Below are positions 1-64,000 of a DNA stretch of 64,000 bases, piece after piece. The stretch is from NCBI GenBank assembly GCA_023205875.1, contig CP060755.1, positions 1,488,001-1,552,000 on the forward strand, given 5' to 3'. The notes under the pieces are model-generated. The model was not told where the DNA came from, did no database searches, and saw nothing but the letters and a program-made list of their open reading frames with translations. The stretch is from Chloropicon primus. Taxonomy: Eukaryota. Within the stretch, counting starts at the first letter, position 1. Each line of letters starts with the position of its first letter. The position numbers and the translations under genes are program-made.

Positions 1-44
1 GCGAGTGAGGGAGTGAGGGAGTGGAAGAGGGAGGGAGGCAGAGA

Positions 45-1562
45 ATGACGCCGAGCACGTCGTCCTTTGGGGGCGGGGGGGAAGGGGGTGGTAGCAGGAA
101 GGTCAAGGATGCGGCGGAGGTCCTGCATAGGAACGAGGCGTACCTCGCGGAGCTCCTTTCGTACAGCTTGGACCGGCTGAACAAAGAGCCCGAATTGTTG
201 AGGGACGACCGGGAAAGGATACAGAGGGAGCTCGAGGAGACGGCGTTCAAGAACTACAAGGCGTTCGTGGCGGCCGCGGAGTGCATCGAGAAAGTGGGGA
301 ATGGTCTGGAGCAAATTGGGAACGACCTTTCGTCGATTCAGGGCAGGGTTCCGGTGATCGAGCAGCAGAGCTCCGAGTACGAGGCCACGCTTGCGGGACA
401 CCTTCGGGAGCAGAAGCAGACCAAGCTCCTGGCCTCGAACGCCGCGCAGGTCCAGGAGATACTGGACGTGACCCAGCTGATGGAGACTTGCATAAAGCAC
501 GGGAGCTACGACGAGACTCTGGACTTGGAAGCCTTCGTGAACAAGCTGACGGTGCTCCACCCGAACGTCGGGATTGTGAGGTCCCTGGAGAGGGAAGCCA
601 AGGACCTCTCGAAGAGGATGCAGTCGCAGCTCTTCTCCCGCCTCAAGGCCAACTTGCAGCTGCCGGAGTGCCTGAGGATCGTTGGTTACCTGAGGCGCAT
701 GGGAAACTTCACGGAGCACGGTTTGAGAGAGGAGTACCTCGAGTGCAGAGACTTTTGGTTCCAGCAGCTCGTGGACGACCTGCCGAGGCACGATCACTAC
801 GCCTTCATCAAGCGGCTGACAGACTTCCACAGGGTCCACCTGTTCGACATCATCATGCAGTACAGGGCGATCTTCTCCTCCAAGGACTCCGCGGGCGGTG
901 GCAGGAAGGGCGCGGGGGGAGCGACGCAGGAGGAGAACTACAGGTACGCCGACCTCCTCCACGTGTGGTCGGCGAGAAGGGTCGACTCGTACCTGAAGCT
1001 GCTCGCCAAGAGCTTGCCGTTCATCCACGAGGGCGCGAACCTGAGCTCTGTCCTCGAGCACTGCATGTATTGCGGGTTGAGCCTGGGAAGGATCGGCCTC
1101 GACTTCCGGTGCCTCCTGGTGCCCATCTTTCAGGAAGCGGTGCGGAGCCTCTTCAGGGGCTCGGTCAAGAGGGCCGTGAAGACGTTCGAGCTGATGCTCG
1201 CGAGTTACAAGTGGCCCAAGGGGAGTCAGGTGGCTGTGTCGTCCGGGCAGGGGAAGGCCGACGAAGCGGGGGGCCCTCCTTACGAACTCATGCAGCACCC
1301 CCCGCTGGCGGTGCTGACCAACGGCTTCCTGGCCTCCTTCAACGAGCTGAGGCACTGCGTCCCAAAGGCCATGTCGGGGGACCTGACGGAGGACCTGAAC
1401 GGGCAACTGAGGGAGGTGGGTCTGGCCCTCAAGTGGTACGGCGTGGTCTCCGACCTCCAGGACGGGGAGAGGCAAAGCTTCCGGAGCCTGTGCGACCAGT
1501 ACAGCAACTGCGTGATCCCTTACCTGAGGCGGAGCTTTGAGGGAATGATGATGAACGAATGA
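45..1562 (+). CDS. COG8: Conserved oligomeric Golgi complex subunit 8 (Dor1 family)
   Basis: Intronless ORF, first ATG at 45. Dor1-type motifs: 'YSLDRLNKEPELL', 'LQLPECLRIVGYLRR', 'HRVHLFDIIMQYRAIF', 'HCMYCGLSLGRIGLDFR'. Confidence 0.92.
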   Translation: MTPSTSSFGGGGEGGGSRKVKDAAEVLHRNEAYLAELLSYSLDRLNKEPELLRDDRERIQRELEETAFKNYKAFVAAAECIEKVGNGLEQIGNDLSSIQGRVPVIEQQSSEYEATLAGHLREQKQTKLLASNAAQVQEILDVTQLMETCIKHGSYDETLDLEAFVNKLTVLHPNVGIVRSLEREAKDLSKRMQSQLFSRLKANLQLPECLRIVGYLRRMGNFTEHGLREEYLECRDFWFQQLVDDLPRHDHYAFIKRLTDFHRVHLFDIIMQYRAIFSSKDSAGGGRKGAGGATQEENYRYADLLHVWSARRVDSYLKLLAKSLPFIHEGANLSSVLEHCMYCGLSLGRIGLDFRCLLVPIFQEAVRSLFRGSVKRAVKTFELMLASYKWPKGSQVAVSSGQGKADEAGGPPYELMQHPPLAVLTNGFLASFNELRHCVPKAMSGDLTEDLNGQLREVGLALKWYGVVSDLQDGERQSFRSLCDQYSNCVIPYLRRSFEGMMMNE

Positions 1563-1974
1563 ATGAATGAATGATTGAGGGCAAAGCGCGTTGAGGGAAG
1601 GAGGGCATGCGGTGCAAATGCAACTAAAATAATAATACGAGTTTTAACCAACAACCAACCTCCTAGAGGGAGACGGAACAGGAAGCGTTGTTTTACTTTG
1701 TTTTGTTTGTTTGCGTCACCGGTGCGGGTCAGCACGATCGTTCCATCCCCATCCTAGCTAGGGTTTCAGGATCGAAGCAAGGATCGTGGGAACGAGGGAG
1801 CGCGCGCACGACACAAGGGGGGGAGAGCGGAGAGACAACGGGAGCTCGAGCATGCGCGTGTGTGCGCGTGTGAGAGGATGAGGCGCGGGACGAGCATCTT
1901 GCGTGAGAAGACAACAACAACAACGAAAAAAAGCAAGGGTGGCTTGAACACCCAGACTCTACCAAAGAAGGGGG

Positions 1975-2139
1975 GTGCCGAGGATGCGCAAGCGCATGCA
2001 ACAGCCTTCCAGAAATTATAGCCTGACCTCACTCACATGGAATGATTCTACCAGAAGCCACCCGCATCAAGTGCAAGGCTAGCGGCGACTGATACGGCTC
2101 CGCCTCCATGATCGCGGGCGCCGCGGCTAAGGTAAGTAT
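1975..2139 (-). ncRNA. U1: U1 spliceosomal snRNA
   Basis: Minus strand begins ATACTTACCT at 2139. Helix H TAGCC/GGCTA. SL-I GCGGC..CCGC[GATCATGGAG]GCGG..GCCGT (U1-70K loop, 2104-2113). SL-II loop contains TTGCAC (2071-2076). Sm site ATAATTTCTGG (2009-2019). Terminal hairpin ATGCG-CTTG-CGCAT. Length ~165 nt; 3' end approximate. Confidence 0.93.
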
Positions 2140-2185
2140 GAGCAGCGTTTCGCACCAATTTCCGCTGATATCGCGCGCCGCCAAG

Positions 2186-2203
2186 AACATTTCCGGAAAC
2201 GTT
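2186..2203. promoter_or_regulatory. Near-palindrome AACATTTCCGGAAACGTT upstream of U1 (candidate proximal sequence element)
   Basis: 18-bp inverted repeat with 1 mismatch, ~47-64 nt upstream of the U1 5' end, the typical PSE/USE distance. Function inferred. Confidence 0.35.
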
Positions 2204-2411
2204 GTCGTTGTCGCTGGAGCGCGGCCTTTTGGGCTTGGCCTTGGCGTTGGCTTTGCGATCGAGAGAGAGAGGGCGTTGGCACGTTGGCATCCAATCCAGC
2301 GGGACGTCGAGGGCCACTGCACTAGCCATTGCAAAACCAGGGTGTTTGACTTGTCCTGTTCTGCTCTCCATTCCGTCCAAGATTGGGCCCGGAATTGCCT
2401 CGCTGGGGGAG

Positions 2412-3329
2412 ATGAAGCCTTTGGTGGTCGTGGGAAGCGCGAACGCGGACTTCGTGCTGAGCGTGGACCGGCTGCCTTGCCCGGGGGAGACGGTGTCCGC
2501 CTCGGCCTCGGACCTGTTCCCGGGCGGGAAGGGGGCGAACCAGGCGGCTGCGGCGGCGAGGCTCGGGCACGAGACCATCTTCATCGGGCAGCGCGGCGCG
2601 GACGCGAACGGGGACTTCCTCCGAGACGCCCTGGTGGAGAGCGGGGTGAAGGTGCACAGGCTGAAGACCGTCCCAAACTGCAGCACGGGCTCGGCGTACA
2701 TCTTCCTCCAGCCCTCCGGGGAGAACTCGATCGTGATCCTGGGGGGGGCGAACCAGAAGGGGTGGGAGCTCGCGGGGGAGGACGAGGAGGCCATATCCGC
2801 CGCGGGGGCGGTGCTGCTGCAGAGGGAGATCCCGGAGCACGTGAACCTCGCCGTCTCCGAGGTGGCCAAGAGGCACGGGGTCCCAGTGATCCTGGACGCG
2901 GGGGGGGTGGACGCCCCGTTGGACGAGAAGATCCTGCGGAATTTGTCGGTCCTCAGCCCGAACGAGACCGAGCTCGCCAGGTTGACGGGAATGCCGACCG
3001 GCACGGACGGGGAGATGATGAAGGCGGCCCAGTCCCTGCTGTCCCTGGACGTCGGGAAGGTCCTGATCAAGCTCGGTTCCCGGGGCTCGGTCATGGTCTC
3101 GAAGGAGGGCCCGGAGATCAAGCAGCGGGCTCTTCCCGTGGACAAGGTCGCGGACACGACGGGGGCCGGGGACTGCTTCACGGCCGCCTTTGCCGTGGGC
3201 TACGTCCAGGGGTGGCCGCTGGAGAGGTGCATGCTCTTCGCCTCCCAGGCCGCCAGCCTGTGCATCCAGAAGAAGGGCGCCATGGTCAGCCTGCCCTTCG
3301 CCAACGAGATGCCTCTACAGGGCGCGTAA
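2412..3329 (+). CDS. RBSK: Ribokinase (PfkB family)
   Basis: 'VVVGSANAD', 'PGGKGANQAAAAARLG', 'LSPNETEL', 'DTTGAGDCF'. First in-frame ATG at 2412. Confidence 0.93.
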   Translation: MKPLVVVGSANADFVLSVDRLPCPGETVSASASDLFPGGKGANQAAAAARLGHETIFIGQRGADANGDFLRDALVESGVKVHRLKTVPNCSTGSAYIFLQPSGENSIVILGGANQKGWELAGEDEEAISAAGAVLLQREIPEHVNLAVSEVAKRHGVPVILDAGGVDAPLDEKILRNLSVLSPNETELARLTGMPTGTDGEMMKAAQSLLSLDVGKVLIKLGSRGSVMVSKEGPEIKQRALPVDKVADTTGAGDCFTAAFAVGYVQGWPLERCMLFASQAASLCIQKKGAMVSLPFANEMPLQGA

Positions 3330-3479
3330 GTGCGTGTGTGTGTGTGTGCAGGGGGGGGCGAGGGCCATCACCCGCGTCTTTTATTTTATTTTGTTTTCAG
3401 ATATATCGTATTACTGTTTCGTATTGTTACAAAGCGTCGGGCTCCCAAAGGTGACGCGCTCCCCCTTCTTCCCAAACGC

Positions 3480-4265
3480 TTAAACCTTCTCGGAGGACGC
3501 GAACTCGATGGTGTACATCTTCGCCAGAGAGTTGAACCCCCGAACGTCCCCCGCCCGCAGGAGGTTGCCAGCGTCGCAGTTCAGAGGGCTGCTCGGTTCC
3601 GGTGCGGAGAGAAGCGCGAGCACGGCTTGGCACACCGACTGCAGGGTCCACGCCGGGCTCCACGCCGTCTTGAGTATGTCCAGGCACACCTGACCCGTCT
3701 TGAAGTGGATGTTGGGGTGGAAAATCTTCGTCCTGAACCGCACGGCGGGGGGGACCAAAGGATAGTCCTGCGGGACCCGAATGTCCAGTTCGAACGTCCC
3801 GTTCTCGTAGCACGTCTCGGAGGGGCCCTGGCGAAGCACAAAGTTTGTTCGTTTGACGCGGAGGAAGGAGGGAGAGAAGTTGACGTTGGCGTGAGCGCTG
3901 GGAATCATCATCGGAACGTGCAGTCGAAGCCGCCGAAGAGGTGGTTCGGGTGGCTTACCTTGAGCACCGCGGACCAGTGGAAGATATTCGACTCGTCCGG
4001 GGCCATTTCTATGCCCTCGGAGGCATTGCTCCTCTGCTGGAACTCCTTGAGCTCCTGGTGACGAGAGAGCGAGAGAGAGCGAGAGAGAGAGCAAAGCAGA
4101 GGAGCAGAGAGATTTTTTGACGCTGTTAGCGCGAAAGAAAAACACGTTCGACGTTCGACGACGTACGGGACCGTTTCGGTTTCGGTTTCGGGAGTTCGCG
4201 GTGTCCGGACGCCCCGACCTCTCCGCTCGCACTCGCACTCTCACCCTAAACAGTCTCGTCGTCAT
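3480..4265 (-). CDS. PEX4: Ubiquitin-conjugating enzyme E2, peroxin-4-like (3 exons: 4265-4245, 4054-3959, 3827-3480)
   Basis: Spliced product MTTRLFR|ELKEFQQ...NIFHWSAVLK|GPSETCYENGTF...FHPNIHFKTGQVCLDILKTAWSPAWTL...SPLNCDAGNLLR. GT-AG introns keep the frame. Confidence 0.88.
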   Translation of the reverse strand: MTTRLFRVRVRVRAERSGRPDTANSRNRNRNGPVRRRTSNVFFFRANSVKKSLCSSALLSLSLSLALSSPGAQGVPAEEQCLRGHRNGPGRVEYLPLVRGAQGKPPEPPLRRLRLHVPMMIPSAHANVNFSPSFLRVKRTNFVLRQGPSETCYENGTFELDIRVPQDYPLVPPAVRFRTKIFHPNIHFKTGQVCLDILKTAWSPAWTLQSVCQAVLALLSAPEPSSPLNCDAGNLLRAGDVRGFNSLAKMYTIEFASSEKV

Positions 4266-4412
4266 CCCCGCGCAGCGTCAGCGTCTCCTTCGACTGATGA
4301 CTCCTTGGTAATGTCGTTCGTTGAAAAAATATCTCTCTATCCAAAAAGAAACTTCTGGCTGGGAAGAGCCAGCACGATCTCGATCTGAGGAGTGCACAAG
4401 AGAGCGAGGGGG

Positions 4413-5495
4413 ATGATGGTGACGAGCGTGACGAACGGGATGTTCGCGAGGTCCGCGAGGGCGGGCGCGAGGAGGGCGAGGTTGGCCCCGCGGATGATGG
4501 CAGCGACGACCTCGCCGAAGAAGATCCTGATGCTTGGCGGGACGAGGTTCATCGGGGTGTACCTCGCCCGCTTGCTTGTGGACGAGGGGCACGAGGTCAC
4601 CCTGATGACCCGCGGGAAGAGCCCGGTGACGACGATGATCCCGGACGACACGCCCGAGTCGTACGAGGAGTACGCCAAGTCGGTGAACCACATCGCGGTG
4701 GACAGGAAGGACGCTGGCGCGGTCGAGTCGAAGCTCCGGGGCGCTAGCTTCGACGTCGTGTACGACATCAACGCGAGGGAGAAGGAGGACATCCTCCCGA
4801 TCCTGAGCTCCCTCCCCAACCTCGACCAGTATATCTTGTGCTCCTCGGCGGGGGTGTACAAGAAGAGCGACATCATGCCCCACTGCGAGGTGGACGAGAC
4901 CGACCCCCAGAGCCGGCACAAGGGGAAGCTGAACATGGAGGCTCACCTCGAGAGCTGCGGCGCCAACTTCACCAGCGTCAGGCCCGTTTACATTTACGGT
5001 CCGCTGAATTACAACCCCGTCGAGGAGTGGTTCTTCCACCGCATCGCATCGGGCAGGCCGATCCCGGTGCCAGGGAACGGGAAGCAGATCACCCAGCTTG
5101 GTCACGTGAAGGACCTCGCCACCGCCTTTGTCAAGTGCCTCGGCAACGAGAAGGCCAGGAACCAGATCTACAACATCAGCGGGGAGCGCGTCGTGACTTT
5201 CGACGGGATCGCCAAGGCCTGCGCCCTTGCCGCCGGCGCGCCCGAGCCCGAGCTCGTCCACTTCGACGCCGCGGACTACGACTTTGGCGGCAAGAAGGCT
5301 TTCCCGATGAGGGACCAGCACTTCTTCACTTCTGTCGAGAAGGCGATGGAGGATCTAGACTGGAAGCCCGAGTTCGACTTGGTGGCGGGCCTCACCGACT
5401 CTTACCAGAAGGACTTTGGCAGAGGAACCTTCCGCAAGGCGGCCGACTTCACCGTCGACGACATGATCCTCGACAAGTTGAAGGTCATGACTTGA
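4413..5495 (+). CDS. CSP41B: Chloroplast stem-loop binding protein CSP41b (NAD-dependent epimerase/SDR fold)
   Basis: Transit-peptide-like N-terminus; 'ILMLGGTRFIGVYLARLLV', 'RPVYIYGPLNYNPVEEWFFHR', 'FPMRDQHFF', 'DFGRGTFRKAADF'. Confidence 0.92.
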   Translation: MMVTSVTNGMFARSARAGARRARLAPRMMAATTSPKKILMLGGTRFIGVYLARLLVDEGHEVTLMTRGKSPVTTMIPDDTPESYEEYAKSVNHIAVDRKDAGAVESKLRGASFDVVYDINAREKEDILPILSSLPNLDQYILCSSAGVYKKSDIMPHCEVDETDPQSRHKGKLNMEAHLESCGANFTSVRPVYIYGPLNYNPVEEWFFHRIASGRPIPVPGNGKQITQLGHVKDLATAFVKCLGNEKARNQIYNISGERVVTFDGIAKACALAAGAPEPELVHFDAADYDFGGKKAFPMRDQHFFTSVEKAMEDLDWKPEFDLVAGLTDSYQKDFGRGTFRKAADFTVDDMILDKLKVMT

Positions 5496-5716
5496 TTCAG
5501 CGCGAGCACCGGACGTCCCGGCGCGTGAACGTCAAGTGATTCAAGCGTCCGTAGTTATCCTTCCCCAAATACACTGTGTAGAGGCTGTAGAAGATTGTTT
5601 TTTTTTTTGCGATCAGAGTAGACGATCGTGTAACGAGTAAGTGCCCTTTACTTAGCTTTGTTCTGTTTATTATTACAAGGGTTAGATGTTTAGAGTACGT
5701 GGCACACGAAAAAAAC

Positions 5717-6804
5717 TCAGGTGATCACCAGGACAGTCTTCTTGAACTTTGCCTTTGCGGCCGGGTACTCGCTGATGCTCGCGATCAGGTTGTCCGTATT
5801 CGATTTCTGGGAAGAGGGAACGAGGGAAAGAAAGGCGCGTCAGTGTCGCTGTCAGGGCCGGAACTTGAAAAAAACATCGAAAGATGACGTACCAGCTGGG
5901 CGGAGGGCGAGTACTGGAGCTTCATCAGGTCCTCCGTGCACGCGTTCGAGATTCTCTCCTTGGCCTCCAGCTCCGTGCTGAGTCCCAGCAGAGCCGCCAT
6001 CGCCAGCGTCTGGGTCTCTTCCTCCTGAATTTGGAGGCAGGTCGCAATGATCTCCACCCCGCTGGAGCCTATCACGGCGTCTTTGCCCTCGTAGCATCGG
6101 CAGAGCTGCATGACGGTGAAGATGCAAGCGTTCTTAAACACGAGGGACTTGTTCTGCTTCAGGCCTTCGAGGAGGTTGTCTATGCCGTTGGCGAGGACCT
6201 GCCGCACCCCCTCGTCCTCTCTCGACAGATTCCCCAGGGTATGGGCCGAGAACTCCCGCGCCTTCATGTCCTCGCTCGTCAGCAGCTTGCACAGAGTCAG
6301 CACCAGGGCCCCCTCGCCCAACAGCTTGGGGACGATGTCCCTGTTCGCCGCGAGGCCGGACAGGCACTCCGCGACCGCGCCAGGCACCGAGTCCACGTTG
6401 CTCAGCAGGGCCTTGACGATTCCGGAGTCGTACAAGAACTCCCTCGTGGGCGTGAAGTCGAAGAGCTTCTTCACTGCCGTGCAAGTCGCTGTCTTGATGT
6501 CGTTATCCGTGCCCGAGAGAAGGTCAAGGAAGACCAGCCTGTCCTCGCATTTGAGAACCTCGGCCTTGCGGACGTCGTCGACTATCGCGGTCAGAAACAG
6601 GGCCAGCGTCTTGAGCTTCTTCTCCGACGTGGACTCCCCCGACGAGAGTATCCTCAGCAACTTTGGCACGTATCTTTGACCGAAAGCAGGGGAAATGATA
6701 TCTTTCGGTGGTGGCGCCTTGTATATCCCAAGGTCCGAGTTCAGGTCCTCCAAGAACTCGCTCGTCAGGTGGAGACTCGATTGGCTGGTCAACGGCCCGG
6801 ACAT
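5717..6804 (-). CDS. Armadillo-repeat protein resembling radial spoke head 14 (RTDR1/RSPH14); intron 5892-5807
   Basis: ARM/HEAT-like repeats; 'AFGQRYVPKLLRIL' resembles the RSPH14 N-terminal motif. Intron GTACGT..CTGAC..CAG gives C-terminus KSNTDNLIASISEYPAAKAKFKKTVLVIT*. Confidence 0.6.
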
Positions 6805-7076
6805 CTTTCCTTTCTGCTGCAAGGACACCTCCAACTCCTCCGCTGCAACAGAAGGCAACCTAAGTCAATGATGATGGGGTCCTGCAGATGAAGTCCAAGG
6901 AAGAAGATTTCCAAATGGGAAGGTCGTGGAAATTTTGATTTTGAGGGTGTTTGGTTTGGAGAGCCGGCGGCGGAGGGGGACGATCAGAAACCGCGAGAGA
7001 AGCGTCGTCCTTCGAGGGAACGCGCGAGAACACTCCGAGAGAGAGAGAGAGAGAAAAGAGAGAAAAGAGAGACAAG

Positions 7077-8339
7077 ATGACCTTGACTTTGTTCTCCTTC
7101 AACGGCGACAAGAACGCCTACAAGGCCCTCGTTGCCGCCAAGTACAACGGGGTGGACATTGAGCTGTCGAAGAACTTCGAGCTCGGCGTGTCCAACAAGA
7201 AGCCCGAGTTCTTGAAGATGAGCCCAACCGGAAAGGTTCCCGTGCTCAAGACCGGCGAGGGTGCCATCTTCGAGTCCAACGCCATCGCGAGATACGTCGC
7301 CAGGATCACCGACAAGGGTTTGTACGGCGCCACCGCCCTCGACCTCGGCGTCATCGAGCAGTGGATTGACTTCTGCACCAACGAGATCGACGCCCCACTT
7401 TTGAGCTGGGTGTTGCCTCTTCAGGGAGTCTGGCCCTACAACAAGGCCAAGGAGGACGCGGCCAAGGAGGCGCTCAAGAAGAGCCTCACCGTGCTCAACG
7501 ACCACCTCAAGAAGAACACCTTCCTCGTCGCCGATAGGATTACTCTTGCTGACATCATCTGCGTCTGCAACCTGTTCGAGGGCATGAAGAGCGTCTTCGA
7601 CGACAACTTCAGGAAGCCATACCCTTGCGTCGAGAGGTACTTCGTGACTTGCGTCAACCAGCCTCAGTTCAAGGCCGTCGTCGGCAGCTTCACCCTCTGC
7701 AAGACCGCCATCAAGCTCCAGAAGGCCGCCAAGCCAAAGAAGGAGAAGAAGGAGCAGCCAAAGAAGAAGGAGCAGCCAAAGCCTGCTGCCCCAAAGAAGG
7801 AGGCCAAGCCAAAGAACCCATTGGACGCCCTCCCACCTTCCAAGATGGTCATGGACGCCTGGAAGAGGTTGTACTCCTGCGCCCCAGCGAACGACTTCAA
7901 GAACGTCGCCTGCGGCAGGTTCTGGAACGGAGGTGCTGTGCCAAAGAGCACCAGCGGAGAGGTCTTCTCCGGCTTCGACCCAGAGGGCTACTCCCTCTGG
8001 TTCTGTGACTACAAGTACAACGACGAGAACACTGTTAACTTCATGGTCATGAACAAGGTCGGTGGATTCTTGCAGCGTATGGAGCCCCACAGAAAGCACT
8101 GCTTCGGTGTCATGTGCATCTTGCAGAAGGAGAAGATCTTCCCAATTGTCGGAGTTTGGGTGTTCAGGGGACAGGAGATTCCTCCTAACGTTCTGGCCGA
8201 GTGCGGAGACATTGAGCTCTACAACTGGACCAAGTGCGACTACAAGGACCCTAAGGTCAAGGAGCGTATTGAGGATATGTTCTGCCAGGTCGACGTCGTC
8301 GACGGCCTCGACCACATCGACTGCAAGGTCTTCAAGTAA
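7077..8339 (+). CDS. EEF1G: Translation elongation factor 1B gamma
   Basis: GST-like N-domain ('PEFLKMSPTGKVPVL..IFESNAIARYV'), Lys/Pro linker, EF1G C-domain ('FDPEGYSLWFCDYKYNDENTV'). Confidence 0.95.
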   Translation: MTLTLFSFNGDKNAYKALVAAKYNGVDIELSKNFELGVSNKKPEFLKMSPTGKVPVLKTGEGAIFESNAIARYVARITDKGLYGATALDLGVIEQWIDFCTNEIDAPLLSWVLPLQGVWPYNKAKEDAAKEALKKSLTVLNDHLKKNTFLVADRITLADIICVCNLFEGMKSVFDDNFRKPYPCVERYFVTCVNQPQFKAVVGSFTLCKTAIKLQKAAKPKKEKKEQPKKKEQPKPAAPKKEAKPKNPLDALPPSKMVMDAWKRLYSCAPANDFKNVACGRFWNGGAVPKSTSGEVFSGFDPEGYSLWFCDYKYNDENTVNFMVMNKVGGFLQRMEPHRKHCFGVMCILQKEKIFPIVGVWVFRGQEIPPNVLAECGDIELYNWTKCDYKDPKVKERIEDMFCQVDVVDGLDHIDCKVFK

Positions 8340-8379
8340 GTCATTAAAGCCTTTCCTTTTAGCTTTGAATAAATTCCTT

Positions 8380-8913
8380 TCATTCGAAGAGCTCAGACAA
8401 GATCAGGGGTATCTCCTCCACCGCCGCTCCCGCCAAACCCTCTAGGGATTTGAGCATGGACACCTCGTTGGCCGCGAGCACGTTGATCAGGATGCCCCCC
8501 TCGGCCACGCAAGTGGCCCTGAGCTGTTGCTCCTCCTTCCTCGACGGAATGTCGTAGCTGACGAGAAGCCTGACGCGAGTCCTGAGCTCCCCCGAGGCAG
8601 GCACAGGCATGCACACGTCAGAGGACACCAATACCGCCATCTTGCTCCTCGATCCCCCAGCCCCACTCGTTTCGTTGAACCCCTCCAGAACGCTCCGCCG
8701 CCACCCAGAGTGCATGTCCGAATGGAGGAAGGAGGTCTCGTACCCGAGCGAAGATATGGACGACACGAGCTCGTCCAACGTGTCTCGGCTGTTCGCGACA
8801 ACCACTACGCTCAAGGTCGGTTCCTGCGCGTCCAACTCGTTCAACAAGTTCGTCAGTGTGGGGAGCTTCATGGCTGGGTTTCCCACCGCAAGGTAATAGT
8901 GACGGTGCCCCAT
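8380..8913 (-). CDS. Stand-alone DEAD-box helicase C-terminal (RecA2)-like protein, eIF4A-related
   Basis: 'VVVVANSRDTLDEL', 'FLHSDM..RRSVLEGF', 'VLVSSD', 'LLVSYDIP' are degenerate motifs IV-V; no N-terminal ATPase domain. Confidence 0.65.
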   Translation of the reverse strand: MGHRHYYLAVGNPAMKLPTLTNLLNELDAQEPTLSVVVVANSRDTLDELVSSISSLGYETSFLHSDMHSGWRRSVLEGFNETSGAGGSRSKMAVLVSSDVCMPVPASGELRTRVRLLVSYDIPSRKEEQQLRATCVAEGGILINVLAANEVSMLKSLEGLAGAAVEEIPLILSELFE

Positions 8914-9033
8914 ATCGCTCTCCTCCTGCCCTTACACCATCCCTATCGCTCCCCGTACTCCCTGCGCTCCTCGTACCCCTCACACTGGCCTCCCTGCAAA
9001 TTATTTTTCCCTCCCTCCTCGTTCGTTCTACTG

Positions 9034-9670
9034 ATGGAAGGTGGAGCGAACTGGCGAAGGGTCTCTTCAACACACAGCTTCGAGGTAGGCGGGCGTGGGA
9101 ACGGCGCGGGCGCTGCTTTGAGACCCTAAGGTCTCGTTTTCCTGTCCGAAGAACGCGCGACGGACGGCGAGATGGACGGTGCACTCACGAATCTGTCTGC
9201 TTGTCTGACACAACATCCTGTTTGGATTTCTGCAGGACTTGAGCCTCACAGTCTCGAAGAGGTCGCGCTTCGTTGCTGCTGTGCGAGGGTAAGTGTCCTC
9301 GCTTCGATTTCTCTCCCTCGACTCTCAAGGCGGCGCGCGGAAGGGCTGACACCACCGTTTTTGCTCCCATTAGGCTGGCCCTGGTTGCCTTGGGTCTGAG
9401 CTTCGGGATCCTTTCGATTCGGTTGATAGTCCGCGCTGGGCTGCGGCAGGAGGATCAAAGTGGGAGCAAGTGGGCCGGCACGTTCGATACCGGCAGGTAC
9501 TATAGTCTGCTCCTGCCTCTGACCGTGCCGACCGTGATCGTCCTGGTAAGTCAAGAAGAAGAAACCCTTTTTGCGTTTGTTGGGAGACTGGCAAGCTGAC
9601 GGCAACTTTGCGCACGCAGGTCACGGTCCACTGGGTGCACATGAAGCTTCTTAAACACGCATACGCATGA
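9034..9670 (+). CDS. PIGY: PIG-Y family GPI-GlcNAc transferase subunit (exons 9034-9084, 9236-9288, 9374-9545, 9620-9670)
   Basis: Spliced product has 2 TM segments and ends 'RYYSLLLPLTVPTVIVL|VTVHWVHMKLLKHAYA*', matching the PIG-Y C-terminal pattern. Three GT-AG introns keep the frame; exon 1 is less certain. Confidence 0.72.
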
Positions 9671-9691
9671 GAAGGGGCTGAGAAGAGGCTG

Positions 9692-10549
9692 ATGGGGGAC
9701 CTTCGAGAGTTTGTCGCAGGTGGTTTGGGTGGCGTGGTGGGAATCACGGTGTGCCAGCCACTCGACATGATCAAGGTGAGACTGCAGTCGAGTGGTAAGG
9801 TGTTTGGAAGGCAGCGATCGAACATTCAGATCATGGCAAGCATTGCCAAGAAGGAGGCCCTGTCTTCTTTGTGGAAGGGGATGTCGGTGCCACTGTATTC
9901 CAATGCCTTGCAGAATGCCTTTGTGTTTCATGCGTACAGCCAGGCGGTGAAAGCTTTAGCTTCTGGCGAAAGAGAAAGCGGGTCGCCACCACTGGGGACA
10001 GTCTTCGCTTCTGGCTGCATTGCGGGCGCCGCCCAGGCTCTGATCACGACCCCTGTCGAGCACGTCAAGATAAGATCCCAAATGCAGAGGGCGAAGCCAG
10101 GCAGCGTAGGTTACGTGACCCCCCGAACCATTGTGGCCCACCTTGCGAGACGCCAAGGGTTTCGCGGTGTCTTCTCTGGGCTTGCTGCGACGGTGCTTAG
10201 GGACACGCCGTCTTACGGCGTCTATTTCTTTCTGTACGATTTCACGAGGGAGTTGATGACCCCGAATTCCAGGCAGACGGGCAGTGATGGGCCACTGCAC
10301 CACCTGCTGGCCGGCGGCGTCGCGGGCGTGGGAGCCTGGGCGTCCATCTACCCCGTCGACGTGGTGAAGACCCGTATTCAGGCTTCGGAGCTGGGGACGA
10401 AGAGGTCTTTCCTCGAGTGCGCGAGGGAGATCCACAGGGAGAATGGGGTCTCAGGCTTTGGGCGCGGGTTTTCCAGCTGCCTTTTGAGAGCCTTTATGAT
10501 GAACAGTGTTATTTTTGCTATCTACGAGTTTACGCTCAAACTACTGTAA
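9692..10549 (+). CDS. Mitochondrial carrier family protein (basic amino acid/carnitine carrier-like)
   Basis: Three PxD/ExxKxR repeats: 'PLDMIKVRLQ', 'PVEHVKIRSQ', 'PVDVVKTRIQ'; 'RDTPSYGVYF'. Confidence 0.9.
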   Translation: MGDLREFVAGGLGGVVGITVCQPLDMIKVRLQSSGKVFGRQRSNIQIMASIAKKEALSSLWKGMSVPLYSNALQNAFVFHAYSQAVKALASGERESGSPPLGTVFASGCIAGAAQALITTPVEHVKIRSQMQRAKPGSVGYVTPRTIVAHLARRQGFRGVFSGLAATVLRDTPSYGVYFFLYDFTRELMTPNSRQTGSDGPLHHLLAGGVAGVGAWASIYPVDVVKTRIQASELGTKRSFLECAREIHRENGVSGFGRGFSSCLLRAFMMNSVIFAIYEFTLKLL

Positions 10550-10595
10550 CTTATTTTCTGTTTTTCATTGACTAGCGAGGAGTCACCCCGCTTCT

Positions 10596-12518
10596 TCATG
10601 CGCCTACAGCCGCCAGGGCCAAGGCGACGTCATCATCAGCTGCGGAATCGTCTGTTTCCCTCATGATATCCGAGGCCAAGGTTCGTATGTTGGAGGACAG
10701 ACCCAAAGTGCCCGCTGAGAGGTCCGAGAGCCCGAAATTCAGCTGCATCCGCAGCTCCTTCCTCTCAGCTTCCAGCTCCGCTACCTTGATCAGCAGGAGG
10801 GTGTACTCCCTCTCCAGCCTCGAAGAGTTCTCCTCCGCTTTGCCGAGCTTGCGCTTGAGGTTCGCATTGGCGTTCAAGTAAGTCTTAATGGCTGACTGCT
10901 GTGCTTCCTCGTGCCTCTTTGTTGTGGTGGCCCTTTCCAAGGCAAAGTTCCTTCTCGAGTCCTCCAGCTCAGCCTCTTTTACCTTGATCTGGTCTTCGTA
11001 ACTCCTGCGGCAAGACCTTAGCCTGTCCTCGACCTGGTCAAATTCGTGCTCAAGCTTCTTCTTCTCCCTCTCCAGGCGCTCGGCCTCCGAGGAGGATCTC
11101 AGGCACTTGTCCGTCTGCTTTTCGAGATCCTGCAAGATTGCCGAGTTCTCCTTCTTGCACCTGATCACCTCTGTCTGCAACTTCCTGGCAGTCTCCTCCG
11201 CGCTGTCGACCTTGTCCTTCAGCACCGAGTTCTCCTCCTTGAGCAGAGCGTTGGTCCTCTCCAGAGTCACGATCTTCTCCACGCCGGAGTCCAACTCCAT
11301 CTGCAGCTGAGACAGCCTCTTCTGCGTCTCCATCATCGAGGCGCGGTCCTTCGCGTCGTTCTCGATCCCGGAGAGTTTCAACCTCGCGTTCGCAGCCTCA
11401 AGCTTGCCCACGTATTCCTTGTGCTCGTCTTGCAAATCTTTGATTTCCTTCATGTGCTGGGTCGTCAGCAGAGCCAAGCGCTTCTCCTGCGACGCCATGG
11501 AGTTCTCGAGGGTCCTCTTGTCCCTCTCGAGGTTCGACTTCAGTTTCAGGACATTGCTCTCGTCCAGGGTCCGTTCGGCCTCCCTCTGGACGGAGAACGC
11601 CTCCAGTTCCGACTTTTGCTTCGACAGGTCCTTCTGGGCCTGCAGCAGTTCCTTATGCAGCTCCGCGTCCCTTTCCTTCGTCTTCCTCATCTCCTCCTGC
11701 AAGTGCTCGCACTGCCGGTGGAGCGTGTCGTTCTTGCTCTTCAAGCGCGACTCCGACTCCCACCACTCGGCCCTCGCCTCGTTCAGGGCCTTCACCTCCT
11801 TCTGCACCTCCGCGTCAGCTCGGAGTCTGGCCTCCCTCTCCTGCTTCACCTCGTCGAGAAGGGACTTTTGCTGCTGCTCCAGGCTCAGGCACTGGACTTC
11901 CAGCTCGTTCTTCGCCCTCGTCACCTCGTTTGGATCCTGACCGAAGAGCTCCGTCAGTTTCTTCGTCTCCTCCACTTCCTCGAGGAGAGCCGAGTACCTC
12001 GACTCTTGGACCTCCAAGTCATTCTGCAGCCGCCGTGTCGTGTTGGCGAGTTCCTCCTTCAGCACCTCCTGCACCTTCCACAGCTCAGTGCAGTCCTCTA
12101 TCTTTTCGTGCACGAGGCCGTCGAGCTGGTCGATCTTGGCCAAGAAAGGACCCTCGATCTCCGTCCTCAGCCTCTCCTCCAGAGCCTTCGCCTCGGTCTG
12201 CGTCAAGATGTGAGACTTGGCCTCCTCGAAGTTCTTGTAGCTCTGCTCGAGCTCCTGGGCGAGCTCCTCCACCGTGGCGGAGACCTCCGCCTCCCGCGAG
12301 ACCAAGTCGCTCCTCAGGACGTTGTTCTCCTCCTGGAGCTCCTCGTTATTCGCTCTCAACTCCTTGTGCACTGCCTGCAAGTCCACGAAATTTGACCGCA
12401 GCCTCACATTCTCGCGCTTGATGTCCTGGAGAGCGCGCAAGAGCTTCTCGAGCTTCTCCACGCGACCGAGGTCCTCCTCCCCTCCCCCGCCAACCCACTC
12501 CTCCGACGTCGACGACAT
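10596..12518 (-). CDS. Long coiled-coil protein, CEP83 (CCDC41, centriole distal appendage)-like
   Basis: All coiled-coil. 'KSHILTQTEAKALEERLRTEIEGPFLAKIDQLD' resembles the recalled CEP83 segment (ILTP..LELLR..I..ELE.P...R...LD). ATG at 12518. Confidence 0.5.
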   Translation of the reverse strand: MSSTSEEWVGGGGEEDLGRVEKLEKLLRALQDIKRENVRLRSNFVDLQAVHKELRANNEELQEENNVLRSDLVSREAEVSATVEELAQELEQSYKNFEEAKSHILTQTEAKALEERLRTEIEGPFLAKIDQLDGLVHEKIEDCTELWKVQEVLKEELANTTRRLQNDLEVQESRYSALLEEVEETKKLTELFGQDPNEVTRAKNELEVQCLSLEQQQKSLLDEVKQEREARLRADAEVQKEVKALNEARAEWWESESRLKSKNDTLHRQCEHLQEEMRKTKERDAELHKELLQAQKDLSKQKSELEAFSVQREAERTLDESNVLKLKSNLERDKRTLENSMASQEKRLALLTTQHMKEIKDLQDEHKEYVGKLEAANARLKLSGIENDAKDRASMMETQKRLSQLQMELDSGVEKIVTLERTNALLKEENSVLKDKVDSAEETARKLQTEVIRCKKENSAILQDLEKQTDKCLRSSSEAERLEREKKKLEHEFDQVEDRLRSCRRSYEDQIKVKEAELEDSRRNFALERATTTKRHEEAQQSAIKTYLNANANLKRKLGKAEENSSRLEREYTLLLIKVAELEAERKELRMQLNFGLSDLSAGTLGLSSNIRTLASDIMRETDDSAADDDVALALAAVGA

Positions 12519-12600
12519 CCTTCGCCACACGCACACACACTCTCTCTGGCGCTCCCCCTTCTGTCGTATTGTGCCCAATTTAAAACTACCGCGAAAAAAA

Positions 12601-12863
12601 TCGTAGCGTGACGGAGGAGTACACCTCTCAATGCTGTGGCAAATGCGGAAACCTCAAGAAGAACCTGGGTGGATCAAAGGTTTACAAGTGCCAGAAGTGT
12701 GGCTTCAAGTGCGGTCGGGACGATAACGGGGCACGCAACATCCTTCTCAAGCACTTGTGTGAACCACAAGAAGTGTAGCTCTTCGGAGCTGCTCGGGTTT
12801 GTTAGTACCGATATCCCCAGGCCATTGTTTCACCAACCAATGGCTTTGAAACTAAACTAACAG
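12601..12863 (+). mobile_element. 5'-truncated Fanzor2 / IS607-like TnpB element remnant (nuclease 3' end plus omegaRNA/right end)
   Basis: Intergenic, more AT-rich than the flanking genes. TnpB/Fanzor C-terminal coding fragment followed by a structured RNA ending ...ACTAACAG|GG. Left boundary uncertain. Confidence 0.78.
12608..12778 (+). pseudogene. C-terminal fragment (56 aa) of Fanzor/TnpB RuvC nuclease
   Basis: Translates VTEEYTSQCCGKCGNLKKNLGGSKVYKCQKCGFKCGRDDNGARNILLKHLCEPQEV*: ExYTS motif, CxxC-x14-CxxC zinc ribbon, RuvC-III RDxNxARNI. In-frame TAA at 12581 upstream and no ATG. Below the 60-aa ORF-track cut-off. Confidence 0.87.
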
Positions 12864-12885
12864 GGAATTACCTCAAATAAATTTA
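12775..12885 (+). ncRNA. Candidate Fanzor omegaRNA scaffold (12775-12863) plus guide (~12864-12885)
   Basis: GTAGCTC-TTCG-GAGCTGC hairpin (12775-12792). TGTTAGT (12800-12806) is complementary to ACTAACA (12856-12862). Stem AGGCCATTG/CAATGGCTT (12819-12846). Position at the nuclease 3' end is typical of omegaRNAs. Confidence 0.62.
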
Positions 12886-12918
12886 CTTCTTTTTTTTTTT
12901 TTAGGAAAAGAAAAGATT

Positions 12919-14637
12919 TCACGAGTTGGTCGCCTGCTGAAGTTGGTCCGCCATGATGCTCAACTGGTCGTGGAAGATGACCTTCATCTCCTTGATGTCG
13001 TCCTCGAGCTGCTCGATCCTTTCCTCCCCTTCGCCCACCAGGATCATGGCCGTGTCGCACCGCTTGGTCAAGTCGTTCACGGTCCGCTCCAGCTTCACGC
13101 ATTCATCCAGGGCCTCGTTCCTTGACTCTTCTGTGCTCCTCAGCTGCTCCTTCAGGCTTCTCACTTCCCCGTCCTGGTCCCTCCCGCCGTTCTGAAGCAG
13201 GCCCCAATTGATTTTGGCACTGGAGTCTTTGAGCAAGTCCTCGAGGCCGTTCGAGTCCTCGAGGGCCGCCTCGCCTCTGCCGGACGTGCCCAAGTGACTC
13301 AACTGCTCCTTCTGCTCGTCGATGATCTCCCCGTTCGTCTTAATAATCCCCTTGTACCTGTCCTCCAGGTGCCTGATCTCACTCTCCTTGTCGGCCAGTT
13401 TCCTCTCAAACTCCATCTCCTGCCTGTCAATCCGTTGCAGCAGGGACTGCTCTCTCTCGCTGAAGCTCTTCACCTCGTTCTCCAGCCCCGCGGCTTTCCT
13501 CACCGAGGACAGCACCCTTTGGTGCTGCTGCTCCAGCTGCCTGTTCGTGTCCGCCACCGTCTCTTTCAGCTTGATGACGACCTCCTCGGTAGACATCGCG
13601 ATAGTCTCCGAGGCCAGGAGCTTCCCCTCAAGAACTCGGATGTGGTCGTCCTTCTCCGCTAGCCTGGCCCTGAAATCAGCCGCCACGGCGTTTGCCTCCT
13701 CAGAAGCCTGCTGCGCCCCGGCCCTCAGCATCTCGATCTCCGCGAGGTATGGCTTCTGTTGATCCGCGTAGGCGTTCCCCATTTCCGCCAGCTTCGTCTC
13801 CAGCTGCTGGTACTTGTGCTCCAGGAATCGATTCTCTTTTCGGACGCTGTCCTCCCTCTCCGCGGCGGTGCTCTCCAATTCCATCAAAGAGCTCTGGAGC
13901 CTCTGCACTTGCTCGGAGAGCTTGTACTCCTTCTCCCTCGAGAGAATCGCCTCGTGCTTGTGCTCCTCCTCAAGGCGCGCTCTGTAGTCCTCCAGCTGCT
14001 TCTCGTACCCCCTCTTCAGCTTGTCCGACATGGCCTCGTACTTTGCGCGCTCCTGCTCCAGGTCCTTGGACAGGTTCTCAAACTTTTCTCCGTTTTCACC
14101 GCCACCCCCCGGGCCACTGCCTTCGCAGTTCTCCCTCCGAAAGCCCTTCTTGAGGCTCTGCACTTGGTCGTGCAAGCGCTCCCTCTCCGCGGTCTCCTCC
14201 CGCAGGCTGCTCCTCAGCTTCTTCACAGTCCCCTCCAGCTCGCCTATCTTCCGTGCCAGCCCGTCCCCCTCGCCCTGGAGCGCCGCTATCGTCTCGTCCT
14301 TGTCCCTTATCCGGGTGTCTTTCGTGTCCTGAGAATCCCTCAGCTCATGCAGCTCGGCCCGCAACCCGTCCCGCTGCTCTGTGACGCCGATGAGCTTATC
14401 CTCCAAGGACGCCAACCGCTCCGCGAACTCCTGCGTGAGCTCCTCCATTTCGTCGCCCCCCTGCCCCCCCGTTGGGCTCGAGCCCGCACGAGCACGCGCC
14501 TGCAGCTCCTCATTCTCCTCCTGCAAAGCCTTATTCAACACGCCAAGCGTCGCCACCTTCCTCTCCAACTGCTTCACCTTCCGCGAAAGTTGCGCGGACT
14601 CCGCCCTCGGCGAACTCCCCACCCCGCTCATCCCCAT
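12919..14637 (-). CDS. TMF1: TATA element modulatory factor TMF1 / golgin candidate 5
   Basis: 'KDETIAALQGEGDGLARKIGELEGTVKKLR' (TMF DNA-binding-like) and C-terminal 'RCDTAMILVGEGEERIEQLEDDIKEMKVIFHDQL' (TMF TATA-binding-like). Confidence 0.82.
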   Translation of the reverse strand: MGMSGVGSSPRAESAQLSRKVKQLERKVATLGVLNKALQEENEELQARARAGSSPTGGQGGDEMEELTQEFAERLASLEDKLIGVTEQRDGLRAELHELRDSQDTKDTRIRDKDETIAALQGEGDGLARKIGELEGTVKKLRSSLREETAERERLHDQVQSLKKGFRRENCEGSGPGGGGENGEKFENLSKDLEQERAKYEAMSDKLKRGYEKQLEDYRARLEEEHKHEAILSREKEYKLSEQVQRLQSSLMELESTAAEREDSVRKENRFLEHKYQQLETKLAEMGNAYADQQKPYLAEIEMLRAGAQQASEEANAVAADFRARLAEKDDHIRVLEGKLLASETIAMSTEEVVIKLKETVADTNRQLEQQHQRVLSSVRKAAGLENEVKSFSEREQSLLQRIDRQEMEFERKLADKESEIRHLEDRYKGIIKTNGEIIDEQKEQLSHLGTSGRGEAALEDSNGLEDLLKDSSAKINWGLLQNGGRDQDGEVRSLKEQLRSTEESRNEALDECVKLERTVNDLTKRCDTAMILVGEGEERIEQLEDDIKEMKVIFHDQLSIMADQLQQATNS

Positions 14638-15091
14638 TCCATCGACGAGAGTTGAGATCTCTCACGCCTACGCCTCTCCTTCTCTCTCCCCTCGTCTCTC
14701 CGACGAGCACCGAGGAAGACCTGGTGGACAAGGAAGCGCTGTCCTCGACTCCCTCGCCTGCCCCCAATTATCGACACACGAACGACCCGCCTCTCCTCCC
14801 CTCTCACAAACGAGCCCAGCAGAGGGAGAGCCGAGAGAGCCTGCCTCTCCTCTTTGTGAAACATTTCCATACGGAAATGTCACGTGCGAATATTTGGGAG
14901 GAACGGGATGAAGAGGTTGTCCCTTTCAAGCGCTTTGAAGGGTTGGGTTGGGAGACAGGGGAGGAGAATATTCGATTCCAAAGCCGCCAGCGTTGACTTT
15001 GAGGTGAATGCGAGGCGTGAGGGCTCATTATTGCTTGACCGAAAGCGTGCGGCATACGGTGGCCAGGTTCAGTACGGGAGCGAGCGACACC

Positions 15092-16202
15092 ATGAAGCAG
15101 ACAGCACTTGATCAGATCTCCGTGGTAAGGCACAGCCCAGCCATCTTTCACCTCTCAGTCGACTCGCAGAGTATGGGGAAACAAGTTCTCTGACAACCTT
15201 TTCCTGTTTTAGAAAGGCAAGTTCGAGAGGAAGGAGAGCCAGTTTCGCAACTTTGTCGGGAAGGAGGAATCGAACAAGTTCCAGCCCGAGAGGAACAGGT
15301 ACCACCTGTACATCTCCCGAGCTTGTCCCTGGGCCAACAGGACTCACCAGTTCGTGAACCTCAAGGGCTTGCAGGATGTCATCCAGATCCACTCCGTCCA
15401 CCCGACTTGGAGGCGGACGAGGCCCGAGGAGGACTCGCACTCGGGTTGGCACTTCGTGGGAGAGGGCGAGGAGGAGTACGTGGACGACTTTGGGCGCTCC
15501 CACTCCACGCAGGGGTGCACGCCGGATCGCCTGAACGGCTGCAAAACCGTCAGGGAGCTCTACGACTTGGCTGCGGGCGGGACGTGGGACAAGTCTGCGT
15601 TCACGACGCCCGTGCTTTGGTGCTCCAAGGAGAAGACGATCGTGAACAACGAGAGCTCTGAGATCTGCAGAATGTTGAACAACAGCTTCAACGAGTTTGC
15701 GAAGAACAAGCACGTCGACCTGTACCCCGACCGCTTGAGTGAAAAAATAGCAGAGTTGGAGGGGTGGGTCTACCACGACATCAACAACGGCGTGTACAAG
15801 TGCGGCTTCGCGTCGTCCCAGGAGGCCTACGACGAGGCGGTGGGCACCCTCTTTGGGGCTCTTGACAGGGTCGAAGCGGTGCTGGACAAGTCGCGGTATT
15901 TGGCCGGAGACCAAATCACTGGAATTGACGTTTGGCTCTTCAACACTCTGATCCGCTTCGACGCCGTCTACGTGGTGTACTTCAAGACCTGCAAGAAGTG
16001 CCTCAGGGAGTACCACAACATCTTGAACTACCTGAAGGATCTCTACCAGGTTCCGGAGATCGGAGAGACGGTGGACTTTTGGAACATCCGCACGCACTAC
16101 TTCACGTCCCACCCAAAGTTGAATCCACACGGGATTGTGCCGCCCATGCCGGATGTGGACTACAACTCACAGCACGATCGAGCCACGAGGAAGTACAACT
16201 GA
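15092..16202 (+). CDS. Glutathionyl-hydroquinone reductase (GST Xi/omega-like, ECM4/YqjG family); intron 15125-15212
   Basis: MKQTALDQISV|KGKFERKESQFRNF..RYHLYISRACPWANR, 'TIVNNESSEI', 'INNGVYKCGFA', 'HYFTSHPKLNPHGIVP'. In-frame ATG at 15008 may add a targeting peptide. Confidence 0.92.
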
Positions 16203-16289
16203 TACGTGGGTTGTTATGATTACAAGTTCGGAAGAGTAATCGCGTCCGGGAAGACTCAAAACCTTTTTGATGATTGATCCCAATCCCAT

Positions 16290-17126
16290 TTAATCAAAGA
16301 AGTCCGGCTCCCCAACGTTCTGGACGAGGAGGATGTCGTTCCTGCTGTCCACCGCTAGCCTGTACGTCTCGTCGATGTACAGGTTGTCAAACCACCCTTT
16401 GCCGACCGGTGGCAAGTTGAAGACAGAGGAGGGCAAAGCCAGCTTGGCGCCCGTGAACTCAAAGTTGGCCCTCCTATCGTTCTTCGCATCCGTGCTCAGA
16501 CTGAAGGGGAAGAGGAGGGGTCAGCGGCAGCTGGTCGTGCAATTTCAGAGCCAGGAAGGGATCAACGCACCTTGAGTCGACGACGAACGACGCGCCGTTG
16601 CTGAATTCTATGCGGTTCTGTAGCCTCTTCCGCTCTAGATCAATGACCTGCCGAACTTCCGTGTCCAGGCCAAGGAGCTTCTTGGCGCTGCTGCAGATAA
16701 ACAGGGTCTCCTGCGGCAGTCATGCCCGCGTCAGATCACACCAGAAACTTGCCAAACCTCACATGGGTGAATCCCCTCGATCCTCACCTTTTCTGTCGTG
16801 AACACGAGTTTCCAGCTCTTGGATAACTCGTCGTTCACCTCGACTGGCGACGACGTGGACGCGATGGAGTTGCACGCCTCCTCGATCTCCTTCCTGGCCC
16901 CTGCGCCAAGGTTCTGCCCTTGCTGCGTCCCCTCCACGAGTCCCAGAATGCGCTGGATGGCCTCTGGACCCCCTCCTTCTGGCTTCTTCCTCGCTCTCCC
17001 GATTACATCTCGCCTTCCCACTGCCCTTCTGCGCCCCCGCGCTCCATCAAAACCGCTTCTCACCCTGACGATGCCGCATCGCCTCCCGCACCCGCCCACC
17101 ACTGGACTGCGCCCCTCCCTCCTCAT
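16290..17126 (-). CDS. Plastid lipid-associated protein/fibrillin (exons 17126-16788, 16710-16571, 16500-16290)
   Basis: Transit-like N-terminus; 'LSKSWKLVFTTEK|ETLFI', 'RANFEFTGAKL', 'LPPVGKGWFDNLYIDETYRLAVDSRNDILLV'. Confidence 0.85.
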
Positions 17127-17201
17127 CGACCGACGCGCTCTCTCCCTCCCTGGCCCCGCGCTCCAGATCTCCAAGTGTGAGTGGCAGTGCTTGGAGCGAG
17201 G

Positions 17202-18419
17202 ATGTTGGGTAGGATTGGGAAGGAGCTTCAGGCGATAGGGCAGAGGTATAATGGGTTGAGGTCCTTCATAGCACTGCTGGAGTCCCCCGTGCTCCGCCAG
17301 TCTTGCAACGACTTCCTCGACTGCGAGAGGTTAAGCAGCGAGGTCTTTCAGAAGTTCATGAATTCGAGCAAGCCACTGGTGGACCGTGTGAACGAGGCCA
17401 ATAACATCACTGCGCCCATCGACAACTTCATATTGAAGTCGATGTACTGGGACTTCAAGATCCCTTCGCTCAAGGTGAGCCTTGATGCCCCATCAGTGCT
17501 CTCTCTGTCGCTGAGCGATGTCGCTGTGTTCTGACGCGTGTTGCTGTTTTGCTCTTCACCACCATCTTCCCCTCGTTTCCTCCTCGTTTCCTCCAAGTTC
17601 ACCGAGTGCACCAGGCAGCAGCCACTGTTTCAAAAGTGGTTTCTCTGGGATTCGGAGGAGTCCTTTACGGGTTTTGGGTTCGCTTGCTTCAAGCTTCAGG
17701 ACAACACCATGTTTGACAGAGCTTACTCGAAGGAGCTCTACGGCCTCCACGGGGCTGGAGAGGTTCTTGTGGCCAAGGTAAGCCGCTCCCCGCACCGACT
17801 GCTCGACCAGCAATGAACTGACGCGCGATGACGTGCACCTCCACGTGGTTTCTTGGCCCTCCACTGCGAGTCACCAGCACCTGTTCATGAATTTTGGGCA
17901 CATCCAACCGGCGGACGCGCTGCAGTTCGGGGACATTGTTCTGATGAAAGATCCGAGGGGTGAAGACGGCCCGCGCGAGCGGCTATTGGTGAGAAGGATC
18001 GGCGCCCTCCCCGGGGAGACGGTGGAATCGGCTTCCAACTCGGAGGACAACCTTAAGCTCGAGCCTCACGAGGTTTGGGTCATGGCCGATAACGACGAGG
18101 GGTAAGTGAAGTCGCTTCCGGAAGAGGGAGAGGGAGAGTTTCGTTCCGTTCCGTTCCGTCTTTTAGTTTGCGCTGGACTGACCCCCGAGCTCGCTCCCAC
18201 AGAGAAACTGAGGAATTCCTGCCACCGGACAGCAGGACCTTTGGTCCCGTGGACGCCAGAGAACACGTTTTCGGCAGAGTGGTTTATTCCATAAGAACCG
18301 CGGTGGATCACAGCCCCGTGAAGAACCCTTCGCCGAGATCACGGGCGCTGGACAGGGAAAGCGTCTTTGCCCTCGACGACCACGAGGTCGTCCAGAAGTT
18401 CTTGGACGCCTATTCATAA
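17202..18419 (+). CDS. Peptidase S24/S26 (IMP/signal peptidase)-fold protein, plant-type, probably catalytically degenerate; 4 exons
   Basis: Spliced pieces 'FGDIVLMKDP', 'LLVRRIGALPGE', 'VWVMADN', 'DSRTFGPV', 'GRVVYSIRTAVDHSPVKN'. Introns start GTGAGC (17475), GTAAGC (~17778) and GTAAGT (~18102). Confidence 0.75.
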
Positions 18420-18473
18420 CGCCTTCGATGTCCTCTGATCGTGGGCAATTTTTTGTAAATATTTTTAGAAGCC

Positions 18474-19439
18474 ATGGAAACCTCCTCGACGTCGGCCACT
18501 TCCTCGCTTGCCCTTGCCGTGAAGGCGGTGCTCTCGGCGGGGAAGTCGCAGCTCAGGAACGAGGCGGACAAGGTCGTGTTCGCCCTGCACACCTGTCTGC
18601 AGTTGAAGGGTTACCGCCTTATTGCAGTAGGACGGGACGCGAGCACCTTCGATGGGGTCTGCAGCAAGTCCGAGGAGGTCGAGGGGGAGGGCTGGAACGC
18701 CCTGGAGAAGGACTACTCCTTCGCGTATGTTCCGAAGGGCAGGGAGGGAGTGCGGGTGCTGGTCAAGTGCTCGGTCCTCGGCTCGAGCGTTTGCGTCGCG
18801 GCAATCGCGAAGGGCACATCCTCGGAAGGCGAGGCTGCAGGGGGAGAGGGCGGAAGGGAACCCGTTACCACGGAGTATGATGTTCACTCCTGCGAGGAGC
18901 TGGACCGGCTCGTCTCGGAGGTCTGCGCTTTGGAGGGCTCGGTGAAAAGCCAGTACGATTCCGAAGACGGCCAGGAGAAGGGGCAGCGGTCGACCCCTTC
19001 CTCCGGAGCAGGCCCTCCTCCGAGCTCTGGGGTGAGGCCAGGCTTCTTCCCTGGTGCGGCTGGCTCGCTGAGAAGGGATCGGGTGCCTTACGTGGGTGCG
19101 GATGACCTCGTTCCCCCCGGGATAAGAGCGCCGGGGATGCCTGGAATGGGACCCTTTCCTGGGCCTTTGGGTGGACCCATGAGGGGCAGCCAGGTCGGCC
19201 CTGGTGACCCCATCTTCGGAAACAGGGGCATGAGGTTCGGGCAGCACATCCCTCCCTCTAATTTGCGCGTGCCACCCGGAGCAAGGTACGACCCGATTCA
19301 CCCCCCAGGCGTCCCCGATCCGGACTTTGGCTTTGGCGGTGTCGGCGAAGGCGAGTCCAGGATCCACCCTGATATCGGTAGGCCCCCCGAGGGACCTGGA
19401 GGAAGCAGCGGAGGCCACATGGATTTCATGTTCGGCTGA
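18474..19439 (+). CDS. PSMF1: Proteasome inhibitor PI31 (PSMF1)
   Basis: FP-domain-like N-terminus ('VFALHTCLQLKGYRLI', 'GWN...YSFAY'); Pro-rich C-terminus with 'VGADDLVP' and 'VPPGARYDPIHPP'. Confidence 0.85.
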   Translation: METSSTSATSSLALAVKAVLSAGKSQLRNEADKVVFALHTCLQLKGYRLIAVGRDASTFDGVCSKSEEVEGEGWNALEKDYSFAYVPKGREGVRVLVKCSVLGSSVCVAAIAKGTSSEGEAAGGEGGREPVTTEYDVHSCEELDRLVSEVCALEGSVKSQYDSEDGQEKGQRSTPSSGAGPPPSSGVRPGFFPGAAGSLRRDRVPYVGADDLVPPGIRAPGMPGMGPFPGPLGGPMRGSQVGPGDPIFGNRGMRFGQHIPPSNLRVPPGARYDPIHPPGVPDPDFGFGGVGEGESRIHPDIGRPPEGPGGSSGGHMDFMFG

Positions 19440-19482
19440 CCCAAAAGTACATTAAACAACGCTTGTAAAACCAAGTTTTATT

Positions 19483-20694
19483 TTACACCAAGCCAAGCTT
19501 ATCCCTCAGCGTGGTTGCCGCCGAGACAAAGGCAGGCTTCACTTCCCTCAACCTGACCTCGAGCTCGCGCCGCAGAATCTCGGCACACTTGCGCTTCGAT
19601 TCTTCATCCTCGGCGCCAGAGGCCGCGGCGTCGATCAGGCTGCTGAGGTTTTCGTCGCACAGCAGCCCCGGGAGCTCCGAGAGCGTCTTGCTCAGCTCCT
19701 TCCGCGAGATTCCCATCATCTTGGCCAGCATCTTCACAAAGGTTTTGGGCTTCATCCCGGGCTCCATGGACATCGGGAGGATCTCTTCGTTCATAGACCT
19801 GCAGGCATCGAACATGGCGTCGGCCACGTTGGTGGCATCCAAAAAGTTGTGCGTCAAGGATATCGAGTCGCACACATTCCTGACGGCATGAACGCACCTA
19901 CTCGGATTGAAACAAATCATTCCTTCCTCCTGAAAACCGTGGTACAGGCGAGCGGATGAGACCTTTGGCCAACGCTCGTACAGCTCGGGGTGGAAGAAAT
20001 CTGGCAGTGTCTCGGTCTCCCCCTCCTCCGAATCTGATTCGTTCTTGTACCCGTAAGCCGCGCTCCCTGTTCCTTCCGTCAGAAGTTCGTAGTCGTCCCC
20101 GTGGGCGCACACCCACTCCTTCCTGCCGCGCGCAAGCCACAGCCAAGCAGAGGACAAATTCGTATCAATGTGAGTGGGGGAGCCCGTTCCCTTACTCCCT
20201 ATGTAAAGCCACTTCATGTCCGTCGCCGCGTTGCCAAGCACGACGTTGTGGGAGACCCACTTTGGGCTTCTCTCGAAATATCTGGGAACCACAAAGTCGT
20301 CCGCCAGGCTCCCCGAGTTTCCCCGGACGTAAGGCCAGGCACTCAAATAGAAGGGCTCGCCGGATCCTGCCTCAATCCTCCTCAGCGCCTCTCCCACCGT
20401 AGTCTCCACCTCCCTCGACTCGCAGGGCGGTCCAGCGGCAGCCTCAACTTCATATTCCAGATCAACGCCTTCGTGCTCGAGGAAGTACCGTATGTTCCGC
20501 CAATTCGTGGTCGCGGGCCATTGCGCTCCGACGTTCTTGATGAAGCACGGCTGCCTCGCCAGCGCGTACCTAACAAGGAACTCCTCGTACGTCAAGCTCC
20601 CTCCATCCGCCACCGGGAGTGGGAGGTGACCTTGGGCCACCTCGGGTCGCCGACCCGACGCGGTAGCGTGCGGCGATCTGCTGTTACCTTCCAT
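19483..20694 (-). CDS. JmjC-domain 2-oxoglutarate/Fe dioxygenase (JMJD4/JMJD6-like)
   Basis: 'WLYIGSKGTGSPTHIDTN' (HxD), 'GRKEW', 'FNPSRCVHAVRN..SISLTHNF'. Confidence 0.85.
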   Translation of the reverse strand: MEGNSRSPHATASGRRPEVAQGHLPLPVADGGSLTYEEFLVRYALARQPCFIKNVGAQWPATTNWRNIRYFLEHEGVDLEYEVEAAAGPPCESREVETTVGEALRRIEAGSGEPFYLSAWPYVRGNSGSLADDFVVPRYFERSPKWVSHNVVLGNAATDMKWLYIGSKGTGSPTHIDTNLSSAWLWLARGRKEWVCAHGDDYELLTEGTGSAAYGYKNESDSEEGETETLPDFFHPELYERWPKVSSARLYHGFQEEGMICFNPSRCVHAVRNVCDSISLTHNFLDATNVADAMFDACRSMNEEILPMSMEPGMKPKTFVKMLAKMMGISRKELSKTLSELPGLLCDENLSSLIDAAASGAEDEESKRKCAEILRRELEVRLREVKPAFVSAATTLRDKLGLV

Positions 20695-20798
20695 GCGGCG
20701 GACCCCCCAGGCGTCTCTCACCCCGATCACTCCCGCGATCTGCAGGGACAAACGACGGCCAGGTCGGCGCAGAGGAGCGAGAGAGCGAGTGAGAGAGG

Positions 20799-23600
20799 AT
20801 GGCTTCGAAAGGAGTGGAGGTGATATTGGGGACGCAAGGCGTGGGAGCCGCGCCGAAGCAAGGGGAGCTGGTTCTTCTGGGCTGCGGTGCCGCGACGGTT
20901 GCGGTGGACTGCGGGGCGCTCCGGAAGCTCAAGGAGGACAAGAAGCTCGAGGAGAAAGTGAAAGAGCTCGGAGGATCCGAGGCAGGGGGCGATGTCCCCG
21001 CGCCAGTGGCGAGGATCGCAGTTGCGCTCAAGATCTTGGAGCTCCTCAAGGGCGCGAACAAGGTCCGCGCGCCGCTCGTGAAGCACCTCGAGATCTTCTT
21101 GAACAACGGAGGAGTTCCTGACCTCGGCCTCGGAAAGTCGCCGTTTTCAGCCTTCGTCGGCGCCCTGGACGCGGGGTGCGAGCTCAACGAGGTGGAGAAG
21201 GCAACCCTGCTGGGGGAGAAGACGCTGGTGAACGCTTATGCCGTCATCTGCACGGAGGCGACGAGGCAGCTGCTTTCTCTGTCGAACGGCGTGTCCTGCC
21301 TCTCCTCGGAGGCCTGCCCTGCGGATATGCGCTACCTCGACCAAGCCGCTTTGGAGAACTACGGCAACAAGCACGTCGTAGCTGCCGGAATGGCGATGCG
21401 GGGGGTCCTAGAGGGCTCGTCTGTTTTGACTAGCTCCAAGGGCAAGAAGATGCAAGCCTTCTCTGAGACGCCGTTTGCTCAAGCCATTGCCTCGCAGATC
21501 TTGGCAGAGGTGTCGAAGGCGGTCAACGTGGAGCTCTCGAGCCCCCAAAGCGTCTTCGTGGCGGGAAAGGAGTCCCTTCCCGTGGTGTCCTCTGGGTTGG
21601 AGAGTCTCCTCCTCCCCTTGGCCGAGTCCCTGCTCAACGTTGTCGCCCTGAGCAACGAAAGGACGCAGGAAGTGAAAGCTGCGATCAGTTCTGCGGGGGA
21701 AAGCCAAGTGGTTGGGGACTTGGCACGGTTCGTCGGCAAGTATCACGACATGTGCAAGGACAAGTTTGCTGTAGCCAGGAAGGAGTCCACTCTCTTTGCC
21801 GAGGGCCTCCTGGGCGGCAACAGCCAGGCGGCTGGGATTTCTGTCGCTGCCGTGGTCGACGCCTTGCATCACACGATGTTGGTCGAAGCATTTGCTGCGG
21901 TTTGCCTGTTGAGGATTAAGCAAGGCGCCAAAGTGGTCGCCCAGGAGGAGGCTCCAAAACCAGAGGCCTCGGACGACAAGAAGAAGAAGAAGAAGAAGGA
22001 GAAGAAGAAGAAGGGCGGGATCGGGAAGGGCTCGGAGATTGTTCAAAAGTATCTTGAGGATGCGTGCACTAGGGGTCAGGATAGCCCTTACATGAACGCC
22101 CTCTGCGCTGCAGACGAGGAGGCTTCCTCGAACAAAATGTCTTTGGAGTCCTCGTTCCGAAATTTGTCAAAGTCAATAGACTGGGCTCTGGGAGACCTGA
22201 AGAAGTTCCTGGCGTCTCTCCAGCAGGTCATCGAGGCCAACCAACCCAGGAGGAAGCCAAAGATCGCCAAGGGCGCAAGAGACTTCTTGCCTGACCAGAT
22301 GAAGATTAGGGAGGGCGTCTTCAACAAGGTCGTGTCAGTTTTCAAAAGGCACGGCGCCGTGTCCATCGACACGCCTGTTTTCGAGCTCCGTGAGACCCTG
22401 ATGGGGAAGTACGGCGAGGACAGCAAGCTCATTTACGATTTGGCGGACCAAGGGGGAGAGATTCTCAGTCTGCGTTACGATCTTACTGTCCCGTTCAGCA
22501 GATTCTGTGCTCTGCATGGCACGGGAAACATCAAGCGGTACCACATGGGAAAAGTGTACCGCCGTGACCAGCCACAGATGAACCGCGGGAGGTTCCGTGA
22601 GTTTGTCCAGTGCGATTTTGACATTGCGGGCACCTACTCGACCATGGTTCCTGATTCCGAGGTCATCAAGGTGATGGTGGAAATACTGAGTGACCTTGAC
22701 ATCGGAGACTTTTGCATCAAGATTAATCACAGGCTGCTCCTGGACTCCATCATGGCTGTCTGTGGCGTCCCAGAGCAGAGATTCAGGCCCATCTGCAGCG
22801 CCATTGACAAGCTCGACAAGTCGCCCTGGGAGGAAGTGAAGCGGGAGATGGTGGAAGACAAGGGTTTGGCCCCGGAGGCCGCAGACAAGATCGGCCAGAT
22901 CGTCGCATTGCACGGGAGCCCAAAGAAGATGCTTGAGACCCTGAAGACGGACGAGATGCAAATCTTGCGGGATCTGAGGCAGCACCCAAAGGCTAAGGCG
23001 GCTTTGGAAGAAATGACGATGCTGTTTGACTTCCTGGACGCGATGAATGCTCTTGACAGGCTGTCCCTTGACATGAGCTTGGCCCGTGGCCTTGATTACT
23101 ACACGGGGGTAATCTACGAAGCAGTTCTTATTGGGGGCAACGTGGGGTCCATCGCCGCGGGGGGACGGTACGACTATCTCGTTGGATCCTTTGCAGGAAA
23201 GGATATTCCTGCTGTGGGCGTGAGCATTGGGATCGAGAGGGTATTCTCCATCATCGAAGAAAAGCTGAAAGAGGAGGCGAAGCAGACTGGGGTTCCCATT
23301 CGTTCCACGGACACCCAAGTCCTCGTCTCGTCGATCGGCAACGGAATGCAGAAGAAGAGGATGGAAATTGCGAACGTGCTTTGGTCGGCTGGAATCAACG
23401 CTGAGTTCGGGTTCAAGCCCAACCCCAAGATGGGCGACCAGATTACTTACGCCTTGGAGAGTGGAATTCCATTCATGGTCCTCTTCGGGGAAGACGAGAT
23501 CAACAACAACAGCGTGAAGGTGAAGGACATGAAGGAGAGGTCAGAGACCACGGTCACCCTGACGGACCTCGTTCCCGAGCTCTCCAAGTTGATCAAATAA
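20799..23600 (+). CDS. HARS: Cytosolic histidyl-tRNA synthetase with plant-type N-terminal histidine ammonia-lyase-like extension
   Basis: 'KIAKGARDF', 'LRYDLTVPF', 'RGRFREFVQCDFDIAG', 'LARGLDYYTG', 'GGRYD', anticodon-binding domain; ~480-aa helical N-extension. Confidence 0.95.
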   Translation: MASKGVEVILGTQGVGAAPKQGELVLLGCGAATVAVDCGALRKLKEDKKLEEKVKELGGSEAGGDVPAPVARIAVALKILELLKGANKVRAPLVKHLEIFLNNGGVPDLGLGKSPFSAFVGALDAGCELNEVEKATLLGEKTLVNAYAVICTEATRQLLSLSNGVSCLSSEACPADMRYLDQAALENYGNKHVVAAGMAMRGVLEGSSVLTSSKGKKMQAFSETPFAQAIASQILAEVSKAVNVELSSPQSVFVAGKESLPVVSSGLESLLLPLAESLLNVVALSNERTQEVKAAISSAGESQVVGDLARFVGKYHDMCKDKFAVARKESTLFAEGLLGGNSQAAGISVAAVVDALHHTMLVEAFAAVCLLRIKQGAKVVAQEEAPKPEASDDKKKKKKKEKKKKGGIGKGSEIVQKYLEDACTRGQDSPYMNALCAADEEASSNKMSLESSFRNLSKSIDWALGDLKKFLASLQQVIEANQPRRKPKIAKGARDFLPDQMKIREGVFNKVVSVFKRHGAVSIDTPVFELRETLMGKYGEDSKLIYDLADQGGEILSLRYDLTVPFSRFCALHGTGNIKRYHMGKVYRRDQPQMNRGRFREFVQCDFDIAGTYSTMVPDSEVIKVMVEILSDLDIGDFCIKINHRLLLDSIMAVCGVPEQRFRPICSAIDKLDKSPWEEVKREMVEDKGLAPEAADKIGQIVALHGSPKKMLETLKTDEMQILRDLRQHPKAKAALEEMTMLFDFLDAMNALDRLSLDMSLARGLDYYTGVIYEAVLIGGNVGSIAAGGRYDYLVGSFAGKDIPAVGVSIGIERVFSIIEEKLKEEAKQTGVPIRSTDTQVLVSSIGNGMQKKRMEIANVLWSAGINAEFGFKPNPKMGDQITYALESGIPFMVLFGEDEINNNSVKVKDMKERSETTVTLTDLVPELSKLIK

Positions 23601-23672
23601 AGGGCGATAATTAATGATACAATGTTTTCCAGGGCTGCTTATCTTGCCGCCGGGGGCCCCACCAGAGCGGTG

Positions 23673-24593
23673 CTATTCCCCCTTGATCATTTCTCGGCGA
23701 GCCGCCAGACTCAAGCCGTCCTCGCTTGAAATGTCGTTCACGAACTCCTCCAGCTCTCCCTTGGATTTTGACACAATTTTGGCCATCAGGTACGCCCCAA
23801 CGACCACCCCCAGCAGCGTGATCGCCGCGATCCCCGCGTCTAACCTCACCAGGTCCCTCTCTTCCCACTCGTACTTCACCACAAGCAGCTTCGGCCAGTG
23901 TGTCTGGTTCTTGAAGTGATTGATGCTTTCCGCATGGGTGTTCGAGTATTCCTGCGGCAAGGGGACCACCTTGGCCCGGAAGCTCGTGACCTCCTCGCCC
24001 GCGTGAACCAGATTCACGTGAACCATCGGTATACTAACAGAGGCCTTCTTCCCGTTGATGACCCTCATCCAAGACGTGTGAAAGTTGTAGTGATCCAGGG
24101 CGAGGGAGAGCTTGTAGTCGTCCCCTTTCTCGAACCCGTGCGGCTTTGCCAGCGGCACGGCCACCTGCGGAATCGAAGGAGATTCAGCGAAGAGGAAAAG
24201 CAGCGAGGGAAGCAGCCCGCTGGTCAGAGACTTGGACGCAGGGAGGTTCGAGAACAAATATTGTATCTGCCGGAGAAGGACTTGTCGTTTCATCCTTACC
24301 ACATCGTTCACAGCAAAGTGCGGGCAGAACCGCCCGAAAATCTCGTGCCACTCCGTCCGTTTCTACGTCGAAGCGTGTTGAAGCCCGTGCAAGCGCGAAA
24401 GCACGAAGTCAGTTTCCCCCCTTAAGTTTGGAGCCAAACTCCTGCTGGCCCACGGCGTGACTCCACGACTCACCTGATTGAACTGCGCACGTCTCGCCAA
24501 GTGCAAGGTATCCCCCTTGTGGTATGCGCTCGCCCCTTGCGACCCCGCAAGTACCACCGCAACCACCAACACTACCGCCACGAACGACGACAT
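23673..24593 (-). CDS. Signal-peptide, single-TM protein like Arabidopsis NPU (no primexine and plasma membrane undulation) (exons 24593-24474, 24362-24300, 24164-23673)
   Basis: 'AYHKGDTLHLARRAQFNQ|KRTEWHEIFGRFCPHFAVN', 'IPMVHVNL', 'HWPKLLVVKYEWEE' and a C-terminal TM match the recalled NPU family pattern. Confidence 0.72.
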
Positions 24594-24685
24594 CTCCCCT
24601 CTCCCCCGACTTTCAGCAAAGCTGCTGCTGCTGGGAGGACGAGGGGGGCAGAATTATCGACCGCGCAGTCGAGCGGCCACCCACG

Positions 24686-25371
24686 ATGAAGAAGCAGAAG
24701 ATCCTGCAGCTGGCCAAGGGCTTCCGAGGAAGAGCGAAGAACTGCTTTAGGGTGAGTGGAGTGCCATCGCGAGGGGTTTCCTCCCTCCTCGGAGACGACG
24801 TGCGGGGCGAGGAGAACCCGAGCGAGCGTCCTCCGGCATGTTGTTGTCGCGATAGATTGTTTTTTGGTTGTTTTGTTTTGTTTTCGACCACCGGTGGGAA
24901 GAAGGGTTGACTCTCGCGAGGGGAGCTGACGCCGAGTCTCTTTTTGTTTCGCTTCGTCTTTTCGCGTCTTCTTCGCTTGCTCGGCTGGGACAGATTGCCA
25001 TCAACCGAGTGGAGAAGGCGTTGCAGTACCAGTACCGCGACCGGAAGGTGAAGAAGCGGGAGGCCAGGAAACTCTGGATACAGCAGATAAACGCGGCCAC
25101 CAGGCAGCACGGGGTACGTCTTCGCTTGCGGCTAATGCCACTTTCATCCGGGAAAAGGGTTTGGGGGCGTTTTGTTTTGCTGACCATTCTCTCTCTCTCT
25201 CTCTCTCTCTCGTGTCTTCAGATCATTTACTCGCAGTTCATGCATACGCTTGCCAAGGATAATATCAAGCTCGATAGGAAGACTCTGTCCGACCTGGCAA
25301 TAAACGAGCCTCACAGCTTCAAGGCGCTCGTGGACAGGGTAAAGTTCATGCGAGGCAACGGTATTGACTAG
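24686..25371 (+). CDS. rpl20: Ribosomal protein bL20, probably mitochondrial (exons 24686-24751, 24994-25113, 25222-25371)
   Basis: MKKQKILQLAKGFRGRAKNCFR|IAINRVEKALQYQYRDRKVKKREARKLWIQQINAATRQHG|IIYSQFM..LDRKTLSDLAINEP. Confidence 0.93.
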
Positions 25372-25560
25372 GCGACGACGTGGAAGAGGAAAATGTATAC
25401 TTATTTGACCACCCTCGGTGGTGGAAAGGAGCCGCCGTTGCGACGAGCGCTTCCGGAAGGAAAGTTCTGTTCGAAACACCCGAGTTGTGTCAAAGTAAAT
25501 AAAGAATTAAAACATTTAGTGAAGCGCTGCTCGCCAGCATTGCTGTACACCGCGAGGCTG

Positions 25561-26658
25561 TCAAGACTTCATCACCTCCTCTAGCCTTTGTTCCACGGGC
25601 AGGATAGCCCAGTTTGGCGACGGGGTGGACTTGAGCCACCCGAAGTCCTTGACGTCCGTCCACAGCTCGTTCTCCTCGTCCAGCCTTGTCCTCTCCAACT
25701 CAGCCTCTAGGCCATCGTAACGGAAAGAGTAGGGCGCAAACCTGACCTCCGAGCACTTCTCAATGATAGGATAGCTCCTCGACCTCAGGTAGAAGTCCAC
25801 CTTGTTCGCCTTGTGGAGCCTCACCTGGTGGGCAGCAGCCATGACGAGAGAGTCCCTCGCCTCCTCCAGGTACAGCGAGCCCTCAACGGGCCCGCAGAAA
25901 ACCCTGCAGTTCGTGAGGTTCACCAGCCTCAGCACCGCCACCTTGGCCAACACGTAGAACGTGCAGTCCTTGGAGCTCCCTATCTCGATGTCGTCGCTAG
26001 TAACCTTTTCTTGGGTCAGAGTCACGACTTCGCCCTCCCTGGACTCGACTTTCATGCCCTTGGCCTCCACCTCCACCCCTCCGGCCGGCCCCTTGTTCTC
26101 CGCCTCCGCCTTCTCCGCCGCGCCCTTCGCTCGCGTCACGTCCCTCGCTGCCGTGGTCGCCTCGTCCGACGCGTTCCTCTCCTTCATCACCCTTCTCCGC
26201 CTGAAAGTGAACGCCTTCCTCGGAAGGACCTTCTTCTGGACGCTGTCTATCCTGGCTTTCAGGTCTTTCGCGAGGTCTGAAGTGGCACGAACATCGTACG
26301 CGGACAAAAAGTAAGAAGCGCTCGCAGCCGCCTTCTCCATCTCCAGAACCCTGAGTCGGAGGCCCTCGAAAGTACCCTTGGCAACGTGAATCTCATCCTT
26401 CGTGGACGGGGGTCGCTCCTCCACCTCCTGCAAGGACCTGCGGATGGACTCCGCCTCCTGCTGCTGGGACTGGTTGAACTTGTCCACGTTCTCTCTCGGG
26501 TTCGCCTCTTCCTTCTCCTTCTCTTTCCTCCTCTCGCGCTGGGCCGCCCGCTCCGCGTCGCCCTTGGACAGCCTCTCCACCACCCGCGCGTCCGCCTCCT
26601 CCGAGAGGGCCTTCGCGCCCTTCACAAAGTTGTCCTGCACCTCCGTTGTCGTCGCCAT
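25561..26658 (-). CDS. TBCC: Tubulin-folding cofactor C
   Basis: N-terminal helical bundle ('SYFLSAYDVR', 'PRKAFTF') and C-CAP domain ('GPVEGSLY', 'HQVRLH', 'PIIEKC', 'WTDVKDFGWLK..SPNW'). Confidence 0.92.
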   Translation of the reverse strand: MATTTEVQDNFVKGAKALSEEADARVVERLSKGDAERAAQRERRKEKEKEEANPRENVDKFNQSQQQEAESIRRSLQEVEERPPSTKDEIHVAKGTFEGLRLRVLEMEKAAASASYFLSAYDVRATSDLAKDLKARIDSVQKKVLPRKAFTFRRRRVMKERNASDEATTAARDVTRAKGAAEKAEAENKGPAGGVEVEAKGMKVESREGEVVTLTQEKVTSDDIEIGSSKDCTFYVLAKVAVLRLVNLTNCRVFCGPVEGSLYLEEARDSLVMAAAHQVRLHKANKVDFYLRSRSYPIIEKCSEVRFAPYSFRYDGLEAELERTRLDEENELWTDVKDFGWLKSTPSPNWAILPVEQRLEEVMKS

Positions 26659-26847
26659 GATGCTGCCTACTCTCTGCAATCTGTCGATTTTCAAAAAGGC
26701 TTGGCCCGGCTGAGCCTGTGGAGGGACTTGGGATGGCGAGCAGCCGGTGTTGCTCCATCAGAATTCATGGTGGCGATGCATTCACGTGATTCTGTCTGTG
26801 TCCCTTGGTTATTACAACTTTTCAAGCTTGGAGTTTTAAATATGGCG

Positions 26848-27801
26848 CTACTTGTTGCCATCGGTCCTCCTCCACAAACGGAAGAGCCTGAAGGGCCTGG
26901 TGGTCTCCTGAGGCACCAGGGCCTGCGGCCTGAGCATGCCGAAGAGCCCGCCCCGAGCGGCAGTCTCGCCCTCAACAGCGGCGCCAAAGGCGGAGGACCC
27001 GAAGATGGGCCTCCTCCTGGGGGCGAACCTCGGCAGGTTAGCGCCCAGCCTCCCCGGGGCGCCGAACGTCCTGCTGAAGATGACGTCGTCGGAGTCCCCC
27101 ACCGCCGCGGCGGACACTGGATCGTGGAGGATGGACTCGTGGCTCTCGTTGGCCAGGGCCTCGTTCTCGTCGAAGCAGAGGGTCAGGTCCCAGTTCATCA
27201 ACCTGACGTGCTCCCTGTTCTTGAAGCTCTTGTTCTCCAGGCGGAGCTCCCAGGTCCCCTTCGAGCCGCCGTTCCCGGCGTTGGTCGAGATGCCCCTGAC
27301 GAGGTGCTTCAAGCTAGTGTCTGGCCTCGCAGTGATCTGCACGAACTCCCTCTTCGCTTGCCTGATCTCGTTCATCTTCATGGCGGTGAGGGCCTCGCCC
27401 AATGTCAAAGGAGCGTCGTCCCGCCAGATCACCTCGAGCTTCAGGGGCTTGAGGTGGTCGATCAGGAAGTTGGGGTTGTTCCTCAGCTCGTTCTTGAGCA
27501 CCACGGTCTTCTCCGGGACGTCGAGGGCGCCCCCCGGGGGCACCACGTCCACGGAGAGCTTGACCCCGTTGAACTGCTTGACCAGCAGCTTGGTCGTCAC
27601 GAAGACCTCCGAAATCTGTTTCATGTCCCCCACGCCGATCGCCGCGATCTCGGTGTGGTCCATCGGCTTGTCCACCTGCAAGTCCCGCGACTTGAACGCG
27701 TACTGCTCGCAGTGCGGCTCCATCGCCGCAAAGGCGGTCGGCGCGACCACCAGGGCCGCCAACACCACCGCGGCAACGGTGGACCTCGTCGTCGTCGCCA
27801 T
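26848..27801 (-). CDS. Secreted protein with a proprotein-convertase P-domain-like region
   Basis: Signal peptide 'TVAAVVLAALVVAPTAFA'; 'ISEVFVTTKL', 'PGG..TVVL', 'KGTWELRLEN', 'LMNWDLTL' resemble a P domain. No protease domain. Confidence 0.5.
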   Translation of the reverse strand: MATTTRSTVAAVVLAALVVAPTAFAAMEPHCEQYAFKSRDLQVDKPMDHTEIAAIGVGDMKQISEVFVTTKLLVKQFNGVKLSVDVVPPGGALDVPEKTVVLKNELRNNPNFLIDHLKPLKLEVIWRDDAPLTLGEALTAMKMNEIRQAKREFVQITARPDTSLKHLVRGISTNAGNGGSKGTWELRLENKSFKNREHVRLMNWDLTLCFDENEALANESHESILHDPVSAAAVGDSDDVIFSRTFGAPGRLGANLPRFAPRRRPIFGSSAFGAAVEGETAARGGLFGMLRPQALVPQETTRPFRLFRLWRRTDGNK

Positions 27802-28033
27802 CCTCTTCACACTTCTCGCTTCTCCCTTCTCTCGCTGCGGCGCTCTTTGCTTTGCGTGGTGATGGCTGTCGACGACAAACACACTGTGACTGAGGACTCC
27901 CGCAGCCGCCCCGTTCCGCAAAACTCTCTAACTCTCTCGAAGCTGCCGTTACTCTCGAAGTTGCCGGTCGGTCTGGCGTTGGTCTCAAGGCAAGGCCGGA
28001 TTTCATCGAGCTAACTTTATAGCCGGAGCGGGG

Positions 28034-29800
28034 ATGATGGCCGGCGGAGGGGGAGGAGGGAGGGGGGGGGAGGGAGGGGGGAGGGGGGAGGACGAGGAAG
28101 CATCCTCGTCTTCCACCCCCGTGGCCTCGTCCTCCTCGAGCGGGAGCCACATGGGGAACACCTTGCCGGAGCTGTGGCAACAAGTGGTGTCGAAAAGTTC
28201 CCTGTTCTCGTCCCTCGCGCTGGGTGTGTCGAGGGAGGACGACGGGGGGAGGGGGAGGACGTACGAGGAGATGGGGGAGTTCGGCGAGGGATCGGGGGGT
28301 CGGGGGGATGGCGCTGGGGTCGAGGCGACGCCCGCGAAGGGGTCTGGCAGGGGGGACGCGGCGGGGGTCGGGGGGAGTTCGGGGGGCCAAGGGGGCCGGG
28401 GGGCCTCCTCGACGTCGAGGCCAAGCCGTCGCTCCCTGGCCGCGCCGGAGATCTTCGACAGCTGGTGGGAGATCGAGAGGGCCCTTCTGAATGTAACGTC
28501 CAAGCTCTTCGCCAGGCTGAACATCACTGCCTTCTCCGTGGAAGGAATCTCGGCGCTTGACCCCATCGCCCTCGCCATCGTGTGGCAGCGGCAGAACAGC
28601 CAGAGGGACGCGGTAAGGCTGGCGAGGGAGCAGAACATCGTCGAGGAGTCGGTGAAGCCGGACCTCCGCACCCTGAGGTGCCTCTTCCAAGCCTCCCGGT
28701 ACTCCTGCGCGGCGTACGGAACCTCCCTGCAGCACATCGTGACCATGTCGGACGTCATCGAGAACGGGTTCTTCGCCAAGTCCTTCAGGAACTTGGACTC
28801 GCTGGTGGAGGACTCCATCGCGCCGATCAGGACGGCCGAGAACGCGAACCCGAGCAACAACGACGAGGTGATAGAGTGCCTGATGCCACAGAGCGAGCTT
28901 CTGCACAGCAACTGGGACACGGGAATGTTTGCCCCTTCCTGCTACGTGGCCGTGGACCACGAGCACAAGTGGGTCGTTCTGGCGATCAGGGGGACCTTCC
29001 ACAGCAGCGACGCCCTCACGGACGCCTGCGCGGAGGAGGAGGAGTTTTTGGACGGGTACGCCCACGCCGGGATGTGCGCGGCAGCTTGGAACATGATCAA
29101 AGAGCAGCTGCCACGGCTCGCCTCGGCCCTGCACCGGCACCCAGGGTACGAGCTGGTGACGACGGGCCACAGCATGGGCGGAGGGGTGGCGGCCCTGTTC
29201 ACCATGCTGCTTCACAGCGACGACGCGGACGTGGAGAAGGCGGCGATCGCTGGGCTGTCCGAGGGCTTTGATCCCCAAGCGGGCAGAGACTTTGACACCG
29301 AAGCGGTCTTGAACACGGTGAGGACGTCAAAGTGCTACACCATAGCCTCTCCCAGCCTGGTGAACTTGAGCTTGTCCTTGCGGTGCGCCTCCTACGTCAC
29401 GTCCGTGATATGCGGGAAGGACATCGTTCCAAGGCTGTCGATAGACAACGTGAAAAACCTGGTGGACCAGCTGGTGGGTGCCGCCCCGCTGAACAGGACC
29501 ATCAACGCCTTCAAGAAGGTCGGGGAGATGATCGGAGGGAACTCGTCGCCCGCCGCTGAGAGCAGCAATGACTTCGAGCTCAGGAACCATTCCTCGAGCA
29601 GCTTCATGGTCCCCCCGGGGAGGGTGATCCACTTGAGGCACCTCAACTCCGAGTCGGGCCCTGGCGCAGAGGGAAGGCACCCCACCGCCTTCACGCAGAT
29701 CCACCTCTCGCCGAGGATGTTCCTGGACCACTTTCCTACCATCTACACCAGTGTCCTGCACAGGCTGTGCAAGACAGAGGGCGGGGGCGGCGAAGACTGA
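28034..29800 (+). CDS. Class 3 lipase (diacylglycerol lipase-like)
   Basis: 'YVAVDHEHKWVVLAIRGT', 'GYAHAGM', 'TGHSMGGGVA' (GxSxG), 'DIVPRLS', 'MFLDHFP'. Confidence 0.9.
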   Translation: MMAGGGGGGRGGEGGGRGEDEEASSSSTPVASSSSSGSHMGNTLPELWQQVVSKSSLFSSLALGVSREDDGGRGRTYEEMGEFGEGSGGRGDGAGVEATPAKGSGRGDAAGVGGSSGGQGGRGASSTSRPSRRSLAAPEIFDSWWEIERALLNVTSKLFARLNITAFSVEGISALDPIALAIVWQRQNSQRDAVRLAREQNIVEESVKPDLRTLRCLFQASRYSCAAYGTSLQHIVTMSDVIENGFFAKSFRNLDSLVEDSIAPIRTAENANPSNNDEVIECLMPQSELLHSNWDTGMFAPSCYVAVDHEHKWVVLAIRGTFHSSDALTDACAEEEEFLDGYAHAGMCAAAWNMIKEQLPRLASALHRHPGYELVTTGHSMGGGVAALFTMLLHSDDADVEKAAIAGLSEGFDPQAGRDFDTEAVLNTVRTSKCYTIASPSLVNLSLSLRCASYVTSVICGKDIVPRLSIDNVKNLVDQLVGAAPLNRTINAFKKVGEMIGGNSSPAAESSNDFELRNHSSSSFMVPPGRVIHLRHLNSESGPGAEGRHPTAFTQIHLSPRMFLDHFPTIYTSVLHRLCKTEGGGGED

Positions 29801-29891
29801 GGCGACTGAGGACGGAAAAATAAGAAGACTTATCTTATTCGCGTGTGTATTTATACAATGTTTACAAAACTCGCTTACTTTTCAAAGCAGC

Positions 29892-30536
29892 TCACGGCTT
29901 GAGGCCGGTTGGCTCGTACGGCTTCTCCTCGTCCCTCATGACCTGGTCCTGGCCGACTGGCTGCGTCACGTAAATGGTGGTCGGGTCGCTGGGGTCGACG
30001 TAAGCCGTGTTCACGATCTTGGTGACTTCGGAGACTTGGGGCAGGACGTTGTGCACCACCGCGGGGTACTGTGCTTGTTGTGCTGCCTCGGCAGCCCTCC
30101 TCTGCTCAATCCGAGTAACCTCGAGAAGCCTGAAGAAGAGGGGCAAGAGGGTGTTGCTCCCCCCGTTCTTGAGGTAGAACTTGGCGCCGTGGGGAGGCAT
30201 GGCGCCGTTTGGCCCGCCTCCCTCCCCCACAGAGAAGCAGTTCATCGAGAGGTTGTTGCAACCAAATATGGGCTGGTTGAACTTCTCTCCCGATACGTAC
30301 GCCAGCGGAAAGTCGAAGGACTGGAGTCCGCTTGAATCCGCCTTGGGTGCCACGAACACGCACCTCACATGCGACACGAAGAGGTACCCGTCCGCCTTCC
30401 ACTTTCCAGAACTCGTTCGAACGTTGTTCACCTCGATTTGCACACCATCCCTTCCCAAAACAAAGTGCTCTCCAGCAAAGGGTGCCGGGGTAAGCAACCC
30501 GTTCGCTCCCATTACTAACGGTGGATTCGCCGCCAT
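29892..30536 (-). CDS. WBP2-like PH/GRAM-domain protein
   Basis: 'MAANP', 'PFAGEHFVL', 'FDFPL...EKFNQPIFGCNNL', 'F.LKNGG..TLLPLFF', 'AYVDPSDPTTIY'. Confidence 0.8.
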   Translation of the reverse strand: MAANPPLVMGANGLLTPAPFAGEHFVLGRDGVQIEVNNVRTSSGKWKADGYLFVSHVRCVFVAPKADSSGLQSFDFPLAYVSGEKFNQPIFGCNNLSMNCFSVGEGGGPNGAMPPHGAKFYLKNGGSNTLLPLFFRLLEVTRIEQRRAAEAAQQAQYPAVVHNVLPQVSEVTKIVNTAYVDPSDPTTIYVTQPVGQDQVMRDEEKPYEPTGLKP

Positions 30537-30682
30537 AGTCTCTCTCTCTCTCTCTCTCCCCCTCTCTTTGTGTTCTCTCGCAAACCAATCAAGCGCAACA
30601 CGTCACCACCCGGCCTTCCTCCCCCTATGCTCGATGCCCTCTCCGTCTCCGAGGGAGTGCTGAGAGCTGAGGGCGGGGGACG

Positions 30683-31437
30683 ATGGGGAGAGGGAGCGGC
30701 GTGAGCAGCCGGAGGAAGGGAACGAGGGCGGAGGTGGACGAGAACCAGAGGCAGCAATTCGTGAATTCGAGGTTGCAGGCTTTGGAGGAGGATGGGCACG
30801 CGCTGGAGCTGGACAACTCGGATGAAGAGTTCCAGATTGAGGACGTCTTGGACGAGGTGAGTCTACGGAACGACAGGGGGTGCTCGTGTGTGTGGGGGGT
30901 GCTCGTGGCAGAGGGAGGGGGCCTTGACGACCTCGAGGAGCTCGTCGTGCGCGTGCACTGCTGACGTTCGTCTTCTGATCTTCTCTCGCACCTGTCTGTT
31001 TGTCTCCGTGTCTGCCTGCAACCCTCTGTGGGCTCTTGCGTCTCCTTTGGGGGAATACTGTTCAGGTGGAGGACGAGGAGGTGGATGTTGGGGTGACGGC
31101 TGCACTGAAGAAGTCGAAGAAGAAGCCGAAGAAGAAGGGCGGGCGGAAGGTCATACCGGGCAAGAGGAAGACGAGGGGAATGGAGAGGAAGGGTCCGAAA
31201 CCATTCATGCAGCTGCTCGAGGAGGCGGAGCTTGATCGCCTCCCGGAGCACGTGCCAACATATTTCAACACCGCGGCCAGGCCTAGCAGATACCCAGCGA
31301 GAAAGCTTTGCGACATCTCCGGGTTCTTCGCCAAGTACAAGGACCCGGCTTCCAAGATGCGGTATGCGGGCCAAAGGGAGTACAACGTCATACAAAGCAT
31401 GCCAACGGCTGCCCTCCACGCTCACCTCAGGAGCTGA
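30683..31437 (+). CDS. SWR1/INO80 subunit: SWC6 (SEF/ZNHIT1)-like body with Ies6-type YL1_C tail; intron 30857-31065
   Basis: 'SRLQALEED', 'KRKTR..KGPKPFMQLLEEAELDRLPEHVPTY' are SWC6-like; 'PARKLCDISGFFAKYKDPASKMRY' is YL1_C-like. Confidence 0.75.
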
Positions 31438-31620
31438 ATCGAGCGGATTCCACTGCAGATTGTACTTTAATACTACCATACTACCATTGTACACGTTCCT
31501 CTCCACCTCCCCCACCTCCCCCACCTCCCCTTGGCCCGCGCGGTCAAAAAAATTTTCAGCTGTCATTCCCATCGAGCCAAACAGCTGACAGACGCGTCCC
31601 GTGTTTGTCTGTTTGTTTCC

Positions 31621-32106
31621 ATGTTCTTCGTCACGAGTCGTCGAAGACTAGCGTGTGCAGCGGTCGCTGTCATAGCAATCTGCTCCTGCCTCGCCTCAGC
31701 GAACGCGTACCCCTCGAGCTTCTTTTGTACTCTGGGGAACGAGAGAATGAAGCTCGACGTGGACGACTACGACCTTCCCGTAAGTGAATGATCTCTCTCT
31801 CTCTCTCTCGACCGGGTACACGCTCTCGCTTGTGTTGTTGTTGACCGTCGAGGATGCACGCAGGAAGCGGCTTCGTACATCGTGGGCGTCAAGGACGTGG
31901 GGGACAAGCCCGGGCTGCTAGGCGAACTCGAGGAAACCTTCGACGGTTGGAAACCGCGATACGAGTACGCGACCATGAGCATGTTTTCTGGTTCCCTTAG
32001 CCCGCAGCAAGTCTCTTGGCTCCTCGGCGACGACAGGGTTGCTTATGTGGAGTGCGACGGCTTCGTCAAAATGGCTCGAAGGAAGAAGAGCGACAAGGAG
32101 CTTTGA
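31621..32106 (+). CDS. Small secreted peptidase-inhibitor I9-like protein; intron 31780-31863
   Basis: Signal peptide; 'SYIVGVKD', 'RYEYATMSMFSGSLSPQQVSWLLGDDRVAYVECDGFV' fit the subtilisin-propeptide/I9 pattern; ends SDKEL. Confidence 0.7.
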
Positions 32107-32200
32107 CAGCTTTGCTTTTTTTGTGTGTGGAGAAGGGGTGGGGGCAGGTTCCAGAGAGATGATGATGATATATACTGTACAACAATTGCAACCTTTTAAC

Positions 32201-33922
32201 TTAATCTGCGCTTGAAACGGCCTCCTTGAGAATATCCGTTGCGCTCTTGCCCTTCTTCTTATTTTTGTTGTGCTTTGCTTTCTTGATGGCCCTTCCCCTC
32301 AAGTTCTTCTTCCTCAGGAGGTTGGAGGGCTCCTTCAAGTACTTTGGGATGTGCTTCAGGTGAGAAGGCACCGAGGCGGACAGCGTGGCGTCGTGCTTGA
32401 GGACGATCTCATCGTCTGGGTTGGCCTTGAAGTGCGACTTCAGCTTGGAGGAGTTGAGGATCTCCATCCTGAGCTCTTTCGCCCTGGCCTCCTGGACCGC
32501 TGCACGCGAGACGGCTCGGTAAACGTCTTGGCCCCTGTACCTCAGGGAATCCACGAGCGAGGGGGTCAGCGCCTCGAAATTCTGCAGAACTGCTTCCTCG
32601 TCGGAGACTAGCTGGACTTCCTCCCCGGTCCCCCCCCTTAGAACGCTGTTGAGCTTAGCCAAAAAGTCCGTGTCACCCTCCGTAACCAGAGAGATACAAA
32701 CCCCTTTGTTGCCAGCCCTTCCCGTTCGCCCAACCCTGTGGATGTACCCCTCCACCGTCTTGGACATGTCAAAGTTCACAACTGTCCTCACTCCCTGAAA
32801 GTCTATCCCGCGGACAACCCCGAAGTCGGCATCGATCTTGGTCCTCCCCTGTCGCTTGCCTTTTGCTCCCGACTTGTCCACCTCCTCGCTCGCTCCGTCA
32901 AAGGACGGCAGCGTGTTCCCCTTGTCGATATCCGTTGCGATCAAGAAGTCAAAGTTGCCCTTGTTGAAGTGCTTGATGATGTTATGGCGGGAGTTCAGAG
33001 GAAGCTCTGCGTTCAGCACCGCCGACTTGATGCCGAAATGCTCTAGGAACAACCGAACCCTGTACCCCGTGTCGATCGTGTTGACGAAGATAAGCACCTT
33101 TTTCTGCACCAATCCCAGCTTGAGAAGGCAAGTCAGGCTCAAGAGCTTGTCCGCCCTCGTGCAAACGGACTTGTAGTGGTCAATCGAATCGGGCAGAGAC
33201 GAGTTGCCGGCGCCCTTGCCTTGGGCTTGGGTGCCGCTTGCCACCTGGATTACCAACGGGTTCGTGCACACGAGCTTGTTGAGCTTCTCCATGTCGTCCG
33301 TCATGGTCGCGCAAAACATGGAGCACTGGCAGGACTGCGGGATGTGAACCGAGAAGAACTCGACGTCTTTCTCGTACCCGTAGGAGAGCAGCAAGTCAGC
33401 CTCGTCCAGGACGAGGAAACGCAACCTGGAGAACAGGTCCTCTCCCGAAATGGCCTTGTGCTTCAGGATCAGTCGAATCTGGCCGGGCGTCGACACGATG
33501 ATGTCCCCAACCGTCGCTATCCGGGCGTCGCTCATGTTCTCAGGGCTGACGGACGTGATGGACGTCACCTCGAGGTTCTGGGCCCCGCAAAACGAGAGGA
33601 AGGTTTCCGTCTCCTCCCTCACTTGCTCCGAGAGCTCCCTGGTGGGCACCATAATCAGGGCCAGCCAGCCCTCTCCGCCCTTGGCATTCTTGGAAAGGAG
33701 GCCGTCTATCATGGGCATGACGTAAGACGCCGTCTTCCCACTTCCCGTAGGCGCCTGCACCACGACGTCCTTCCCCTTGAGCACATGTGGTATGGACTCC
33801 GCTTGAACACTCGTCGGTCTCTTCCAGCCCTTCTTCTCCCCGGCCTTGACAAGCCTCGGGTCCAGCCCCAGGTCCACGAACGCCCCTCCCCCGCTCCCTT
33901 GCCCCTCGCCCCCTTCCTTCAT
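32201..33922 (-). CDS. DDX56: DEAD-box RNA helicase DDX56/DBP9
   Basis: 'APTGSGKT', 'VPTREL', 'LDEADLLLSYGY', 'LNAELPLNSR', 'FGVVRGIDF', 'YIHRVGRTGRAG', 'HLKHIPKYL'. Confidence 0.92.
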   Translation of the reverse strand: MKEGGEGQGSGGGAFVDLGLDPRLVKAGEKKGWKRPTSVQAESIPHVLKGKDVVVQAPTGSGKTASYVMPMIDGLLSKNAKGGEGWLALIMVPTRELSEQVREETETFLSFCGAQNLEVTSITSVSPENMSDARIATVGDIIVSTPGQIRLILKHKAISGEDLFSRLRFLVLDEADLLLSYGYEKDVEFFSVHIPQSCQCSMFCATMTDDMEKLNKLVCTNPLVIQVASGTQAQGKGAGNSSLPDSIDHYKSVCTRADKLLSLTCLLKLGLVQKKVLIFVNTIDTGYRVRLFLEHFGIKSAVLNAELPLNSRHNIIKHFNKGNFDFLIATDIDKGNTLPSFDGASEEVDKSGAKGKRQGRTKIDADFGVVRGIDFQGVRTVVNFDMSKTVEGYIHRVGRTGRAGNKGVCISLVTEGDTDFLAKLNSVLRGGTGEEVQLVSDEEAVLQNFEALTPSLVDSLRYRGQDVYRAVSRAAVQEARAKELRMEILNSSKLKSHFKANPDDEIVLKHDATLSASVPSHLKHIPKYLKEPSNLLRKKNLRGRAIKKAKHNKNKKKGKSATDILKEAVSSAD

Positions 33923-34258
33923 CGCGCACCTCGCCTCTCTCTTCCTCCGCTCGGCGGCGGGGAGTTCCAAAGTCTGGAGGCTGGCTCCCCACCCCCTGAG
34001 TGAGCCAGAGAGAGAGAGAGGGGAGAGGGGTGGAGGGTTCCGCTTGCTATGATCATCCGGAAGGCTCTGCTGTTGAACAAGAGTCTAGGGTCAGGGAAGA
34101 AGACGGTTGTGCCGTCGTCGTTTGTTCACGGGACTCGGCTTGCGCGACGTGGGACGTGGTGGGCCGGCCCACTGGGGATAAAAGCGAGCGAGCGAGGGAG
34201 AGGACTACTTGGGGGGAAACAAGAGGGACTCAAGTGCTCCGGAGGGAGGAAGGCGACC

Positions 34259-35577
34259 ATGGCGACGGCACCATCGACGGAACCGGCGCCCATTATCCAT
34301 GTCGACACCAAGACGTACGACAGCCAACTGGCCGCCAAGGTAAGCGGGGAGCAAGCAAGCGAAAACAGCAAAGGCAATATGGAAGTGAGCTTGGTGGAGT
34401 GAATAATTAACTTTGGGTGCGGCTGCTTGTGTTTGTTTGTGGCGCCACCGTGGTGCAGGTGGAGAGGGTGAAGACGCAGTTTCGGGAATACTACTCGGGC
34501 GAGCTCGACGTGTTCCGATCAAAGAAGAAGCACTACCGGATGAGGGCGGAGTTCCGGATATGGCACGACTACAAGGAGGAGGAAACTTACTTCGTGATGT
34601 TCCAGGGAGGAAGCCGCGGTTCGAAGTACAGGGTGGACGACTTCGATGTTGGCTCGGAGCTGCTGAACGGTCTGATGCAGAAGGTGATAGAAGGTGTGAG
34701 GGGGAGCGAAGTTCTATCGAAGAAGATCTTCCAGGCCAACTTCCACACCACGCTTTCCGGGCAAGCTATGGTCTCTTTGCTTTACCACAGAAAACTGGAC
34801 GACGAGTGGAAGGCCGAGGCGGAGAAGCTGAAGGAGTCCCTGGGGACGACGGAGGGCCTCGAGAAGGGCCACGTTCCGTCGGTGATCGGTCGAAGCAGGA
34901 AGCAGAAAGTTGTGCTCGGCACCGACTATGTTGTCGAAACCTTGCCGGTGAATGGCAAGCACCTCAAGTACCAGCAGCTGGAAGGGGGGTTCTCCCAGCC
35001 GAATGGAGGCATGTGCATTCACATGCTCGAGTGGGCGATCAAACACACAAGCAACGAGGAGAGCAAATCCCACGACTTGCTCGAGTTGTACTGCGGGAAC
35101 GGCAACTTCTCCATTGCCATGGCGGATAATTTTAAGATGTGTGTGGGAACGGAGGTTTCCAAGACGTCGGTAGCGGCCGCAAAGTACAACATCGAGGAAA
35201 ATGGGACTGGCAACGTGTTCATCGCGAGGTGCAGCAGCGAAGACTTCTCCAGCGCTTGGCTCAGCAACAAGAAGTCCTTCAAGAGGTTCGAGCAACAGGG
35301 TCTCGATCTTGCGGAGTGCGACTTCAAAACCGTTTTGGTCGATCCGCCGAGGGCTGGCCTGGACGCGGACACCGTGAAGCTTGTGGGCAAGTTCGACACC
35401 ATCGTTTACATCTCTTGCAACCCTGACACCCTGCATAACAACGTCAGGGACCTCTCCGAAACGCACACTTGCACTCAGTTTGCGCTCTTCGACCAGTTCC
35501 CGTACTCTCACCACGTGGAGTGCGGGGTCATACTCAAGAAGAGGGAGGGGGCGCCTTGCTCGAACGGTGGCTCATGA
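34259..35577 (+). CDS. trmA: tRNA (uracil-54-C5)-methyltransferase, bacterial TrmA type; intron 34340-34458
   Basis: 'YDSQLAAK|VERVK', 'HYRMRAEFRIWH', 'FSQPN', 'DLLELYCGNGNFS', 'VDPPRAG', 'YISCNP', 'FDQFPYSHHVECG'. In-frame ATG at 34049 could add an organellar targeting peptide. Confidence 0.9.
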
Positions 35578-35747
35578 ATGGTAACATGAATTCATTTAAT
35601 GATGCAGCAAACTCTTCTCACTAAAACGTGGACTCGCCGTTACCTTCGGAGGGCAGCTCACCGACACCGACTCTCTCCTCTCTCTTCTTTGGCAATTTCT
35701 CATATAAAGCCAAGGTGCGACAGATCGCGCCAGGCGAGGGCGAAAGG

Positions 35748-37244
35748 ATGGCGACGGAGACCCGGGACGGGCGGAAGGAGAAGGGGAAGGGGAAGGGGAG
35801 GAAGAAGACCGACCTGAGGGCGTGCTTGACGTTCGTGTCCAGGTCGCTCAGTTCAGTGGGAGTGGGAAGCTTGTCGCCCGAGGACGTCCGACAGGCGAAG
35901 TTCGACGAGGAAGGGCCTCGGATACAGCTGTGGAAGGCCTTGCACGACCTCGTCGTGCTCTCCCAGAACGACTTTTGCGTGGACGTAGCGAGAGCCCTGA
36001 AGCGCCAAGCCAGGGGCCAAGCCCAGGCGGTCATCGAGTATGCGGCGGTTCAGCTGGACTTGCTGGGTTGCCCGTACGTGTCGATGTTCGACCACCCCTC
36101 TCACGTCGGCAGCAGGCGACTCCTGCTGGCGCTGACTTGGCTTGTGGCGAAGACAAACGTCATGGACGTCGTCATGGAGCGCGCTGTCCGCAACTTGGAG
36201 AAGGGAAGCCTCGTCGCCCACTGCCCCACCCTTAGCCCCCAAGACACGCTTTTCTGCCACCACACGGTGGAGAGGAGCGAGGGAGCCTTCGCGGAGGCAA
36301 GGAGGCAGGTCGAGGCCGCCAAGTCCCAGAGAAGCGACCATGACGGTCCCTGGAGCTCGGTGGACTTGAGGTCGAACCAGGCCCTTCTTCTGGCGGGGAA
36401 GGTGAGGGCTCAGACCAACCGCTTCCTTGCTTCCCAGACCGGGTACATGAGGAAAATCAATCGGCTCGTAAGGGCTCAGAGGGTTGGAACGGGCGGGGAG
36501 GAGCCCTCGGAGGACAGCGGAGCCCAACCAAAGCCCCAGGAGATGGCGGGCCGGCTGTCCTGCTTCGAGATCTTCCTTGCTGCGAGCAAGAAACGGGTAG
36601 AGATGTACACCAACCACTTGGAGGATGCCGTGAAGACTGTGACGTTCCTGCGAGAGTTTTCGTTCCATATTCACGACTTTTTGAGCTGGATCTCGACCGT
36701 AAAGGATTTGCACGCTAGCGCCAAGGGGGATCCGGACAACGGAGGCGGCGGTTTCGGCGGAGGGGGCGAGGCCAAGCGCTGCCTCGAGCTCAGCGCCACC
36801 GCAAAGGAGGAGGGCAAAGCATTCCTGGAGCTGGAACGGAGAGTGGAGGACATGATTCTGACCAGGGTGAAGACCTACCAGGCAAGCGACATGATCATCA
36901 ACCAGCTGGACGAGCTGCTCGGCTTCAACCCCGGCGGGGCCAGGGGAGCCTCGGGTCAATCGGGATACTCTCTTCCGGTGCTCAACTTCCTCGTTCACCT
37001 CGACCGCAGCGTGGCGACGGAGAAGGGCAGGCTGGCCGAGGAGGAGCTTTTCCATTCCCAGGAGCAGCGCAGGGAGAGACAGAGGGCGAGGGAACTCGAG
37101 GAGGAAGACCGCCTGGCCGCGTACAAAGACTCCCTGCTGGACCTGTCCCGCCTCCAGGCTCGGAAAAGGGCCCAGAACTCCCTCCACAGCGTCTTGCGCT
37201 TCATGGAGACCCTCGACATTACATCTCGGGAAAAAAAGCAATAA
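35748..37244 (+). CDS. Tubulin epsilon and delta complex protein 1 (TEDC1/C14orf80)-like
   Basis: 'SPEDVRQAKFD', 'LWKALHDL', 'GSRRLLLALTWLVA' match the recalled DUF4509 pattern (PE.FR.AKFD; GSRELLLAL.WL). Confidence 0.7.
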   Translation: MATETRDGRKEKGKGKGRKKTDLRACLTFVSRSLSSVGVGSLSPEDVRQAKFDEEGPRIQLWKALHDLVVLSQNDFCVDVARALKRQARGQAQAVIEYAAVQLDLLGCPYVSMFDHPSHVGSRRLLLALTWLVAKTNVMDVVMERAVRNLEKGSLVAHCPTLSPQDTLFCHHTVERSEGAFAEARRQVEAAKSQRSDHDGPWSSVDLRSNQALLLAGKVRAQTNRFLASQTGYMRKINRLVRAQRVGTGGEEPSEDSGAQPKPQEMAGRLSCFEIFLAASKKRVEMYTNHLEDAVKTVTFLREFSFHIHDFLSWISTVKDLHASAKGDPDNGGGGFGGGGEAKRCLELSATAKEEGKAFLELERRVEDMILTRVKTYQASDMIINQLDELLGFNPGGARGASGQSGYSLPVLNFLVHLDRSVATEKGRLAEEELFHSQEQRRERQRARELEEEDRLAAYKDSLLDLSRLQARKRAQNSLHSVLRFMETLDITSREKKQ

Positions 37245-37497
37245 TTTGCGACCAGCAAGACTGTAAGCGACCACACGCAACCACGCAACCCCTGTCATCA
37301 CCCTTCCGCCTTCCCCCCCCTCATCACCCGTTGCCCCTTGAACCTCCACCATGGATGGGATCCAGACCGGGGCACCCAATTCGGGAGCTCACCCCCTCCG
37401 AAATGGGGTGGGGACCCTAGGGCCTCATCCGAAAACCCTCGCTCGAGGGAGGGGAGGGAGAGAGTAAGAGTATGGATCGGGGCGGCTCCTCGCTGTG

Positions 37498-40400
37498 ATG
37501 GTTGTGAGGGTCAAGTTCAAGGTGTTGGCGGTGGCGGAGCCCGAGGCGGAGGGGGGGAGCGCGGGGGCGAACGGAGTGGCGGAGCGGGTCGCTGTTACCA
37601 TCGAAACCGACAAAAGCACTCCGAACAAGCGGCGGAGGCTCCCCTCTCTGGCGAATGGGTTCCTCGTGGTCGACGATAAGGGTCTCAAGTACCCTATCCC
37701 TTTGTTTTACGACGATCTCGTCAACGAGGACGCCAGCGATCTGCCGGCCTACGGCATGCTCTCGGTGGACGAGAATCTGTGGCAGCAGGAGGGGCACATC
37801 GACTACGACAAGCTGAGGGTGTCCCTGAAGAAGAAGAGGCGTCGAATCGACAAGGCTCCGTCCTCCTTCGTGAAGAACGCCGCGCAGAGGGGCTCCCAGA
37901 GCAGCGGCAAGGAGCCTCCTCAAGACATCAACTCTCCGGAGATCCAGGCCTACATCGCCGAGAACATCAAATTTGCAGAGGGCGAGATGATAAAGAGGGC
38001 GTACAAGCGCTTGGTGATCAACAGCGTCTCGAAGCACCACAGGATCGTGAACATGTACTTCAAAAAGCAGCAGAACGTGCTGGAGAAGGTGGCCGCCCAC
38101 GCTTCCCGAGAGACGCAACAGCGGTTTTTCAAAGTCCAGAAGGAGTCCACTCGGTCCCAGCAGCGTATGCGAAGGCTTGTGAGGGAGATGATGTTCTACT
38201 GGAAGAAGCAGGGCAAGGGCTCCGCGAGGGAGAGGAAGCAGGCCGACAGGGAGGCGGCCGAGGCGAGGAAGAGGGAGGAGGAAGCGAGGGAGGAGAAGCG
38301 CAAGCAGCAGCAGCTCAACTTTTTGCTCACGCAGACGGAGCTCTACGCTCACTTCATGGCGAAGAAGATAGGGCACGAGCAGCCTGATCCCCTGGCCGAC
38401 AAGGAGGGAAAGCTGGAGGAGTTGAAAGGGGAGGAGAAGGAGGAGGAGGAGGAGATGCACCAAAAGGCTACGGCAATTGCGAGCATGTGCGTGTCTCAGA
38501 CACGGTTGGCCACCCAGACATTTGATCACGAGAGCGAGAGGCTGCGCTTGGAGGCCACGGGGGGGAGCATGCAGAACCCGAGCACGATGCCTACTTTGTC
38601 AGATGTTCAGCAGCCTAAGGGACTGAAGGGTCAGCTGAAGGGCTACCAACTGAAGGGCTTGCAGTGGCTGGCAAACATTTACGAGCAGGGCTTGAATGGA
38701 ATTCTTGCCGACGAGATGGGTCTGGGAAAGACGGTACAGGCCATAGCTTTGCTTGCTTACCTGGCGGAAGAGAAGAACATCAAGGGACCCTTCTTGGTGG
38801 TGGCACCGGGATCCACGCTGCACAACTGGGATAGGGAGATCCAGGGCTTCTTCCCTCAGTTCAAAGTGCTGCCCTACTGGGGAAATAAGGCACAGAGAAA
38901 GGAAATCAGGCCTTGCATCCATCCCAAAAAGTTGTACGGGGACAATGCTCACAACGTAATTGTCACGTCGTACGACATCATACTGAAGGACGAAATGCAG
39001 CTGAAACGCATCAAGTGGCAATTCATGATCTTGGATGAAGCGCAGGCGATTAAGAACGCGGACTCTTTCCGTTGGAAGATTCTCCTGTCTTTCAGCTGCA
39101 GGAACAGACTGCTCTTGACGGGTACCCCGATCCAAAATAACATGGCGGAGCTTTGGGCCCTCCTGCACTTCATCATGCCCACCCTGTTTGACTCGCACGA
39201 GGAGTTCAATGAGTGGTTCTCAAAGGGCATTGAAGACCACGCGGTGGGGGCCCAGTCCTTGAACGAGCACCAGCTCAAGCGGTTGCACACTGTGCTGCAG
39301 CCTTTTATGCTGAGGAGGGTGAAGAAGGACGTGGAGAATGAGATGCCACCGAAGAAAGAGGTTGTGATTCCCTGCCACCTCACGATGCGGCAGAAGGAGT
39401 TGTATCGGAGAATCAGGGACAAGATCAGCATTGTGGACTTGTTCGAGGGGAAGAGCCTGAAAAATCTGAACGATGGAAAGGTTTCCAGTCTCATGAATAT
39501 AGTGATGCAGCTGAGAAAGGTTTGCAACCACCCCGAGCTCTTCGAGCAGCAGAAGGAAATCACCCCGTACCACTTTGCAGAAATAAACTTGCCCCTTGAA
39601 CCGGCACCCTGGGGGGAGACAGACTGGGCATGGTGCAGCGGGCGTCGGTCCTTGATCACTTACCCTTTGCCCAGGCTCGTCTATGACGAGGGGATGGTGT
39701 GTCTTCCTTCCTGCTTTGCTGGACACTTGAAAGACGCGAGATTCAAGTTGCTCACTTACAGCATGAGTATCTTTGAGCCTTCAAACGTGTTCAATGCTGT
39801 CCACGGGACCAAAGGCGTTCCAGGGAGCTCCGGCTTGTCCTTCCTAGGATTGCTGGGTCTGAGCCCTTCCGACTTGTTCTTCTTCAGCCGCTTGGACAGC
39901 TTCCAGGCGTGGTACTTTTCAAGGATAGAGGGGAAGAGGTGGGAGAGGCTTTCAAACTATTATTGCGACCACTCGTGCGGGAAGACCCTCCACAGCAGGT
40001 CGACCTTCCAACACTGCATGCTTAGGCTGAACACCAAACTCCGAAAGTGCTTGCATCAGAGAGGTGCCCTCGCAGAAAGTGAGTCGACTCTCGTGAAAAA
40101 GGGCGACGACAGGATCTTGGAGAACGCCAGCTTGATCAGGACGCTCAAGGGGCACATCGAAAAGGTTCGAGCGGTGCCTTGCGAGGTTCTGTGTGCTAGC
40201 TCTGGTTTTGCGAATCAGAGGAAGAGGTACCTGCAGTCGGATTGGGAGAACCAGGTCCTGTTTGGACTGCAGAACCACCAATCAAAGTTCTGGACGCGTG
40301 ACGATTTGGAGGGCAAGGAGAACCAGGTGTCGTTGTACTCCAAGCCTCTGCTCTCCGCAACGGCTAAGGTCACGGGAAGTGGAATACAGGTCAAGTTCTA

Positions 40401-40947
40401 CGCCCTTGCCAAAGCCCTTGCGGATGGCGGCAAGCTCAGAGCGTTTGATAAGCTCCTGCAAGAGCTCAAGGCGGCGGGCCACAGGGTTTTGGTGTTCTGC
40501 CAGATGACGCAGATGATGAACATATTGGAGGATTACATGATTTTCAGGAAGCTCAAGTACCTCCGGCTGGACGGGTCCACCAAGCTGGAGGATCGCAGGG
40601 ACATGGTCGATGCGTTCCAGACCCAAGAGGATATCTTCGCCTTCCTGCTCTCGACGAGAGCGGGTGGTCTTGGGATCAACTTGACAGCCGCAGACACGGT
40701 GATCTTCTACGAGAGCGACTGGAACCCAACGATGGACCAGCAGGCTATGGATAGGGCCCACCGCTTGGGGCAGACCAAGACCGTGACGGTGTATCGCTTG
40801 ATTTGTCAGGGGACTATCGAGGAGAAGATTCTGAAGAGAGCAACGCAGAAGGAGAAGGTGAGTAAGATAGTGTACAATAATAAAAGCAAAGAAACCGAAG
40901 AAGGCAACGACCTCTCGAAGGAGGATGTCGTCTCCCTGCTTTTGTAA
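37498..40947 (+). CDS. INO80: INO80 chromatin-remodelling ATPase
   Basis: DBINO segment ('LNFLLTQTELYAHFM'), SNF2 'GILADEMGLGKT', 'LDEAQAIK', split ATPase insertion, 'DWNPTMDQQAMDRAHRLGQTK'. Start uncertain. Confidence 0.93.
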   Translation: MVVRVKFKVLAVAEPEAEGGSAGANGVAERVAVTIETDKSTPNKRRRLPSLANGFLVVDDKGLKYPIPLFYDDLVNEDASDLPAYGMLSVDENLWQQEGHIDYDKLRVSLKKKRRRIDKAPSSFVKNAAQRGSQSSGKEPPQDINSPEIQAYIAENIKFAEGEMIKRAYKRLVINSVSKHHRIVNMYFKKQQNVLEKVAAHASRETQQRFFKVQKESTRSQQRMRRLVREMMFYWKKQGKGSARERKQADREAAEARKREEEAREEKRKQQQLNFLLTQTELYAHFMAKKIGHEQPDPLADKEGKLEELKGEEKEEEEEMHQKATAIASMCVSQTRLATQTFDHESERLRLEATGGSMQNPSTMPTLSDVQQPKGLKGQLKGYQLKGLQWLANIYEQGLNGILADEMGLGKTVQAIALLAYLAEEKNIKGPFLVVAPGSTLHNWDREIQGFFPQFKVLPYWGNKAQRKEIRPCIHPKKLYGDNAHNVIVTSYDIILKDEMQLKRIKWQFMILDEAQAIKNADSFRWKILLSFSCRNRLLLTGTPIQNNMAELWALLHFIMPTLFDSHEEFNEWFSKGIEDHAVGAQSLNEHQLKRLHTVLQPFMLRRVKKDVENEMPPKKEVVIPCHLTMRQKELYRRIRDKISIVDLFEGKSLKNLNDGKVSSLMNIVMQLRKVCNHPELFEQQKEITPYHFAEINLPLEPAPWGETDWAWCSGRRSLITYPLPRLVYDEGMVCLPSCFAGHLKDARFKLLTYSMSIFEPSNVFNAVHGTKGVPGSSGLSFLGLLGLSPSDLFFFSRLDSFQAWYFSRIEGKRWERLSNYYCDHSCGKTLHSRSTFQHCMLRLNTKLRKCLHQRGALAESESTLVKKGDDRILENASLIRTLKGHIEKVRAVPCEVLCASSGFANQRKRYLQSDWENQVLFGLQNHQSKFWTRDDLEGKENQVSLYSKPLLSATAKVTGSGIQVKFYALAKALADGGKLRAFDKLLQELKAAGHRVLVFCQMTQMMNILEDYMIFRKLKYLRLDGSTKLEDRRDMVDAFQTQEDIFAFLLSTRAGGLGINLTAADTVIFYESDWNPTMDQQAMDRAHRLGQTKTVTVYRLICQGTIEEKILKRATQKEKVSKIVYNNKSKETEEGNDLSKEDVVSLLL

Positions 40948-41122
40948 TCGATTTCAGGAGTTCTTCTTCCTTCCCCCCCCATCATCATCACAAAATTCTT
41001 TCATTCCTGCCCCAGAAAGGACGAGGAGAGAGAGAGGAGCGAGAGCGGGCTCTCTGTAGAGGTTGAGGCTCGGCTTAGTCCTCTACCCGCGTGCGACGGT
41101 GCGAGCTTCGAGGGCCCGAAGA

Positions 41123-43180
41123 ATGGAGCGACAGGGAACCTGGAGAAACGTCGGGGCACTTGGGAGCATGGGGAGCACCATGCGAAGTGACTTTTACACG
41201 ACTCTGGACCAGGAGAGCAGCCTTGCGAAGCCTTTGGTCTCCTCGCGCTCCATGGCCAAGGTCTATTTCACGCACAACGTGGGGACCTCGAGGCTCTCTC
41301 AGCTGATGAGGCTGCCCCGTTTCCAGACGTCTAGGGTGAAACACCCGGAAGAGGGGGGGGGCTTCCTCTATCCAACGAGGACAAGGGCACTCAAAGCGGA
41401 GCTGCAGAGGGCGAGCGACTACTTCGCGACGATCCTTGCGTTCCTGGGGTTCCGCCCCGGCGACAGGAAGAGGTTCGGGTTGCTCTTCACCTTGGTCAGC
41501 ATGCTGTTCCTGGGGTTCCTGTTTCCGATCTTCGACATGATTTGCTCGGACGACGTCGTGTCGGACCAGAAGCTCAAGGGCCTCATCCACATGACAGGCA
41601 TATACAGGTTCCTGGTCTATATCGTTTCGTTGCTGTGGATGTTGAGAGTCAGCAGAAGGTGGAACCTCGACGCCTTGCTGTTTCTCAAAGTGGACAAGCT
41701 CTACGTGTCAAGGATTGCGGAGGAGAAGGGCCTGGGGGGCATGTGGGTGTACGCGGCCATCATTCAAAACTTTGCCCTTGAGGTCATGTGCCTGTTTGGA
41801 CCCTACTTTTTGATCATCGTCTTCGCAAAGGCGTGGTGGTTCTTCAACAGCTTGGGCAACTCGAAGCTTTACTCCTCGAGCTACAACTTCATGGGCCACG
41901 TGCTTATGGACAGCTCCTCGCCCCTGTACGTCAAGATCTTGTTCTACTTTGCCGACCTTTTGTCACAGAGCTACATGCAGATCATCTACCTGGTGCCCTG
42001 CGTGTACTTCAGGATGGTCTCGAGCCTGGTTCTGCTGGAGATGAAGGCCTACAAGGAGATGGTCACCCCCGACAAGAAGGCAGACGAGAAGAACGACCAG
42101 CTTGGGGAGCTGCTGAGCGAAGATGTTTCCATGCAGCACTCCCTCGCTTCGAACGGTAGCGCCGCGACAGTGGAGAGGGGAAACAGCTTCTCGGCATCAA
42201 AGGGCTTGAACGCGTCATCTTGGTGCAACAGCTCAATGGACGCGAAGAAAGGTGACGACGAAGAGTCCGCGAAGGATCCTAATCTTGAAGATTCCATGGA
42301 CAAGTTCGAGCTCGAGGACTTGCCTTCTCCCTCCCACAGGGATGCCGAAGCTGGCATCCAAAGAGGGCCACCGGGGGGGTTGAACCTGCCCAATAAGGTC
42401 TACATGTCAAAAAATGCCATGGGAGCGATGAGAAGAAGACGGTCCTCTGTCTACGACAGGTACGGGTCCAATCCTTTTGGCTTGTACGTGGACAGCAGCA
42501 AAAGGATTCCAGAGGATGACATGTACGAATTCACGGACAGCGAGGAAGAGGATGAGATGAAGCACCACCATGATGACGAGCAATCCTTCCCAGTTCTGCG
42601 AGAGCACTCGTTGCTTCAGAAGGTCCTGAGGCTAATCAGTCACAGGTTCAGGCAATTCCTCCTGGCGACCTTCATCCTGATATTCTTCGAGAGCTTTGGC
42701 ACCCTTTACTACATTCTGAACGCAATCATGGACATGGATCGCAAGGAGGCAGACCATTACAATTTCACAGGGGTTGTTGTAAGGCTGGAGCTGTCATCCT
42801 CCGCGCTTTTGCATATGATGGGCCTCATCTTCAACGTAAGGGCTATCCTGATTATGACGCACAGACTGAGGGCAGTGCATACGATTGCAAGTGAACAGCA
42901 TGCCCATTTGACGTGCAAAATGGACCTCATGAAGGACGAAGATGACGAGAAGGAGATGCTCAAGGGCCTGGGACTGGAGTTCGAGCAGTACATGAAGAGG
43001 CAGTCCCTGCTGCAGTACATGGTGAACCATCCTCTTGGGATCACAATCTACGGCTTCCTCATCGACAGGGAATTCTTGCGATCCTTCCACATGGTGATCG
43101 TGTCGTTGACGGTGTTTCTAGTGAGTATGATCATGGGAGGCAGTCACAGCAGCCAGAGCGGGGGAAATCACAAAGCTTGA
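41123..43180 (+). CDS. DUF3537 multi-pass membrane protein (plant gustatory-receptor-like 7TM family)
   Basis: ~7 TM segments; 'LREHSLLQKVLRLISHRFRQFLL', 'KRQSLLQYMVNHPLGITIYGFLIDR'. Confidence 0.8.
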   Translation: MERQGTWRNVGALGSMGSTMRSDFYTTLDQESSLAKPLVSSRSMAKVYFTHNVGTSRLSQLMRLPRFQTSRVKHPEEGGGFLYPTRTRALKAELQRASDYFATILAFLGFRPGDRKRFGLLFTLVSMLFLGFLFPIFDMICSDDVVSDQKLKGLIHMTGIYRFLVYIVSLLWMLRVSRRWNLDALLFLKVDKLYVSRIAEEKGLGGMWVYAAIIQNFALEVMCLFGPYFLIIVFAKAWWFFNSLGNSKLYSSSYNFMGHVLMDSSSPLYVKILFYFADLLSQSYMQIIYLVPCVYFRMVSSLVLLEMKAYKEMVTPDKKADEKNDQLGELLSEDVSMQHSLASNGSAATVERGNSFSASKGLNASSWCNSSMDAKKGDDEESAKDPNLEDSMDKFELEDLPSPSHRDAEAGIQRGPPGGLNLPNKVYMSKNAMGAMRRRRSSVYDRYGSNPFGLYVDSSKRIPEDDMYEFTDSEEEDEMKHHHDDEQSFPVLREHSLLQKVLRLISHRFRQFLLATFILIFFESFGTLYYILNAIMDMDRKEADHYNFTGVVVRLELSSSALLHMMGLIFNVRAILIMTHRLRAVHTIASEQHAHLTCKMDLMKDEDDEKEMLKGLGLEFEQYMKRQSLLQYMVNHPLGITIYGFLIDREFLRSFHMVIVSLTVFLVSMIMGGSHSSQSGGNHKA

Positions 43181-43264
43181 GGAATATCGCGTTGAAAATG
43201 TAGAATAAGAATATATATTAAAGTTTTTGATATACATAACAGTTCTAAAATACACAAGCATGCC

Positions 43265-44809
43265 TCACTTTCTTGCCCTGTCATCAGTGGACCGTTTCAG
43301 CCTGAACGCAAGGAAAGCTGCACAAAGACAACAGATTGAGAGGATGAAGAAAGTAGATTGAAAACACTTTCCACCTTTGCAAATGTTGTGTGGTTCCCCG
43401 TCGGGGATGTGAGAGTTATAGAGGATGCTTGCCAAGAAGGTGCTGAAGAGAATAGAGCCCAACATGGGCGCGAACATTGCAGTTCCCAGAATCTTACCAA
43501 AATCTTCATGCCCGTAGAGATCGGCCAGTGTGCAGGGCAAGAGCGTAAACATGGCCCCGAAGGCCATGCCGCAGACGATACACGAGACGTACAACGCGTT
43601 CAAGTTTGCGATGCACAGGGTCAACTGGGCGGACATCATCAGAAGGCAATTTGCGAGCACGAAAGTGGGTCTGGACCAGACACTTGAGTACGAGTCGGAA
43701 AGGAGACCGACCCCGGCCCTCCCCATGCAACTTCCGACCGAGATTAGCACGACGTAGGTGTCTCCCGCCGTGCCGCTCTCGCCATCCATCGCCAGAGAGA
43801 CAACTAGGTCGTGGACGTTGTTTATCAAGGTGATGCCGCTCCCCATGACCACGGAGCAAATGACGAAGACGTGCCAGAATTCTCTTTGCCTGAGAACACT
43901 TCCGTACCTACTTTGGCGTCCAGCTTCGGGCGGGTCGCTCGGCGGCAGCAAAGTAGCATCTTGTCTCTCCCCCTCCTCGTCGCCGTCCCCCTCCGCTGCC
44001 GGAGACTTGTTGAAGTTGAGCCCGAGCCTCCTACCAATTTCCGCCGGAACCCTCAGCGGCAGGTAAAGCGCACCAAAGCCTGCTATGAGGACCCACAGAA
44101 AGGACCCGAGGATCGCGTAGCTGGCCTCCCTCTGATAAATGGAGCTGCAGCTGATGTAAACAACCAAAACAGCCAGCAAACCGTATCCCAACACGGCGAC
44201 CCTCGTCCTCTCCTCCAGGGTGAGCGCGAGGATCTGACCCTTCGTCAAGTCCGCCCCGAGTATCGTCGCAAGAGCGCCCGCAGGCAGCCCAACCGACAGC
44301 ACCAAGATGAAGGACGAGATGTTGGGCCTGAAATAACTCTGGTACAGAACCGTGATGACGCTAGCTGATATCCCGAAGAACCCCTTCAGCAGCCCCAACA
44401 CCAGGCCCTTGTCTGGAGCGAAGTTCTTGGTTGCCATGGGCACCGCCGATCCGTCCCAATACCCTCCCCCGTGCTGCGCCATGAAGGCCCCAACGCAGAG
44501 AAGGGGCAAAGACGCTGTCATCCTAGCCGTGAAGACGAGGTACAACAAAGCGTAGCCCAAACCCGTGAGTACGCATCCCAGGAGTATCCCAACGGACGGC
44601 CCGTACCTATCGAAGAAGTACCCCGCTGGCAACAGGAGCCACGCCCCCAGATTCCCCGACGTCGCTATGAGTTGGACCTCCTCCTGCCTCAGTCCGAGTT
44701 GGTGCAGCTTCCCCGAGTACACGGAGAACGCGTACACCCCTCCGCCCAAAAGTTCCAGGTAGAGGGCCGACAGCAAGCTCCCGAACCTGCGGTAGTCGTG
44801 CGACCTCAT
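43265..44809 (-). CDS. Nodulin-like MFS transporter (NFD4-like)
   Basis: 'YAFSVYS', 'NFAPDKGLVLGLLKGFFGISA', 'GSGITLINN', 'CKGGKCFQSTF'; ~12 TM. Confidence 0.88.
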   Translation of the reverse strand: MRSHDYRRFGSLLSALYLELLGGGVYAFSVYSGKLHQLGLRQEEVQLIATSGNLGAWLLLPAGYFFDRYGPSVGILLGCVLTGLGYALLYLVFTARMTASLPLLCVGAFMAQHGGGYWDGSAVPMATKNFAPDKGLVLGLLKGFFGISASVITVLYQSYFRPNISSFILVLSVGLPAGALATILGADLTKGQILALTLEERTRVAVLGYGLLAVLVVYISCSSIYQREASYAILGSFLWVLIAGFGALYLPLRVPAEIGRRLGLNFNKSPAAEGDGDEEGERQDATLLPPSDPPEAGRQSRYGSVLRQREFWHVFVICSVVMGSGITLINNVHDLVVSLAMDGESGTAGDTYVVLISVGSCMGRAGVGLLSDSYSSVWSRPTFVLANCLLMMSAQLTLCIANLNALYVSCIVCGMAFGAMFTLLPCTLADLYGHEDFGKILGTAMFAPMLGSILFSTFLASILYNSHIPDGEPHNICKGGKCFQSTFFILSICCLCAAFLAFRLKRSTDDRARK

Positions 44810-45167
44810 CCCCGCCACCCCCTCCTCTAAAACGGGTTAGTCCCCTTTGCAGACCGATCGCACGTTATGGTCTTGCTGCTCTCTCTCTCTCTCTCTCTCT
44901 CTGATATTTTTTGAATCAGCGCAGGGTCAGCTCGACGACGAGAGGGAGAGCCTCTTCTGCGGTGAAGGAAAGGTAAGAAAGGAGAGGGAGAGGGTGGGGG
45001 GGGAAGGGCGGAGGTGGGCACATCGGAACGTGATGCCTTCACGGGGCCCCTTCCTTCCTCCGCATCCTCCGAGCGAGAGAGCGAACGCTTAACTGACGGT
45101 GGAGATCTTGGTCTTTGTTGTTTTGTTTTTTCGCAGAGAGAAAGGGAGAGAGAGAGAGACAGAGAGA

Positions 45168-46010
45168 ATGACGGACCTCAAGAATTTCTTGTCGCAGTCG
45201 GATGTGCAGGCGTTGAAGGCTTATGTGCAGGGACCGTCGTCCCAGGCGCGTGCGGACTCCACGGTCCTCATGCACGTCACACACAGCAACTTGAAGAACA
45301 CTTCCTTCTTCGAGCTGAGGCTCGACAGACACATGACGGTGCTTTCGGTGAAGGAGAAGCTCAAGTCACACACCGGAACGGCCGTCGGAGCCATGCTCCT
45401 CCAGATGAAGGACCTGAACGGCCAGGTCATAGCGACCCTCGCAGACGACAACACTGTGCTCGGCTTTTACTCGCCGCAGGACGGGTTCACCCTGCACGTG
45501 ATTGATATTGACCCAAACTCTTCGTCTGCAGACGGCTGGCTGGAGGACGTTTCGAAGGTCCAAAAGTACGAGATATCCGAAGAGGATTACAACGCCAGGG
45601 AGAACACGTACAGGAAGTTCAAGGAGCAGAAGCTCAAGGAGGACCCGACGTGGACGCTGCAGAAAGAGATCGCGAAGAGGTCTGGGAAGGAAGTCAAAGA
45701 GGCCGTGAACGATCCTGAGTTCCAGGCCGAGGAGGCGAAGGGCGTGGAGGTGGGCAACCGCTGCGAGGTTTACCCCGGCTCCAAAAGGGGCGAGGTGATG
45801 TACGTGGGCAAGGTCGAGGGCCTCCCTATGGGCTACTGGATAGGAGTCAAGTATGACGAGCCTATCGGAAAGAACAACGGAACGATCAAGGGCAAGCAGT
45901 ACTTTGAGTGCGCGCCCAAATACGGGGGAATGGTGCGTCCAAGCAACTTGAAGGTGGGCGACTTCCCACCGGCCGACGACTTTGACTTTTCAGACGAAGA
46001 GGAGATATGA
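45168..46010 (+). CDS. TBCB: Tubulin-folding cofactor B
   Basis: Ubiquitin-like N-domain ('VKEKLKSHTGT'), 'KYEISEEDY', CAP-Gly 'WIGVKYDEPIGKNNG...YFECAPKYG'. Confidence 0.95.
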   Translation: MTDLKNFLSQSDVQALKAYVQGPSSQARADSTVLMHVTHSNLKNTSFFELRLDRHMTVLSVKEKLKSHTGTAVGAMLLQMKDLNGQVIATLADDNTVLGFYSPQDGFTLHVIDIDPNSSSADGWLEDVSKVQKYEISEEDYNARENTYRKFKEQKLKEDPTWTLQKEIAKRSGKEVKEAVNDPEFQAEEAKGVEVGNRCEVYPGSKRGEVMYVGKVEGLPMGYWIGVKYDEPIGKNNGTIKGKQYFECAPKYGGMVRPSNLKVGDFPPADDFDFSDEEEI

Positions 46011-46071
46011 TTGGGCGTTTTGCGGTGACAGCAGATGTTGTTGGAATTAAAATTACCCTTGCCATAAACAG

Positions 46072-49000
46072 TCACTCCACCTCGAGTGAATCCGAGTACA
46101 GGTGAATGCCGGTGTTGAAGCCGAGAAGGGAAGCATCGAGCTTCTTTCCTTTCTTCTTCCCCTTCTTTCTGTTGCCGCTCGCTGCCTTGGATGGGTTCAC
46201 ATTCTCAAAGGCGCCGCCATCCTTGGCCAAGGTGGTCTTCGTCTCCGCTTCCATCCTGAACATGAACTCCGTCGTGAATTTGGAGGACTTTGCGCTCTTC
46301 CCGAGGTAGAACTCCACGTACTCCCGGATCTCCTTTTCTGAGTGGAGGGACATCAGGAACTCGACCAAGGTCATGTCATCGCTCCCGTTCAGCTGGCGCA
46401 TTTGCTCCTTGCACCAGCTGGTGAAGCCATCGGACATGGGCTTGCTGTTCGAAGGGTTGAAAGCAACCTTATTCGAAGCGTTGTTCTTCTTTGAGGTGCT
46501 CCTCCCCTTGCTAGACGAATCAAGTTGGTTCGAAAGGGAAGGGAAGCTCGCACTGCTCGTGGTGTTCGCCATTGTGGTGGGAGCGCTGTGCTTGTTCGAG
46601 GAGCCCCATGGGTTACCGAGGGGCACGTTGGATCTCTGCTGCTGCGGTTCACTTGACATCTCCCAAAACATGTCATCATCGGCGGAAGAGTCGACCACTT
46701 GCCTGGAAACGCCAGACGCCAACTTCCTTCTTTCCGTTTCTTCTGCCTGAATTTGGTTCAAGTTTGGTGCGTTCGGAGAGGGTGCGAATCTGACGTCCCT
46801 CTGTATGGCGGTGACCTGCTGTCCAGACTTCTTCTTGTTCTTCCTCGTTGTCACGGCCTCAAAGCCGTCATTGGAATCTGCTTCACAGTGATGGACCCCA
46901 GAGTTGTCCACAGCACTCGGAGAGATGCTTGGACTTGGATAGGCGTTGTTCCCCCCGAGCTTCGCAGCCCATGAGTTGTCAGAGACATGTTGGTCACTCC
47001 TGCCCACCTTGTTCAAAGCCCTTAGCTTCTCCTCCTCCGCCTGGATCTCGGCAAGTGACTTCGGTTTGACTGGGCCATGACTTGGCTGCTCAGCCCAGTT
47101 TGATTTCCCTGCACTTATGATGTCCGCCTGGGGCTCCATTGGGATTTCGGCATGATGCACCACCCTCGTCTTCACGAGTTTCATAGCTTCCTTTGCTTTC
47201 TCTGTCTCTTCATTCATGATGTCCGCCATGGACACATTGCTTTCCGGAAGGTCCCCCCAAAACTTTTGTGGTGGCTCTGGAAGTGGCTCTTGAGCTGGCT
47301 CGTGGGCCATTTGCTCTGCAGGGTCCGCAATTTTTGGCTCGTCCCTCATCCGTGCCTCAATTTGCTCCAAGCTCGCGACACCTGTAGGCATGGCAGGCAT
47401 GGGCGGCATGGGTGGCATACCTTGGTCTTGAGGAGCAACCATGTTCTGAAACTGGTTGTACACGCTCTGTTGGTTCTCTTGCGACTCCATGGGGATGGGC
47501 TGCCCACCCACCATTCCAGGCATTGGCATATTCTGAGGCTCCGTGAATGGCATCTGCGGCCCAGGCATCCCCTGCTGCTTGTACATCATATTGGGATTGG
47601 CCATCTGACCCTGCATCGTCATCTCTGGTTGCAACCCCATTCCCTGCGAGGAATGGATGGGTTGGACCAGACCGTGAGCATACTGTTGATCCCTTGGCAT
47701 GCCGTCGTACATCGCCTCCTTAGGCGACTGGAAAGTGTGCTCATTGAAGCTCCCCACTTGTGGACCACCCATGACTGTTGGTTGAACTGGAGAAGGTTTC
47801 AGTTGAGCGCCCCACTTGGCGAGCCAGAAGGACAGGGGCTGAAACATGGCGTCTGGGACATTCGCGGGTGCCACGGGAAGGTCCAATGGGAAAAATTTTG
47901 CTTGATACCACCCCAGCATCTGCGATGTGTTGAAAGGACCCTGCACAGTCCCCTTTGGATCCTTGTAGATCCACTGCTCCATCATCGGATTTCCATGGGC
48001 AGCCTGTGCTGTAGTAGCCTGGGGCTGGACTTGGGGCTGGACTTGGGGCTGGACTTGCGGCTGGACTTGACTGACCTCTGGGGCAATCGGCTGCCCAATC
48101 GGCTGAGCAGTCGGCTGCGCTGGTGGCGACACCGACTTTCCAAAGCCTAAGCCCTGCAAAAGGGATTTTCTTTCCTCGCCGCCGCGAGGCTTGTCGTCCA
48201 CGGAAATGTCTTTCCATAGCTCATCTGGATTGAGCTCGAAACGGCCGAGAGACGAGAAGTCTACTGCTCCACTTCCAGCCTGTGGCACTTCAGAGTCATC
48301 CTTCGCCCACTCAGGGACGTCCTCCTCCTCCTCCGGGGTCTCCTGTGGGGCCTCGCAGTGGCCCACGTCTTCCAGGTCCACACCCTCTGGCGGAGGCAAG
48401 AAGGTATAAGCGCCCAACATATCGTTCAAGATATCGTACATGAAGGCTTTGTTGTACCTGTGCTGTGCGGGATAGTTGAAATCGACCAGGACTGTGTTTG
48501 CGCCAGCACTCCCAGTCCTTCCACGCCTACCCAAGTCCCCATCGCCCTTGCCCCTTCCGTAAGAAGACGACCTTCCTCTCGACCCGAAATGCTGCCCAGA
48601 AGAAGCATCGTGACGGTCCCCCCCGCCTCCTCCGCGGGAAGAGGAGAACATGGAGAAGCCCATCTGCCCTCCCTTGCTCCTCCAGCTACCGTCTCCTCCA
48701 CCAGAGTTGTTCCACCTGTCCCACCTCTCGCTCTTCCTGTCGCCCGACGAGGACAGGTACTTCTTATCTATCGACGAGCTCGGTTTGAAGTTCTCGTAAC
48801 CCTCCTGGCTAGCCCCGTAACTCCCCGAGAAGCTGCTTCTGTTGGAGTGCTCGTGCTGAGAATCTCTCCTCCCTCCGCCAGACCTCCCGTCGTAGCCCCA
48901 GCCCCTGGAAATATCCCTGGGCTTCGAAGAGGGCCTCCCTCCGAGACTGGCCGTCCTGCCGCTTCCGAGAGGGCTGTAAAGACCGCCGCTGGTGTTGGCC

Positions 49001-49383
49001 GAATCAAGCGAGGACGCGTCGCCCTTCTTCTTGTGCCACCCCAGGTCGCTCGCTCTGCCGCTCTTTCCCTCGCCCCAATACGAATCGCTCCCCGGGGCGG
49101 AGGGGAACATGATATCGGAGGGCAGCGGAAGCCCCCCGGAACTCGACTTCCTCCCATCGCCGGAGCCCCACTGCGAGGAAAGGCTCCGACTCGTGGAAAG
49201 GCTCCGACTCGCGGGCCGCGAGAGGGGTTCCGTCGTGGATTCCACGTTGTCGGAGGCCAGCAGCGCGCTCTGGATGGGTCCCAGGGAGTCCGTCAGCGAC
49301 GACAAGTTCCCGCTCCTCTGCGGCGCCAGCGACAGCCACTGCGGAGACAGCGGCGGCGTATCCTCCGCCGACTTCCCGTCCAT
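46072..49383 (-). CDS. GYF-domain protein (GIGYF/EXA1-like)
   Basis: 'PLSPQWL' N-terminus, eIF4E-family-binding-like 'RYNKAFMYDI', GYF 'WIYKDPKGTVQGPF..QMLGWYQAKFFPLDL', 'KSLAEIQAEE', 'FTSWCKEQM..LVEFL'. Confidence 0.87.
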   Translation of the reverse strand: MDGKSAEDTPPLSPQWLSLAPQRSGNLSSLTDSLGPIQSALLASDNVESTTEPLSRPASRSLSTSRSLSSQWGSGDGRKSSSGGLPLPSDIMFPSAPGSDSYWGEGKSGRASDLGWHKKKGDASSLDSANTSGGLYSPLGSGRTASLGGRPSSKPRDISRGWGYDGRSGGGRRDSQHEHSNRSSFSGSYGASQEGYENFKPSSSIDKKYLSSSGDRKSERWDRWNNSGGGDGSWRSKGGQMGFSMFSSSRGGGGGDRHDASSGQHFGSRGRSSSYGRGKGDGDLGRRGRTGSAGANTVLVDFNYPAQHRYNKAFMYDILNDMLGAYTFLPPPEGVDLEDVGHCEAPQETPEEEEDVPEWAKDDSEVPQAGSGAVDFSSLGRFELNPDELWKDISVDDKPRGGEERKSLLQGLGFGKSVSPPAQPTAQPIGQPIAPEVSQVQPQVQPQVQPQVQPQATTAQAAHGNPMMEQWIYKDPKGTVQGPFNTSQMLGWYQAKFFPLDLPVAPANVPDAMFQPLSFWLAKWGAQLKPSPVQPTVMGGPQVGSFNEHTFQSPKEAMYDGMPRDQQYAHGLVQPIHSSQGMGLQPEMTMQGQMANPNMMYKQQGMPGPQMPFTEPQNMPMPGMVGGQPIPMESQENQQSVYNQFQNMVAPQDQGMPPMPPMPAMPTGVASLEQIEARMRDEPKIADPAEQMAHEPAQEPLPEPPQKFWGDLPESNVSMADIMNEETEKAKEAMKLVKTRVVHHAEIPMEPQADIISAGKSNWAEQPSHGPVKPKSLAEIQAEEEKLRALNKVGRSDQHVSDNSWAAKLGGNNAYPSPSISPSAVDNSGVHHCEADSNDGFEAVTTRKNKKKSGQQVTAIQRDVRFAPSPNAPNLNQIQAEETERRKLASGVSRQVVDSSADDDMFWEMSSEPQQQRSNVPLGNPWGSSNKHSAPTTMANTTSSASFPSLSNQLDSSSKGRSTSKKNNASNKVAFNPSNSKPMSDGFTSWCKEQMRQLNGSDDMTLVEFLMSLHSEKEIREYVEFYLGKSAKSSKFTTEFMFRMEAETKTTLAKDGGAFENVNPSKAASGNRKKGKKKGKKLDASLLGFNTGIHLYSDSLEVE
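48020..48068 (-). repeat. 12-bp coding tandem repeat encoding (QVQP)x4 in the GYF gene
   Basis: Plus strand GGCTGGACTTGG-like units repeated about 4 times. Confidence 0.8.
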
Positions 49384-49840
49384 TCCGTGTTCTTAGCCTT
49401 GGAAACAAAACAAAACACACAGATCTCTCCCTCTCCCTCTCTCTTTTTCTCCCTCTCTCCTTCTCCCTCTCCCTTCGCTCAAAAAAGCTCGGCCGCGCGC
49501 AGACCTCGCCTCGCCCTGCGTCTCTCCCTTCGCTTGTGCCTCTCCTCGGACCGTCCTCCCTCTCTCGTGTCCTGGAACACCTCGCTCGCTCGCTCTCGCT
49601 CCCTCGCGGCTTTCCTACTCCTTCCTTTTCCTCTCTCTTGGGGTTTCTCAGAACAAAATCGAAGCCTTCCCTAATCCTAATCGGGGTCGGGGGAGGAGAA
49701 GAGGGAAGGAGGAGAAGACGAGTGCTGTGGTTGTGCTGTGGTGGGGTGAGAAAGGTGCCAAGATGAGATTACCACAGGGGAAGACGGAAAGGACAGCATG
49801 GGGGCAAGACGCGGGGAACTTTCCAAGGACGGGAAACCGA

Positions 49841-49887
49841 AAGCCAAGATGAAGCCAAGATGAAGCCAAGATGAAGCCAAGATGAAG
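49841..49887 (+). repeat. Perfect 11-bp tandem repeat (AAGCCAAGATG)x4
   Basis: Copies start at 49841, 49852, 49863 and 49874, plus a partial copy; intergenic. Confidence 0.92.
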
Positions 49888-49967
49888 AGATGGATCGTCA
49901 TGCCATCCGTTTTTTTCTTGTTTTTATACAAAAGTAGTGTTTATACAATTATGCGTCGCGTGGGTTG

Positions 49968-50413
49968 TCACGGCACGTGGTTCTCTCCTCCTTGGCGGCT
50001 TTCTCCTCCTACGGCGTCCCCGACTTTGATGTACAGCACGTCGTCCAAGTTGACTCGGGCGACGGGAAGCTCCCCCGTTGGAGTCTTCAAGTTTTCCACG
50101 AGTATCTCGTCCAGGCTGCTCTCCACGGCCAGGAGCGTCCCTGAGGCCTTGACCCCTTCCACTGGAGGCCAAATTATTCGGGTTCGGGTGCGAGATACGA
50201 GGGCGTCAGGGGCTCTCTCCGTTACTGTTCATCGAAAAGGGGCGAGAGGGAGGAATGAAACGTTTCTTCCTTACCGCCGGGTCCGTGGAATCGCAGGCTC
50301 ACCGCAGCCTTGCTCTTGCAGCTCTCCTCCAGGATCCCGAGGAAAGTGATCCTCTGCTCGGCCACCCCTTTGCGGTCCAGGGGCTCCTCGGCAACGACGA
50401 GATCCTCAGACAT
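49968..50413 (-). CDS. Gemin7-like Sm-fold protein (exons 50413-50275, 50161-49968; upstream exons possible)
   Basis: Spliced 'AEQRITFLGILE..AVSLRFHGPG|VEGVKASGTLLAVESSLDEILVENLKTPTGELPVARVNLDDVLYI' resembles Gemin7 (V..L.TP.G....A.L...DI). Phase-1 GTAAGG..CAG intron. Confidence 0.65.
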
Positions 50414-51116
50414 CCTTCGCGGAGACTCGCTCGCACCTGCCTAAAACCAAACGGAGAGGTGGGGGATCCTCCAGGAAGCTCAGTACGGGACTCGACGATG
50501 CGAGAGCACGTCATGTGAGAGCAGCGACCGCGAGAGGGCAGCCACATCTCTGGCTGATCTCTCGAGGAGAAGCTTGCGATAAACAATCAATCAAACTCTC
50601 TTTCTGTCGCACACGCGTGTAGCTTTTTTCTCGGAAGCTTGCCCGAAGCAGTGTCACTGTGGTCGACAAGGGGGCGGCATGGTTGTGCTCGTGATGGAAT
50701 CGTGGATCTCGGCAACGTCATCTTCAGTGCGGCGCGGGACGACTCACCTTCTTCAGCTCTTTGTCCTTCCCCGGCGAAAGCAGGCACTGGCCCCCTGCGT
50801 GCGAATCGCGAGTGGCGTGGCGCGGTCCCGTGCGTTTTCAAGCGCCAGTCGACCTTCCCTTCCATCACCCTGCTCCCCTCCCCCCTCTCCTCCTTCGCCA
50901 GCCCCGACTCCCTTGGCCAAGACAGAGACAGAGACAGACAGAGAGAGAGAGAGACTCCAGGGCGCTGGCTTGATGCCTGACTGGAGGCTGCTTCATCCAC
51001 TTTTTTGGAGGCGGCCGGCTGAGGGAGAGGAGAGGAGAGAGTTTCCGCGCTACGGACAGCGCAGGCGTGACGAGGGGAGAGGGAGTAGCGAGACGGAGAG
51101 GGGTAGTGGCGTATCT

Positions 51117-52367
51117 ATGAACTTGGAGAGCTCCGAGAAGGGTCGTGGTGCTGACTTGCGTGCGAGGATACACCTGCCGAAATGCTTCGTCGTGGCGAAG
51201 AGGGAAGGAAACGACGCTGCGTTCAGGAAGAGTAGGTGGGGTGAGAAGAGGAAGGAGGGAGGGAGGAAGGGAGGAAGGCCCCTGATTTTGAGCCCGGGGA
51301 GACTGCTGGCGTCGATATCGAGCGCCGCCGGGCTGAAGCAGGGCGTGGTTGCGACGGACGGGAAAGACGTTAAGGTTGCCAGGAAGAGGGCGAACAGGAA
51401 CAGCAGGAACAGGAAGATGGTGGCCAATTCGACAGACGAGAGCAAGTCCGGGAGGAACAAAACGTTGGCCCTAGTGGCGCAGATTCCTAAGCCGGCCTAC
51501 TTCTTCGCCGCCGGCGCGATTGCGGGAGCGATCGGCAAGACTGTGACAGCTCCCTTGGACCGGGTGAAGGTCCTCCTGCAGGTCAAGGGGGGCTACTCCG
51601 GATCCCTCGTGACCCAGGCCGCGAACAACGGAGGGTTCTTCCCCGCGATGAAGGCGATCTTCAAGGAGGAGGGCCTCAGGAGCTTCTGGAAGGGCAACGT
51701 GCCCCAGGTCCTGAGGGTCCTCCCGTACAGCGCGCTGAACCTGTACGGTTACGAGAAGTTCAAGGAGGCGCTCAACTGCCACGAGGGGGACAAGTGGCAG
51801 GTCCCGAAGAGGCTCGCGGCCGGCGCGGCGGCGGGCATGCTCGCCACCGTTGTAACGTACCCCCTGGACACCGTGAGGCTGCGCATGGCCGTGGACAGCT
51901 CCATCAAGTCCATGCCTCAAGCCATGAGACTCCTCAGCAAGGAGGGCGGGATGCTCGCGTACTACCGAGGCGTGGGACCCGCGATGTTCGGGGTCGCGCC
52001 GTACATGGCCCTGGAGCTCGCGAGCTTCGACTTCCTCAAGAAGGTCCTCGCGACGGACGATCTGAAGAGCAACCCGATGGTCTCCTTCGTCAGCGGCTTC
52101 ACCGCGGCGCTCATGTCGTCCTCGGTGACGTACCCACTGGACACGGTGAGGAGGCAGATCCAGCTGCAAGGAGGAAGCATGCTCACGCTGCCGACCATGT
52201 TCAAGGGCATCATGGTGAACGAGGGGATGCAGGGGCTGTACAGGGGGTTCGTCCCCTCGTGCTTGAAGAACTTGCCCAACAAAGGAATCAGGCTGGCAAC
52301 CTTTGACGCCGCGAAGACTGTCATGGCCATGGCAGAGGCCCAGGAGGACGCGGAGAAGGAGAAGTGA
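51117..52367 (+). CDS. Plastid ADP/ATP carrier (TAAC/EAAC-like), mitochondrial carrier family
   Basis: 'TAPLDRVKVLLQ', 'FWKGNVPQVLRVLPYSA', 'YPLDTVRLRM', 'YPLDTVRRQIQ', 'KNLPNKGIRL'; long basic N-extension. Start uncertain. Confidence 0.87.
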   Translation: MNLESSEKGRGADLRARIHLPKCFVVAKREGNDAAFRKSRWGEKRKEGGRKGGRPLILSPGRLLASISSAAGLKQGVVATDGKDVKVARKRANRNSRNRKMVANSTDESKSGRNKTLALVAQIPKPAYFFAAGAIAGAIGKTVTAPLDRVKVLLQVKGGYSGSLVTQAANNGGFFPAMKAIFKEEGLRSFWKGNVPQVLRVLPYSALNLYGYEKFKEALNCHEGDKWQVPKRLAAGAAAGMLATVVTYPLDTVRLRMAVDSSIKSMPQAMRLLSKEGGMLAYYRGVGPAMFGVAPYMALELASFDFLKKVLATDDLKSNPMVSFVSGFTAALMSSSVTYPLDTVRRQIQLQGGSMLTLPTMFKGIMVNEGMQGLYRGFVPSCLKNLPNKGIRLATFDAAKTVMAMAEAQEDAEKEK

Positions 52368-52601
52368 TGTGAGAATCCAGGAAAGGGGAAGAGAGCAAAG
52401 ATTGTTTTGATTTTTTTAAATATTAATCCTTCTTGTACATTCATTCAAAAAGTATACAACACGATCGATCGAAAAAAAATGACGACGAAAAAGCCTCTCC
52501 CTCTCCCACTCCACTACACACCCTCACACCCTCAGCCCCAATTTTATTTTGATCGATCTCCTCCTAGCAGGCAAGGGTTTGTTTTCCAGAAAGAGGGAAA
52601 C

Positions 52602-53260
52602 ATGGCGACGACCGTGAGACAGGCGGCTAGGAGCATCGGGGGGCTCGCGAGGGCGTCCCTGAGAAATGCCCAGGACAAGACCAAGTTCGGCGTGAGGAAC
52701 ATGTCCGGCGGCTCGTACGAGGAGGAGCTCGGTGAGTTGCGAAGAACGGACGAGAATTGAGAAGCTGGAGAAGAAGAGAGAGAATTGGGGGAGAAAGAAA
52801 ACGGAGGGGAGGGGGTCAACCTGCCCGTGGAGGGGGAAGGGGGGGGTTGAAACTCGGTCGAACGCGCGAGGGACGCTCGAATTGTTCCGCTTTGCTGACA
52901 CTTGCTCTCCCCCTTCTTTTTTTATTTGCGTTCGCCTCGGTTCTTTTCCTCCGTCAACAGCAAACACGAACATGTGGAGAAACGTGACCTTCGTCGGGCT
53001 TCCAATCGTTGGAGGTTTGACCGTGTACATCTTCTCCCAGGCGCACCACCACGGGCACGAGCAGCCAGCCTACTCGTACCTTCAGATCAGGAACAAGGAC
53101 TTCCCATGGGGTAAGTGAAGCCGCCTTTTTCTCTTCTTTCTTGGAAACGGACACGGACTGACACGGCTTTGCTTGTTCGCTTGAATTGAACGCGGAACGC
53201 CCAGGCACCGGCAAGGAGAACTTGTTCGACATGCTGTCCGGAAAGGCCGCAAAGGAATAA
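52602..53260 (+). CDS. COX6A: Cytochrome c oxidase subunit VIa (3 exons)
   Basis: Presequence, then 'WRNVTFVGL..' TM, 'HHHGHEQPAYSYLQIRNKDFPW|GTGKENLF'. Introns ~52732-52960 and ~53111-53204. Confidence 0.9.
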
Positions 53261-53364
53261 AGCGCAGGATTTGGCAATAAGATTCTTACAGTTTACTGTT
53301 TTGACAAGACCCCCTTCGCTCGAAATCGCTTTTTTGGGACAACCACCTCGGTTTGCGTGTGGAG

Positions 53365-54553
53365 TCAGGCAACCTTTGCCATGACGCTGTTGTTGGAAGT
53401 CAAGCAGTCCTTGTAGGAGACGGGAAAATTCGCAGCGCTCGGCGCCGCGCCGTCTTTCTCGGCCTGAGAACCAGCTTCTCCCGCGTATCGAAGTCGCCTC
53501 TTCATGGCCTTTCTGCGTTTCTGCGAGAGCGAAGAAGAGCACACGGAAGGAGAAAAGCGTCAGCAGGCCACGCCAGTCGTGCCCTGTTTCCCCGCCGGGA
53601 CCCGCGAAGAACTCACCTGGGCTTCCTTCTCGTCCTCGAAAATGGTGTCCCACTGCTCCTTTGTGACCTGCGCCTTGAGCAGGTTCAGGAAGACGCCCCC
53701 TTTGGTCCTCCTTCGAGTGCCATCCGCAACGAACTGGCCCCCCTCCTCCTCCACTCTCTCGACCTGGTCCACCAATTCCATGATGAAAATCTTGCCCACC
53801 TGCTCCATAACCTTCCTCATCAGGTGCTGCTTGGGCTCGTTGAGCTTCTGGCAAACCTCCTTGATGAACCTTGATTGAGCATGAGGGACGGCGAGACGAA
53901 GCCGTTGCGTTAGTCCGCGAGGACGGAAAGGGTGGGAGCTTGCGACTTTCTTACCTTCCGGTGGACCTGTTCTCGTTGTGTCTTGGCGAAAAGACGCGGT
54001 GAGTCTTGTGCGGAGGCGACACGATGGCTCTCGGGGAGTAAGCCCTCTTGGAGTAAGGCCTAGCCTTGGCCGTGGTCCTCTTGGGCGAGGTGAAAAAGTC
54101 CTCCAAGGTCGAGTTCTGCCTCCTGGACCCCTTCTTCTCGCCAACGCTCGCGTCGAGCTCCGCGTTCATCCTCTCCTCGAGGCTCAGGCCAGCGGCGGTG
54201 CCACCGCTCTCGTCCTTCTCCGTCGTCCTCTCCCCCCCCTGCTTCTCTGGAGTCTTGAGGTACTGCCAGTCCCCGCAGACTTCCTCCGTGGCGCCCGCGT
54301 CGTCGCTACGAGCCACAACAACGTGAGCGCGTCAGTGCGTGAGGAAAAAAACAAAGAACGAGACGATCGAAAGGCGTGCGGGCGTCCTCCGACAACAACC
54401 CGCAGCCCCTCAAAAAACCGAGAGCCAACAGCTCTCGGTGCGTCGCGTGCGTCGACGTTCTCCTCACCTCAAGTCGTTCAAGACCTCGACGTCGTCCAAA
54501 GCCGTCGTCGCCTCGGCCTCCTCCTTGGCGCCTTTCCCTTGTTCGAACAACAT
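53365..54553 (-). CDS. PHAX: PHAX (phosphorylated adaptor for RNA export) RNA-binding-domain protein (exons 54553-54468, 54305-53955, 53869-53617, 53520-53365)
   Basis: 'CQKLNEPKQHLMRKVMEQVG', 'VEEEGGQFVADGTRRRTKGGVFLNLLK' is the PHAX RBD signature; four-exon model keeps the frame. Confidence 0.82.
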
Positions 54554-54906
54554 CCGGTTCCCCCCTACTCTAATTCTCACTCCAGTGCTTCTCTCCCGCC
54601 GTCCCTCGAGCGCACAGCTCGGCCAAACCTCCCCCAACGCGTGTCGCGTCTTGCGTGCGTGCCGTTCGTGCGGCCACTCTTTCCAACAAACAAAAACAAA
54701 CCTCTTCCCCCGTGCGTGGGTTCACGGTCGCGCGCGATCCGACTCCTCTCTCTCTCGCCTGTCTGTCCTCGCCCACCAAAAAAAACAATAATTTCATTTC
54801 ATAAAAAATTGGCGCGAATTGCCTTGCCTCCTCTCGATTATCGATGTATGGGAATGGGAGGAGGGGCGTTACGATGGGCCCAATAGGGCCAGTCAGCCAG
54901 ACGACA

Positions 54907-57036
54907 ATGGCGACCGCGACCGCGACGACGACGACGATGATCCTCGGCCTCCTGCTTTGGCTGGGGCTGGCGGGCTTGGCGCACTCGTCGGGGGATAGGT
55001 TCCACGTGGAGACGCACGCGATTCGCGTGAGCGAGCCCAGGGACCTGCAGGGGGACTACGAGGCCGCGATGGGGGACTTTGGCGTCCCCCTGTACGGCGG
55101 GACGCTCACGGGGCGGGTGCACGCGCCGCGGTCCAACCGGAGGGGCTGCGAGAAGTTCGGGGGGAGAGACTTCGAGGGGTCGGAGTGGACGAGCAGGACC
55201 ACGCCGACGATTGCGCTGATCGATCGCGGGGACTGCTTCTTCGTGCAGAAGGCCTACCACGCGCAGCAGGCCGGCGCCGATGCCGTGCTGATCGCGGACA
55301 ACGAAATAGAGCCCCTCGTCACAATGACGACGCCGCAGGACGACCCCGAGGCGCAGGGCCTGATCAAGGAGATCGCCGTGCCGACCGCCCTGATCAGCAA
55401 GAAGCTCGCGGACCGGATCAAGCGCGTGCTCGAGGCCGGGGACGAGGTCGTGATGGAGCTGAGCTGGGAGGAGAGCATGGCCCACCCGGACGAAAGGGTG
55501 GAGTGGGAGTTCTGGACGACGAGCAACGACGCCTGCGGGGCCTCCTGCGAGGAGCAGCTGGCCTTCAAGGAAGGCATGGCGGAGCTCGCCGCGGAGCTCG
55601 AGACGATGGGGTTCACCGAGTTCACCCCCCACTACAAGATGAGGAGCTGCGAGAAGGCCTCCCTGTACGACAAGGGGGACTGCGAGAGCAGGTGCCTCAA
55701 CGGTGGCCGCTACTGCCCGGTCGAGCATATTCCCTTTCCCTACAACGAGACGTACTCCGACAGGGAAGTCGCGCTCGAGAACTTGCGTCAAATGTGTGTC
55801 TTTGACTACCTCAGGAGAACGGGCCAGAGGCAGCAGTGGTGGTCTTACGTCAAAGAGCACGGCCGCAAGTGCCGGATCACGGAGGGCACTTTTGGCGAGG
55901 CGTGCTCTCGAGGCGTGCAGAGGGGACTGGGCCTACGAGACGCCCCCGACTTCATGAGGGACGTCGAGGAATGCATGTCCGGCAGCCTGAGCTCCGACGA
56001 GGTCCACCCGCTCCTGGAGAGGGAGAGGGAGCACGAGGAGAGAATGTTTCGCGAGGGCCACGGGAGGATCACTTTCCTGCCCACCGTCATCATCAACCAG
56101 ATTCAGTACCGGGGCAGGCTAGAGAAGGCCTCGGTGCTCCGCGGGATTTGTGCGGGATTCAAGGAGGCCACCGAGCCGGGAGTTTGCCTGCAGGACGCCA
56201 TGCAAGTCAACGAGTGTGCCAGTGGGCACGGGTGCTGGGTGAACCCCGACGCCTCCCTGGGGGGCGAGCACTCCGCCACCTGCTTGGACACTTTCAGAGG
56301 TCACATGTGCATGTGCCCCAGGGGGTACCTCGGCGATGGCTACGACTGCGAGGAGATGAACGAGTGCTCGCTAGGCATCGCCGACTGCGATCAGAAGTGC
56401 GTGAACACTCCAGGCTCGTACACTTGCGAGTGCAGCGAGGGCTTCGAGAAGATCGGTCGATCGCAGTGCATTCTCAAGGACGGTTGCGCTTTAAACAATG
56501 GCGGTTGCGAACAGAACTGCAGGTTTAGCGTCGGCGGACCTCAGTGCACGTGCGATCCTGGGTTTGAGCTCAGACAGGACGGGAAGACGTGCGCTGACAT
56601 CGACGAGTGCGGCGCCGGGAACCACGCGTGCGAGCACAAATGCATCAATGTCAATCCGAGTCATTCTGGTGGCCTGTTTTACGTGTGCGCTTGCTCGGAC
56701 GGCTACAGCCTCGACCTTTCTGACCCTCTCCTGAGGCGCTGCATCAAGACTGAGGAGGTTTTCGAGGCCTTGGGCGACGTGGGCCACAGCCCAACTTATT
56801 CCGTCCTGGAGATCGTGCTGATCGTCTCCATTTCCGTGCTCCTCGTCTTCGCCCTCGGGGCTGTGTACTACAAGTGCTTCCACAAGAAGCGCATGGACAG
56901 GGAAATCCGAAGTATTCTGGAACAGTACGTGCCGCTGGACGACAAGCCGGAGGCCGGGAGGGGGACCAAGAGTGCGGGCGCCCCGGGTGGAAGCCAAATT
57001 TCAACAGCCGTGCCGTCGCCTCCAGCCGTTTCGTAG
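54907..57036 (+). CDS. VSR: Vacuolar sorting receptor (BP-80/VSR)
   Basis: Signal peptide, 'GDFGVPLYGG', PA domain 'LIDRGDCFF', 'HPDERVEWEFWTTSNDACG', EGF repeats, TM, 'MDREIRSILEQYVPLD' tail. Confidence 0.93.
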   Translation: MATATATTTTMILGLLLWLGLAGLAHSSGDRFHVETHAIRVSEPRDLQGDYEAAMGDFGVPLYGGTLTGRVHAPRSNRRGCEKFGGRDFEGSEWTSRTTPTIALIDRGDCFFVQKAYHAQQAGADAVLIADNEIEPLVTMTTPQDDPEAQGLIKEIAVPTALISKKLADRIKRVLEAGDEVVMELSWEESMAHPDERVEWEFWTTSNDACGASCEEQLAFKEGMAELAAELETMGFTEFTPHYKMRSCEKASLYDKGDCESRCLNGGRYCPVEHIPFPYNETYSDREVALENLRQMCVFDYLRRTGQRQQWWSYVKEHGRKCRITEGTFGEACSRGVQRGLGLRDAPDFMRDVEECMSGSLSSDEVHPLLEREREHEERMFREGHGRITFLPTVIINQIQYRGRLEKASVLRGICAGFKEATEPGVCLQDAMQVNECASGHGCWVNPDASLGGEHSATCLDTFRGHMCMCPRGYLGDGYDCEEMNECSLGIADCDQKCVNTPGSYTCECSEGFEKIGRSQCILKDGCALNNGGCEQNCRFSVGGPQCTCDPGFELRQDGKTCADIDECGAGNHACEHKCINVNPSHSGGLFYVCACSDGYSLDLSDPLLRRCIKTEEVFEALGDVGHSPTYSVLEIVLIVSISVLLVFALGAVYYKCFHKKRMDREIRSILEQYVPLDDKPEAGRGTKSAGAPGGSQISTAVPSPPAVS

Positions 57037-57115
57037 GGTCAATCGATTCAGCATAAAACTTTCACTTCTAAATTTGCTTTAAGAACTCTTTTTTTCGCCT
57101 CTCTCTCTTATACTC

Positions 57116-58462
57116 CTAGATGCTGCCTTCGATTGCGCCTTCGATTGCGTCCGCGCTGTAAGCGCCAGGGCTCCCCGGCACAAACGTCTCTCCCGTGATA
57201 GTCTCGAACAGGGAGATGTACCTGCGAGACAGCTCCATGATCAGGGACTCGGGAGCTTCGGGCAGCTCCGGATCGTTGTAGGGGTCGCAGTGATCCTTGA
57301 ACCACAGGCGGAGAAACTCCTTGTCGATGTTCTCAGGCTCCTTCCCTTGGGCGTGGCGCCTCTCGTACGTCTCCGCGATCCAGTACCGGCTCGAGTCTGG
57401 CGTGTGAATCTTTTGGGGCAAGAGAAAGAGAGTCAGAACACATGCGCGGGCGCCTCAGGAGGAAGAGAGAGAGAGAGAGAGGTCCGGTCGCTTACCTCGT
57501 CAATGAGAAGGATCTTCCCTTGGTCATCCATACCAAACTCGTACTTTGTGTCCACGAGCAACAACCCGTTGCGCAGTGCAACTTCCTGACCGAAGTTGAA
57601 GAGGGCCAGCGCTTTGGCGCTGGCCTTGTCCCACTCCTCCTGAGTCATCAGCCCCTGGGCGACGATCTCCTCGGGGGTGATGGGCACGTCCCCCACCTCA
57701 GACTTGGTGGTCGGAGTGACGATGTTTTTCTCGAGCTTGTCGTTCTTCACGAGACCGTCCGGGAGGTCATTGCCACAGTAAGACCGAGATCCCTTACTGT
57801 AGTTCGTCCATATTGACGTCCCCGTCGACCCGGTCAGGTAGCCCCTCACCACGAACTCCACGGGGAAGACCTTGCACTTCTTCATGACGGCAACGTTGGG
57901 GTGCGGTGCGGACAGCAGCGCATTCTCGACCATTTCCCGCGTCTGGTTCAGCCACCACACGCTCGTCTGGTTCACGACTTGGCCCTTGAAAGGCACGGAC
58001 GCCAAGTGGCGGTCGAAACCGCTCTGCCTGTCCGTCGTTATCGAAACCACCTTGTCCTCGAGCTCGTACAGGTCTCTCACCTTGCCCTGTCAGTCAGATC
58101 AAACACGGCAGCAACACGTTTTTGTCAGTCCCCGAAAAGTCTCCGAAAGTCAACAAGCGCCCGAGCGCGTCGCGCGGCCCGGACAAGGGGGTCGCGCGGC
58201 GAGATATCCTTACCGCTCGCTTTATTCCAAAACTCAAGTCCGTGTCGGACAGGCAGTTGCCGAGCATGTCCCGGATGCTCCTCTCGGTCTCCTCGCTTTT
58301 CACGAAGGAGGACTCGTCGCCTGCAACGGCCCGCAAGACGGGCGTCGGAAACCGCCGTTCCGCCATCGACCGCCCCGCCGCGGGCCTCCCGCGAGGTCCC
58401 CAGGACCCGCACGGGGCCGCCTTCCCCTTCGCACCCTTCGCACTCGCGCTCCTTCGCTCCAT
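57116..58462 (-). CDS. purC: SAICAR synthetase (exons 58462-58214, 58086-57496, 57409-57116)
   Basis: 'GKVRDLYE', 'TTDRQSGFD', 'VPFKGQV', 'PVEFVVRGY', 'TPTTK', 'LVDTKYEFG', 'DE|IHTPDSSRYW', 'DKEFLRLW'; transit-like N-terminus. Confidence 0.95.
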
Positions 58463-58577
58463 TGGCGGCAAACACGTGCGCGGCTGATCTGCCTCTCCTG
58501 GCTAAGGACCAAGATGGTGGAGGGAGGGAGAAGAAACTGATGCAATCGATTCTTTTTATTTTGGTTTTGGTTTTGGT

Positions 58578-60087
58578 TTAGACTCTTGGGGGTTTGCCTT
58601 GTTCAGAAGAAGGAGAGGAGGGTCTCCCCGCAGTCCTCCGAGAGGTTGATGCCGCCAAAGCTCAGGATCGCCTCCGTGCACCCGGTGGCCTCGTTCGCGA
58701 CGGGGACCGACGCGTGGGCAAAGCTTGCGGCGGGGGGTGCCCCGGAGACCTGGTCCGTGACGTCCAGCACGCTCGAAAGGTCTTTTTTTGTTTGTTTCGA
58801 AGGCGACGAGAGGAGGGGTCAGGACTTATTTCGTGTCGAGAAGAAAGGAAGCTCACGGACGTGGGCGACTCACCTTGCGTGATGAACAAGACAGAGTTCT
58901 CGACCTGTGCGCCAGAGAATCCACCCAGGATGACCAAGCCGCGCTGCCCCTCCTCGCCCCCCTGCTCCACCGTTCCGGCGACGAGACTCTCCGCAAGCTT
59001 GACGGGAACGCAGGTGTGCGCGCACCTCGGGTGGCCCGTGTTCCTCGGCTTCTCCCACTCGAGCTTCTCAATGTCCAAGACGTTCATTTCCTGAAGGACC
59101 CTTTGGGGGCAGCCAACGACGGAGAGTGCACGTCAGCCACAAAGCCGGATGATTGGGTCCGAGGCAATCCCATTCGACTCCAGACTTTGACGAAAAATCC
59201 AGTTCTCCTTACCTCCCCCCCGCGTCCCTCCCTCCCAGCACCACAACCTTTCCCCCGACTTTGGCGGCGGTGTGCATCTCCCTCGCCCGCGGGATCGCTC
59301 CCGTGACCGCGGGGTACGTCCAGCAACACGTCTCCGAGTCGAAAATCCACGAATCGTTCAGCGGGGCGTCCCTCCCAGCTCCCCCGAACACGAACTTGAT
59401 TGGGGAAGTCAACAACAACAACAACAACAACAACAACAAGAAAAGGAACGTCGTCAGTCAGTGGGGGCAAGGAGGTCCATCTCCGTCCCGCGGTCTTTCC
59501 GGCTTTCGCTTACCATGCACTTGTCATTGAGCAGAACGCACCCGTGGGAGTGCCTCGGCGGCGGGCTCCCTCCATTGACGCTCACCCGCTTCAAGGTCTT
59601 CGTCTCCAGGTCCACCTTGAAGATGTCGTTGAAGAGCGTTCCGGAGCTCGGCTCCTGGCCCGCGAAGATGTACATCTCCTTCCCTATCAGCGTGCACGAG
59701 CACCCCGTCCGGGACAAGCACCCCTCGCCGCTCTCCATGGACAGGGTCACCTTCTCCCAAGTTGTGGTCCCCGAGGATACCGTGCACTTGACGACCTCGT
59801 CGTACACCTTGGCGGTCCTGTCCATCGTCGTTCGTTCGTCGTCGTCGTCGTGAAGGAGCGAGCGAAGAGACAGAGATAGAGAGGGAGACAGAGAGAGTTG
59901 GGGCGTCAATAATCATGGCGAGGTTTCCCAGCCGAGGAGCTCGTCGGCTCCCAGCGCGTGTGTTGCCCCACCTGTCCGCTCCTCCGAAGAAGTAGCACGT
60001 TCCTCCCACGCGTGCCACCCCGTCGTGGCCTCCCCTCCCCGAGGGCGCGCCTCCTCCCCCCTTGACCGACAAGTCCTTCCACTTCAT
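58578..60087 (-). CDS. Kelch-repeat beta-propeller protein (Rab9 effector p40-like), multi-exon
   Basis: Kelch blades 'PSGRGGH..YFFGGA', 'RTGCSCTL..YIFAG', 'PPPRHSHG', 'FVFGG..LNDSW', 'PRAREMHTA..VVLGG', 'PRCAHT..VILGG'; at least 4 GT-AG introns. Confidence 0.83.
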
Positions 60088-60734
60088 GGTCGCGTGCGGA
60101 CTACGCAAAGAGAAGATCGGCGGCGTCAAAGCAAAGCAAGCAAAGAAGCTCTTGTCAGAGGCTCAGGTTGCGATCCGAGGAGGTCCCTCCCCGTCTGTCT
60201 GTCGATGGTTTCTTTCCTCACTTTTGAATCGTGCGATCGTATCTCCAAAAGCTAGAATGGATCAAGGACGAGGAGAGAAAAGGAAAGAAAAGGAAAAGGA
60301 AAAGAAAAGAAAAGTTTGCACACTTCACCTCCATTGATCTTGTTTTGGGAATTGCCCGTGCCATCCCATCTCTCATCTCCTATTTCCTTTCTTTCAAAGA
60401 TGAGATGAAGGGATGGAAGAAGAGACGAATTGTCAAGGGGCAAAAACAAAACAAAACAAAAGGTGTGGAACCCCTTTTCCCTTCTCCCCTCCCACACGTG
60501 CTTCGCTGACTAGACCGTTTTTCGAGGGCACTTTACGATTGCCCTTCTTCTTGTCCTCTTGTTGGTGGCCTCGTCCTTCGCCGTGAGAAGTTCATGCTGA
60601 GAAGATATTTTCGCCCCTTATCCCCGATTCAGTTCAGGAGGAAGGCTAACTCTTGACGACGACTTGACGACGACTTTGACGACTTGCAGACGGACAGACG
60701 GACAAGGAACGCAACAAGTGGTGCAACGAAGACG

Positions 60735-61599
60735 ATGAACGCGAGAATCGTGACAAGGAGCAACGTCGCCGCGGCTTTCGGCGGGAAGATCGCGGGACGC
60801 TCGCAGGCGAGGAGGACTTCCCTCCACAGGGCCAGGTTCCAGGGTATTCGCGCCTACGGGCAGCCTGACATCTCCGACTCGGTGAGTGCGAAGGAGGTCT
60901 TGGGGGGTGGGATTGAGCCCCTCGCCCGCGATCTCATTGGTTTCTGCCTCGCGGCGTCCCGGCTTTGCCAGTTTCTGACAAGCGCTTTTGCTTATTTGTC
61001 TGTCTCGAAAACAAACCCCACTCATCCACACACCGTCAGATTGACGAGGACGTCATTCCTTCCGGAGAGTGGCCAGCCAACTGGAGTCTCGCGAGTTACG
61101 AGGACGTTGGCGAGTACTACGCCGGCCAGGTTCTCAAGGAGCAGGAGCAGAACAACGTCTCGGGCGTCATGACCACGAACATCTTGACTGCCGAGCCCAC
61201 CAGCTCCGTCGAGGTGAGTTGATCACTCCCTTTTTTTCTTCCCTTTCGTGTTGCCCCACGCCGCTCAGCCTCTGACCGATCTTCCCATTCTTCGTGGCGA
61301 AACACCAGTCCGTGAGGAAGCTCTTCGACCACGTCTCCGGAGTGCCGGTCGTGGACAGCGAGGGGACCTGCGTCGGGATCATCTCCAAGAAGGACCTCGA
61401 CAAGAAGGGAAGCACGGTGTCTCAGATCATGTCCGCCCCAGCCAGGACCATCAAGAAGAACAACTCCGTCGGAGAGGCCGCCGCCATTATGCTCAAGTAC
61501 AAGGTCAACAGGCTCCCAGTCGTCAACAAGGGCGGTGAGGTCATCGGAATCGTGTCCAGGACCGACATCTTCACGGCCCTTGAGTCCATGGAGGAGTAA
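60735..61599 (+). CDS. Chloroplast CBS-domain protein (CBSX-like), 3 exons
   Basis: Transit peptide; 'GEWPANWSLASYED', CBS pair 'VSGVPVVDSEGTCVGIIS', 'KVNRLPVVNKGGEVIGIVSRTDI'. Introns ~60882-61038 and ~61214-61308. Confidence 0.87.
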
Positions 61600-61768
61600 G
61601 CCTTAAAGACAAAACCAAAAAAAAATTCAAAACAAGAGTAACGAAACTGTGGTTCCCTTTTTTGCTTTCTCGCGATTCACGGTTCCTGTAATCCAAGACA
61701 AGAGAGCTCGAGCTCCAGCGATAAAAAGCAGACGACATCGTGAACAGATAAATAGTTTTACACTTTTC

Positions 61769-62587
61769 TTACTTGACCATACTGTAGATGTAGGCGCCGA
61801 CGCCAAGGAGTATGGAGACGAGCACGAGGTCCATGCAAAAGTTTCTGCTGGACCGAATCTTCACCAGGACCTCCTTCATCCTGACGTTCTGGGAGCTCAC
61901 GGTCTGCCTGGTGTTGTCCACCTTGCTCTCCATCTCGTGGATCAGAGGCTGCTGCCTGTCGAGCTCGTTGGAGATGTCGTTCCCGATGCTTTGGAGCTCA
62001 GACAATCCCTTCTCGATGACGTCGAGCTGCTTGTCTTGCTTGACCTTCCTCACCTCGTACTCCTCCCTGAAGGCGCGGGACTGGTCCGTCTGCTCGTAAG
62101 ACCGACCCTCGTACTTGCCGTCCGTAAAGTCGTCCAGGCTGATGTGAGTCAGCTCCAGGGAGCTGAGGGCGGCCTGGCTCTGCTGCATGCTAAACTTTTT
62201 CATGTTCGTCCCGATTCCGTCTGGGATCGACTTTATGTCCTCGATCAGCTCTTTGATCTGAGTCTGCCGCGACAGCAGGGCCTCCCTCGTCATCCCTTTG
62301 ATCCTCTTGGCCCCGAGCTTGTCTAGCCGCGGGATCTCTATCGTGAGGAGACTGTTCTTCCCGCGCCTCAGCTCGGCATGAAGAGCAGCGCATGCCGCCT
62401 TGTTGGACGACATGTCCTCAATGTCGTCGGCCTTCTGCTTCAGGGCTTCAATGTCGCTCTTTATTTGGCCGCAAAGGACGCCAAAGGGGTCCTGGGAGGA
62501 CTCCGCCTTTTCCCTCTTCACCTCGTCGTACTTGCCATACGTTTCCAGAATGACCTCGCACCTGCTCAAAACATCTGGGAGACTCAT
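61769..62587 (-). CDS. SYP7: SYP7-family syntaxin (Qc-SNARE)
   Basis: 'KYDE', 'AELRRGK', SNARE 'KQDKQLDVIEKGL..ELDRQ', 'RSSRNFCMD' followed by a C-terminal TM. Confidence 0.9.
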   Translation of the reverse strand: MSLPDVLSRCEVILETYGKYDEVKREKAESSQDPFGVLCGQIKSDIEALKQKADDIEDMSSNKAACAALHAELRRGKNSLLTIEIPRLDKLGAKRIKGMTREALLSRQTQIKELIEDIKSIPDGIGTNMKKFSMQQSQAALSSLELTHISLDDFTDGKYEGRSYEQTDQSRAFREEYEVRKVKQDKQLDVIEKGLSELQSIGNDISNELDRQQPLIHEMESKVDNTRQTVSSQNVRMKEVLVKIRSSRNFCMDLVLVSILLGVGAYIYSMVK

Positions 62588-63119
62588 CTTGCCCCCACCC
62601 CTCTCTCTCGCTCAACCAGACGCGAGGAAACCGCTCCTTCCCTCCTTACTCGAGTGGCGTGGTGTTTCAGGGACGAGTTCTCCCTTTCGGCCACCACCGC
62701 GTTTGCTTCCCAAGGCTTCGCTCCCCTCGGTCTCCCCGGACTCTCCTGACGCTCCTCAGAGCACTATGCAGAGTCCCAGACCCGACCGTCCCCCACCTCC
62801 TTCCTCCAACCGCACGCCTTTGCGCTCGTCCGTCCAGTCGTCCCTCTCGTCCCCCACCGAGCGAGTTGTTCCTCGTCGCACCGAAACGGGAGAGGAGCCT
62901 CAGCGAAACCTCGGTTGGCCTGCGGAGGTGTTCTCAGCGCACGAGGACCCTCCACTTTCCCTTCCCGTGCCGTCTGGTGCTTCCTCTTCCTTCGTCTCCG
63001 CCTCGCCTTGGGTCCGCCTTGGCGTTGTTGGTCGTCGTACACAACCTGCGGAGGAGGAGAGCAGCGCAGCGCTGCAGGTCGAGAAGGGAGAGGTTTGGCG
63101 ATCGGAGGAGGGGGGGGGG

Positions 63120-63719
63120 ATGGTGGTGAAGCACGAGGCTCTGGACGAGCTAGAGATCGTGGATGTCTTCCAGAACTATTGTATAGGTAAGCGGAGGACT
63201 TGGGGATGCTTGTAGATGATCATGATGATGATCATGATGAGGCTAGAGAGAGACAGACGGACGGGTTGTGTACGAAAGAGGAGAGGTACCCTTCCCGTCT
63301 AGTTGCGGTTCGTGTGTTTCCTGAAACGTGAGTGACTCTCTCTCTCTCTCTCTGTCTGTCTAAAACCAAACCCCTGAAACAACCTACCAGATTTTGTTCG
63401 AGCTAGGCGAGAGTGCTGGAGGAACGCCAAGGAAGGGAAAGGGACGGGGGAGTGCATCAAAGAGGAGCTGGCAGAGAAGCGGTGCCTCGCGACCCACTTC
63501 TGCCCTTCTCAAGCGAGGCGCTTCTACGAGCTCCGCGAGGGGGAATGCGCAAAATGGGCGCAGCGGTTCGCTTTCGGCCCTTCACAGGAGAGCGACTCCG
63601 TCTGTAGCAATCGGGCCAAGCAAAAGGTGTGCCGAGCTGTTGTCATGGAGCTCTCCAAGTGCCTATCGAAGTATAGGAAATACAATCCTGAGTACATAAA
63701 ACACAAGGACGACTTCTAA
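63120..63719 (+). CDS. Small cysteine-rich twin-CX9C-like protein (exons 63120-63186, 63391-63719)
   Basis: Spliced ..YCI|DFVRARRECW (CX9C), CIKEELAEKRC (CX9C), CRAVVMELSKC (CX9C); phase-1 GTAAGC..CAG intron. Confidence 0.6.
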
Positions 63720-63856
63720 CCGCAGTTCGGAATGGCATTGGGGAGGGGAGAGAGGAGCTTCAGAAGCGGTCTCTTTGTTACAGGGGAGCGGACACGATGT
63801 GAAGTCCCTCTCTCGATATAATAGTTATATGATGTATACTTTTCATTCTTCCTTGA

Positions 63857-64000
63857 TCAGTCGAGTTCCACAAGAGCCTGAAGGGTAGCGCTCACGACAG
63901 GTACCAGCCTAATGGAATAAATCGCCACCGTCGGAACCTTCGAGTCAGACACCGTCATGGTCGCCGCCAGCTTTGATTCCTTTGCGTTCCAAGACAGAAG
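63857..64000 (-). CDS. 3' end of a gene running off the window, possibly WD40/aladin-like
   Basis: Open frame LLSWNAKESKLAATMTVSDSKVPTVAIYSIRLVPVVSATLQALVELD*; WD40-blade-like pattern. Confidence 0.4.
   Translation of the reverse strand, partial: LLSWNAKESKLAATMTVSDSKVPTVAIYSIRLVPVVSATLQALVELD

Follow-up and report, generated by a model that had tools for sequence, protein, structure and literature searches.

A Fanzor2 C-terminal fragment in an intergenic spacer of Chloropicon primus

The locus and its host neighbours

The window analysed here, a 64-kb stretch of Chloropicon primus DNA, carries a short plus-strand reading frame in a spacer of about 400 nt between two minus-strand host genes (Table 1). 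Translation of 12608-12778 gave 56 codons, including a HLCEPQEV end, followed by TAG at 12776-12778, and the peptide read from 12608 on the plus strand was VTEEYTSQCCGKCGNLKKNLGGSKVYKCQKCGFKCGRDDNGARNILLKHLCEPQEV. The frame holds no Met and extends from stop to stop over 12584-12778; at the position of the upstream TAA (12581), one contig of sequencing run X2 carries a C instead. An earlier account made from the letters alone (the sequence-only reading) had described a 56-aa frame without ATG, with a stop at 12581 and lying between host genes, and both the translation and the list of open reading frames agreed with it.

Table 1. Features of the remnant locus (positions in the window).
Feature	Position	Strand	Basis
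Upstream host gene, 640-aa coiled-coil protein, ATG at 12518	10596..12518	-	ORF and Pfam search
Probable 5' leader/promoter side of the upstream host gene	12526..12607	.	loose contig ends before 12526
In-frame TAA closing the remnant frame upstream	12581..12583	+	sequence and ORF list
3' tip of a Fanzor2 ORF, 56 codons and TAG, no start codon	12608..12778	+	profile, PDB and homologue searches
Shifted RuvC-II glutamate (= ApmFz2 Glu467)	12614..12616	+	alignment to 9b0l, first Glu of TEEY
Zinc finger CxxC...CxxC, Cys codons at 12635, 12644, 12689 and 12698	12635..12700	+	translation, Pfam
RuvC-III aspartate (= ApmFz2 Asp501), Asp of RD	12719..12721	+	alignment to 9b0l
Stop-codon hairpin with a 7-bp stem (12775-12792) and UUCG loop	12773..12794	+	fold
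Non-coding right-end sequence homologous to family copies	12776..12808	+	score vs P0001 read-through tail equalled in 0 of 300 shuffles
Possible further omegaRNA/right-end sequence, homology unproven	12809..12864	+	12798-12806 pairs with 12856-12864 around hairpin 12819-12846
TMF1/golgin-like coiled-coil host frame, stop to stop, stop at 12919	12919..14661	-	Pfam TMF_TATA_bd above cut-off

The 640-aa product of the upstream host gene matched no Pfam family and found only generic coiled-coil look-alikes, and its protein cluster has one member. Its look-alikes in the Atlas were the centrosomal/ciliary proteins CEP83 and SCLT1 (0.95, few shared features), which serve as a lead only. On the other side, 140 nt separate the stop of the remnant from that of the TMF1/golgin-like gene. 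Past the candidate RNA region, and ahead of the TMF stop, the plus strand has a run of 14 T residues (12889-12902) that could belong to the host 3' UTR or be a Pol III-type terminator. A scan for bacterial-type promoters and terminators, a kind of scan ill-suited to an alga, found none.

Two other assignments were considered for parts of this spacer. That the segment might be an exon of an unrelated host gene, an outcome that the sequence-only reading had itself named, was ruled out, the remnant being antisense to both neighbours and plainly Fanzor-derived. The stretch 12526-12607 was disfavoured as the left end of an element, both by the depth of family contigs there (160-230 vs about 5600) and by the absence of an inverted partner.

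Identity of the fragment and its resident family

To the Pfam family PF07282, the 56-aa peptide matched with E=1.2e-12 and 48.2 bits (cut-off 26.3), which excluded a chance match; the NCBIfam model guided_TnpB was matched with E=4e-9, under that model's whole-protein cut-off, and the top sequence match in the PDB was 9b0l, the mimivirus ApmFz2 (E=1e-9). These three results upheld the claim that a Fanzor2/TnpB C-terminal remnant lies here. The catalytic triad of ApmFz2 is reported to consist of Asp324, Glu467 and Asp501 (PMC11832414). The glutamate which had been taken for the relocated RuvC-II residue does align to the catalytic Glu467; it stands six residues ahead of the zinc finger in the remnant (E-EYTSQC-C), and this shifted position was kept in all 121 homologues with a zinc-finger motif among the 122 that were examined. 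The C4 zinc finger and, behind it, the RuvC-III Asp are both present. The RuvC-I DPG motif, the WED/REC part and a full ORF, which are found in members such as P0005, were missing from the remnant and from the window. Judged from its residues, the remnant is the C-terminus of a Fanzor2, a fragment of a family member rather than a working enzyme. This copy is unable to encode a nuclease, because one of the three catalytic residues and all of the RNA- and DNA-recognition domains are gone.

The search for longer homologues returned 8 matches among 10 candidates, and six of these were C. primus clusters labelled 'putative IS605 transposase' with 73-79% identity; over the 56 aa, identity to the C. 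primus family was 73-84%. The clusters hold up to 46 members, the size of cluster 2 being inflated by unrelated members that were drawn in through a fused gene model, and the full-length members of about 723 aa carry an ALDPG RuvC-I motif, so that the full-length copies with RuvC-I which the sequence-only reading had proposed to seek do occur. In the P0012 and P0006 gene models the Fanzor ORF is fused to host sequence (for P0012, to the SET-domain-labelled P0013). This suggests either that copies inserted into or beside host genes or that the annotation is mis-spliced. In DNA runs apparently of the same organism, family contigs reached a depth of about 5100-5600 against 120-165 on the flanks, a 36-41-fold ratio that is not an exact copy number.

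This family is already in the literature. The genome description counted 25 'IS605-like transposases' in C. primus (PMC6731263), and the family was described as Fanzor2*, captured by non-IS607, non-autonomous elements (bioRxiv 10.1101/2023.08.09.552727 / PMC10711439), with terminal inverted repeats, variable 5-nt target duplications and no TnpA, and with an autonomous partner reported as not found (bioRxiv 10.1101/2023.08.09.552727). P0002 is UPR03652.1, which is listed in a curated Fanzor table (PMC10711439 supplement), and C. primus Fanzors are cited also in PMC12633428. Chloropicon is not named in the main text of PMC10432273 and PMC10530073, and neither IS605 nor transposase was matched in 12 of the 20 supplementary files of the genome paper. 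In the literature searched there was no description of the remnant copy itself or of a Chloropicon omegaRNA. On the evidence of homology, the remnant is a member of the Chloropicon Fanzor2* clade, a family already published for C. primus. It was thus correct that this genome hosts an OMEGA-type family, as the annotated multi-copy C. primus Fanzor2* clusters (73-79% to the remnant) attest, and the idea of a hidden discovery did not hold, since the family had been annotated, counted (25) and described as Fanzor2*.

About 8% of the protein is left, namely 56 of some 723 residues. Homology to the Chloropicon family starts at 12607, before which the family contigs have loose ends, and tblastn of the 723-aa protein against 12301-12620 gave no match. 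The full-length clade profile found no other match in the 64-kb window (next E=3.9), and blastn and tblastn found no other family copies in it. Within 12480-12960, where repeats of at least 7 nt were sought, neither paired inverted-repeat arms nor a 5-nt duplication could be recognised around the remnant. No full-element DNA turned up when JGI metagenome contigs were scanned with exact patterns and at the protein level, no viral contigs with the family protein or the right-end motif were found, and a short-protein search (30-98 aa), which was insensitive and missed known relatives of 83 and 92 aa, gave no candidate. Another scrap of the family, about 79 nt resembling 12683-12761 with 11 substitutions and 3 gaps, lies inside a 5.2-kb contig with unrelated flanks (run X2, record 5); such scraps are therefore not rare.

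Age and origin of the fragment

A 52-row tree united the remnant, the C. primus rows and the metagenomic P0041 in one clade (99/98) and placed the remnant outside the five C. primus rows (98/94), a position that rests on 56 residues, or 26% of the columns. Its terminal branch measured 0.035 in that tree and 0.004 in one of 43 rows. The placement asked for by the sequence-only reading was thus obtained, among Fanzor2 proteins that include the curated C. primus Fanzors; the trees contained no Fanzor1 rows. The residues which differ from present copies told the same story of position: at 9 of 12 differences from P0002 the remnant carries the residue commoner among the 8 nearest outside relatives, with the reverse in 2, and at 10 of 13 differences from P0005 it likewise carries the commoner outside residue.

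One may ask whether the remnant is simply a decayed member of the C. primus subfamily that is abundant today. Over 160 nt it departs from the high-depth family contigs at 19 positions and by 2 gaps (about 88% nucleotide identity), which speaks for such an origin; the fit of the differences to outgroup states speaks against it. Against a profile built without the C. primus rows, the remnant scored 95.7 bits and the main family 99.0-99.4. When 18 random substitutions per 150 nt, the observed divergence, were introduced, the score stayed within 3.7 bits in none of 1000 trials; the median drop under random decay was 31 bits vs 3.6 observed, and the frame together with 6 key residues survived in only 70 of 1000 trials. 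With six random substitutions, an equally small drop was obtained in 59 of 1000 trials. Because of these decay trials and the outgroup residue states, the fragment is not a worn copy of today's family, and we regard that origin as very improbable. The sequence-only reading had spoken of recent decay. This was roughly right, but for a different reason, since where the remnant departs from today's copies it mostly keeps ancestral states and does not show decay.

A position basal to the present family, together with near-zero change of its own, would make the remnant a record of an older sister lineage, which is a new point, if a modest one. Either it came from a sister master that was selected until shortly before the copying, or the fragment itself has been constrained; the intact frame, the intact hairpin and the near-zero branch are equally expected under selection on the fragment. 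Among the X1 and X2 contigs listed, none joined the remnant alleles to an intact upstream part.

As to a source outside the alga, the nearest relatives of the C. primus family were unnamed metagenomic proteins with 50-59% identity. Together with some 30 metagenomic Fanzor2 clusters (P0041-P0069, 36-59% identity), the C. primus family makes up a supported clade. Viral loci were fetched for 80 of 101 entries, of which 28 were tried for the tree and 20 rows were treed. The 8 best-scoring viral loci showed 33-43% identity to P0002, none of the 20 viral rows fell inside the 17-row clade, and one viral locus, L003, was placed on a long branch as sister of the wider clade with weak support (SH-aLRT 86). 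A scan for the serine-recombinase catalytic motif found none in the six frames of the 64-kb window; in the control it was present in 29 of the 80 viral loci. A 523-aa Fanzor2 from a giant-virus bin (L001:2249-3820) had no TnpA motif on its strand.

An IS607 element such as ISNY2A1 of a chlorovirus has a serine-recombinase TnpA and neither terminal inverted repeats nor target duplications (bioRxiv 10.1101/2023.08.09.552727). That the remnant derives from an IS607 element, with TnpA and Fanzor2, taken directly from a giant virus could draw on the best solved relative being viral (ApmFz2), on the frequency of an upstream serine-recombinase motif at viral Fanzor2 loci (29/80) and on the weak sister position of L003. 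Over the 56 aa the C. primus copies (75-84%) are however far closer than the 8 best viral loci (54-60%), the published description of the family is non-IS607, and the window shows no TnpA motif. We consider direct transfer of this kind extremely improbable. The IS607 context that had been proposed was not supported, in view of the published inverted repeats, 5-nt duplications and lack of TnpA in the family and the missing motif in the window. Acquisition from a nucleocytovirus fared no better, given metagenomic relatives at 50-59% vs viral ones at 33-43% and the empty count of viral rows in the 17-row clade, and a giant virus as the immediate source of the remnant is refuted. It is still conceivable that the clade as a whole goes back to a distant viral ancestor.

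Right end, second locus and comparison with known systems

Proven homology continues for about 30 nt past the stop of the remnant. The hairpin over the stop codon (12773-12794) is likely an omegaRNA stem. When paired by eye, loose ends from both the main family and a second subfamily form the same stem; among copies, an A-U pair is replaced by G-C on both sides and a U-G pair by U-A through a change on one side, and in the window copy one basal pair is broken and the loop differs from that of other copies. A 151-nt seawater piece (run X6, record 11) has 16 differences over 12689-12773. This seawater variant shows a third version of the hairpin in the same place, with an interrupted stem. Further on, 12809-12885 looked colinear with the P0001 read-through tail without reaching significance (122 of 300 local and 23-30 of 250 anchored shuffles), and Rfam returned two chance-level matches only (E 3.2 and 4.4). 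Family contigs in runs X3 and X4 have 165-nt loose ends past 12766, that is, about 150 nt or more past the stop; since this is longer than the room left here, the far right end of the remnant is probably missing or unrecognisable.

These features bear on whether the remnant might be a guide-only locus resembling a 'ghost', transcribed perhaps from a divergent host promoter at 12526-12607, whose omegaRNA would load Fanzor protein made from intact copies in trans. The stop-codon hairpin is preserved, with a compensatory change from A-U to G-C and a UUCG loop, 12774-12880 folded better on the plus strand than 196 of 200 shuffles, the folding z of 12740-12880 was -2.3 on the plus strand and -0.75 on the minus strand, and a 9-pair stem joins the conserved motif at 12798-12806 to 12856-12864 (matched in 54 of 2000 shuffles). 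Intact protein genes occur in C. primus, and ghost omegaRNAs of SpuFz1 are reported to work in trans (PMC10432273). Against this, only about 30 nt past the stop are proven homologous and the room is 140 nt, where the family runs on for 150 nt or more; the omegaRNA pseudoknot is described as depending on terminal bases (bioRxiv 10.1101/2023.08.09.552727; PMC11832414), and no terminus was located at the remnant. A single covarying pair in three variants carries little weight, and it may equally have been inherited from a once-active master. We therefore hold a guide-only role to be unlikely. Three runs guessed to be RNA showed no contig with the remnant alleles and no cover of the upstream host gene, which is no evidence of silence. 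In X3 and X4, also labelled RNA by guess, contigs of the family 3' end had a depth of 1280-1890 vs 17-18 for the TMF contig, a contig depth that cannot rank expression.

Part of the spacer has a counterpart elsewhere. Contigs from X1, X2, X3 and X12 match the window from 12526 on with a different left flank, which is absent from the window; X3 record 12 differs from 12526-12608 at 2 positions, and the depth of the contig covering 12746-12814 was 1.7-2 times that of its flanks in X1 and X2. Because of these junction contigs and the raised depth on 12746-12814, a block of about 289 nt, made of the host leader and the remnant (12526-12814), seems to be present twice. At 12526, 8 nt above the host ATG, the junction adjoins a 5-nt identity common to both loci. 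Contigs of the second locus occur in two runs guessed to be RNA (X3, X12). Judged from the contigs, either copy may be the original insertion, and copying may have run in either direction.

A piece of about 200-290 nt may accordingly have been copied in ectopically, with the second locus or a full copy as its source, so that a full element never stood here; templated repair of a double-strand break or a small segmental duplication would provide the mechanism. Such copying draws support from the second locus, with its 12526-12608 and, by depth, 12746-12814, from the 5-nt identity beside the 12526 junction in both loci, and from the lack of a visible left end or target duplication at the remnant. 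It does no more than transfer the problem to the donor, a locus with the same truncation point, and retro-copying is unlikely as no poly(A) follows the fragment on the plus strand. We treat ectopic copying as a tentative and somewhat unlikely origin, one that is compatible with an inert fossil.

The spacer could also be compared with that of a relative. One contig (X7 record 14) matches both flanking genes at about 87% (10 differences in 84 nt and 8 in 57 nt) and holds 252 nt between 12480 and 12932 vs 451 in the window, which makes it 199 nt shorter. No match to the remnant was found in its spacer at 80% likeness, the spacer being otherwise unalignable. By its length, this single contig of a diverged relative is likely an empty site, and a lineage-specific insertion is supported because the 199-nt gap agrees with the 202 nt of proven remnant. 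The wild-sample runs X6, X7 and X8 had no piece spanning the remnant copy.

Taken together, the Fanzor2 3' tip and the start of its non-coding right end are preserved here with a conserved hairpin, and the upstream 92% is absent. We consider the segment 12607-12808 to be an inert fossil from an older sister branch of the abundant Fanzor2* family, with a probability of about 0.78. A non-autonomous inverted-repeat element with a Fanzor2 would have inserted in the spacer after the split from the related alga, and a deletion would then have taken the left end with the start, WED/REC and RuvC-I; the far right end was probably lost too. By analogy with established Fanzor2/TnpB biology, the protein of intact members would bind an omegaRNA from the right end of the element, and the complex would cut matching empty sites and so favour retention of the element. 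It is doubtful, and slightly more so than a guide-only role as such, that a guide-only locus of the older lineage was kept and copied with a host promoter to the second site, supplying the numerous intact Fanzor proteins in trans with an omegaRNA that carries a fixed host-derived guide. If true, Fanzor would have moved towards being domesticated by a minimal green alga as its own RNA-guided tool, and the case would bear on whether co-option of Fanzor guides by eukaryotic hosts happens at all.

As an inert fossil, the remnant would testify that the element spread in the Chloropicon lineage in one earlier wave at the least. Its hairpin offers a natural point of covariation for the unstudied Chloropicon omegaRNA, and the roughly 30 metagenomic relatives (36-59%) are a place to seek the transposase partner. 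The remnant is an ordinary fragment of a known family and not a new system; partial and protein-less Fanzor copies are reported to be common (PMC10432273).

Compared with known systems, the remnant stands nearest to the C. primus Fanzor2* elements, with which it shares a clade (99/98), the layout of Glu, zinc finger and Asp, and the same post-stop hairpin and conserved motif. It differs from them in keeping only the last 56 of about 723 residues and in not being an annotated gene, and also in its ancestral residues (SQCC, NLKK, GGSK) and its branching outside the present copies. With ApmFz2 (9b0l), the Glu, the zinc finger and the RuvC-III Asp align one to one; that protein is full length and reported as active with a 247-nt omegaRNA construct (PMC11832414), whereas the remnant has no equivalent of Asp324 and no recognition domains. 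IS607 elements with Fanzor2 have the Fanzor2-type nuclease in common with the family of the remnant, but no serine-recombinase TnpA was seen here, and Fanzor2* is reported as having left the IS607 context. The Fanzor ghosts and partial Fz loci (PMC10432273) are likewise protein-less or partial copies with right-end RNA sequence and with intact copies in the same genome. The ghosts are described as functional, with both inverted repeats and a full omegaRNA (PMC10432273), whereas at the remnant the ends were not found and a piece of the ORF is retained.

Follow-up and report, generated by a model that had tools for sequence, protein, structure and literature searches.

A Fanzor2 right end with a complete omegaRNA scaffold sequence in Chloropicon primus, probably a truncated relic

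When the RNA of a transposon looks intact beside a protein gene that is nearly gone, is the RNA still at work, or has it had too little time to decay? This question is raised by a short locus of the alga Chloropicon primus (contig CP060755.1), found within a stretch of 64,000 nucleotides that we analysed as a whole, refer to as the window, and use for all positions given below. A sequence-only reading had proposed an omegaRNA scaffold that outlasted its Fanzor nuclease and could act as a stand-alone guide locus. Our preferred answer, to which we assign a probability of roughly 0.72, is that positions 12607-12863 make up the right end (257 bases) of a Fanzor2 transposon of the Chloropicon type, including a complete omegaRNA scaffold sequence, and likely represent a recently truncated, unselected relic. 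The features of the locus are as follows:

12526..12606, minus strand: host upstream region of a coiled-coil gene, fused to the remnant; no left end or target-site duplication found
12607..12778, plus strand: 5'-truncated Fanzor2 coding remnant, 56 codons and TAG, no in-frame ATG (matches to PF07282 and P0005)
12775..12792, plus strand: hairpin over the stop codon (TAG 12776-78), 7 pairs including one G-U, loop UUCG (pair probability 1.0)
12793..12818, plus strand: putative omegaRNA core stem S1 (GGG/CCC), its loop with the 5' pseudoknot strand 12801-12806 (MmeFz2 has identical TCGGGTT and TATCCCCAGG motifs)
12819..12846, plus strand: variable stem S2, 9 pairs (one G-U), 10-nt loop (pair probabilities 0.81-1.0)
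12847..12863, plus strand: TGAAA linker, putative 3' pseudoknot strand 12856-12861, terminal AG (from the MmeFz2 register and the ends of relatives)
12864..12884, plus strand: predicted guide, made of host flank and antisense to the 3' region of a TMF1-like gene (from the scaffold end)
12890..12902, plus strand: T13 run, at which a plus-strand transcript may end (26 nt past the scaffold end, longer than any other T run of the window)

A truncated Fanzor2 gene between two host genes

The remnant lies between two minus-strand host genes and occupies 257 of the 400 bases that separate the stop codon of the first (12919) from the ATG of the second (12518). The gene with its stop at 12919 is TMF1-like, with matches to Pfam PF12325 and PF12329. 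The other one (10596-12518, minus strand) encodes a 640-aa protein that appears coiled-coil-like by eye and had no match in a Pfam profile search; no contig of runs X5 and X6 was found on its 5' part, and both runs cover the TMF1-like neighbour. By eye, an open frame at 9671-10549 (minus strand) looks like a mitochondrial carrier protein.

The frame 12584-12775 matches PF07282 with an E-value of 1.2e-12 in the Pfam profile search, the homologous part being 12608-12775 only, and the 56 codons of the remnant hold the RuvC glutamate, the four zinc-finger cysteines and the RuvC aspartate. They are 77% identical (43/56) to the C-terminal end (residues 668-723) of P0005, a C. primus Fanzor2 of 723 aa, and the rest of this protein (the first ~667 codons) has no other match within the window. 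An intact element is recognized by a full-length ORF with the DPG motif, the shifted glutamate and the zinc finger; here, residues 668-723 of 723 are all that is found. A 32-nt match at 35244 (E 0.23) was considered as a second relic and rejected as too weak.

Six of the eight matching proteins are named C. primus IS605 transposases (73-79% identical over 56 aa), matching proteins form clusters of up to 46 members, and full-length paralogs of 722-723 aa with all catalytic motifs exist. The C. primus genome paper reports 25 such IS605 transposase genes (PMC6731263). Yoon 2023 describes the algal family (PMC10711439 and its bioRxiv version) as Fanzor2*, residing in non-autonomous elements that have terminal repeats and 5-nt duplications of variable kind, and P0002 appears in Table S3 of that study (PMC10711439). 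The EPQE tail of the window copy recurs in four of 40 proteins, all of them short (83-144 aa) and devoid of the DPG motif; a full-length protein with this tail was not found among these 40, which include 15 listed of the 46 members of cluster 2, the largest. The long proteins of the set end in RQPKSV or continue into host sequence. Two copies of the EPQEV type (P0001, P0035) have lost the stop codon, and their reading frame continues through the omegaRNA region; when the read-through tail of P0001 was back-translated degenerately and compared with the 3' half of the scaffold, 51 of 300 shuffles scored equally well. Three C. primus gene models (P0009, P0006, P0040) fuse Fanzor2 to a host SET domain (PF00856) or to other exons, which likely reflects annotation read-through at insertion sites. 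No short proteins of 30-98 aa were found.

The terminal inverted repeats and the 5-nt duplication of an intact Chloropicon Fanzor2* transposon are absent at the locus. The best candidates for a left-end inverted repeat match at 11-14 of 25 positions against a background of 10-17, so that none stands out, and plausible left ends show no target-site duplication of 5-6 nt, the sole candidate lying inside a host gene. The match of a paralog contig to the window ends before 12607. The left junction (12577-12611) is located inside an A-rich, promoter-like host stretch, and five bases (ATCGT) are common to its host and Fanzor sides, which fits microhomology repair. The upstream motifs presumably resemble the E2F and CHR sites of cell-cycle genes.

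An omegaRNA scaffold behind the stop codon

The scaffold lies directly 3' of the Fanzor2/TnpB coding end, and all coordinates given for it in the sequence-only reading hold, element by element. The S1 strands are GGG 12795-97 and CCC 12815-17, the S2 strands are 12819-27 and 12838-46, and 12800-06 is the exact reverse complement of 12856-62. Folding of 12775-12864 gives z = -3.06, with one of 200 shuffles as good. A complement of at least 7 bases to the last 10 nt occurred in 81 of 5000 shuffles, and one anywhere at long range in 94 of 2000. CUUCGG sites number 38 in the window, and only the one in the stop-codon hairpin is enclosed by a stem of at least 5 pairs. A folding program without pseudoknots gave the GGG/CCC stem a pair probability of 0.02-0.14 and the long-range helix one of 0.72-0.77; the former value is low because S1 crosses this helix and competes with it when pseudoknots are forbidden. 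Support for the GGG/CCC stem comes from homology to MmeFz2 and not from energy, and its register would be 12815-17 or 12816-18. An alternative stem of four pairs (12793-96/12808-11), 2 kcal better in isolation, was dropped in view of the MmeFz2 scaffold. Rfam returned three matches, all far under the gathering scores, and no family was assigned.

The comparison that carries our identification is the one with the published scaffold of MmeFz2 from the mollusc Mercenaria mercenaria (PMC12923547). The skeleton named in the sequence-only reading turned out to be real: TCGGGTT (12793-99), TATCCCCAGG (12812-21), TGAAA (12847-51) and CAG (12861-63) are identical in MmeFz2 and stand in the same order, amounting to 25 bases in common. 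The names of the MmeFz2 variants fix the pairs A11-U, U12-G, U13-A and U15-A (PMC12923547, supplementary file 4), and the MmeFz2 pseudoknot thus extends from G10-C99 to U15-A94. Placed in this register by eye, 12801-06 pairs with 12861-56 in the window as G-C, U-A, U-A, A-U, G-C and U-A. At the sequence level, two of these six pairs are unchanged with respect to MmeFz2, three carry double-compensatory changes, one has changed on one side, and none is broken. None of the variants named in the source converts an A-U or G-U pair in S1 (PMC12923547), which fits a pure GGG/CCC stem. Since the pseudoknot maps in the MmeFz2 register, we predict that the scaffold and the right end of the element lie at 12863 and that the guide would start at 12864. 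The proposal of an omegaRNA scaffold with a 3'-end pseudoknot ending at ~12863 thus appears to be borne out by the match to MmeFz2.

Three of the four motifs in the spacing of the window occur once in 2.9 million viral contigs, in an unrelated coding region, and skeleton scans of viral contigs gave 1 + 50 matches, with a Fanzor-like match at none of the 51 loci.

Right-end RNAs of relatives and paralogs

Relatives share the general plan. The set consists of 86 loci, 80 with 200 nt downstream, 69 distinct and 51 in 7 families of at least three members. At 45 of these 51, the last bases before the drop in conservation complement the stop-codon region over 5-8 Watson-Crick pairs, a count made without shuffle control; miscalled ends account for three or more of the six misses. 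The conserved end of the relatives lies 1-2 nt past the pseudoknot strand. The same plan was recognized by eye in cyanobacterial relatives, among 22 listed of 61. No Chloropicon copy was found in the metagenome scan (81 loci), the viral scans or the prokaryote scan (best 80 of 348).

Two variations on this plan were seen along the way. At L023, L061, L062, L076 and L093, which are viral or metagenomic Fanzor2 right-end RNAs, one to four tandem hairpin units of ~39 nt are inserted in the pseudoknot loop after the stop codon, with the 3' end unchanged. Within one pro-Fanzor-like family, whose scaffold spans only 58 nt after the stop, L090 shows a compensatory pseudoknot change relative to L020, L025, L051, L078, L079 and L089.

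Paralogous copies come from contigs of sequencing runs. Run X1 contains 88% of the window's words, and the loose ends of its contigs read as tails of C. primus IS605 proteins. Its depth is tens-fold raised over the coding tail alone, where it reaches 8601 and 5281, the flanks standing at about 145-166; depth is not equivalent to copy number. Examined by eye on these loose ends, two paralog types keep all 7 pairs of the first hairpin, with one double and two one-sided changes relative to the window, so that covariation among homologous copies is indeed present for this hairpin. The paralog loop is CUCA; UUCG is private to the window copy and finds no support as a feature of the family. The paralogs also keep the 5' pseudoknot strand, and their homology runs past the stop codon to ~12808, paralog sequence covering the 5' half of the scaffold only. 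Among the listed differences between window and paralogs, 4 of 16 are synonymous, each scored singly, a share that is uninformative.

Selection and decay

In any selective sense, the claim that the RNA outlasted the protein finds no support: decay has gone no further in the coding remnant than in the RNA. In the first 40 codons of the remnant, 0 of 40 residues fall outside the range of 42 distinct intact tails, and 204 of 360 single-base changes would give an out-of-range residue or a stop; in a leave-one-out comparison, 21 of the 42 intact tails also score 0. The resulting 95% bound on neutral drift is 4.4%, a rough figure as related sequences were treated as independent. The probability that 25 of 25 RNA pairs survive neutrally is 0.67 at 1% drift, 0.44 at 2% and 0.13 at 5%. 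Position Q8 departs from a lysine conserved at 93%, and this residue is also present in a relative. Because the coding remnant is equally undecayed, the intact RNA fold needs no selection to explain it. Truncated tails are common: among the 52 viral or metagenome loci for which 900 nt upstream were available, 6 consist of the tail only, not all of them independent. Three of these belong to a family, and the pseudoknot is damaged in L074 and L093 but intact in L062.

We propose the following history. In the whole element, a transcript running through the right end into the flank would have given a pseudoknotted scaffold with a flank-derived guide, and Fanzor2 loaded with this guide may have cut empty sites, helping the element to persist. 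A single deletion or an aborted copy would have removed everything left of 12607, thereby fusing the tail to the upstream region of the host gene and leaving a copy that is presumably immobile now, and proteinless. According to this proposal, the RNA owes its intact look to the small number of mutations acquired since truncation. The coding tail, the scaffold homology, the pseudoknot register and the loss of both the left end and the first ~667 codons are the parts of this account that the comparisons above establish.

Several considerations speak against an unselected relic. Selection must have shaped the RNA of this lineage at some time, since the first hairpin has more Watson-Crick pairs than those of the paralogs, and a UUCG loop; the data cannot place the end of this selection at the truncation. 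The drift bound is loose and gives room for weak selection, and the undecayed coding tail could itself have been kept as part of a precursor RNA. The layout, a host promoter region on the 5' side and T13 after the predicted guide, could yield a transcript. TnpB can excise the omegaRNA from its own mRNA (PMC10278001), and a read-through transcript could therefore mature in principle.

Alternative explanations

These considerations lead to the reading that competes best with the relic, although we deem it unlikely: a working stand-alone guide gene, transcribed from a bidirectional host promoter to the T run, whose RNA a Fanzor2 of the main family would trim and load in trans. All MmeFz2 core elements are present, with compensatory changes in the pseudoknot, complete catalytic motifs are available in full-length paralogs, and the junction is found in an independent run: a contig of X3, another study's DNA run, bridges it (12574-12819, 1 difference in 246 bases), so that the relic is not private to one culture. 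Scaffolds of SpuFz1 ghosts work in trans when expressed artificially in human cells, where they support editing (PMC10432273). As C. primus is diploid (PMC12633428, PMC6731263), the natural target would be the empty allele of the locus itself, and the RNA could drive itself to homozygosity. The boldest form of this idea, a 257-base one-ended homing element in which a promoter-driven orphan omegaRNA with a 71-nt core and a Fanzor2 supplied in trans convert empty alleles as a natural split gene drive, strikes us as distinctly improbable. Against a guide gene stand the lack of any sign of selection since protein loss and the fact that the EPQE tail has no full-length bearer among the 40 proteins mentioned above. 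Nor did the guide find a target away from its locus: the window holds no second match within 3 mismatches, and the 18-nt guide had 3 viral matches, none extending, against 7 for a control 18-mer. We rejected a guide directed at a virus, these matches being at chance level. Runs X5 and X6, whose RNA type is a guess, have contigs on 12607-12781 that are paralogs and none over 12782-12918, which carries no weight either way.

We consider it improbable that the fragment was kept as a cis-acting sequence of the host, its stable hairpins serving that role or being protected by it. Two sets of signals must fit into the 400-base gap, of which the relic makes up 257: those for the 3' end of the TMF1-like gene, and the coiled-coil gene's promoter. 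Deletions would thus be constrained from both sides, and a contig of X5 ends at 12608, beside the junction. This contig, however, continues into different sequence before 12526 and hence belongs to a second locus, its RNA status is a guess as stated, and transposon ancestry fully explains the pairing pattern.

The second locus brings up a further reading, an internally deleted and still mobile mini-element with its left end near 12526, which would be a true ghost-like element. The segment 12526-12814 seemingly occurs twice in X1 (unitig depths of 234 and 304 versus 145-166); unitigs break at 12814/12815, and X1 and X5 each show a loose end before 12526. Unitig depth gives about two loci of the window type. 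Yet there is no inverted repeat and no target-site duplication, and there are two copies only. The second locus seems to match the first from the host upstream region through the coding tail into the RNA and to diverge halfway along it, at 12815; a break within the scaffold is hard to square with movement as a unit. We regard this reading as very improbable.

That the hairpins arose by chance, or that the junction is an assembly artefact, deserves hardly any credence: each short complement is modest alone (81/5000 shuffles) and no single listed contig spans the whole stretch, but four motifs in order, 25 bases in all, agree with MmeFz2, three motifs so spaced are found once in 2.9 million viral contigs, and overlapping X1 contigs tile the locus while the X3 contig bridges its left junction.

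Comparison with known systems

The truncated relic that we favour has to be set against the proteinless loci described earlier. The ghosts of Saito 2023 have both inverted repeats and no ORF, with 134 copies in S. punctatus, and the same source counts 42 Fz loci there, 19 full-length and the rest partial (PMC10432273). Like the Spu-1 ghosts, the window copy has a scaffold but no full gene and coexists with many full-length copies. It differs from them in that they extend from repeat to repeat, without ORF and in 134 copies, whereas it is a one-ended partial found at one or two loci. Having no left end, no target-site duplication and a partial ORF, it is a partial copy that fits the 'partial' class of Saito 2023 (PMC10432273), and the label of ghost locus in that paper's sense does not apply to it.

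With the Chloropicon Fanzor2* elements it shares the protein family and a right-end RNA with a pseudoknot, which Yoon 2023 predicts for both Fanzor2 and Fanzor2* RNAs (PMC10711439). In contrast to these elements, it consists of 56 codons only, and lacks the left end and the duplication; its tail reads EPQEV, and its scaffold has diverged and bears a UUCG loop. Earlier publications already cover the protein family and its pseudoknot, as well as Fanzor RNA loci without a protein; in the literature covered by our search, which left out most subscription journals, we found no paper on this locus or one testing an algal RNA. As a relic, the locus is of little importance. Expression and loading of the orphan RNA, should they occur, would make the locus a direct example of a proteinless Fanzor locus acting in trans in its own host.

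In ApmFz2, whose structure paper places a pseudoknot at the scaffold core (PMC11832414), and in viral and cyanobacterial loci (L014-L099, L161-L240), the final bases ahead of the variable flank pair with a loop close to the stop codon, as in the window. The letters that these RNAs have in common with the window are short motifs only, and those elements are of the IS607 type. The 25-base skeleton is absent from ~160 such viral and cyanobacterial relatives and is common to the algal scaffold and that of the mollusc.

The likeness to MmeFz2 has its limits as well. The S1 region of the window is 6 nt longer, the scaffold has inserts of 6 nt and 4 nt, four of the six pseudoknot pairs differ in their letters, S2 is much shorter than in wild-type MmeFz2, the core has 71 nt versus 101, and the extra 5' hairpin (12775-12792) precedes the position of the MmeFz2 scaffold start. 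The distal part of S2 is dispensable in MmeFz2, and its pseudoknot model rests on an AlphaFold3 prediction (PMC12923547). The algal locus provides a natural covariation check on this model. The algal and mollusc Fanzor2 proteins are reported as distant, independent captures (Yoon 2023, PMC10711439), and despite this their RNAs share a common skeleton of 25 bases.
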